29,143 nucleotides of DNA from Gammaproteobacteria bacterium (GTDB lineage: Bacteria > Pseudomonadota > Gammaproteobacteria > Thiohalomonadales > Thiohalomonadaceae), in the NCBI GenBank assembly GCA_015232955.1, contig JADFYS010000001.1, forward strand, positions 1 through 29,143, in the 5' to 3' direction. The position numbers were made by a program, and so were the translations under genes. The notes under the pieces were generated by a model that was not told where the DNA came from, did no database searches, and was given only the letters and a program-made list of their open reading frames with translations. Shown here in pieces: positions 1 through 29,143 of this stretch. The first letter of the stretch is position 1. Each line of letters opens with the position of its first letter.

Positions 1-147
1 ATCGATCCCCCCTGTTACCACCTCCATCTTCTGCGGATCGAGCGGGATCTGTCCCGAAAGGTAGACGGTATTGCCAACCTGGACGGCCTGAGAGTAGGTG
101 CCGATCGCCCGTGGTGCTTTATCCGTATGGATAATCTTTTTAGTCAT
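1..147 (-). CDS. ridA: RidA/YjgF/YER057c/UK114 family enamine-imine deaminase, 5' part (runs off window start; not in ORF track)
   Basis: Manual translation from ATG at 147: [49 protein letters not shown]. The AP.AIG.YSQA...[12 protein letters not shown] signature is typical of RidA. SD-like AGAGG upstream. Confidence 0.9.
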
Positions 148-189
148 GGTTTGAGCCTCTGTTGTGCGATGAAGTTAGAATCCTCTTTC

Positions 190-240
190 TATACCTAAGA
201 TACCTGAAAACGCAGGCTCCAGAAAGCCGATAATCGCGAC
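190..240 (+). mobile_element. Left end of TA-flanked TACCC-family MITE (copy A, truncated)
   Basis: TATACCTAAGATACCTGAAAACGCAGGCTCCAGAAAGCCGATAATCGCGAC aligns ungapped with the starts of the copies at 28304 and 29017. Confidence 0.75.
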
Positions 241-264
241 GCTTCTGCGCACGCTTTAAGGGTT

Positions 265-331
265 CGGATTTTAGCGTGAAAGACACTTCATGATCGAGGG
301 TGACGCCACCCCACTCATGCAAGTTAGGATG
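265..331 (+). repeat. Dispersed repeat family D, copy 1
   Basis: 271-331 matches the reverse complement of 26670-26730 (61 bp, 6 mismatches by hand). CGGATTTTAG also recurs at 9504-9514 and, reversed, at 26924-26933. Confidence 0.8.
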
Positions 332-332
332 A

Positions 333-360
333 AAGGGAGTGTTCACTTCACTCTCCCCTT
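333..360 (-). terminator. Possible terminator hairpin downstream of rnfH
   Basis: Minus strand AAGGG(GA)GAGTG-AAGTGAA-CACTCCCTTT: bulged stem with only a short U tract. Confidence 0.3.
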
Positions 361-397
361 TTATGACAGCGGTGCTCTGTTTTTCGTAAGGGGGGCG

Positions 398-661
398 TTA
401 GTCGAGATCTCTGCGTTCTACCTGCTCCGGATCTGCGGTAATTTCGCGATAGATCTCGATCCGTTCCCCCTCGTTCACAGGCGCTTCAAGTCTCGTCACT
501 TTACCAAAGATCCCCACTTTCTGCTGCTTGAGATCGATCTCTGGAAACTGTTTGAGCAGGCCAGAGTGTTCTATGGCGTCGATGACCCGACTTCCATTTG
601 GGACCTCTAGCTTGAGCCACACCTGTCGGAATTTATCGGCGTAGGCGACACCCACATTCAT
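398..661 (-). CDS. rnfH: RnfH (ubiquitin-like fold) protein
   Basis: 87 aa with V.VAYA and VGIFGK...GERIEIYR.ITADP motifs; last gene of the rnf operon; GAGGAG SD. Confidence 0.92.
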   Translation of the reverse strand: MNVGVAYADKFRQVWLKLEVPNGSRVIDAIEHSGLLKQFPEIDLKQQKVGIFGKVTRLEAPVNEGERIEIYREITADPEQVERRDLD

Positions 662-675
662 AAGAGTCTCCTCAG

Positions 676-1362
676 TTAATTTTGCGTAAGAGCCAGTTCT
701 TGTTCGGCTCTCTCTGCTGCGATAGCTGCCAGCTTGCGATCAATCAATCTTTTACCCGCGAGAATAAAGCCGAGGACGAGAAAGCCGCCAGGAGGGAGAA
801 TGATGAGAAGAAAACCTTTGTAATCGGGGATGAGTTCGAGTTCGAGGATTGAGGCCCAGCTACCGAGAAGGAGTGAGGCGTTGGCAAAGAGGGTGCCACT
901 GCCGAGGATCTCCCGCGCCCCCCCCAGTACCACCATCACCAGGGTGAAGCCGATCCCCATCATCAGACCGTCAAACAGGCTGGGAAGGATCGGGTTGCGC
1001 GAGGCAAAAGATTCGGCCCGCCCGAGAATGGCGCAGTTGGTGACAATTAGGGGGATAAATAGCCCGAGAATCTTGTGCAGGTCGTGAACCCAGGCGTTCA
1101 TGACCATATCCACCAGAGTAACGAGAACGGCAATAATCAAGACAAAGACCGGGATTCTCACCTGTGGGGTGATAACTCCCCGCACCAACGAGATAATCAT
1201 CCCCGAGGCGATAAGCACCACCATCGATGCCAGCCCCATCCCCAGGCCGTTACTGGCAGTACCGGTCACCGCGAGGAGGGGACATAGTCCCAGCGCCTGA
1301 GCGAAGATGATATTGTTATCCCAGAGTCCATCTTTGGCAATTCGGCGATAGTCGTGACTCAT
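676..1362 (-). CDS. rnfE: Rnf electron transport complex subunit E
   Basis: GLW.NN...Q.LGLCPLLAVT and FIPLIVTNCAILGRAE motifs; multi-TM. Confidence 0.96.
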   Translation of the reverse strand: MSHDYRRIAKDGLWDNNIIFAQALGLCPLLAVTGTASNGLGMGLASMVVLIASGMIISLVRGVITPQVRIPVFVLIIAVLVTLVDMVMNAWVHDLHKILGLFIPLIVTNCAILGRAESFASRNPILPSLFDGLMMGIGFTLVMVVLGGAREILGSGTLFANASLLLGSWASILELELIPDYKGFLLIILPPGGFLVLGFILAGKRLIDRKLAAIAAERAEQELALTQN

Positions 1363-2027
1363 GGTGATGAGACCTCTTGTGGTAGTGGAGTTACCGTTGA
1401 TGTGGTTAAAGTGATGAGTTGTGGCTTAAATTCGCTAAAAAAGTCGAGACCTTTTTCGATCGCTTCCAGTACTGCCCTTGGGGTGATGGTCGCTCCGCTA
1501 AAGGCGTCGAAGTTGCCCCCGTCCTTTTTCACTCTCCAGCCTGAGCGGGATGGATTGCCCATGGAGAGGCCATTAAACTGGAGGATCCAGTCGTTTTTCG
1601 CCACCTCAATCTTATCACCCAGTCCCGGGGTTTCGGCATGGGAGAGCACTCGGACACCGATGATCTCACCGCTGGCATTGACCCCCATAATGATTCGAAT
1701 CTCTCCCGAATAGCCACTTTGAGTCTCCGCTTCGTAGGCGAGAGCGGTGACGCGGTTGTGATCAGTTCCGCGATAGACCGTAACTTGAGTGCCGTCTGCT
1801 CGAGTGATCTTCAGCGGTTGATCGAGGAGATCGTTATCAAACAGGGCTGCAGGAACTACCTCGTGAAGTGAGGTGAGAAGGTCTTCGCGATGGCGTTCGG
1901 CAATCGCCTCCCGGGTTAGGGCGTTGCCAGAGACGAGAAGGGCGGTGGCGAGGGTTGAGAAGCTCCCCAAGAGGAGTGCCTGATAACCGATGGTGTCGCG
2001 AAAGCGACTTAAGAGACCTGCTGCCAC
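1359..2027 (-). CDS. rnfG: Rnf subunit G (FMN-binding)
   Basis: GTG start overlapping the rnfD stop; single N-terminal TM; H.ETPGLG and FDAFSGATIT covalent-FMN motif. Confidence 0.95.
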   Translation of the reverse strand: MAAGLLSRFRDTIGYQALLLGSFSTLATALLVSGNALTREAIAERHREDLLTSLHEVVPAALFDNDLLDQPLKITRADGTQVTVYRGTDHNRVTALAYEAETQSGYSGEIRIIMGVNASGEIIGVRVLSHAETPGLGDKIEVAKNDWILQFNGLSMGNPSRSGWRVKKDGGNFDAFSGATITPRAVLEAIEKGLDFFSEFKPQLITLTTSTVTPLPQEVSSP

Positions 2028-3112
2028 TAGCGATTCTCCTCCTGTTCACCATACTGAATGGGGACACCCTTGCGATCCCGACCATAGACGCGGGGCTTGA
2101 GGTAGTGATCCAGAAGGGGGGTCAGGGAGTTCATTAACATCACCGCAAAGGCGACCCCTTCGGGATAGCTGGCCCAGGTACGAATGATAAAGGTGAGGAG
2201 TCCACAGCCGATGCCAAACACAATCTGCCCCCGGATTGAGACCGGCGATGTCACAAGATCCGTGGCGATAAAGAAGGCGCCAAGAATGGCTGCACCCGAG
2301 AGGAGATGGGTTAAAGGAGAGATATAGTGAGTAGGATCCAGCCAGTGAAAGAGGGCGGCAGAGAGAAAGAGGGTGCTAAGCATCGCTAGCGGGATGTGCC
2401 AGGTGATAATCCGCTGCCAGAGCAGAAATAGCCCACCGGCGAGGAGAAGTAGGGCAGAGGTTTCGCCCATGCTGCCGCTGATGCTGCCCCAACTGAGCTG
2501 CCAGATGGAGTCGGTTGTGGTTGCAATCTGGTCGACACTCACCCCTCTGCCCAGTTCGGTCTGAAAATGGCCGAGGATGGTGGCACTGGTGATGGCGTCT
2601 GGTGTGGTGCCAAGACCGAGGGTGATGAGTAGCCCCTCGATCATCCCGGGGGCGGAGGCACTACCGAGAGGCAGCGGAGAGGTGAAGAGGGTCATCTCCA
2701 GCGGGAATGAGATCAGCAGCGCGACCCGAGCGACCATCGCCGGGTTAAATAGATTTTGACCCAGCCCTCCGAAGATCTGTTTACCGACAATAATCGCTAA
2801 CAGGGCGCCAACTACGGCGATCCACCATGGTGCCCACGGAGGAAGGGTGAGGGCGAGAAGCCAGCCGGTAAGCAGTGCAGAGCCGTCAAAGAGAAAAGGG
2901 CGGATCGGTTTGCCAGCGATACGCAGGGAGATCCCTTCTGCGACAACCGCGGTGGTGAGGGTGATGATGAAGAGGAAGATTGCCGGCCACCCGTACTGAT
3001 AGAGTCCGAAGAGCGTTGCTGGAACCAGGGCGATCATCACCAGTGACATGGTTCTGGTGACGCTGGTAGGGGCGTGTATATAGGGTGCGGAGAAAGGCTG
3101 CGCATCGCTCAT
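2027..3112 (-). CDS. rnfD: Rnf subunit D
   Basis: KQIFGGLGQNLFNPAMVAR, DAITSAT (FMN-Thr), GSMGETS, FFIATDLVTSP and YPEGVAFAV motifs. Confidence 0.96.
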   Translation of the reverse strand: MSDAQPFSAPYIHAPTSVTRTMSLVMIALVPATLFGLYQYGWPAIFLFIITLTTAVVAEGISLRIAGKPIRPFLFDGSALLTGWLLALTLPPWAPWWIAVVGALLAIIVGKQIFGGLGQNLFNPAMVARVALLISFPLEMTLFTSPLPLGSASAPGMIEGLLITLGLGTTPDAITSATILGHFQTELGRGVSVDQIATTTDSIWQLSWGSISGSMGETSALLLLAGGLFLLWQRIITWHIPLAMLSTLFLSAALFHWLDPTHYISPLTHLLSGAAILGAFFIATDLVTSPVSIRGQIVFGIGCGLLTFIIRTWASYPEGVAFAVMLMNSLTPLLDHYLKPRVYGRDRKGVPIQYGEQEENR

Positions 3113-4653
3113 GCCACGGCACTCCCGGTAGAAACGGTCTCAGTCTGCTTCGACTGTTGAGCCTCTTGCTCTTGTTGCGCCTTTTCTGCCCGTTTCTTCT
3201 CTTCCATCTCCCGTTTCCGTTTGAGCAGGGCCTCTTTCTTCGCCCGTTTCATCTCCTCCATGCGTGCGGTGCGCGCCTCGGCGAGCCGTTTGGTCTCGCC
3301 CTGTTTGTGCTGCATCCGCTGACGCGAGGCGAGTTCTCCCTTGGCAAAATTAAAGTACTGCACCAGTGGGATATTGGCGGGACAGACAAAGGAGCAGGAT
3401 CCACAGGCGATACAGTCGAGCAGTCCGAGGTGAACCGAATTGTCGAGGCTACCGTTGCGAATGGTGGCCGCCATCTCAAGGGGGACGAGACCACAGGGGC
3501 AGGCGGAGACACAGCTAGCACAGCGGATACAGGGCATTTCGCTCTTTTCACTCACCTCTGCCGCCGAGAGGGCGAGGAGTCCGTTACTCCCCTTAATTAC
3601 CGGAACGCGGGTGCTGGGGAGCGGTTGTCCCATCATCGGGCCACCGCTGACGATGCGTACCGGCTCTTCGGTAAACCCCTGACAGGCGCGAATCAGATCT
3701 GCGACAGGGGTTCCGAGAGGGACCAACAGGTTGCGAGGCTCTTTAATCGCCCCGCCGCTGATGGTCATCACCCTAGAGATAAGTGGCTGTCCGAGAAAGA
3801 GGGCGTCATGGACCGCTTTCGCCGTGGCGACATTGTGGACAACGATCCCGATATCGGCGGTCAACCCTCGGGCAGGGGTCTCCTTGCCGGTGAGCGCCTG
3901 CACCAGATGTTTCTCTGAACCCATCGGGTAGCGGGTCGGGAGGGCGATGACCTTAAAATGGGGGAGCGCGGCAGCTGCCTCGGACATCGCTGCAATCGCC
4001 TCCGGTTTGTTCTTTTCGATGGCAAAGAGGATGGTCTCCACCCCCAGTGCCTGCGCCATTAGCCGCACACCGTCTCGCACCTGTTCGCTATGTTCGCGCA
4101 TTAGACGATCATCACAGGTGAGATAAGGTTCACATTCGGCACCATTAATCACCAGCGCCTTCAGGGTGTAGCGTTTACGCAGGTTGAGTTTGACTGCAGA
4201 GGGGAAGGTGGCGCCCCCCATACCGACGATACCTGCGGCAGCTACCCGCTGCGCAATCTCATCCGGTGAGAGGGCGAAGGGATCCGCCTCGGGGGTGATG
4301 CTCTCATGCCACTCCTCAAGACCATCGGGCTTCAGGGTGATGGTACGAACCGAGAGGCCAGAGGCGTGGTGGGCAGGAAATCCCCCGATCCCCATCACCC
4401 GGCCAGAGGTGGGGGCGTGAACCGGAGCCGAGATCATCCCCTGATTACGCGCGAGGATCTGCCCCTTTTTGACGGTATCTCCCCGCTGTACCAACGGCTC
4501 GGCAGGGGCACCAATGTGCTGCTGAAGTGGGATATGGAGTAGAGACGGCATCGGCAGCGCCTCGATTGCGGCAGAGGCGCTAAGCTGTTTGCGATCTTCG
4601 GGATGGACACCGCCACGCACCGGGAAGAGCTTAAATCCGAAAGTGAGTCCCAT
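3109..4653 (-). CDS. rnfC: Rnf subunit C (start corrected from 4911 to ATG 4653)
   Basis: GGVHP, QHIGAPA, GMGGATFP, NGAECEPYLTCD and two CxxCxxCxxxCP clusters, plus a charged C-terminal tail. ATG 4653 lies 1 nt after the rnfB stop (TGA-G-ATG). Confidence 0.95.
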   Translation of the reverse strand: MGLTFGFKLFPVRGGVHPEDRKQLSASAAIEALPMPSLLHIPLQQHIGAPAEPLVQRGDTVKKGQILARNQGMISAPVHAPTSGRVMGIGGFPAHHASGLSVRTITLKPDGLEEWHESITPEADPFALSPDEIAQRVAAAGIVGMGGATFPSAVKLNLRKRYTLKALVINGAECEPYLTCDDRLMREHSEQVRDGVRLMAQALGVETILFAIEKNKPEAIAAMSEAAAALPHFKVIALPTRYPMGSEKHLVQALTGKETPARGLTADIGIVVHNVATAKAVHDALFLGQPLISRVMTISGGAIKEPRNLLVPLGTPVADLIRACQGFTEEPVRIVSGGPMMGQPLPSTRVPVIKGSNGLLALSAAEVSEKSEMPCIRCASCVSACPCGLVPLEMAATIRNGSLDNSVHLGLLDCIACGSCSFVCPANIPLVQYFNFAKGELASRQRMQHKQGETKRLAEARTARMEEMKRAKKEALLKRKREMEEKKRAEKAQQEQEAQQSKQTETVSTGSAVA

Positions 4654-4654
4654 C

Positions 4655-5191
4655 TCAGGCAGCCTCAGCGCTAATTGGTGCCGGCCAGTACCAGGTCTGG
4701 AGGGTCGGGGTGATGGGACGCATTTCGATACACTCTGTGGGACAGACCTCGAAACAGAGTTCACAACCGGTACAGGCGTCGGCGAATACGGCGTGAATCT
4801 GTTTTGGGCCACCGATAATTGCGTCGGTGGGGCAGCGTTTGAAACACTTGGTGCAGCCGATACAGAGGTTCTCATGGACAAAAGCGATGGCTGGGGCCTT
4901 CTCTTCGACACTGCTCATGTCGATACTCACCCCCATCAGCTCCGCCAGTGACTCCACCAGCGCCTTGCCACCGGGGGGGCACATCGTTACCGCAGCCTCC
5001 CCTTCGGCAACCGCTGCCGCAGCAGGGGTGCAGCCCGGATAGCCGCACTGACCACACTGTGAACCGGGGAGGAGCGCTTCAATCTCCTGCTGTAACGGAT
5101 TCCCCTCTACCGCGAGATAGCGCGAGGCAAAACCGAGCATGGCCCCCATGGAGAGACCCAGAGCGGTGATGATGATTATGGCTGTGAACAT
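4655..5191 (-). CDS. rnfB: Rnf subunit B (ferredoxin-like)
   Basis: LPGSQCGQCGYPGC...CPPGG, then CIGCTKCFKRCP and CTGCELCFEVCP. GGAGG SD 5-6 nt before ATG 5191 (the track's 5194 start is TTG). Confidence 0.95.
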   Translation of the reverse strand: MFTAIIIITALGLSMGAMLGFASRYLAVEGNPLQQEIEALLPGSQCGQCGYPGCTPAAAAVAEGEAAVTMCPPGGKALVESLAELMGVSIDMSSVEEKAPAIAFVHENLCIGCTKCFKRCPTDAIIGGPKQIHAVFADACTGCELCFEVCPTECIEMRPITPTLQTWYWPAPISAEAA

Positions 5192-5214
5192 CAATATCCC
5201 TCCATCTGTTGTGG

Positions 5215-5787
5215 TCAGGCCAGTCCGGCAAAGCCCATAAAGGCGAGCGACATTAGACCGGCAACGACATAAGCGATGGGGGCACCGCTAAAGGCAGCCG
5301 GAACATTGGCCAGTGCGAGCCGTTCGCGCAGGCCGGCAAACATCACCAGCACCAGAGTAAAGCCGAGCGCTGAACCGAAGCCGTAGAGCAGGCTCTCTAC
5401 AAAATTATGGTTCTGCTGCACATTGAGGAGAGCGACCCCCAGAACCGCACAGTTGGTGGTGATGAGTGGCAGAAAGATCCCGAGCACCTGATAGAGGGTA
5501 GGGGAGGTCTTGTGAACCACCATCTCGGTAAATTGAACCACTACCGCAATGACTAAAATAAAGGTGAGAATGCGGAGATAGCCGAGATCGAGAGGGGTTA
5601 GGACAAAGTGCTCGAGCAGCCAACCGGCAAAGGCGGCGAGGGTGAGGACAAAGGTGGTCGCCAGCCCCATACCCAGAGCAGAGTCGAGCTTGTTTGAGAC
5701 CCCCATCAGTGGACAGAGACCGAGAAACTTCACCAGGACAACATTGTTGACCAGGGCGGTGGAGAGAATGATGAGCAGAAATTCCAT
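5215..5787 (-). CDS. rnfA: Rnf subunit A (start corrected to ATG 5787)
   Basis: [16 protein letters not shown] and [15 protein letters not shown] motifs. The longer 5844 start would overlap the sigma54 promoter. Confidence 0.95.
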
Positions 5788-5827
5788 GTCCCGTGCTTTG
5801 GTGGTAGAGGAGTTATGACTTTGTTGA

Positions 5828-5844
5828 ATCAAAAAATGTGCCAA
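5828..5844 (-). promoter_or_regulatory. sigma54 (-24/-12) promoter of the rnf operon, non-canonical -12 (TTGA)
   Basis: Minus strand TTGGCAC-ATTTT-TTGAT versus consensus TGGCAC-N5-TTGC; about 40 nt before rnfA ATG; NifA sites upstream. Confidence 0.7.
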
Positions 5845-5979
5845 TAACCATTTATGATGAGCTGTTTGTGGTGAGGATATAGAGGTATATGCGGTGTATC
5901 ATGATGAATTTTTTGCATAAATTACCCATGGCCGGTGTACGGAAAATCGCTTGCTATCGTCCACTACTCTCTCGGAAAT

Positions 5980-5995
5980 TGTCTGATAGCGTACA
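5980..5995. promoter_or_regulatory. NifA upstream activator sequence 1
   Basis: TGT-CTGATAGCGT-ACA (TGT-N10-ACA). Confidence 0.75.
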
Positions 5996-6033
5996 GATAT
6001 ATCCATGTATCTTGGGCATAGAGGGGAGTGAGC

Positions 6034-6049
6034 TGTGGCGTTGATTACA
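6034..6049. promoter_or_regulatory. NifA upstream activator sequence 2
   Basis: TGT-GGCGTTGATT-ACA. Confidence 0.7.
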
Positions 6050-6118
6050 GTGGCAGCTGCACCGCTCTCATCGTCCCCTCAGCCGTTCGGGGAGAGGGTG
6101 TCGGTTGCAGATCTGTTT

Positions 6119-6134
6119 TGTTCGCTTTATGACA
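6119..6134. promoter_or_regulatory. NifA-type site 3 abutting the nifLA -24 element
   Basis: TGT-TCGCTTTATG-ACA, ending 3 nt before TGGTAT. Confidence 0.6.
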
Positions 6135-6137
6135 AAA

Positions 6138-6153
6138 TGGTATGCTACTTGCG
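6138..6153 (+). promoter_or_regulatory. sigma54 promoter of nifLA
   Basis: TGGTAT-GCTAC-TTGCG with exact GG-N10-GC spacing, about 50 nt before nifL ATG. Confidence 0.75.
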
Positions 6154-6204
6154 ACTGAAAGAGGGTTGAAGAGCTATTTTAATCAGTTTTACGGAGTGTG
6201 ACCT

Positions 6205-7857
6205 ATGGCGCAATTACCACCATCGACCGTGTCAGAGAGGATAGAACCTCTGCCAAGCGATGTGATTATGGCTTTTTTGGCCGCCCCTCCTGAGGGGACT
6301 CCGGCAGAGGTTTTGGCCGCTTTTGTGGCGACTGAAGGGGGGCGGTTTCTCCCGCCTCGCCTCTTTGTCGAGACGGTTGAGCAGGCGCCGGTAGCGATCT
6401 CGATCACGGATCCGAGTGCAAAAATTCTCTATGTGAATCAATCTTTTGAGAAACTTACAGGCTTTGATAGACTGGATGTTATCGGCAGAAAAGAGTCGAT
6501 CCTCTCCAGTGATTCGACCCCGGTTGAGGTTTATCGTCAACTGTGGGAGACCATTCGCGAGGGGAAGGTGTGGAGTGGCCGTCTGGTCAACTTGCGTCAG
6601 GACAAAAGTGAGTACCTCGCCGAGTTGACCATCTCTCCCGTCTACTCTGCGCGAGAGGAGATCGCCTACTATCTGGGGATGCACCGCGATATTACACCGC
6701 TGCACCAACTTGAACAGCGTCTCACCTTTCAGCGGGGGTTGACCGAGGCGGCGCTGAATGCGGTGCCGATGCTGGTTGCGGTGATCAACTCAGAGCGTAA
6801 GGTGTTACTGCATAATCACGCCTACACTACGCTACAAGAGGATCTGGCAGGGGCAGAACCGGGTTCGCTCCTCCTCGATGCCCTCTTTCAACAGAGTGAT
6901 TATGATTTTAAAAGCGCCTGTCATGCCGGTCAGAGCTTCTCCAACCTCGATGTCCGCCTCGATATCGCCTCGGCACAGTCACCGCGCTGGTTTAGCTGCT
7001 CAGGGGTGCGGGTGCGAGAGCTGGATGATGCGGCGGGTGATTACTTTCACCCCGCCCCCAAACAGCGCTGCTGCCTGCTCTTAACCGCCAATGAGGTGAC
7101 TGAGAGTCGGAACCGGATACAGGAGGCGCGGCTCAATATGATTCGCAGCCGAATGGACGAACTGCGGCGGATACAGACCATGCGCGAGACCCTCTCCGCC
7201 GCCATCTTTAAGTTGCAGGCGCCGATGAATGTGATTCGGGCGGCTCTGGCGATGGAGACCCCCCGCGATCCCGAAAGCCTGCGCACTGTTTTAGAGCAGG
7301 TGTTGGAGAATGGGGATGATGCGTTGGCGACGATTGAGTCCGCACTGCCGGTAACGGTTACGGAACAGCGTTCGGATCTGAGTATCAATGCGCTGCTGCA
7401 AGAGGTGTTGAAACTCTCTACCGAAAAGCTGCTCGCAGCGGGGGTGGTCGTTGACTGGCGTCCCGATCCGCTGCTACCGCTGGTGAAGGGGCAGGAGAAT
7501 GGGCTGCGCGGACTCTTTCTCGCCTTGATTGATAATGCGATCACCGCGCTTGCGGAAAGTGGCAAGAGCCAGCGCGAGATCCGGATCCAGAATCGGGTTG
7601 CCGGTGAGGCGGTGCTGGTAGAGGTGATGGACAACGGCACCGGTATTGAAGAGGAGATCCGCTTTAAGGTGTTTGAGCCGTTTTTCTGTGGCTGGCGTCG
7701 TGCCGGCAAACATGCGGGGGTGGGACTCTCCATTGCCCAGGAGGTGATGGTCAATCATGGCGGGAGTATCGAGGTGGATCCCAACTTTCAGGGGGGGTGC
7801 CGTCTCTTTGTAAGAATCCCGGTCAATGGAGAGGAGGGGAGCAGAGATCATGGATAA
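6205..7857 (+). CDS. nifL: Nitrogen fixation negative regulator NifL (PAS-PAS-GHKL)
   Basis: F.ETVEQAPVAISITD, ESILSS..TP, YLAELTISPV, YYLGMHRD, PRWFSC, LQAPMNVI, LIDNAI, DNGTGI and VFEPFF, collinear with Azotobacter-type NifL; directly upstream of nifA; GGAG SD. Confidence 0.93.
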   Translation: MAQLPPSTVSERIEPLPSDVIMAFLAAPPEGTPAEVLAAFVATEGGRFLPPRLFVETVEQAPVAISITDPSAKILYVNQSFEKLTGFDRLDVIGRKESILSSDSTPVEVYRQLWETIREGKVWSGRLVNLRQDKSEYLAELTISPVYSAREEIAYYLGMHRDITPLHQLEQRLTFQRGLTEAALNAVPMLVAVINSERKVLLHNHAYTTLQEDLAGAEPGSLLLDALFQQSDYDFKSACHAGQSFSNLDVRLDIASAQSPRWFSCSGVRVRELDDAAGDYFHPAPKQRCCLLLTANEVTESRNRIQEARLNMIRSRMDELRRIQTMRETLSAAIFKLQAPMNVIRAALAMETPRDPESLRTVLEQVLENGDDALATIESALPVTVTEQRSDLSINALLQEVLKLSTEKLLAAGVVVDWRPDPLLPLVKGQENGLRGLFLALIDNAITALAESGKSQREIRIQNRVAGEAVLVEVMDNGTGIEEEIRFKVFEPFFCGWRRAGKHAGVGLSIAQEVMVNHGGSIEVDPNFQGGCRLFVRIPVNGEEGSRDHG

Positions 7858-9400
7858 GAGCTACTCCGGTAGTGATGAGCTTAACCGCAATACAATGGAG
7901 AGTGAGCTTGAGACCCTCTATCGTGTCAGCCACATCCTCGGACAGTCACTCAACTTTCACCAGACACTCTCCGGGGTGCTGCGTACTCTGAGTGAGACCG
8001 GAAATCTCGGTCACGGCATGGTGGGGCTGCTCGACGAAGAGAGTGGTGATCTTCTGGTTACCGCAGTGCATGAGGGGCAGGGTGAACAGCGACCGATCCG
8101 CTATCGGGTCGGAGAGGGGGTGGTGGGATCTATCATCGCCAGTGGCCGGTCAAAGGTGGTGCAGCGAATTGCCGATGATCCCGACTTTCTCGATCGTCTC
8201 GGGCTCTATGACTCTAGCCTGCCGTTTATCGGCGTTCCCATCCTTATCGGTGAACAGGCCGCAGGCGTCTTGGCGGCGCAACCGTCGCTGAAGATGGAGA
8301 ACCTGCAGCAGGGGGAGCGCTTCTTGCGGATGGTGGCCAATCTTATCGGGCAGAGTGTGCGTCTGGCGAAGAGGGTTGAAGATGAGCGGCTGGCGCTGAA
8401 GAGTGAACGGGACTCTCTGCGACGGGAGATTCGGGGCGAGCACGGCTTTTCGAATATGGTGGGCCATTCGCGCAGTATGCGCCTGATCTTTGATCAGGTG
8501 CGACAGGTGGCGAAATGGAACACCACCGTTTTGATTCGAGGGGAGTCGGGAACAGGTAAAGAGTTGATCGCCAACGCCATTCACTACAACTCTCCCCGTG
8601 CCAACGGTCCGTTTATCAAACTCAACAGCGCCGCACTACCCGACACCTTGCTCGAATCGGAACTCTTTGGCCATGAGAAAGGGGCGTTTACCGGCGCCTC
8701 GGGACAGCGCAAGGGCCGTTTTGAACAGGCCCATGGCGGGACCCTCTTTCTCGATGAGATCGGCGAGATCACCCCCGCATTTCAGGCAAAACTGCTGCGG
8801 GTGCTACAGGAGGGCGAATTTGAGCGGGTGGGGGGAACACGAACACAGAAGGTAGATGTACGGGTGGTGGCGGCGACCAATAAGGATCTGGAGCAAGAGG
8901 TGCAGGAGGGGAGTTTTCGTGAGGATCTCTACTACCGTCTCAATGTGATGCCAATCTACCCCCCGCCGCTGCGTGAACGAACCGAGGATATCCCCGATCT
9001 TGCCCGTTTTCTTGTCGCCAAAATAGGTCGCAATCAGGGGCGGAAACTGACCATGGAAGAGAGCGCTGTCGGCTTGCTGATGCGTTACGCCTGGCCGGGA
9101 AATGTTCGTGAACTGGAAAACTGTCTTGAGCGGGCAGCGGTGATGAGTGAAGAGGGGTTGATTAACGCCCACGCCATCCAGTTGACCGGGGTGGACGCAC
9201 AGCTCGCCCCCTCTTACGAGTTGGTCACAACCCCCGAAGTCGATTTTGATGATCCAGAACTCGATGAGCGCGAGCGGGTGATTGCAGCCCTTGAGCAGGC
9301 AGGTTGGGTCCAGGCGAAGGCGGCACGACTTCTGGGAATGACTCCGCGTCAGATCGGCTACCGAATTCAGACCCTCAATATCCAGATGCGGCGAATCTAA
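7850..9400 (+). CDS. nifA: NifA sigma54-dependent activator (GAF-AAA+-HTH); start corrected to ATG 7850
   Basis: [41 protein letters not shown] and the NifA-typical C-terminus [22 protein letters not shown]. Overlaps the nifL stop by 8 nt; GGAGGGG SD. Confidence 0.96.
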
Positions 9401-9423
9401 AGTCCCGCACAGGCTTAGCGCAG

Positions 9424-9440
9424 TTCACCTGAAAGGTGAA
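9424..9440. terminator. Hairpin after nifA (possible terminator between convergent genes)
   Basis: TTCACCT-GAA-AGGTGAA perfect 7-bp inverted repeat 23 nt after the stop; no good U tract. Confidence 0.35.
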
Positions 9441-9498
9441 ACGCAAATATTGTGGATTTCATTGCATAATTATGATGTTGATGGGTATTCGTAGCGGT

Positions 9499-9518
9499 CA
9501 ACTGCGGATTTTAGGATG
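9499..9518 (+). repeat. Fragment of repeat family D
   Basis: CAACTGCGGATTTTAG (16 nt) is identical to the reverse complement of 26924-26939 and ends in TTAGGATG like copy 1. Confidence 0.55.
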
Positions 9519-9534
9519 ATGGGAGCGGTTAGCG

Positions 9535-9885
9535 TTAACCGCTCTGTGTTAGCACGCTGTCAGCGCAGATAACCGCCCCATCTATGAGGGTTAAGGCGAT
9601 TGCAGTTAGCCCCTCTCCGGCACACTCACCCGAGATACAGTGGCCATCGTCAACTGCAAATCGGGCGTAGTGGGTCTGACAGATAATCTCCCCATCCAGC
9701 ACATATCGGTAGTCGCTGCGAACCCCCAGCCCCACCCCGAAATGGGTGCAGCGATCAAGATAACCTCGCGCTTCTCCATTATCATTGACCACCAGAAGCC
9801 GGTGGCTCTGACCATCTTCGCTCTCAACGGTGAAACTGCGCCCCTCTCCCTGTGGGATAGCGTCAAGCTGACAGATAGTTACCAT
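9535..9885 (-). CDS. Rieske [2Fe-2S] ferredoxin-like protein
   Basis: CTH...CQTH (CxH/CxxH) ligands plus C-terminal GHCISGECAGEGL; 116 aa; convergent with nifA. Confidence 0.88.
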   Translation of the reverse strand: MVTICQLDAIPQGEGRSFTVESEDGQSHRLLVVNDNGEARGYLDRCTHFGVGLGVRSDYRYVLDGEIICQTHYARFAVDDGHCISGECAGEGLTAIALTLIDGAVICADSVLTQSG

Positions 9886-9999
9886 TCAATTTCTTCCCTA
9901 TTTCAGAACTAAAACCGTAGTTGGCGCCCCCTTTCCCTATCCAAAGGTCATTAAGGTTGCGAACAAACCCCTTCGCAGACACCAGTTTCATGCCATTGC

Positions 10000-10497
10000 T
10001 CACCTTCCACCACAACATTTTTTGAATTTACGGCCACTTCCACACGGGCACGGTTGATTGCGACCCACTTTGACATTGGTTGCCGTTGGCGTGGTCAGAG
10101 ACTCACCATCCACATAGAACCACTCCCCTTCCTGTTGTAAAAAGCGGCTCCGTTCACACATCTCACCCTGCTCCCCCTGCTGGCGATAACTGGCACAGAA
10201 GGTCACCTCGGAGTGGAAAGCTGCACCTCCGCCGTCGCTGCAGTCGAGCACCCTGAGTTCAGTCCAGCTTAGATCATTCGCATCCAATTTCAGTGAGGAG
10301 GGTCGGGTCGATGGGTGCCAGCTCTTGAGAATATAGCTGGGATAGTCCAGCACATAGGCGCTGTAACGGCTGCGCATCAGCTGCTCAGCGGTGGTCGCTC
10401 TCCAGTTGCCTTCTATAATGGGGAGACAACAGAAAGAGAGTAACTCCCCAGAACCGCAGGGACAGGGGTTTTCTGCCGTGGTGTCAGGTTGTGTCAA
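10000..10497 (-). CDS. ychJ: YchJ family protein with N- and C-terminal SEC-C zinc motifs
   Basis: [31 protein letters not shown]...[27 protein letters not shown]; TTG start with GGAGGAG SD. Confidence 0.9.
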
Positions 10498-10554
10498 TGG
10501 TGATGCTCCTCCCTCTATTTACATTGTATATCGAAGACAGTTGGAAACAGTGGA

Positions 10555-10620
10555 TTTCAGGGCAATGCTATTAAGATAGTGACTGCGAAGGGAGATCCCC
10601 ACCCTTTGATTTTGGGTATA
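10555..10620 (+). mobile_element. Nested MITE relic: internally deleted IS4-like MITE inside a TACCC-family end
   Basis: 10563-10605 is the left end of the 15253 element (CAATGCTATTAAGATAGTGACTGCGAAGG) fused to its right subterminal GAGATCCCCACCCT. Flanks TTTCAGG and TGATTTTGGGTATA rejoin to a TACCC-family terminus. Confidence 0.65.
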
Positions 10621-10661
10621 CCGTGAAGACACTGTTCTAGTCACAAGCCTTCACTCACTTA

Positions 10662-10754
10662 GTAACCGTTTAGTCCCCCTTCCTTAAATCTCCCTCTCCC
10701 ATTGGGAGAGGGTCGGGGTGAGGGCTAAAACAGGCTAGGGGAGTGAATGGTTAC
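10662..10754. mobile_element. 93-bp IS66-like MITE with internal REP-like hairpin (copy 1)
   Basis: TIRs GTAACCGTTTAGTCCCC / GGGGAGTGAATGGTTAC; perfect 8-bp TSD CTCACTTA (10654-10661, 10755-10762); 88/93 identical to 26815-26907. GTAA ends with an 8-bp TSD are IS66 hallmarks. Confidence 0.85.
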
Positions 10755-10755
10755 C

Positions 10756-12900
10756 TCACTTACTACGGTACTGATACACCCCGTCAAAATGGGTAGGTGG
10801 ATATTGTAGCAGCTCTTGGCAACGCTCGAGGTAGAGCTGGTAGAGTGGCTCTGGCCTCTGCTCCTGTATCTGCTGAAACCGCTCCTGCGCCTCTTGAAAC
10901 GCCCCCTGTTGATAGCAGGAGAGGGCCTGTCCGTACGCCTCGGCCTCTGCTGCTGCGGGGGGTGCCTCCAGCACCTGATAGATGGTTACAGGCTGCTGCT
11001 TCCCTTTCACCTGGATCCGATCCAGCTCCCGTAGCGGATAGCTCCGCTGTAGCCGCTCCCGTGTCTCTTCGGTGATAATAATTCGCGCCCCGTAGCGCTT
11101 GCACATCCCCTCCACTCGTGAGGCGAGATTGACTGCATCGCCGATGATGGTGTAGTCGGAGCGGCCGCTTGAACCCATCTCGCCTACAATGACCTCGCCG
11201 CTGTGAATACCGATCCCAATGTCGATGGTCACCCCAAACTGCTGTTGAAGAAGGCGGTTGACCTGCGGCAGGAGACGAAGCTGCTCCAGCGCAGTGGTGA
11301 CAGCGCTATCCGCGTGATCCGTCACCCGGTTGGGGGCGTTCCAGTAGGCCATTATCGCATCGCCAATCATCTTGTCCACCGTCCCCTGACTGTCGATGAC
11401 ACTGTCAACCATCGGCGTCATATAGAGGTTTAAGAGCGCAATCACCCGCTCGGGATCAGCGATCTCCTCGCAGAGGGTGGTGAAGTTACGCACATCGGAG
11501 AAGAAGATGGTGACCTCACCACGGTGTCCGATTAGGCGTTCGCTACCGCCATGTTTGAGAATATCCTCTACCACTGTCGCTGAGACCTTTCGCGCAAAAT
11601 TGGCCCGAATCATCTTCCGCCGACAGCTTTCGATGTAAAGATTGAGCAGCGCCGAAGAGGTGGTCATCCCGATAAGCAGCAGCAGGGGAAAGAGGAGGTT
11701 CACCACCAGCCGCTGCTCTAGCAGCACCATCTGCGCCACGGTATAGAACAGCCAGACGCAGCCAGCCACCACCGCCACCATCAACCACGCCGGTAGAAAC
11801 GGATAGAGTAGCGCCAGCAGCAGCCCGAAAGTCACCATTGTCACCACCTCTGCCCCGGTTAACCAGTCAGGGCGCTGCAGCTCTCTGCCATCGAGGAGGT
11901 TCTGCAGGGCGGTGGCATGAATCTCCACCCCCGGCATCGCCTTGTCAAAGGGTGTGGGACGGAGATCCACCAACCCGGTGGCGGTGGCACCGATAAGAAC
12001 AGTTCTCCCCGCCACCTCTTCGGGATCGAACCTGCCGCTGTAGATTGCAGCGGCACTGAGGTAGGGGAAGGTGTGGCCCGGGCCGTGGTAGTTGAGGTGA
12101 AGTAGTCCCCGATTATCGGTGGCGATACGCCGCGCCCCGATATCGATGGCGGTGATGCCGCTCGGCTGATGATCGATTTTTGGGATTTCGCCACCCTGCA
12201 GTAGTCGATAAAGCTCTAGCGCAATGGAGGGATAGAGCGCTCCTTTGTACTCCAGCAGCAGCGGAAGCTGGCGAATATCGCCACTGGCGGTGGGTAGGTA
12301 GTTCAAAAAACCGGCACTAATCGCCGCCTGTTGTAGCATAGGGAGGTTGGTCACTGCACCTGAGGCGGTGTGAAACCACTGCTCCTCTGCCTGCCAGCCG
12401 GGGGTTACACCTACGCTTCCCAAAAGGTGATCTACCACAGCCGTATCTTGCTGTTGATTCATCGTCAGAGCGTACCCCAGCACCACCGGTGTCGCGGCGA
12501 TGGTCTCTGCGAGGATGGCGTCATAGTCAGGGAGTCGTTCTGCAGAGAGACCAAATCGTGCCGCTATCGCTCCGGGTGAGGTGCGATCCGCCTCGGCAAA
12601 GATGATATCGATCCCGATCACCAGCGCACCGGCGCGATCAAGATTGGCGAGGATACGGGCGATCTTATGGCGCTCCCACGGCCACTGTCCCAACGCTTGC
12701 AGACTCGGTTCATCGACCGCGACGATAACCACCTCACCTCCCGGTGGCCGCAGACCGCGATCGCGCAGCAGTAGGTCCTGCAGCTGATTATCCAGCGGTT
12801 GCCACGCCCCGGGAAAAAGGAGGTAAAACGGGATCAAGAGCGAGAGGAGAAGAGTCCCCAGCGCAAGGTGTGGCGAAATCCGAGAGATGATTGTATTCAT
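10756..12900 (-). CDS. CHASE2-domain class III adenylate cyclase (TM-CHASE2-3TM-cyclase-TPR-like tail)
   Basis: CHASE2 motifs (VVIVAVDE.SL..LGQWPW.R, IGIDIIFAE.DR, LIGATA.GL.D...TP...MPGVEIHA), three TMs, then FFSDVRNFT, DKMIGDAIMAYWNAP and DYTIIGDAVNLASRVE (Lys/Thr ATP-specifying residues). Confidence 0.93.
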   Translation of the reverse strand: MNTIISRISPHLALGTLLLSLLIPFYLLFPGAWQPLDNQLQDLLLRDRGLRPPGGEVVIVAVDEPSLQALGQWPWERHKIARILANLDRAGALVIGIDIIFAEADRTSPGAIAARFGLSAERLPDYDAILAETIAATPVVLGYALTMNQQQDTAVVDHLLGSVGVTPGWQAEEQWFHTASGAVTNLPMLQQAAISAGFLNYLPTASGDIRQLPLLLEYKGALYPSIALELYRLLQGGEIPKIDHQPSGITAIDIGARRIATDNRGLLHLNYHGPGHTFPYLSAAAIYSGRFDPEEVAGRTVLIGATATGLVDLRPTPFDKAMPGVEIHATALQNLLDGRELQRPDWLTGAEVVTMVTFGLLLALLYPFLPAWLMVAVVAGCVWLFYTVAQMVLLEQRLVVNLLFPLLLLIGMTTSSALLNLYIESCRRKMIRANFARKVSATVVEDILKHGGSERLIGHRGEVTIFFSDVRNFTTLCEEIADPERVIALLNLYMTPMVDSVIDSQGTVDKMIGDAIMAYWNAPNRVTDHADSAVTTALEQLRLLPQVNRLLQQQFGVTIDIGIGIHSGEVIVGEMGSSGRSDYTIIGDAVNLASRVEGMCKRYGARIIITEETRERLQRSYPLRELDRIQVKGKQQPVTIYQVLEAPPAAAEAEAYGQALSCYQQGAFQEAQERFQQIQEQRPEPLYQLYLERCQELLQYPPTHFDGVYQYRSK

Positions 12901-12982
12901 AACGGAGGTGGATTATATTCTTTGGGGTATGTTGAGCCGAACCGTAATTCGTCATAGTACCCCACCCTCTACCCCAGCCCCA

Positions 12983-13921
12983 ATGGGTCGCTCTCTCTTT
13001 TCTCGACTGATCACCTTCTTTCTCTGCACCCTGCTGGTAATCTCTCCCCCGTCGCTGGCCAAGGTGGCTGTTAATCTCAGTGTCGAAAGCCGATATGAGG
13101 AGAATATCGCACGCGTCGCAAGCCCTACCACGGCTCTCTCTGACCAGATTCTCCAAACCAAAATCGGTGTCGGCTCATTGTGGATCCGCGGCAACCACAG
13201 CGGGTTCAACCTCAGCGCTAGCGCCAGCTACCTTGACCATCTTCGCTACGGTGGTTTGGATCACCTTCTGTTTGAGACGAGCCTGCGTTGGCGCTTCAAA
13301 CCAGATCTCGCCTTTAGCGCACCTTGGTATGGGGTTCGCTTTAGCCTGTCGCACCACAACTACCCCGGATCAGAGCTTCGTGATGGGAACGGTTATGACC
13401 TTGAGGCGAGTGGTGGCAAGCGGCTGAGTGACCGCATTCTCATTCGGGTGGGGGTCGGTCACAGCCGATTTGTGCCGAATGATGGCGCAGGGGTAGAGCG
13501 ATCCTGGCTCGGGAGTACCCAAAGCAGCTCCGTCTTTAAGACCGAGACCAGCCGCATCTTCGCCGGCCTCGACTACCGCCTCTGGAAAGCGACCCTCTAC
13601 AGCCAGCTCACTTATCAGAGAGGGGATCTTCTCTCTGCCATGGGGTACGCCTCACCCTCTGTATGGGGTAACCCGGTAACTCTAAGTGGGTTGGAGCAGA
13701 CATTAGGCCACTCTCAGGCCTACTTTGCTGACGATGCGCTTCCGTTGGTGATCTATCGTCTCGATGGCTCTGCCCACATTGCCGATGTCGGGTTCAACTA
13801 CCCCGTTAACCGCTATCTCGCCCTTGATCTCATGCTGCGGGTAGTGGAGAGTAGCGCCGAAAACGATATGGACTACAGCAACCGCTCCGCCCATCTTGGT
13901 CTCTTCTACCGCTGGAAATAG
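12983..13921 (+). CDS. Putative outer-membrane beta-barrel protein (start uncertain: 12929 or 12983)
   Basis: Signal-peptide-like N-terminus (RSLFSRLITFFLCTLLVISPPSLA), many alternating hydrophobic/aromatic strands, and a C-terminal beta-signal-like HLGLFYRWK. Confidence 0.6.
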   Translation: MGRSLFSRLITFFLCTLLVISPPSLAKVAVNLSVESRYEENIARVASPTTALSDQILQTKIGVGSLWIRGNHSGFNLSASASYLDHLRYGGLDHLLFETSLRWRFKPDLAFSAPWYGVRFSLSHHNYPGSELRDGNGYDLEASGGKRLSDRILIRVGVGHSRFVPNDGAGVERSWLGSTQSSSVFKTETSRIFAGLDYRLWKATLYSQLTYQRGDLLSAMGYASPSVWGNPVTLSGLEQTLGHSQAYFADDALPLVIYRLDGSAHIADVGFNYPVNRYLALDLMLRVVESSAENDMDYSNRSAHLGLFYRWK

Positions 13922-13930
13922 GAGCCATTT

Positions 13931-14716
13931 GTGACCAGCCTTGACCCCAGAAGAAGAGTCCTGCTTCGTGCACTGGCCGCCGGACTCACCCTCGCCGGCG
14001 GCGGTTTCCGTCTTACTCACGCTGAGGAGACCCTTTTCGGTGGTGTCCCTCACCCCCTCTCTGCCGGCAAGAGCCTCTACCGTATTCGGGGAGAGGTCAG
14101 AGTGAACGACAAGATTGCAGACGAATCCACCCGCATCAGGGCCAATGACACCATCACCACAGAGGATGACAGTGAGGCGATTTTTGTCGTCGGTCAAGAC
14201 GCCTTCTTTCTCCGTCAGAAGAGCGAACTCCAGCTCACAGGACGGGAGAAGCTGCAGGCCCGACTCCGCCAGCGCCCCCTCTCATCCCCACCCACTCCGA
14301 CCACTGAGGCGGACGATTCAGGCGTGGTGGAGTCATTCAGGCTGGTTACCGGTGGTCTGCTCACCGTTTTTGGCAAGAGTGATCACAAGGCGAGCACGAG
14401 CACTGCCACTGTCGGTATTCGTGGCACCGGGGTCTATTTTGAGTCCGAGCCTCACCGCAGCTATGTCTGCACCTGTTACGGCACAACCTTAATCAGCGCC
14501 AGCGATGACCCCGCTTCCAGCGTCAAAGTCAAATCACAACACCACGACGCTGCAAAATATATCTATCGCGGTGATGACTATCAGGCGCGAATTACCGCTG
14601 CTCCTTTTAAAAATCACGAGGATCTCGAGTTAATGATCCTCGAGGCACTGGTTGGGCGGACCCCCCCCTTTGCTGTAGCGGGTGAAGCCTACGGCGCCCC
14701 ACGCCGAGAGTATTAG
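13931..14716 (+). CDS. Tat-signal, FecR-domain-like periplasmic protein with CxC/HH/H motif
   Basis: GTG start with AGGAG SD; RRRVLL twin-arginine motif plus h-region and THA cleavage site. G.VRVN...I...DTITT...SEA.F..G and T.TATVGIRGT are FecR-like. YVCTCYG, QHHD and KNHED follow. Confidence 0.7.
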   Translation: MTSLDPRRRVLLRALAAGLTLAGGGFRLTHAEETLFGGVPHPLSAGKSLYRIRGEVRVNDKIADESTRIRANDTITTEDDSEAIFVVGQDAFFLRQKSELQLTGREKLQARLRQRPLSSPPTPTTEADDSGVVESFRLVTGGLLTVFGKSDHKASTSTATVGIRGTGVYFESEPHRSYVCTCYGTTLISASDDPASSVKVKSQHHDAAKYIYRGDDYQARITAAPFKNHEDLELMILEALVGRTPPFAVAGEAYGAPRREY

Positions 14717-14837
14717 AGGCAGATTGCGATGTCGAGCGACACCTTCTACCTCGTTCTCCTCTCTATCTTGATAAAGAGGGGAGAGAGACCCACCTAATGG
14801 CTCCAACCATTTTTTACGATAGAGTCGAGGTATCACT

Positions 14838-15161
14838 ATGGATCCACTAGCAAGAATTAAAGCTCAGGTCGAGGGCAATCCAGTTGTCATCTACATGAAG
14901 GGGACGCCTCAGTTTCCCAGTTGTGGTTATTCGAGTCGCGCCTCGCAGGCGCTGCAGCAGTGCGGAGTCCCTTTTGCGCACTTCAATGTCTTAGCTGATC
15001 AAGAGATCTATGAGAACCTTCCCAATTACGCCGACTGGCCCACATTTCCCCAGATCTATGTCAAAGGGGAGCTGATAGGCGGTCACGACATTGTGATGGA
15101 ACTCTTCCAAAAAGGGGAGTTAAAACCAATGCTTGAGGCTGCGGTTGCAGCCTCGGACTGA
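14838..15161 (+). CDS. grxD: Monothiol glutaredoxin Grx4/GrxD family
   Basis: YMKGTPQFPSCGYS, WPTFPQIYVKGELIGG; 107 aa; GAGG SD. Confidence 0.9.
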   Translation: MDPLARIKAQVEGNPVVIYMKGTPQFPSCGYSSRASQALQQCGVPFAHFNVLADQEIYENLPNYADWPTFPQIYVKGELIGGHDIVMELFQKGELKPMLEAAVAASD

Positions 15162-15202
15162 TATTTGTTGACAGAATCACCAGGACTTTCTCTGGCAGCA
15201 GA

Positions 15203-15230
15203 GGAACTGTCTCTGACGGTTACTGTCTCA
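15203..15230 (+). promoter_or_regulatory. Putative ECF (sigmaE-type) promoter of msrAB
   Basis: GGAACT-N16-GTCTCA matches the GGAAC(T)-N16/17-GTCnnA pattern. Confidence 0.5.
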
Positions 15231-15252
15231 TCACTTTAGGGTGGATGTGAGG

Positions 15253-15407
15253 CAATGCTGTTAAGTTAGTGGACTGCGAAGGGATCTCCGCTACCCGATT
15301 GACGGGTGTCGATGGCATGGACGCCATCGTCAAGCCCCCATGGACGGGTTTACGGCGTCCCGCCAATCGGGTAGCGGAGATCCCCACCCTTAAACTTAAT
15401 GACATTG
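15253..15407. mobile_element. 155-bp IS4-family (IS4 subgroup-like) MITE
   Basis: TIRs CAATGCTGTTAAGTT / AACTTAATGACATTG; perfect 10-bp TSD GGATGTGAGG (15243-15252, 15408-15417); internal 21-bp perfect inverted repeat enclosing two hairpins. Confidence 0.88.
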
Positions 15408-15424
15408 GGATGTGAGGCGGTGCA

Positions 15425-16540
15425 ATGAAAAGCAGATTTAGCGGCAAGATAGCCGCTCTTTTGGGAGTGGTGGGGCTATCGACAGTGGTGGCGACCGTGC
15501 AGTTAACAGCAGAGGAGGCGACGATGGGTGAGGTCAATGAGAGAGCGGTAGCCACTTTTGCCGGGGGATGCTTCTGGTGTGTCGAATCCGGTTTTGAAAA
15601 AGTCCCCGGTGTCGGGGATGTCATCTCCGGTTATGCCGGTGGCGAAACGGAGAACCCCACCTACGCCGAGGTATCCGCAGGAGGTAGCGGACATCTTGAG
15701 GTGGTTCAGGTTCATTATGACCCGGAGAAGATCGACTATCGAACTCTGCTGGACTATTTTTGGCGGCAGATAGATCCCACAGACATTGGGGGGCAGTTTG
15801 TCGACAGGGGGAGCCAGTATCGCCCCGCCATCTTCTACCACAACAGCATGCAGAAGCAGGCAGCAGAGGCGTCGCGGAGAGAGCTGAATGAGAGTGGTCG
15901 CTACTCGCAGCCGGTAACGATTGAGATTCTTCCCTTCACCAAGTTCTACAGTGCCGAGGAGTACCATCAGGACTACTACAAGAAAAATCCTGTTCGCTAT
16001 AAATTCTATCGTTTTAACTCTGGGCGCGATAGCTATCTTGAAAAGGTGTGGGGTGAGGATCTTCATTTTCAGCCCAAAGCGCCGCAGTCACAGAAGGGGC
16101 AGCAGTACAAACAACCGGAAAGCTCGTCGCAGTTGCGCCAGCGGCTTACCCCTTTACAGTACGATGTAACCCAGAATAACGGTACAGAGCGCCCCTTTGC
16201 CAATGAGTTTTGGGACGAAAAGCGACAAGGGATCTATGTTGATATCGTCTCTGGAGAGCCTCTGTTTTCGTCGCAAGACAAGTTTGACTCCGGCACCGGT
16301 TGGCCGAGCTTTGTCAGGCCGCTCGCTGCAGAGAACATTGTTGAAAAGGTCGACTCATCGCTGTTTATGAGCCGAACCGAGGTGAGAAGTCGTTCCGGGA
16401 ACTCTCACCTGGGACACCTATTTGATGACGGCCCCCAACCAACTGGGTTACGCTACTGCATTAACTCGGCCTCGCTTCGATTTATTGCGAAAGAAGATCT
16501 GGAAAAAGAGGGGTATGGCCAGTTTCTGTCACTCTTTTGA
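15425..16540 (+). CDS. msrAB: Bifunctional peptide-methionine sulfoxide reductase MsrA-MsrB with signal peptide
   Basis: [19 protein letters not shown] and AEEYHQDYY (MsrA); [33 protein letters not shown] (MsrB); Sec-type N-terminus. Confidence 0.95.
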
Positions 16541-16552
16541 CCTCAAGCAATA

Positions 16553-16870
16553 ATGGCTGACTGGGTGGTTATTGCCCTGCTGCTGCTCATCCTCTGGTTT
16601 TGGTACAGCAGTTTACGGGCAAAGGAGATTGCCAATCTTGGGGCCAAGATGCGCTGTGATATTCAGGGCGTTCTTTTCCTTGACCAGTCTGTGGCGCTTC
16701 AGCGGATTCGCCAGAGACGAGGGGGTGATGGTCGCCTTCTTCTGCAACGGGAGTACCGCTTTGAGTTCTCGGCCACCGGAGACGAGCGCAGTCAGGGGAC
16801 CATCACGGTCTTGGGGGGAAAGGTGACCGCTTTTAGCATCGACAGACCTCATTCTGAGCCTGAGAGTTGA
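16553..16870 (+). CDS. DUF3301-like small membrane-anchored protein
   Basis: N-terminal TM, then R.KE.A......C...GV.FLDQSVAL and R.Y.FEFS.TGDER..G pattern. Confidence 0.75.
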   Translation: MADWVVIALLLLILWFWYSSLRAKEIANLGAKMRCDIQGVLFLDQSVALQRIRQRRGGDGRLLLQREYRFEFSATGDERSQGTITVLGGKVTAFSIDRPHSEPES

Positions 16871-16885
16871 TGTTTTCAGTTTTTT

Positions 16886-16915
16886 TTGACTCCGACCCTT
16901 AAATTTAAGTAGAAT
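16886..16915 (+). promoter_or_regulatory. sigma70 promoter of yceD-rpmF-plsX-fab
   Basis: TTGACT-N18-TAGAAT, preceded by a T tract, 9 nt before the yceD ATG. Confidence 0.65.
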
Positions 16916-16924
16916 TGCCCCCTT

Positions 16925-17440
16925 ATGTCGCCTCAGCAGCTACCGGTTCAGATCGATCCTCTTCAGTTTGGGGAGAGTCGTCGTCAACTCGACGGAACGC
17001 TGCCCATCTCGGCAATGAGCAGACTGCTGGAGGAGATGGTGGACCCCGATAAAGAGGGTAAGATCTCTATCTCTCTCCAGTTTGCGACAGATAGCGAAGG
17101 CTATCACACTGTCCAGGGACGGGCGGAAACCGCTGTTTCGCTGCAGTGCCAGCGCTGTATGGAGCCTGTGGTGTTGAAGCTGACCGCTGAGATCCTGTTG
17201 GCGGTGGTAAAAAACGAACATGAAGTCGATCAGTTGCCACCGCACTATGAGCCGTTGTTGCTATCAGAGGGGCAAGTGCAGCTCGCAGAGTTGATAGAGG
17301 ATGAGTTGCTGCTTTCGTTACCGATGATTCCCCGTCATGAGGAGGATTGTCTCAGCTTTCAGCTAACAGAAGGGCCTGGAGATCTCGCTACAAACGAAGA
17401 GAACCCGTTTGCGGTGCTGGAGAGTTTAAAGAGAGGGTAG
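16925..17440 (+). CDS. yceD: YceD/DUF177 large ribosomal subunit accumulation protein
   Basis: LQCQRCMEP, LIEDELLLSLPMIPRH, ENPFAVL; upstream of rpmF. Confidence 0.93.
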   Translation: MSPQQLPVQIDPLQFGESRRQLDGTLPISAMSRLLEEMVDPDKEGKISISLQFATDSEGYHTVQGRAETAVSLQCQRCMEPVVLKLTAEILLAVVKNEHEVDQLPPHYEPLLLSEGQVQLAELIEDELLLSLPMIPRHEEDCLSFQLTEGPGDLATNEENPFAVLESLKRG

Positions 17441-17490
17441 CTGTAAAGCTGCCCTTTTCTCCCTAAAGAGGGAGGTTTTGTTCTGTTTTT
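17435..17490 (+). terminator. Tandem terminator-like hairpins between yceD and rpmF
   Basis: GGGTAGCT-GTAA-AGCTGCCC-TTTT, then CTCCCT-AAAG-AGGGAG-GTTTTGTTCTGTTTTTT. Confidence 0.45.
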
Positions 17491-17535
17491 TTAATTGAAT
17501 GTTTCTGTTTTTTAATGATTAAGTAGAGGATTGTA

Positions 17536-17712
17536 ATGGCTGTTCAAAAGAGTAAAAAATCGACTTCCCGTCGTGGTATGCGTCGTGCGCACGACTCCCT
17601 TAGCGGAGCAACCCTTTCTATCGAGCCGACCACAGGCGAGACTCACCGCCGTCACCATGTCAGCGCAGATGGTTACTATCGTGGCAAGCAGGTGGTTGCA
17701 CCCAAGTCTTAA
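17536..17712 (+). CDS. rpmF: 50S ribosomal protein L32 (58 aa, not in ORF track)
   Basis: Manual translation [58 protein letters not shown]; AGAGGA SD; cysteine-free form. Confidence 0.97.
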
Positions 17713-17802
17713 CTTCAGGTGCCCGGCTTATCAGAGATAGAAGCTGTCTCAAATACTCGGGGGCAGTGGGTTTGAGGGGGTTAAAGGGCGAAGCTATCCA
17801 CT

Positions 17803-18837
17803 GTGGCTGACCATCTTGAACGCTGTATCGCTATCGATGCGATGGGGGGAGACTTTGGGCCTGAAGTGACTGTTCCTGCAGCCCTTACCGCCCTGAAAAA
17901 ATTTACTGCGCTCAAGCTGATTCTAGTCGGAGATCGGGAGACCATTACCCGGCAGTTACAGAAGCAGGGAGAGGCGGAGAGTGACCGTCTCCGCATCCAT
18001 CACACCACACAGGTGGTGACCATGGATGAACTCCCCTCTCGCGCACTTCGGGGGAAGAAAGACTCCTCCATGCGCAGGGCGATTGATCTCGTGAAATTGG
18101 GAGAGGCGGCAGCCTGTGTCAGCGCCGGGAATACCGGGGCGCTAATGGCAACTGCCCGCTATGTTCTCAAGACTCTTGAGGGGATAGACCGACCAGCGAT
18201 CCTCACCACGCTACCCACGATTCGTGGCCACTCCCACATGCTCGATCTTGGAGCCAACATCGACTCCAGTGCCGAGGTGTTGGCCCAATTTGCGATTATG
18301 GGTTCAATTCTCAGTGGTGTAGTCGATTCGATAGATCGCCCTACAGTCGGCCTTCTCAATGTCGGGGAAGAGGAGATTAAGGGAAACGAGCAGGTAAAAG
18401 AGGCGCATAAACTTCTCACCGCAATGGAGATCAACTACAAGGGATATATTGAAGGGGATGACATCTACAAAGGGAGTGTAGATGTGATTGTCTGTGACGG
18501 CTTTGTCGGGAATGTGGCTCTTAAAACCAGCGAAGGTTTGGCAAAGATGGTGAGCCACTATATGCGAGAAGAGTTCCGCAGAAATCTTTTTACACGGCTT
18601 GCGGCTGTGGTCGCCATGCCGGTATTGCGAGCCTTTAGAAGGCGGATAGATCCCCGCGAATATAATGGTGCCAGCTTGGTGGGTCTGCGTGGGATTGTAA
18701 TTAAAAGCCATGGCGGTGCCGATAGCTACTCTTTTGCCAGTGCCATTGGCGAAGCGGTGATAGAGGTGGACAAAAATGTGCCCCAACGGATCAAAGATAG
18801 TGTGCTGTCGCTAATGGAAGGGCGGAAAATCGCGTGA
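17803..18837 (+). CDS. plsX: Phosphate acyltransferase PlsX
   Basis: [50 protein letters not shown]. Confidence 0.97.
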
Positions 18838-19769
18838 TCTACTCGCGTATTACCGGAACCGGGGGCTATCTACCGCAGAAGGTACTCACCAACCACGATC
18901 TTGAGCGGATGTTTGAGACCAGTGATGAGTGGATCACCTCACGAACCGGTATCCGTGAGCGCCATATTGTGGCGGATGGAGAGAGTACGGTTGATCTTGC
19001 CGAGGCCTCTTCTCGCCTGGCGATGGAGGCAGCCGGAGTCGGGCCAAAAGAGATTGATCTCATTATTGTCGCAACCACCACCCCGGATCAGATCTTTCCC
19101 AGCACCGCGACCCAGCTACAGTACCGTCTTGGGGTACACGAAGCCCCTGCTTTTGATGTTCAGGCGGTCTGTACCGGATTTATCTACGCCCTTTCGGTAG
19201 CAGACAAGTTTATTAAAAGCGGAAGTCACCGCTGTGCTCTGGTGGTGGGCGCGGAGTCGATGTCAAGAGTTGTCGACTGGAACGATCGTGGAACCGCGAT
19301 TCTCTTTGGTGACGGTTCCGGTGCTGCCGTGGTACAGGCAGATTCACGAGAGGGGATCCTCTCCACCCATATCCATGCCGATGGCCAGTATCGTGACCTT
19401 CTTTATGTCCCGCCGGGGGAGAAGACTCTGTTAATGCAGGGAAATGAGGTGTTTCGGATGGCGGTGAACACCTTGGGCCGGATCGTCGATGAGACCCTGG
19501 AGGCCAACCGCCTGCAGAAAGAGGAGATCGACTGGCTGGTGCCACATCAGGCCAATATCCGTATCATTAACGCCACTGCACGCAAACTTAAAATGGCGCC
19601 GGAACGGGTTGTAGTGACCGTAGATATTCATGGAAATACCTCTGCAGCATCCGTTCCCCTTGCCCTCGATGTTGCGGTGCGAGATGGTCGGATAATTGCT
19701 GGTGATCTGCTCCTGCTCGAAGCGTTTGGCGGAGGATTTACCTGGGGTTCGGTTCTGCTTCGCTTTTAA
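18834..19769 (+). CDS. fabH: Beta-ketoacyl-ACP synthase III
   Basis: AVCTGF, PHQAN and HGNTSAAS catalytic Cys-His-Asn; GTG overlaps the plsX stop. Confidence 0.97.
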
Positions 19770-19861
19770 TGAGCAGTGCAGCGGAACCACTTCGGTGATA
19801 GTTGGCTACGGTTGGCTGTTGTCTTGCTTATGTTGAGTTTAGTTGCACAGGATTGAGTGAT

Positions 19862-20800
19862 ATGGCACTTGCTTTTCTTTTTCCCGGTCAGGGATCACAG
19901 TCTGTGGGGATGGTATCCGCTCTTGCCCAGCGCTTCCCTATTGTTGAAGAGACCTTCAGAGAGGCCTCCGCTGCCCTCGACCTTGACCTGTGGCAGATGG
20001 TCTCCTCTGGACCGGAAGAGGCGTTAAATCGGACGGAGATCACGCAACCGGCCATTCTTAGCGCAAGTGTCGCCATGTGGCGCTTGTGGCAAGAAGAGGG
20101 CGGGGAAGCTCCCGAGGTGATGGCGGGCCATAGTCTGGGGGAGTATAGCGCGCTGGTTGCGGCCTCTTCCCTCTCTTTTGCCGATGCAGTACGCCTGGTC
20201 GCCAAACGAGGTGAGTTGATGCAGCAGGCGGTGGCACCCGGGGCAGGGGCGATGGCTGCAATTCTCGGGCTGGATGACGCCACTGTAATCCGCCTCTGTG
20301 AGACCGAATCTACAGAGGAAGGGGTGGTTGCTGCAGTCAACTTTAATGCCCCGGGACAGGTTGTGATCGCCGGGAGTAGCTCAGCCGTCGCCGCAGCAGT
20401 TGTTGCAGCGAAAGCAGAAGGGGCGAAACGGGCAGTAACTCTGCCGGTGAGCGTACCATCACACTGTTCTCTGATGTTACCCGCTGCGGAAGGTCTCTCG
20501 CAGGTTCTCGAAAAGATCGCCATTCATCCTCCGCAGATCGCTGTGGTGAATAATTGTGATGTTGCCATAGAGCGGGAGCCAGAGCAGATTAAACGCGCTC
20601 TGGTGCGTCAACTCACTCATCCTGTGCGCTGGGTCGAATCAGTGACGACGATGGTCGAAGGCGGAGCGACCCACTTTGTTGAGTGTGGACCGGGAAAAGT
20701 GTTAGCGGGGTTGAACAAACGGATTGTGAAAGCCATACCGCTCTTCTCGATCCTCGATGAGACCTCATTACATCTAGCGGTGGCAGAGAGCAGGCAGTAA
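19862..20800 (+). CDS. fabD: Malonyl CoA-ACP transacylase (start corrected to ATG 19862)
   Basis: AFLFPGQGSQ, TQPAIL, AGHSLGEY, LPVSVPSH, QL..PVRW, ECGPGKVL. Confidence 0.97.
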   Translation: MALAFLFPGQGSQSVGMVSALAQRFPIVEETFREASAALDLDLWQMVSSGPEEALNRTEITQPAILSASVAMWRLWQEEGGEAPEVMAGHSLGEYSALVAASSLSFADAVRLVAKRGELMQQAVAPGAGAMAAILGLDDATVIRLCETESTEEGVVAAVNFNAPGQVVIAGSSSAVAAAVVAAKAEGAKRAVTLPVSVPSHCSLMLPAAEGLSQVLEKIAIHPPQIAVVNNCDVAIEREPEQIKRALVRQLTHPVRWVESVTTMVEGGATHFVECGPGKVLAGLNKRIVKAIPLFSILDETSLHLAVAESRQ

Positions 20801-20892
20801 TCACAGAGGCTGAAGGATGCCGTCACAACGGGTACTGAATCATACCTTCCCAGCTAGCTACCAGACAATATGAAGAGAAGAGAGAGTATTCA

Positions 20893-21639
20893 ATGAAAAA
20901 TTTGGAACAACAGATCGCTCTGGTGACCGGTGCCAGCCGTGGTATTGGAGAGGCGATCGCTACCCGGCTTGGCGATGAAGGGGCGACAGTGGTCGGTACC
21001 GCCACCTCGGATAAGGGGGCGGAGGCGATTAGTGCACGGATAGCTGCAGCCGGTCACCAGGGCGGTGGCGTTGCACTCAATGTGAATTCGGCTGAAAGCA
21101 TCACCGCTTGTCTCAAGACGGTGAAAGCGCAGTTTGGGGCACCGACCATTTTGGTGAATAATGCGGGAATCACTCGGGATAACCTGCTGATGCGGATGAG
21201 TGATGAGGAGTGGGAGGATATCCTCTCAACCAATCTTGGTTCGGTTTTTCGTCTCTCCAAGGCGTGTCTTCGCGATATGATGAAGGCAAGAAATGGGAGA
21301 ATTATCAGCATCGCCTCTGTCGTGGGGGTGATGGGCAATGCCGGACAGAGTAACTATGCCGCAGCCAAGGCGGGAATACTCGGCTTTACCCGATCTCTGG
21401 CGAGAGAGATTGGCTCTCGCGGGATTACGGTGAATGCGGTTGCTCCCGGATTTATCGATACCGACATGACTCGTGCCCTGCCAGATCCCCAAAAAGAGCT
21501 GTTATTGCAACAGATCCCCCTGAATCGGTTGGGAACAGCAGAAGAGATTGCCGCCACCGTCGCTTTTCTCGCTTCGCCCGGGGCGCGTTATATTACCGGG
21601 GAAACGATCCATGTTAATGGCGGGATGTATATGGGATAA
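20893..21639 (+). CDS. fabG: 3-oxoacyl-ACP reductase
   Basis: TGASRGIG, NNAGITRDNLLMRM, NYAAAKAG, APGFI.TDMT. Confidence 0.97.
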   Translation: MKNLEQQIALVTGASRGIGEAIATRLGDEGATVVGTATSDKGAEAISARIAAAGHQGGGVALNVNSAESITACLKTVKAQFGAPTILVNNAGITRDNLLMRMSDEEWEDILSTNLGSVFRLSKACLRDMMKARNGRIISIASVVGVMGNAGQSNYAAAKAGILGFTRSLAREIGSRGITVNAVAPGFIDTDMTRALPDPQKELLLQQIPLNRLGTAEEIAATVAFLASPGARYITGETIHVNGGMYMG

Positions 21640-21813
21640 TCCGTGGCGAAAGGGCGAGATGAGGTGACTCCTGCGGGAGTGGAACCCCCCGCCTCTTGGC
21701 AGCTTACACTGAACGGGTGTGGTACCAAAGGGGAGATTGTGTGGGTTCCGTAACTCAGACAGTAGATTCAGAGACAGGATTTCACTAGAATATCCGAAGT
21801 TTTTATTCACTAA

Positions 21814-22062
<249 letters not shown>

Positions 22063-22090
22063 GCACCAACTAACTTAAATAGGTCAGCGG

Positions 22091-23332
22091 ATGTCAAAAA
22101 GACGAGTAGTGATAACCGGAATGGGGATGGTCTCCCCTCTGGGACTTGATCTGAAAAGCTCGTGGGAGGGTATCCTCTCTGGGAAAAGCGGTATAAAGCC
22201 CATTACCCACTTTGACACATCCCAGTTCTCGGTTCGCTTTGGTGGCAGTGTCAGCGGATTTGATGTTAGCCGCTATATCCCGGCCAAAGATGCCAAAAAG
22301 ATGGATCCCTTCATCCATTATGGTGTCGCCGCCTCAATAGAGGCGATGGCCGATTCCGGCCTGGAAGTGACCGAGGAGAATGCAGAGCGTATCGGGGTCG
22401 CAATCGGCTCTGGAATTGGTGGCCTACCCGGGATTGAGAAGGGAAATGCGGCGTTCCTCAACGGAGGTGCGCGCAAGATCTCCCCTTTCTTTGTTCCCAG
22501 TAATATCATTAATATGATTTCGGGTAATGTCTCGATTATGTTTGGATTGAAGGGGCCAAACATTGCGTTGGTGACCGCATGTGCAACCGGCACTCACAGT
22601 GTTGGTGACGCGGCACGACTGATTGAGTATGGGGATGCCGATGCGATGCTTGCAGGGGGGGCCGAAATGGCGACCTCGCCCACAGGGTTAGGCGGCTTTG
22701 CTGCCGCCCGCGCCCTCTCGACCCGTAACGACGATCCTGAGGGGGCAAGTCGCCCATGGGACAAGGAGCGAGACGGCTTTGTACTGAGTGACGGTGCCGG
22801 AGTACTCCTGCTGGAAGAGTATGAGCATGCACAGGCGCGCGGGGCAAAAATCTATGCTGAAATTACCGGCTACGGTATGAGTGGCGACGCCTATCACATG
22901 ACACTCCCCGCAAAGGGCGGTGAAGGAGCACAGCGCTGTATGCTCAATGCTCTGCGTAACGCGGGTCTGAATCCAGAACAGATTGCATATATCAATGCCC
23001 ATGGTACCTCAACCCCGGCGGGGGATATTGCGGAGACTGAAGCGGCTAAAGGAGCCTTTGGGCAACACGCCTACCGTCTTGCAATGAGCTCTACCAAATC
23101 CATGACCGGTCACCTTCTTGGCGCAGCCGGTGGTGTAGAGGCGATTTTTACCGCACTCGCGGTCCATGAACAGGTTGCACCGCCAACTATCAATCTAACC
23201 AACCCTGATCCCGACTGCGATCTGGATTATGTAGCGGGAGAGGCGAGAGCGATGAAAATTGATCACGCCCTCTCCAACTCTTTCGGTTTTGGTGGGACTA
23301 ACGCCACACTGGTCCTCTCTCGAGTAGGGTAA
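22091..23332 (+). CDS. fabF: Beta-ketoacyl-ACP synthase II
   Basis: [38 protein letters not shown]. Confidence 0.97.
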
Positions 23333-23363
23333 CAGGCTGACCCACGCTACCCGGAAGCGAAGG

Positions 23364-24191
23364 GTGATGTGGGTCAATGGTCGTCCAGAAACTGTATTAT
23401 CTCTGCGCGATCGCGCCCTCCATTACGGTGATGGTCTGTTTGAAACCATCGCGATCGCTGACGGCCAACCGCAACTACTGACGGCACACCTGCAACGACT
23501 GCAGTCTGGTTGCCGACGCCTCTCTCTCCCTTACCCGGATGAAGATCTGTTGCGACAGGAGATCGCCGCAGCGTCACGCGCTATGGCAGTAGGCAGAAAG
23601 TCAGTATTAAAACTAATTCTCAGCCGTGGGGAGGGGGGAAGGGGGTATCGCCCACCGCAGATCATGGAACCGGTAAGAATTTTAATGAGTTTCCCTTGGC
23701 CTTACCATGATGAAGAGGAGAGGTGTGGGGTGAGATTACGCTACTGCTCTACCCCACTCAGTTCTCACCCCCAACTTGCAGGCATCAAACACCTGAATCG
23801 ACTCGAACAGGTGATCGCTCGTAATGAGTGGCAGAATGAAACCATCTTTGAAGGGTTGATGGCCAATGGGAAGGGCAGTATTGTTGAGGGGACCATGAGT
23901 AATATTTTCTGGCTCCGCTCCGGTCGCATCTTCACCCCCGAACTTAAGGAGTGTGGTGTTCAGGGTGTGATGCGACAAGAGGTGATGACTCTGGCAGAAG
24001 AAGAGGGGATCGCCTGTGAAATCACCAGCTGCGAGCGACACGACCTAGAGGAGGCTGACGGACTGTTTATCACCAATAGTCTGCTTAAAATCAGATGGGT
24101 GCGGCAGTTGCAACAAAAACGCTACCCGCAGTTAGAGATAATTCGCCATTTGCAGCAGAAACTAGAGAAGCGGTTGGCTCATCATGCTTAA
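23364..24191 (+). CDS. pabC: Aminodeoxychorismate lyase
   Basis: DRALHYGDGLFET, GIKHLNRLEQV (PLP Lys), EGTMSNIF; canonical position between fabF and mltG. Confidence 0.93.
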   Translation: MMWVNGRPETVLSLRDRALHYGDGLFETIAIADGQPQLLTAHLQRLQSGCRRLSLPYPDEDLLRQEIAAASRAMAVGRKSVLKLILSRGEGGRGYRPPQIMEPVRILMSFPWPYHDEEERCGVRLRYCSTPLSSHPQLAGIKHLNRLEQVIARNEWQNETIFEGLMANGKGSIVEGTMSNIFWLRSGRIFTPELKECGVQGVMRQEVMTLAEEEGIACEITSCERHDLEEADGLFITNSLLKIRWVRQLQQKRYPQLEIIRHLQQKLEKRLAHHA

Positions 24192-25209
24192 TCTCCTATT
24201 TCGATTATTGGGCGTTACCATACTTGGAGGGAGTCTGGTAGCAGGGTGGCTCTGGATGGATTACAACCGCTTTTTAGAGCGACCCATCAGACTCACCTCA
24301 ACAATCGGGGAAGATCAGATCTACACCGTACCGTCAGGTGCGACACTACGCGCGGTAGCCACTGATCTGCAGGATAAGGGGATCATCAGCAACCGCGACT
24401 ATCTGTTATGGATGGCGAAGTTTCAAACTCCCCAAGTAGTAGTGAAGGCGGGAGAGTATTCGTTACGGTCAGAGATGGTCCCTCAAGAGCTGCTGACACA
24501 CCTGGCGGGAGGAGATGTAGTTCAGTATCCGCTCACCCTGATCGAAGGGATGACTTTTTCTGAAATTCGTCTTCGCTTAGCCGCAAGAGAGGCACTAGAA
24601 CAACAACTGCCGGCAATGAGTGATACGGAGGTTCGGCAAGCGTTAGCGGTTAGCTATACATCTCTAGAAGGTCTGTTCTATCCAGAGACCTACCACTACT
24701 CGCGAGGAATGAGTGATCTCCAGCTCTTACGCAGAGCCAAGCAGAAGATGGATGCGTATCTGGAGCAACAGTGGGCAGACAAGGGCGAGTCACTTCCACT
24801 TAAGTCACCATACGAGGTTCTGATAATGGCATCCATCATTGAAAAGGAGACCGGTAATGCCGCAGAACGACCAGAAATCTCTGGGGTGTTTAATCGCCGC
24901 CTTCAAAAAGGGATGAAGCTACAGAGCGATCCAACCGTGATCTACGGGATGGGCAAAGCGTTTCATGGAAACTTGAGACGGGTAGATCTTAAGCGGGATA
25001 CCCCATACAACACCTACACAAGGCACGGACTTCCACCCAGCCCTATCGCCCTCCCTGGGGGAGATGCGATCCACGCAGCGCTCCACCCCCTCCCCGGTAA
25101 ATCGCTCTATTTTGTAGGAAAAGGAGATGGTACCCACCACTTCTCTGCAAACCTGAAAGAACACAATAGCGCCGTATATCGCTATCAGATCAAGCGCGTT
25201 AGAGAGTAA
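24184..25209 (+). CDS. mltG: Endolytic transglycosylase MltG (YceG)
   Basis: N-terminal TM, LEGLFYPETY, ASIIEKET, LQSDPTVIYG, YNTY...GLPP.PI. Confidence 0.96.
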   Translation: MLNLLFRLLGVTILGGSLVAGWLWMDYNRFLERPIRLTSTIGEDQIYTVPSGATLRAVATDLQDKGIISNRDYLLWMAKFQTPQVVVKAGEYSLRSEMVPQELLTHLAGGDVVQYPLTLIEGMTFSEIRLRLAAREALEQQLPAMSDTEVRQALAVSYTSLEGLFYPETYHYSRGMSDLQLLRRAKQKMDAYLEQQWADKGESLPLKSPYEVLIMASIIEKETGNAAERPEISGVFNRRLQKGMKLQSDPTVIYGMGKAFHGNLRRVDLKRDTPYNTYTRHGLPPSPIALPGGDAIHAALHPLPGKSLYFVGKGDGTHHFSANLKEHNSAVYRYQIKRVRE

Positions 25210-25257
25210 ACAGATCTTTGGTAGAGAGTATCTTATGGTGTTCGCTGTTCGCTGCTT

Positions 25258-25440
25258 CTAAACCATCGTCATCAGCAGAATCACAAAACCGATGACCCCA
25301 ACCAAAGCCAGAACAGCACTCTTCCAATCCTCCATACTACCCTTCGGGCTCTCTTTCATCATCAATTTGGCGCGGGGCCAAAGATAGACCAGCATCATCA
25401 CTAATAGCAGTGCTGATCCTATTTTCATCCACATATCCAT
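25258..25440 (-). CDS. Small two-TM hypothetical membrane protein (60 aa, Met-rich)
   Basis: GAGG SD; two hydrophobic segments flanking WPRAKLMMKESPKGSMEDW; fills the gap between mltG and the yccA terminator. Confidence 0.7.
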   Translation of the reverse strand: MDMWMKIGSALLLVMMLVYLWPRAKLMMKESPKGSMEDWKSAVLALVGVIGFVILLMTMV

Positions 25441-25473
25441 TGCATTGTGCCTCAGCTTTATCGGGGGGAAGGG

Positions 25474-25503
25474 AAAAGAAAAAGGCCCCGAAAACGGGGC
25501 CTA
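25474..25503 (-). terminator. Intrinsic terminator of yccA
   Basis: Minus strand AGGCCCCG-TTTT-CGGGGCCT followed by TTTTCTTTT. Confidence 0.85.
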
Positions 25504-25533
25504 TTCTATTGATGGGTACTTAGTTAGCAGTCT

Positions 25534-26193
25534 CTAATCGTCAGAAGAGAAACCAAGAAGATGTAGCAGACTGACAAATATGTTGAAAATACTAAGATAT
25601 AGACCGACAGTAACAAAAAGGTAGTTGGTCTCGCCACCATGAATCATTCTGCTAGTGTCATAGAGGATAAAACCGCTCATGATAAGAATGACCACAGAAG
25701 AGATAACCAGAGAAAGCACAGGCATCTCAAGGAAGATATTGGCCAGCGCTGCGATTAGCACCATCATCATTCCAGCAACCAGAAAACCACCCATAAAACT
25801 GAAATCCTTGCGGGTAGTAAGTGCATAAGCCGAAAGCCCAAGAAAGATCATGCCGGTTCCACCGAAAGCAGTAGCAACGATCTGGGGACCGTTGGGCAGA
25901 TTAAGATAGACCGTAAGTAGCGGCCCAAGACCAAAACCGAGCAGACCGGTGATCGCAAACACAACACCAAGACCAGAGGCAGAGTGTGCGGTTTTCGGAA
26001 GAACAAACCACATGAGTAGCATGGCCCCCCCAAGACAGATGAGGTTAGTGATAGGCGGCATCTCCAGCATCGTGGAGAGCCCCGCAGTCAACGCACTGAA
26101 AATCAGGGTCATCGACAGCAGGGTGTAGGTGTTACGGAGGAGCTTATTGGTACTAAGCTCCGAAGGTTGGGATAAGACAGTAGTCTCTTGCAT
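25534..26193 (-). CDS. yccA: Bax inhibitor-1/YccA family membrane protein
   Basis: NKLLRNTY.LLSMTL, ALTTRKDFSFMGGFL, ILYDTSRMIHGGETNY...LYL.IFNIF; CAGGAG SD. Confidence 0.93.
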   Translation of the reverse strand: MQETTVLSQPSELSTNKLLRNTYTLLSMTLIFSALTAGLSTMLEMPPITNLICLGGAMLLMWFVLPKTAHSASGLGVVFAITGLLGFGLGPLLTVYLNLPNGPQIVATAFGGTGMIFLGLSAYALTTRKDFSFMGGFLVAGMMMVLIAALANIFLEMPVLSLVISSVVILIMSGFILYDTSRMIHGGETNYLFVTVGLYLSIFNIFVSLLHLLGFSSDD

Positions 26194-26319
26194 TTGAATT
26201 TCTCCTGAAAATTCTAGAATTGAGTCACTAGGACAGTAGGATAACTATAAAATTCACAAATTCAACCCCAATCTAGTGGTATTGCAGCAGATAATTCGCT
26301 AGAATGCACCCCGCAAATA

Positions 26320-26407
<88 letters not shown>

Positions 26408-26575
26408 TTTCCCCTCCCGACAAAGTTCTCTGAACCACTAGCCACACCCCAAAATTCCAAAAATATTTCAATGCTTTAGAGCGATACATGCGCACCTGCC
26501 CAAATTCGTTCCATCCCGACATTTGCCCGCATTTTCTCTCTTATCCCCCACTATTCTCTGTTACCCCTCTGAGCC

Positions 26576-26611
26576 AGCGTACCTTGGGGTCTGCTTGGTA
26601 CGCTTCTTTTT
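26576..26611 (+). terminator. Terminator-like hairpin downstream of tRNA-Ser
   Basis: AGCGTACC-N13-GGTACGCT followed by TCTTTTT. Confidence 0.45.
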
Positions 26612-26754
26612 CATCGTTTAATCAGTAAGGTACCGATACTGTCCGGAATTATTTCGAACCGCACTATCGCATCCTAACTTGCATGAATGGTGCGGCGTCA
26701 CCCTCGATTATGAAATGTATTTCACGCTAATGATCATGCCAGATACTTGCAGAC

Positions 26755-26790
26755 AACCCCCCTCAATCCCCCCTTGTCAGGGGGGAGGCT
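26755..26790. repeat. REP-like GC-rich palindrome
   Basis: ACCCCCCTCAA-TCCCCCCT-TGTC-AGGGGGGA (8-bp stem). Confidence 0.55.
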
Positions 26791-26814
26791 TTGATGTTCT
26801 CTCCCTGCTAAGGA

Positions 26815-26907
26815 GTAACCGTTTACTCCCCCTTCATTAAATCCCCCTCTCCCATTGGGAGAGGGCCGGGGTGAGGGCTAAAACAGGCCAGGGGAGTGAA
26901 TGGTTAC
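26815..26907. mobile_element. 93-bp IS66-like MITE (copy 2)
   Basis: 88/93 identical to 10662-10754; TIRs 15/17; flanks GCTAAGGA / GCTAATGT match only 5/8. Confidence 0.83.
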
Positions 26908-27002
26908 GCTAATGTATTTCACGCTAAAATCCGCAGTTGGACACCGTGAAACTTGCCCGCGTCTTAACTACCTGAATGATGATGGATTTTTGGGTATTAC
27001 CA

Positions 27003-28208
27003 TTAGCCGGGTTGACCGTCAATGCGCGGCTGCCATAACAGCGGTAGATAGTGCCAACTAAAAATGGCGTAGGCGCCAATCCAGCACCCTTGAGCGAGCT
27101 GCACTGACAGCGGATAGAAGCCTTCGCTCAATTGTGGAAGTAGCAGTCGCAGCAGTAGCGCCAGTAGCAGCAAGATAAAGATCGCACTTAACCCTGAAGG
27201 TGGTCGGTTGATGTCACGACCTGTATGGCCGAGGGTCACTCGCGCCATCATGCCGGTGGTGATTAAGCCGAATGTACCGATCGCAAAGGCGTGCATCGCC
27301 CAGCTGTGGGGGTAGCCAAAAAGGGTCAAAAAGTGGAGCAGAAATCCACCGATCATCGTCAGATAAGCAGCCATGAGAGACCACACCAGAGGCAGACCCC
27401 AGATCTCACGATGGTGCCAGCCGACAAAGCGATAGGCGTGCAGCAGGGCGAGCAACAGGGCCAGAGTCGCAGCCAATATCGGCTGAAGCGCGAAGGCATC
27501 GACGATTGCAAAGGCGGTAAACAGCCACAGTCCGGCTAGATCCACCCAGCGATGGTTTTGTGGCTGAAAACGGCCCTGAAGCCCTCGCTCAATAAAGAAG
27601 GGTACCACTCGGCGGATCATTAACAGCACCAATGCAAGAAGGGTGTAGAAGCCGCTGTAGAGTCCCCACTGCAACCCATGGGGCAGAGTGCCGTTCAGGC
27701 CCAGAAAGAAGAGCAGTTCAGCTACTGCGAGAAAGCCCAGCTTGCCGACAATACTCATCTGATGCCACTGGCGCGCGCGTAGCAGTGGGCTGGCGATGGC
27801 GAGGGTGGCGGCAATGATAAAGGTGACCTGTGAGAGCAGCACCACAGCCCACGGTAACAGTTCGTGCCACCACATCGCCAGTCGTGCCAATAGCCAGAGC
27901 AGCAGCAGGGCGGCAAGGGGGAGATTGCGCAATGTCTGAATTCCGGTCCAGTTCTTGGCCGCGGTGAGCAGAAACCCGACCACTATCGCCAGGGTGAAGC
28001 CGAAGATCATTTCGTGTGCATGCCAGAGGTAGGCCGGCAGGGAGTGGCTCGGAATGAGATTAAAACCGCTGTTCTGAAGCAACCAGAGGGTCATCGCCAC
28101 CAGTGCATAGAGAGAACCAGCGAGAAAAAAGGGACGAAAGCCGAGCTGCCAGAGGGCAAAACGGGGGGGAGGAGTACTGCGCAGGAGATCAGGAGATAAC
28201 AGGGTCAC
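27003..28208 (-). CDS. nnrS: NnrS family heme-copper membrane protein
   Basis: LGFRPFFLAG, WHAHEMIFGF..A...GFLLTA..NWTG, RRVVPFF, MHAFAIG......GMMARVTLGHTGR, PR.DGQPG; GTG start uncertain. Confidence 0.93.
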   Translation of the reverse strand: MTLLSPDLLRSTPPPRFALWQLGFRPFFLAGSLYALVAMTLWLLQNSGFNLIPSHSLPAYLWHAHEMIFGFTLAIVVGFLLTAAKNWTGIQTLRNLPLAALLLLWLLARLAMWWHELLPWAVVLLSQVTFIIAATLAIASPLLRARQWHQMSIVGKLGFLAVAELLFFLGLNGTLPHGLQWGLYSGFYTLLALVLLMIRRVVPFFIERGLQGRFQPQNHRWVDLAGLWLFTAFAIVDAFALQPILAATLALLLALLHAYRFVGWHHREIWGLPLVWSLMAAYLTMIGGFLLHFLTLFGYPHSWAMHAFAIGTFGLITTGMMARVTLGHTGRDINRPPSGLSAIFILLLLALLLRLLLPQLSEGFYPLSVQLAQGCWIGAYAIFSWHYLPLLWQPRIDGQPG

Positions 28209-28303
28209 GATTGAGCGTCTCTTATTTTATTCGGTTCGTCGGTAAACACCACGCAGCTGCGATAGGCGGTCCGTAAAGCTGAACTCTACCGCTGCGGTTA
28301 TCA

Positions 28304-28456
28304 ATAACCCAGGAACCCTGAAAACGCTGGTTCCAGAAAGCAGATAAGGGCGACTCTTCTCGGCTCTGGCTCCTGCTTCGCACTACCTTCTGCATCCTTG
28401 CAGTCGTGCGTGATGTAGCCTTTGAATAGCCACACTTCTCAACCCCCTTGGGTATA
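28304..28456 (+). mobile_element. TACCC-family MITE (copy B, about 150 bp, both ends present)
   Basis: Left end ATAACCCAGGAACCCTGAAAACGC, right end CTTGGGTATA; about 100 bp aligns ungapped with 29019 onward at roughly 85-90% identity. Confidence 0.75.
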
Positions 28457-28513
28457 ACGCTAATTCTGCTATGATGGGCATCCGCTGATCATACCATATC
28501 ATCCTCAATACTC

Positions 28514-29011
28514 ATGGCCAAGGTTACCCTTCTCGACACCCCGTTTAACCCCGAAGCTGCTCAGCTCCGTTTTCGCTCTGGACGCCCCGATTGCGGTGCG
28601 GTGGTCAGTTTTTTGGGCCAGATGCGGGATCTCAACGACGGCGAATCGGTGCAGTCGATGTTTCTTGAACACTACCCAGGGATGACCGAAAAGGCGCTTG
28701 CAGAGATCATCGCCACCGCAGAGCAGCGCTGGCCCGTGGCAGCGATTGAGGTGATTCACCGGGTTGGCACACTGCAGCCGGAAGAGCCGATTGTGCTGGT
28801 GTTGGTGGCCGGTACCCATCGAAGTGAGTGCTTTCGCGCCTGTGAGTTTGTCATCGACTATCTAAAGACCGCAGCACCTTTCTGGAAAAAGGAGGTGACC
28901 GCAGCCGGAGAAGGACGCTGGGTGGATGAGCGGCAGAGCGATCACGCTGCCAGTGAGCGCTGGCGTGACGAACTCACAGGGGGAGCTCCTGCCGCCACTC
29001 CATTACGGTGA
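28514..29011 (+). CDS. moaE: Molybdopterin synthase catalytic subunit
   Basis: GAVVSF.GQMRD, FLEHYPGMTEK.L, VIHRVG.L, HRSECF.ACEFVIDYLKT.APFWKKE. Confidence 0.95.
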   Translation: MAKVTLLDTPFNPEAAQLRFRSGRPDCGAVVSFLGQMRDLNDGESVQSMFLEHYPGMTEKALAEIIATAEQRWPVAAIEVIHRVGTLQPEEPIVLVLVAGTHRSECFRACEFVIDYLKTAAPFWKKEVTAAGEGRWVDERQSDHAASERWRDELTGGAPAATPLR

Positions 29012-29016
29012 CGGCA

Positions 29017-29143
29017 TATACCCAAGATACCTGGAAACGCTGGTCCCAGAAAGCCGAAAAGTTCGACTCTTCTCGGCTCTTGCTCCTGCTTCGCCCTACC
29101 TCCTGCATCCATGCAGTCGTGCATTTTCTGCATTCCGTCCATC
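29017..29143 (+). mobile_element. TACCC-family MITE (copy C, runs off window)
   Basis: TA-TACCCAAGATACCTGGAAACGC 5 nt after the moaE stop; homologous to copies A and B. Confidence 0.78.

Follow-up and report, generated by a model that had tools for sequence, protein, structure and literature searches.

A candidate three-compartment CHASE2 adenylate cyclase module with a separate outer-membrane barrel and a Tat-signal FecR-fold protein in a gammaproteobacterium

We identify, in a 29,143-nucleotide stretch of gammaproteobacterial DNA (the window), a gene for a CHASE2 class III adenylate cyclase divergent from a two-gene unit predicted to encode an outer-membrane beta-barrel and a Tat-exported FecR-like protein. 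We propose, with a probability of roughly 0.55, that this locus encodes an NsrA/CyaK-type sensory module that spans three compartments and is assembled from separate proteins. In the periplasm, the FecR-fold protein would serve the CHASE2 domain of the cyclase as co-sensor or protein ligand, and the barrel would admit the stimulus or hold the FecR-fold protein to the outer membrane. The inner-membrane cyclase would signal through cAMP to cNMP-binding proteins from other parts of the genome, which has at least 9 of them. Contact of the FecR-like protein with either CHASE2 or the barrel is what we infer, as are the signalling direction and the ligand; the sequence of steps in the relay and the receptor role of the barrel are purely inferential. 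The features of the locus are as follows.

10756..12900, minus strand: CHASE2 class III adenylate cyclase, P0001, 714 aa (Pfam matches)
10759..10965, minus strand: conserved C-terminal helical (TPR-like) cyclase tail, residues 646-714 (weak NCBIfam match)
10975..11520, minus strand: cyclase catalytic domain, residues 461-642 (Pfam)
11638..11865, minus strand: predicted three-helix membrane block after CHASE2, residues 346-421 (hydropathy)
11866..12801, minus strand: predicted periplasmic CHASE2 sensor domain, residues 34-345 (Pfam and flanking hydrophobic segments)
12802..12873, minus strand: predicted first transmembrane helix of the cyclase, residues 10-33 (Kyte-Doolittle hydropathy)
12901..12982, no strand: intergenic spacer separating the divergent cyclase gene and barrel operon, 82 bp (sequence)
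12983..13921, plus strand: predicted outer-membrane beta-barrel protein, P0002, 312 aa (homologue alignment, AF2, Foldseek)
13920..13924, plus strand: AGGAG Shine-Dalgarno that overlaps the stop of the barrel gene, 6 nt upstream of the GTG at 13931 (sequence)
13931..14716, plus strand: predicted Tat-signal FecR-fold periplasmic protein, P0003, 261 aa, GTG start (alignment A1, AF2, fold matches)
13931..14020, plus strand: predicted twin-arginine signal peptide, DPRRRVLL..., with inferred cleavage after THA, residue 30 (RR conservation)
14066..14455, plus strand: predicted FecR-type beta-sandwich core, about residues 46-175 (Pfam FecR in relatives, hhalign, pLDDT)
14456..14713, plus strand: predicted C-terminal fold extension of the FecR-like protein (family alignment, structural continuity)

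The preliminary description of this DNA had proposed an intact class III cyclase with a periplasmic CHASE2 domain, and Pfam domains, hydropathy and catalytic residues agree on that assignment. P0001 matches CHASE2 over residues 23-361 (2.3e-59, 201.5 bits) and Guanylate_cyc (PF00211; 1.5e-26, 93.6 bits, curated cut-off 21.9), and 528 homologues were found at E<=1e-40, those listed all having the same two domains. Hydropathy (Kyte-Doolittle, 19-residue window, mean >1.6) yields a first transmembrane helix at residues 10-33 and the three-helix block at 346-421, which together place residues 34-345 in the periplasm. This is the CHASE2 receptor layout (PF05226), with CHASE2 between an N-terminal transmembrane helix and a later transmembrane block. 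Across 40 homologues (alignment A4), no variation is seen at D469, K510, D514 or N591 and almost none at D582 or R595. From the established class III motifs, we take Asp469/Asp514 to be the metal ligands, Lys510/Asp582 the substrate residues and Asn591/Arg595 the transition-state residues. The predicted active site is complete, and its Lys-Asp pair specifies ATP as judged by these motifs.

P0002 is a predicted outer-membrane beta-barrel, with a signal peptide, a closed antiparallel barrel in its model and a C-terminal aromatic signal. Its open reading frame spans 12887-13921; homologue alignment favours the ATG at 12983 as the start, while in-frame upstream starts at 12887, 12908 and 12930 are also possible. 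From ATG 12983, the signal peptide covers residues 1-26 and the barrel residues 27-312. Pfam and NCBIfam returned no match for the protein itself, and Pfam OMP_b-brl matched 14 of 35 family members. The AF2 model (pLDDT 90, pTM 0.84) has 12 long antiparallel strands, and its Foldseek matches in the PDB are outer-membrane barrels, including OmpG, autotransporter beta-domains, CymA and FapF (331 barrel matches at E<=0.001). Outer-membrane barrels likewise make up its AFDB fold matches. The C-terminus ends in ...FYRWK here and in YRF(R/K) across the family. That the product of the gene at 12983 is a barrel, as first suggested, is thus borne out by its modelled strands, its fold matches and its relatives. 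The head-to-head arrangement at less than 100 bp also holds, with a spacer of 82 bp in which a consensus scan gave no sigma-70-like site. On the other side of the barrel gene, a Shine-Dalgarno sequence that overlaps its stop codon lies 6 nt upstream of the GTG start, which couples translation of the barrel and FecR-like genes in one operon.

P0003 has, as modelled, a FecR-type beta-sandwich fold. Its AF2 model (pLDDT 83) matches the periplasmic anti-sigma domains 4m0n/4m0h (BDI_1681) and PupR 6ovk at a Foldseek probability of 1.0, and all 30 of 30 matches among AFDB clusters are FecR-type or unnamed. Pfam FecR (PF04773) left P0003 itself unmatched at E<0.1 and matched 18 of 25 members of its family, the best at 5.1e-7. 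Within the core, residues of about 105-130 form a clade-specific insert of low confidence in the pLDDT profile; the C-terminal extension is structurally continuous with FecR/FecR_C-type models. A fold common to the PupR and BDI_1681 periplasmic domains would be expected of a classical anti-sigma/sigma regulator whose ECF sigma factor and TonB-dependent transducer are encoded elsewhere, a highly improbable and largely refuted reading. The likeness to FecA-FecR-FecI and PupR (6ovk) lies in the fold of the periplasmic domain; unlike those regulators, P0003 has no cytoplasmic anti-sigma domain, no membrane anchor and no hydrophobic segment beyond its cleavable Tat-type signal, and the window has neither an ECF sigma factor nor a TonB-dependent transducer. 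The preliminary description had noted no FecI-type sigma factor or TonB-dependent receptor adjacent to these genes, and this extends to the entire 29-kb contig (C111), on which Sigma70_r2 (PF04542) and the TonB-dependent receptor (PF00593) have no match. Nor is any such cluster found among conserved neighbours of the barrel/FecR-like pair at 83 loci in other genomes.

The signal and the C-terminal part of the family are strongly conserved. A DPRRxFL motif upstream of a hydrophobic stretch and a cleavage site of AxA type is conserved, with its twin arginine kept in 80-83 of 85 members; the TIGR01409 Tat model gave weak matches in 2 of 25 members only, and we suggest that the protein would be exported folded via Tat. 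C180, C182, H205, H229, D231 and E233 (CxC...HD...HxDxE) are invariant in 85/85 members, with H204 and D206 nearly invariant in the same alignment. This Cys2/His2-3/Asp/Glu cluster probably binds a metal or other cofactor. The invariant cluster and the Tat motif would also suit an autonomous envelope module, for example an outer-membrane channel with a Tat-exported periplasmic metalloprotein for a metal or redox-active solute, in which the position of the cyclase would be incidental or reflect shared regulation. We regard this reading as unlikely, on the distribution of the three genes.

The FecR-like family has 371 representatives at E<=1e-30 among 1.84 billion entries. Barrel and FecR-like genes lie side by side in 68 of 83 loci, mostly standing alone among unrelated housekeeping neighbours with no other gene conserved beside them. 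A cyclase adjoins the pair in only about 10 of these loci (and does not in about 73), and in the 27 sampled class genomes no CHASE2 gene lies beside the pair (0/27), as expected of an autonomous module. Against such autonomy, the same cyclase family adjoins the pair in two separate clades. Among the closest relatives of the window, barrel, FecR-like and cyclase genes form one operon at L004/L010, and L094 and L095 share the divergent layout. The best cyclase homologues and the best FecR-like homologues also agree in the length of their longest contigs. The FecR-like tree divides the loci with an adjacent cyclase between two distinct clades, both well supported, the first including these relatives and the second betaproteobacterial, which forces at least two changes. 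The genome-level association points the same way. The FecR-like family occurs in 28 of about 400 sampled class genomes, and a CHASE2 cyclase homologue (E<=1e-100) occurs in 28/28 of these versus 89/373 (24%) of those without the family, with a Fisher p of 8e-17, or 3e-13 by genus, in statistics that ignore phylogeny. Both features could instead track lifestyle or genome content. The cyclase family is itself widespread without the pair, including the closest cyclase in the sample (G286), so that its occurrence does not depend on these partners. Co-occurrence of the three families, the check set for the proposal at the outset, thus holds for the pair itself and for its nesting within CHASE2-cyclase genomes, and fails for cyclase adjacency as a general rule. 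The layout in the closest relatives, the recurrence in betaproteobacteria and the 28/28 versus 89/373 nesting together support, at the level of gene content and order, a functional link of the barrel/FecR-like pair to CHASE2 cyclases.

The closest counterpart is in Sinorhizobium meliloti, where NsrA was reportedly described together with CyaK by Garnerone et al. in 2018. NsrA is required for signal perception by CHASE2 cyclases, its partners being CyaK and also CyaD1/D2 (PMC7529298, PMC13001267). The nsrA gene lies directly upstream of cyaK and encodes a single 1197-aa protein with a Sec-type signal, a FecR domain (Pfam 1.5e-15), TPR repeats and a C-terminal barrel of about 600 aa. Both systems encode an outer-membrane barrel and a FecR domain next to a CHASE2 class III cyclase, dispense with an ECF sigma factor and have cAMP as output, and the NsrA FecR domain aligns to the core stretch of the FecR-like protein by hhalign. 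The analogy to NsrA/CyaK, drawn at the outset, is strengthened by the presence of both a FecR domain and a barrel in NsrA, and weakened in that the barrels are not detectably homologous (hhalign probability 0.1%) and the window lacks the TPR repeats. NsrA is one fused protein, whereas the FecR-fold protein and the barrel of about 285 aa are separate here; the Tat motif and Cys/His cluster of the FecR-like protein are both missing from NsrA; and the host is a gammaproteobacterium rather than a rhizobium. By analogy, the locus is probably a split, TPR-less variant of NsrA/CyaK with an unrelated barrel.

FecR domains recur beside CHASE2 receptors in other lineages. CHASE2 cyclases of Campylobacterota cluster with FecR-domain protein(s), a TPR/outer-membrane protein and a phosphodiesterase (PMC9239204), and we confirm the FecR/TPR-barrel clustering beside the CHASE2 cyclase in Sulfurospirillum oryzae (L096). 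The Campylobacterota cyclases are homologous to that of the window, with 38-40% identity over the full length, and also adjoin FecR-domain and barrel proteins. The association of FecR domains with barrels next to CHASE2 cyclases, by fusion in NsrA and by clustering in Campylobacterota, further argues against an autonomous pair. The FecR proteins of Campylobacterota differ in reaching about 600 aa and carrying a C-terminal domain of TbpB type (TbpB_B_D), and the barrel there is a TPR-SlipAM (Slam-type) protein followed by a PDE/GAF/HD gene; the window shares none of this. A LysM-FecR protein (COG4254) is encoded with a CHASE2 histidine kinase in the Burkholderia 'BiofilmReg' operon and in P. 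aeruginosa PA4035/PA4036 (PMC5192318), again a secreted FecR-domain protein beside a CHASE2 receptor. This pairing fits FecR-fold proteins as partners of CHASE2 irrespective of output domain, although, unlike the window, that system has a histidine kinase and response regulator output, LysM on the FecR protein and no barrel gene. With FecR/CHASE2 clusters already published (PMC9239204, PMC5192318), the combination, which the preliminary description did not recognise as characterised in gammaproteobacteria, is less novel than that wording implied.

The Slam-type barrels raise a further alternative, that P0002 is a Slam/type 11-like translocator or anchor and the FecR-like protein its surface cargo, perhaps through the conserved C-terminal tail; we consider this quite unlikely. 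TPR-SlipAM/BBP2-type barrels are paired with FecR-domain proteins in Sulfurospirillum and in the window's genome, TPR-barrel and Slam-named models are among the AFDB fold matches of P0002, and the first strands of the barrel family have a weak hhalign match to TPR-barrels (probability 26%, E 7e-4). The conserved tail Y..PRR.Y of the FecR-like protein has low model confidence, in the manner of a partner-binding motif. Slam/type 11 secretion, however, combines SlipAM and TPR with TbpB-like cargo, and the barrel and FecR-like proteins have none of these: SlipAM (PF04575) matches 0/35 barrel family members at E<=1, P0002 has no N-terminal TPR domain and neither P0002 nor P0003 has a Pfam TPR match. 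P0003 also lacks the TbpB-like C-terminal 8-stranded barrel of the Sulfurospirillum FecR proteins, its C-terminal part instead continuing the FecR fold. Tat cargo is folded and would be unlikely to pass a barrel of about 12 strands.

The stimulus of CHASE2 domains is still unknown (PMC5192318). NsrA/CyaK is the only worked CHASE2 example and a rhizobial special case. If our proposal of a sensory module of separate proteins is right, the locus offers a minimal split version, whose three parts, the small barrel, the soluble FecR-fold protein of 230 residues and the cyclase, can each be expressed and tested separately. The FecR-like family is widespread and, in the sampled set, strictly nested in CHASE2-cyclase genomes, and its invariant Cys/His/Asp/Glu cluster and Tat signal would provide a direct handle on the stimulus. 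The module would carry the use of the FecR fold, as a general principle, beyond sigma-factor signalling to second messengers. We tentatively raise the broader possibility that secreted FecR-fold proteins are general co-receptors of CHASE2 domains, and that the family described here is a Tat-exported metalloprotein reporting periplasmic metal or redox state, admitted via the partner barrel, to CHASE2 adenylate cyclases even where the genes are unlinked. With such co-receptors, CHASE2 sensing in hundreds of beta- and gammaproteobacterial species would acquire a concrete mechanism open to testing.

The C-terminal tail of the cyclase is conserved through its final residue (alignment A4), and its residues 646-689 weakly match the BepA TPR region in NCBIfam (E 0.058).

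We propose, with a probability of roughly 55%, that the trio is an envelope module of the NsrA/CyaK kind in split form, composed of an outer-membrane barrel, a FecR-fold protein, and a CHASE2 adenylate cyclase. A Tat-exported and probably cofactor-bearing FecR-fold protein would work with the small outer-membrane barrel and modulate the cyclase. As a minimal set of separable parts, the locus offers a way to ask what CHASE2 domains sense. The three genes are intact and as the preliminary description had them:

10756-12900, (-) strand, CHASE2 class III cyclase of 714 aa (Pfam CHASE2 2.3e-59, Guanylate_cyc 1.5e-26)
12983-13921, (+) strand, outer-membrane barrel
13931-14716, (+) strand, FecR-like protein

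ATG 12983 is the most likely start of the barrel ORF, since its homologues begin there, and the divergent spacer to the cyclase is therefore 82 bp, in agreement with the head-to-head arrangement under 100 bp described earlier. An AGGAG motif overlaps the barrel stop codon and lies 6 nt ahead of the FecR-like GTG start at 13931, so barrel and FecR-like genes make up a translationally coupled operon. The genes flanking the trio are housekeeping genes (YchJ, a Rieske protein, glutaredoxin, MsrAB, plsX/fabH). Directly 3' of the FecR-like gene, a glutaredoxin and a fused MsrA-MsrB methionine sulfoxide reductase occupy 14838-16540; these redox-repair genes may or may not be related to the Cys/His FecR-like protein. 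Upstream of the module, 6205-9400 holds a gene pair resembling nifL/nifA, in which a PAS gene similar to histidine kinases overlaps the gene for a sigma-54 activator that has GAF and a Fis-type HTH.

Hydropathy of the cyclase puts a single helix at residues 10-33 and a block of three at 346-421, so that residues 34-345 lie in the periplasm. Among 40 aligned full-length homologues, Asp469, Lys510, Asp514, and Asn591 never vary, and Asp582 and Arg595 hardly do. From class III motifs we take Asp469 and Asp514 to be metal-binding, Lys510 and Asp582 to be the ATP-specifying pair, and Asn591 and Arg595 to be transition-state residues; with these retained, the enzyme looks like an active adenylate cyclase. 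It shares 38-40% identity with Campylobacterota CHASE2 cyclases. Elsewhere in the window's own genome are a second full CHASE2 cyclase of 750 aa (contig C73:791-3043, locus L002), a partial third (contig C427, locus L003), and two homologues matching the membrane block and cyclase domain only, without CHASE2 (contigs C91:1652-3367 and C66:11538-12830).

The window's barrel has no Pfam or NCBIfam match of its own, and its identity as an outer-membrane barrel follows from its family and structure model. A word-index search with it returned only 4 relatives; the family was gathered as genes neighboring FecR-like homologues. Its members carry signal peptides, end in ...YRF(R/K), and match Pfam OMP_b-brl in 14 of 35 cases. 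The AlphaFold2 model built on the family alignment (pLDDT 90, pTM 0.84) has twelve long antiparallel strands, and Foldseek returned 331 PDB matches at E<=0.001, led by OmpG, autotransporter beta-domains, CymA, FapF, and a COG4313 channel; the matching AFDB clusters are outer-membrane barrels too. The earlier prediction of a beta-barrel at 12983 is thus borne out.

The FecR-like family is well defined by sequence, with 371 representatives among 1.84 billion at E<=1e-30, and in a species-representative genome collection 508 of the 511 stretches that match its pattern encode a relative. Its cultivable carriers include Endothiovibrio diazotrophicus, Solimonas, and Methylophilaceae relatives. The window's member falls below Pfam FecR detection and yields nothing useful from Pfam or NCBIfam. 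Pfam FecR matches 18 of 25 family members (best E 5e-7), and NCBIfam ties 17 of 25 to the Leptospira FecR-type adhesin Lsa33. Its model (pLDDT 83) matches, at Foldseek probability 1.0, the periplasmic domains of the anti-sigma regulators 4m0n/4m0h and PupR 6ovk. It also matches FecR-named AFDB clusters, and its C-terminal third prolongs the FecR/FecR_C-type sandwich and forms no separate domain. Of 85 members, 80-83 retain the twin arginine of a DPRRxFL motif, 84 the C-terminal Tyr, and all 85 the residues C180, C182, H205, H229, D231, and E233; the tail Y..PRR.Y is conserved as well. These motifs point to putative Tat export and cofactor binding. The protein has neither an anti-sigma domain nor a membrane anchor. 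Profile searches found no match to ECF sigma PF04542 or TonB-dependent receptor PF00593 anywhere on the 29-kb contig, extending the earlier remark that neither lies adjacent, and we reject the classical FecR anti-sigma reading as essentially excluded.

The comparison with Sinorhizobium meliloti pSymB is what suggests a split design. Directly upstream of cyaK lies NsrA. Its 1197 aa comprise a signal peptide, a FecR domain recognized by Pfam (1.5e-15), TPR repeats, and, at the C-terminus, a barrel whose last residues are ...VRF. NsrA is reported to be the outer-membrane component required for signal perception by CHASE2 cyclases (PMC7529298, PMC13001267). From this architecture and role, the window's module looks like the NsrA design divided over separate genes. 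The FecR cores align weakly, hhalign detects no relation between the barrel family and the NsrA barrel, and the TPR repeats of NsrA are absent from the window. Related arrangements are known, as Campylobacterota CHASE2 cyclases are described in clusters that include genes for FecR-domain and TPR proteins and for phosphodiesterases (PMC9239204), and a LysM-FecR/CHASE2 histidine kinase operon has been described (PMC5192318). Sulfurospirillum oryzae differs in having FecR proteins with TbpB-like C-termini and a TPR-SlipAM protein as its barrel.

Three paralogous pairs in the window's own genome (contigs C158, C249, and C98; L090:77-2745, L091:65-2814, L092:80-3357) are of this Campylobacterota/Slam-like type, unlike the window's pair. 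Each has a TPR-plus-barrel protein of 425-433 aa, weakly matching TPR_Slam or BBP2, followed by a FecR-domain partner of 465 to >670 aa. These three contigs, like C73 and C427 with the further cyclases, span only 2-5 kb, too short to link the pairs to the second cyclase or to show a following CHASE2 gene. A Slam-like export role for the window's barrel is improbable. It would fit the weak hhalign match of the barrel family to TPR-barrels, which covers the first strands only, but the family falls outside the Slam criteria.

Across 83 non-redundant loci, the barrel gene adjoins the FecR-like gene in 68, most often divergently. Only about 10 have a full-length CHASE2 cyclase within 4 kb of the pair, and no CHASE2 gene of any kind adjoins the family in 27 other genomes of the class that carry it. 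These figures favor the main rival explanation, in which barrel and FecR-like protein form an autonomous channel-plus-metalloprotein unit and cyclase adjacency is incidental. Among the window's nearest relatives, however, the trio occurs as a single operon (L004/L010) and in the window's divergent layout (L094, L095), and a distant betaproteobacterial clade (L068, L071, L084, L085, L087) again has the cyclase adjacent; in the FecR-like tree the two cyclase-adjacent groups are separate, well-supported clades. Adjacency kept in near relatives and recurring in a distant clade is not random, and we consider the rival unlikely. As to gene neighborhoods, the earlier expectation that the three families co-occur holds for the pair and, in two clades, for the cyclase, which is otherwise seldom nearby.

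The association is broader than adjacency. In about 400 genomes sampled evenly from the class, the FecR-like family occurs in 28 of 400 (E<=1e-30), a CHASE2 cyclase homologue in 117 of 401 (E<=1e-100), and any CHASE2 match in 214 of 401, a tally that counts in one genome flagged unpublished (G037), on which no conclusion rests. All 28 genomes with the family have the cyclase, versus 89 of 373 without it (Fisher p 8e-17, or 3e-13 by genera, uncorrected for phylogeny). The relation is one-way: many genomes have the cyclase but not the pair, among them G286, whose cyclase is the closest to the window's in the sample. The interpretation in the preliminary description, with its putative relay, is thus partly supported: the pair is associated with CHASE2 cyclases, but the cyclase is seldom adjacent and the association runs in one direction.

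No conserved third gene was found beside the pair in the 83 loci; PKD-domain proteins, ABC ATPases, G6PD, and LytTR regulators, considered as such neighbors, are each lineage-specific. In two separate lineages, both with an adjacent cyclase, the immediate neighbor of the FecR-like gene encodes a PKD-domain protein (L094:3199-4026(-), L068:10724-12667(-)), which may be a fourth component. One clade has a CHASE2-less cyclase of ~430 aa (L037:9993-10946, L051:12802-14121, L082:14403-15683), homologous to the window's enzyme from the transmembrane block onward and 2-4 kb downstream of the FecR-like gene, with genes for an ABC ATPase and a pseudopilin-like (N_methyl) protein between. A cNMP-binding EAL phosphodiesterase ~1 kb from the FecR-like gene in Nevskiales (L007:7846-9057) is a possible link from cAMP to c-di-GMP. 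Beside the G286 cyclase (L105, G286:C7, 4688-11678), the place of the pair is taken by a TonB-dependent receptor together with two secreted proteins whose C-termini resemble PEP-CTERM. In many genomes with the FecR-like family, a ~750-aa CHASE2 cyclase and a second CHASE2 protein (~850-920 aa) are encoded only 4-10 kb apart (for example G280:C4, G183:C31, G175:C9, G126:C21, and G336:C4), in what looks like a recurrent two-receptor locus.

Follow-up and report, generated by a model that had tools for sequence, protein, structure and literature searches.

A TwoAYGGAY-type RNA motif packaged in a multicopy MITE upstream of msrAB in a gammaproteobacterium

The leader of the msrAB gene of this gammaproteobacterium contains a non-autonomous transposable element (MITE) flanked by a 10-bp target duplication. 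Judged from its sequence and predicted structure, the interior of the element is the known TwoAYGGAY RNA motif (RF01731) and not a new one. The element is a sub-threshold, MITE-packaged addition to TwoAYGGAY, for which the CsrA hypothesis has already been published. On balance, it is probable that this is simply one MITE copy with a TwoAYGGAY core, and that any RNA- or CsrA-related role would lie at the level of the repeat family, with none having evolved for msrAB. Features of the window, meaning the entire 29,143-nucleotide stretch of DNA that was analysed, are listed in Table 1.

Table 1. Coordinates of the element, its parts and its neighbours in the window
Feature	Position	Strand	Evidence or remark
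Degenerate short MITE derivative (left end and part of right arm, without the core)	10563–10608	+	End-sequence scan
Glutaredoxin gene (grx)	14838–15161	+	PF00462
Terminator-like hairpin at the end of the glutaredoxin gene	15133–15156	+	Consensus scan only
Left target-site duplication GGATGTGAGG	15243–15252		Identical to 15408–15417
Full-length MITE copy, 155 bp	15253–15407	+ (GGA-loop strand)	BLAST; copy alignment; R1 match 15284–15381 at 98.8 bits
Left terminal inverted repeat CAATGCTGTTAAGTT	15253–15267	+	Inverted pair with right end, 15 nt at 80%
RF01731 alignment	15267–15398	+	37.6 bits, E 7.5e-5, model positions 1–168 of 168
Basal P1 stem, 5′ arm	15281–15306	+	Inverted-repeat search; RNA fold; relatives
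Hairpin 1, GATGGC-ATGGAC-GCCATC, hexaloop AUGGAC 15317–15322	15311–15328 (15310–15329 with extra pair)	+	
Hairpin 2, CCC-AUGGAC-GGG 15337–15348, loop 15340–15345	15332–15351	+	Sequence; fold
Basal P1 stem, 3′ arm	15359–15384	+	Inverted-repeat search; RNA fold; relatives
Right terminal inverted repeat AACTTAATGACATTG	15393–15407	+	Inverted pair; copy alignment
Right target-site duplication GGATGTGAGG	15408–15417		GGAUGU 15408–15413 and msrAB Shine-Dalgarno GAGG 15414–15417
msrAB, fused methionine sulfoxide reductase A and B with N-terminal signal-like segment	15425–16540	+	PF01625 1.4e-63; PF01641 5.1e-48

The element is short, non-coding and multicopy. BLAST searches with the 155-bp query located copies or fragments at 78 places in the element's own assembly, a MAG of 2.6 Mb in 485 contigs that is 72% complete; 44 of these 78 places abut contig ends, so the repeat breaks up the assembly. 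The ends of full copies are conserved (CAATGCTATTAAGTT...AACTTAATGACATTG, of the type CAATG...CATTG). Among 24 end-bounded units of this genome, nine are flanked by perfect 10-bp repeats and three by repeats matching at 9/10, and mismatched flank pairs, which served as the null, matched at a maximum of 7/10. Similarly, the genome of a sister species in the same genus (G001) contains approximately 18 diverged copies (75–84% identity) with ends CAATGCCATTAAGTT and 10-bp duplications; six of its 14 end-bounded units have perfect 10-bp flanking repeats, and two more have repeats at 9/10. At several loci, derivatives of ~59–75 bp comprise the ends only, with target duplications intact. The inverted ends, the 10-bp target duplication and the many copies bear out the description of the element, in an earlier note on this DNA, as a mobile miniature element. 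A HIP1-type GCGATCGC in one flank had pointed to a cyanobacterium; this reading was discarded, HIP1 being only ~4-fold over chance and csrA being found in nearly all the relatives. The stretch 28355–29143, which belongs to a second repeat family, gave no match to RF01731 or to the covariance model R1 and was kept separate from the MITE family.

The same note had labelled the element 'IS4-like'. Duplications of 10 bp fit IS4/IS231-type or ISAs1-type enzymes and are not diagnostic. In the element's own genome, as represented by the 72% complete MAG, no transposase lies between any two ends spaced more than 260 bp from each other, and no PF01609 (DDE_Tnp_1) transposase was detected in this MAG. 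Four PF01609 matches occur in the sister genome, and none of them is bounded by MITE-like ends. The label is unsupported, as no parent element was found. Two end pairs were tried as parents and rejected: a 4845-bp pair in the window, one end of which is the degenerate short copy at 10563, and a 2.1-kb pair in the sister genome, which is situated inside kinase and regulator genes.

Within the element, GGGATCTCCGCTACCCGATTG at 15281–15301 pairs perfectly with 15364–15384 to form a 21-bp basal stem, and an inverted-repeat search extended its arms to 26 nt at 96%, with one mismatch. This stem encloses two hairpins, and all the coordinates originally given for the stem and hairpins hold on direct reading. 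C15310–G15329 provides a seventh pair to the stem of hairpin 1. For hairpin 2, the minimum-free-energy fold contains an alternative, AAGCCC/GGGUUU with an 8-nt loop. Direct reading also confirmed that the two hairpins share a hexaloop: each AUGGAC is closed by a C–G pair and is displayed on the + strand, in the sense orientation of msrAB. CAUGGACG is present twice in the element, 23 nt apart.

Folding of RNA 15240–15430 gave a minimum free energy of -85.6 kcal/mol (z = -4.43), and none of 200 shuffled sequences folded as well. The centroid structure, which contains the 21-bp perfect duplex, has a free energy of about -73 kcal/mol. The ATGGAC stretches form loops in both the minimum-free-energy and centroid folds, with unpaired probabilities of 0.98–1.0. 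By itself, CANGGANG shows no enrichment: this 8-mer occurs 13 times in the window, where ~20 would be expected. The above-chance signal is the whole architecture and not this 8-mer, since the architecture recurs ~78 times in the element's own genome and is present in many other genera.

An Rfam scan of a 201-nt slice returned RF01731 as the best-scoring family for the element, at a score (37.6 bits) below the gathering score of 43 bits. Scanning with Rfam at the gathering score detected only a tRNA. Another copy in the same genome (C61) matched RF01731 at 33.2 bits. The 15 loci scored in other genera all fell short of the cut-off, so this gammaproteobacterial subfamily generally lies below it. 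One element in a further genome, G092, scored 43.8 bits with RF01731, above the cut-off, and 55 bits with R1 at the same place and on the same strand, indicating that the two families are continuous.

The TwoAYGGAY motif was described by Weinberg et al. (2010, Genome Biol 11:R31), and was extended in a 2026 preprint (bioRxiv 10.64898/2026.09.22.753630) that noted its multicopy, mobile-like behaviour and left transposon-like movement open. The architecture of the window element agrees with both accounts. The large basal P1 stem of TwoAYGGAY, often ~24 bp in the Weinberg supplement, corresponds to the 21 perfect pairs here (26 at 96%). Two sequential hairpins leave the basal stem, as seen in the folds and with both helices supported in 72 relatives, and the AYGGAY of both terminal loops is here AUGGAC twice, with AUGGAU in loop 2 of most sister copies. 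Both the motif and the window element are gammaproteobacterial, multicopy, intergenic and not consistently in 5′ UTRs. The window element differs in that its hairpin 2 is much shorter than the Rfam consensus, and it is without the extra hairpins, pseudoknot and flanking GMTBT repeats of TwoAYGGAY in Pseudomonas. Furthermore, it is packaged between CAATG...CATTG ends with a 10-bp duplication, a packaging that was not found reported in the literature searched.

A second catalogued RNA, Ysr224 (Yersinia sRNA 224, RF02770), belongs to the same genomic repeat: a core-pattern copy from Yersinia proxima is a 94-bit RF02770 match, and the window element also matches RF02770 weakly. RF02770, however, models the opposite strand, with loops AUCCAU, the complement of AUGGAU, and so represents the antisense of the GGA-displaying RNA. 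Among the observations that sit against the preferred reading of a MITE copy with a TwoAYGGAY core are the missed RF01731 gathering score and the opposite-strand listing of the Yersinia copy as Ysr224.

Relatives of the core were collected from many genera and their covariation was examined in an alignment of 72 distinct sequences, in which three helices and the junction were counted. The search pattern fixed loop 2 and a 22-mer and left loop 1 unconstrained. Paired cells made up 85.3% of the alignment, compared with 60.7% after shuffling (none of 500 shuffles reached the observed value) and 38–48% when the partners were slid. Changes on both sides were seen in 30 of 39 pairs, including all 23 basal-stem pairs and all seven pairs of hairpin 1. 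In the unconstrained loop 1, the ANGGAY consensus reads A in 64/72 sequences, N, G in 72/72, G in 69/72, A in 70/72 and Y in 68/72, and the closing pair is C–G in 63/72. GGA is therefore better conserved than its neighbouring bases in this loop, a feature that the earlier note had put forward as a check on its proposal together with covariation. Both hairpins with ANGGAY hexaloops are conserved and covarying, and do not stem from the accident of a single palindrome. The invariance of loop 2 and the 22-mer in the same alignment reflects ascertainment, because both were fixed by the search pattern. Copies in the sister genome that were found by BLAST include the loop 2 variants AGGGAU, AAGGAU and AGGGAC; in G092 and another genome, G141, the R1 matches have a diverged core.

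Copies within the element's own genome are too alike to say much about GGA-specific selection. Their six GGA sites hold three deviations where 9.7 were expected, and the low variability extends over the whole of hairpin 1 (1.0–1.5% versus 3.6% overall) instead of being confined to the GGA bases. This similarity, together with the lack of enrichment of the 8-mer in the window, would be expected if the GGA hairpins were functionless chance features of a palindromic junk repeat. Such an origin is extremely improbable: in many genera the GGA of the loops hardly varies next to stems that covary freely, and the architecture had been recognised independently as an RNA motif. In addition, 59 distinct hairpin-1 stems were counted among 75 sequences, which argues against recent horizontal copying of one sequence.

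A scan with the 22-mer GCCCCCANGGANGGGTTTACGG, using one genome per species, located at least 120 stretches. The matches listed include Stenotrophomonas, Yersinia, Serratia, Marinobacter, Zobellella, Rheinheimera, Methylotuvimicrobium, Microbulbifer, Cellvibrio, Sedimenticola and others. Their common layout, which is also that of the window element, consists of a variable basal stem and a variable-stem hairpin with an ANGGAY loop, from which a 4-nt linker leads to the core. R1 gave 29 matches in the element's own genome; of 150 genomes, one per family of the class, 35 had matches, in copy numbers from 1 to 27 or more. When palindrome boundaries were used as anchors, the only clear 10-bp case in other genera was Methylotuvimicrobium (L129), which has a duplication of 9–10 bp and ends CAGCAATTCCCA. 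Exact 8-mer target duplications in other genera (30/73) were no better than in chimera controls (17/73), and the ~105-bp palindromes of Stenotrophomonas and other genera mostly have no duplication at the palindrome boundary. In genome G114, the core lies inside a repeat of at least 380 bp that has a third ANGGAU hairpin and no 10-bp duplication; G141 has different ends and likewise no 10-bp duplication. As the packaging differs between lineages, the conserved unit appears to be the core, with a varying vehicle.

The association of one core with repeats that have different outer parts (in the element's own genus, Methylotuvimicrobium, G114 and G141) also fits a core that acts at the DNA level, as a hairpin or cruciform recognised by the repeat-moving machinery or by a host DNA-binding protein, in which case RNA and CsrA would be irrelevant and the GGA loops would serve recognition between protein and DNA. 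The patchy multicopy distribution among the sampled families and the absence of a transcriptional orientation bias are in keeping with this, and the covariation of a palindromic repeat could be maintained at the DNA level. However, G–U pairs exceed A–C pairs on the GGA strand of the unconstrained helices (141 versus 76), and G–U or A–U occurs at column 53 of the proposed hairpin 2; DNA hairpins would not tolerate these. Read from the aligned sequences, the G–U excess provides modest evidence of RNA-level constraint on the GGA strand. Moreover, the 10-bp duplication points to a cut-and-paste enzyme acting on the ends and not on the core, and the core-less short derivatives still have intact target duplications. 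A DNA-level role of the core is consequently considered unlikely, if still deserving of some weight.

At the msrAB locus, the Shine-Dalgarno sequence GAGG lies 7 nt before the ATG, in the right copy of the duplication. Because GGATGTGAGG contains the Shine-Dalgarno sequence, its downstream copy preserves the original Shine-Dalgarno–ATG spacing and leaves msrAB translatable. In the sister genome, a gap of just 12 nt separates grx from msrAB and the element is absent (L177), which indicates that the insertion is specific to the lineage studied here. The MITE inserted at this site in the msrAB leader and thereby duplicated the Shine-Dalgarno sequence. Under the preferred reading, further points are inferred. 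The insertion would be lineage-specific and without sign of selection at the msrAB site. Transcription from an upstream start would then yield a leader RNA with a three-way structure of ~-73 kcal/mol and two exposed ANGGAY hexaloops, 23 nt apart. Such a geometry would suit one dimer of an RNA-binding protein, for which CsrA/RsmA is the leading candidate under the published hypothesis. Any role would be that of the repeat family, whose copies could offer dispersed decoy sites on read-through transcripts, and the element would not be a device for regulating msrAB.

The earlier note had gone further, proposing that a mobile CsrA-binding cassette might bring msrAB under Csr control. By occupying both hexaloops, CsrA would repress or stabilise the msrAB mRNA, perhaps bridging to GGAUGU, which lies directly upstream of GAGG. 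The window copy is indeed sense-oriented with its two CAUGGACG hexaloops at 23-nt spacing, csrA is very probably present, and a possible ECF-type promoter (GGAACT-N17-TCTCA, 15203–15230) was read by eye upstream of the element; a consensus scan found no promoter-like site in 14750–15500. Against this proposal, the hexaloops lie 70–95 nt upstream of the Shine-Dalgarno sequence and do not overlap it, unlike in classical CsrA-repressed leaders, and only the unstructured GGAUGU abuts it. The predicted accessibility of the Shine-Dalgarno/AUG region shifts only from 0.65 without the element to 0.43 with it, which is not decisive. The sister species has no insertion, and hence no conserved regulatory history is apparent.

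Nor do the copies show an orientation or distance preference relative to neighbouring genes. In the element's own genome, sense/antisense counts were 16/21 upstream of genes, 14/23 downstream of genes and 4/5 between co-directional genes; the corresponding counts in the wide set were 28/27, 31/31 and 14/7. Given this unbiased orientation, roughly half of the copies would be read on the strand without GGA, and Csr control of msrAB is a conjecture. With copies pointing either way and the hairpins at such a distance from the Shine-Dalgarno sequence, the proposed control of msrAB is unsupported and, in our judgement, distinctly unlikely.

The long stem might alternatively act without CsrA, as an RNase III-type substrate or a 5′ stabiliser that alters the processing or half-life of msrAB mRNA. 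RNase III cleaves duplexes of roughly 20 bp, Correia elements are processed by RNase III, and effects of Correia and ERIC repeats on mRNA processing or half-life have been described in other bacteria. A duplex of 21–26 bp, 21 of them perfect within the -73 kcal/mol centroid structure, would suit such a role. The conservation of the loops across genera is left unexplained by it, and as an account of the element it is quite improbable. A stem acting in this way would be compatible with the preferred reading.

The link between TwoAYGGAY and CsrA has been proposed previously. Gardner and Eldai (NAR 2015; RMfam) found that a CsrA-site model matched TwoAYGGAY and proposed CsrA sequestration, Rfam has filed RF01731 in clan CL00106 together with CsrB, and the 2026 preprint restates the sponge idea for TwoAYGGAY. 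No experimental test of CsrA binding or mobility for TwoAYGGAY was found in the literature searched. In the window element, ANGGAN loops are closed by C–G pairs and the two sites are 23 nt apart. Reportedly, the sites of a CsrA dimer can be spaced 10–63 nt apart. An RNA read from the GGA strand would have the sequence and spacing expected of a CsrA dimer site, and on this point the original proposal of CsrA-type geometry stands as a prediction.

The element resembles the CsrB/CsrC/RsmX/Y/Z RNAs of clan CL00106 in its C–G-closed GGA hairpin loops, at a spacing suited to CsrA dimers. It differs from these sponges in that its unit has only two sites, and the TwoAYGGAY repeat is dispersed as dozens of copies in both orientations. 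No dedicated promoter and no GacA/UvrY box (TGTAAG-N6-CTTACA) were found near the element, unlike in CsrB/Rsm sRNAs, and nothing above cut-off was found for the CsrB and RsmZ families in the element's own genome and four relatives.

The presence of csrA in the organism had been assumed at the outset. No csrA (PF02599) was found in the MAG (72% complete), so that the gene itself was not recovered; the assumption fares better by comparison with relatives. The sister genome has one copy, in the gene order alaS–ask (aspartokinase)–csrA (L192), and csrA is present in 22 of 24 genomes of the same family. A contig of the MAG (C253: alaS, ask) is syntenic with the sister locus; it breaks off 71 nt beyond the stop codon of ask, within a copy of the MITE. 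As this contig ends at a MITE copy where csrA is expected, csrA was most likely lost at the assembly break, and this synteny suggests that the organism very probably has the gene. The MITE copy lies in the ask–csrA spacer, before csrA, and its orientation is opposite to that of ask and thus probably also to that of csrA.

Among high-quality genomes of the class sample, csrA was present in 25 of 25 element-positive genomes, and the element was found in none of 16 csrA-less genomes. A one-sided Fisher test gave P = 0.019, although relatives in the sample are not independent data points, and genomes that have no csrA are often reduced ones in which repeats are missing in any case; this co-occurrence is weak evidence. 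The csrA tallies include the unpublished genome G063, in which csrA is present without the element, and omitting it alters one count and no conclusion.

A broader role in Csr regulation can also be envisaged, in which TwoAYGGAY cores are the cargo of cut-and-paste MITEs that scatter CsrA/RsmA dimer sites and so rewire the Csr regulon gene by gene, msrAB being a fresh example. Read-through transcripts would then form a dispersed sponge that is tunable by copy number. This is an unlikely account as matters stand. One copy even adjoins csrA, in the ask–csrA spacer.

The Correia elements of Neisseria, the enterobacterial ERIC repeats and the IS231-derived MIC231 are likewise palindromic intergenic repeats of ~100–170 bp that have inverted ends and duplicate their targets. 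Co-transcription with adjacent genes is common among them, and they can change how mRNA is processed. Their sequences and target duplications (TA in the case of Correia) differ from those of the window element, and we know of no Correia, ERIC or MIC231 element with a TwoAYGGAY core.

Since its description in 2010, TwoAYGGAY has remained an orphan among RNA motifs, and it is abundant, with matches in 35 of 150 sampled families and dozens of copies in some genomes. What the present analysis adds to the literature is the inverted-end and 10-bp target-duplication signatures, by which at least one lineage of the motif moves like a transposon. The msrAB leader provides a natural test locus, at which a sense-oriented copy lies immediately upstream of an intact Shine-Dalgarno sequence and is absent in the sister species. 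If CsrA binding proves true, these mobile repeats would offer a route to rewire post-transcriptional regulons; if it does not, the motif would need another partner.

The absence of csrA from the MAG is most likely the result of a contig break at a copy of the MITE. On contig C253 of this genome, a MITE copy is found 71 nt beyond the stop codon of an aspartokinase gene, and the contig ends there. Comparison with L192, a locus of the same-genus sister genome G001, revealed csrA at the place matching this copy. From this comparison, the MITE copy would be located in the csrA upstream spacer. It is oriented opposite to the adjoining aspartokinase gene, and so probably opposite to csrA as well.

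At msrAB, three direct copies of ACTKTCTC, with spacings of 21 and 16 nt, are located upstream of the inserted MITE. They overlap the sequence GGAACT-N17-TCTCA, and this region could provide a candidate ECF-type promoter or candidate regulator sites for msrAB.

Shortened forms of the MITE also occur. The window holds a degenerate derivative, a short distance past the 3′ end of ORF 10756-12900, which lies on the minus strand. Elsewhere in the genome, derivatives of 59–75 bp retain only the ends of the MITE, with their 10-bp duplications intact. The junctions vary among these derivatives, which suggests that the palindromic centre was lost more than once. Junction GGGATATCCCC, common to three of the five, may mark a short subfamily that has transposed in its own right.

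Coordinates of MITE copies, derivatives and related features
Feature	Location	Strand	Detail
MITE copy	C253:2-154
Compared locus of sister genome G001	L192:617-841
ACTKTCTC copies	window 15185-15229
Degenerate short MITE derivative	window 10563-10608		left end and part of right arm; lacks core and right end
Short MITE derivatives, own genome	C79:3112-3170, C164:1155-1213, C177:3154-3212, C147:196-270, C28:5784-5842
Insertion subfamily with GCTCCTGC hairpin	L045-L048, L052, L053 (G001); L082, L129 (Methylotuvimicrobium); L101 (Porticoccaceae)
Second repeat family	window 28355-28420 and 29060-29143	minus	GGA-rich
Yersinia proxima copy	L061:375-481
RF02770 (Ysr224) match	window 15303-15397	minus	Rfam model

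In other genomes, one TwoAYGGAY-type subfamily carries an insertion of ~50–56 nt in place of the hairpin-1 loop, with its own hairpin around GCTCCTGC. Its recurrence across distant genera marks this insertion as a conserved form and not the product of random damage. In genome G114, the core is part of a repeat that spans 380 bp or more (L193-L202). This repeat has a third hairpin, GGTGC-AGGGAT-GCACC, whose loop reads A/G-N-GGAU, similar to the TwoAYGGAY variants with additional AYGGAY hairpins described in a preprint (bioRxiv 10.64898/2026.09.22.753630). Element copies are also paired, inverted or in tandem, ~130–370 bp apart (L057, L107, L116 and L121), like reported Pseudomonas doublets.

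A second repeat family in the window includes CUGC-AAGGAU-GCAG and CUGC-AUGGAU-GCAG. Its assignment to the family of the MITE core was rejected, as it matched neither RF01731 (TwoAYGGAY) nor R1, our covariance model of TwoAYGGAY-type elements; the two families are therefore distinct.

A Yersinia proxima copy, found by the core pattern, scored 94 bits with RF02770 (Ysr224) on the opposite strand, and the same model weakly matches the MITE in the window. Judged from these matches, Ysr224 is the reverse complement of a TwoAYGGAY-type repeat, such that two Rfam families cover opposite strands of one element. A review named Ysr224 as one of the annotated sRNAs with the highest prevalence, and such prevalence is in keeping with a multicopy repeat.
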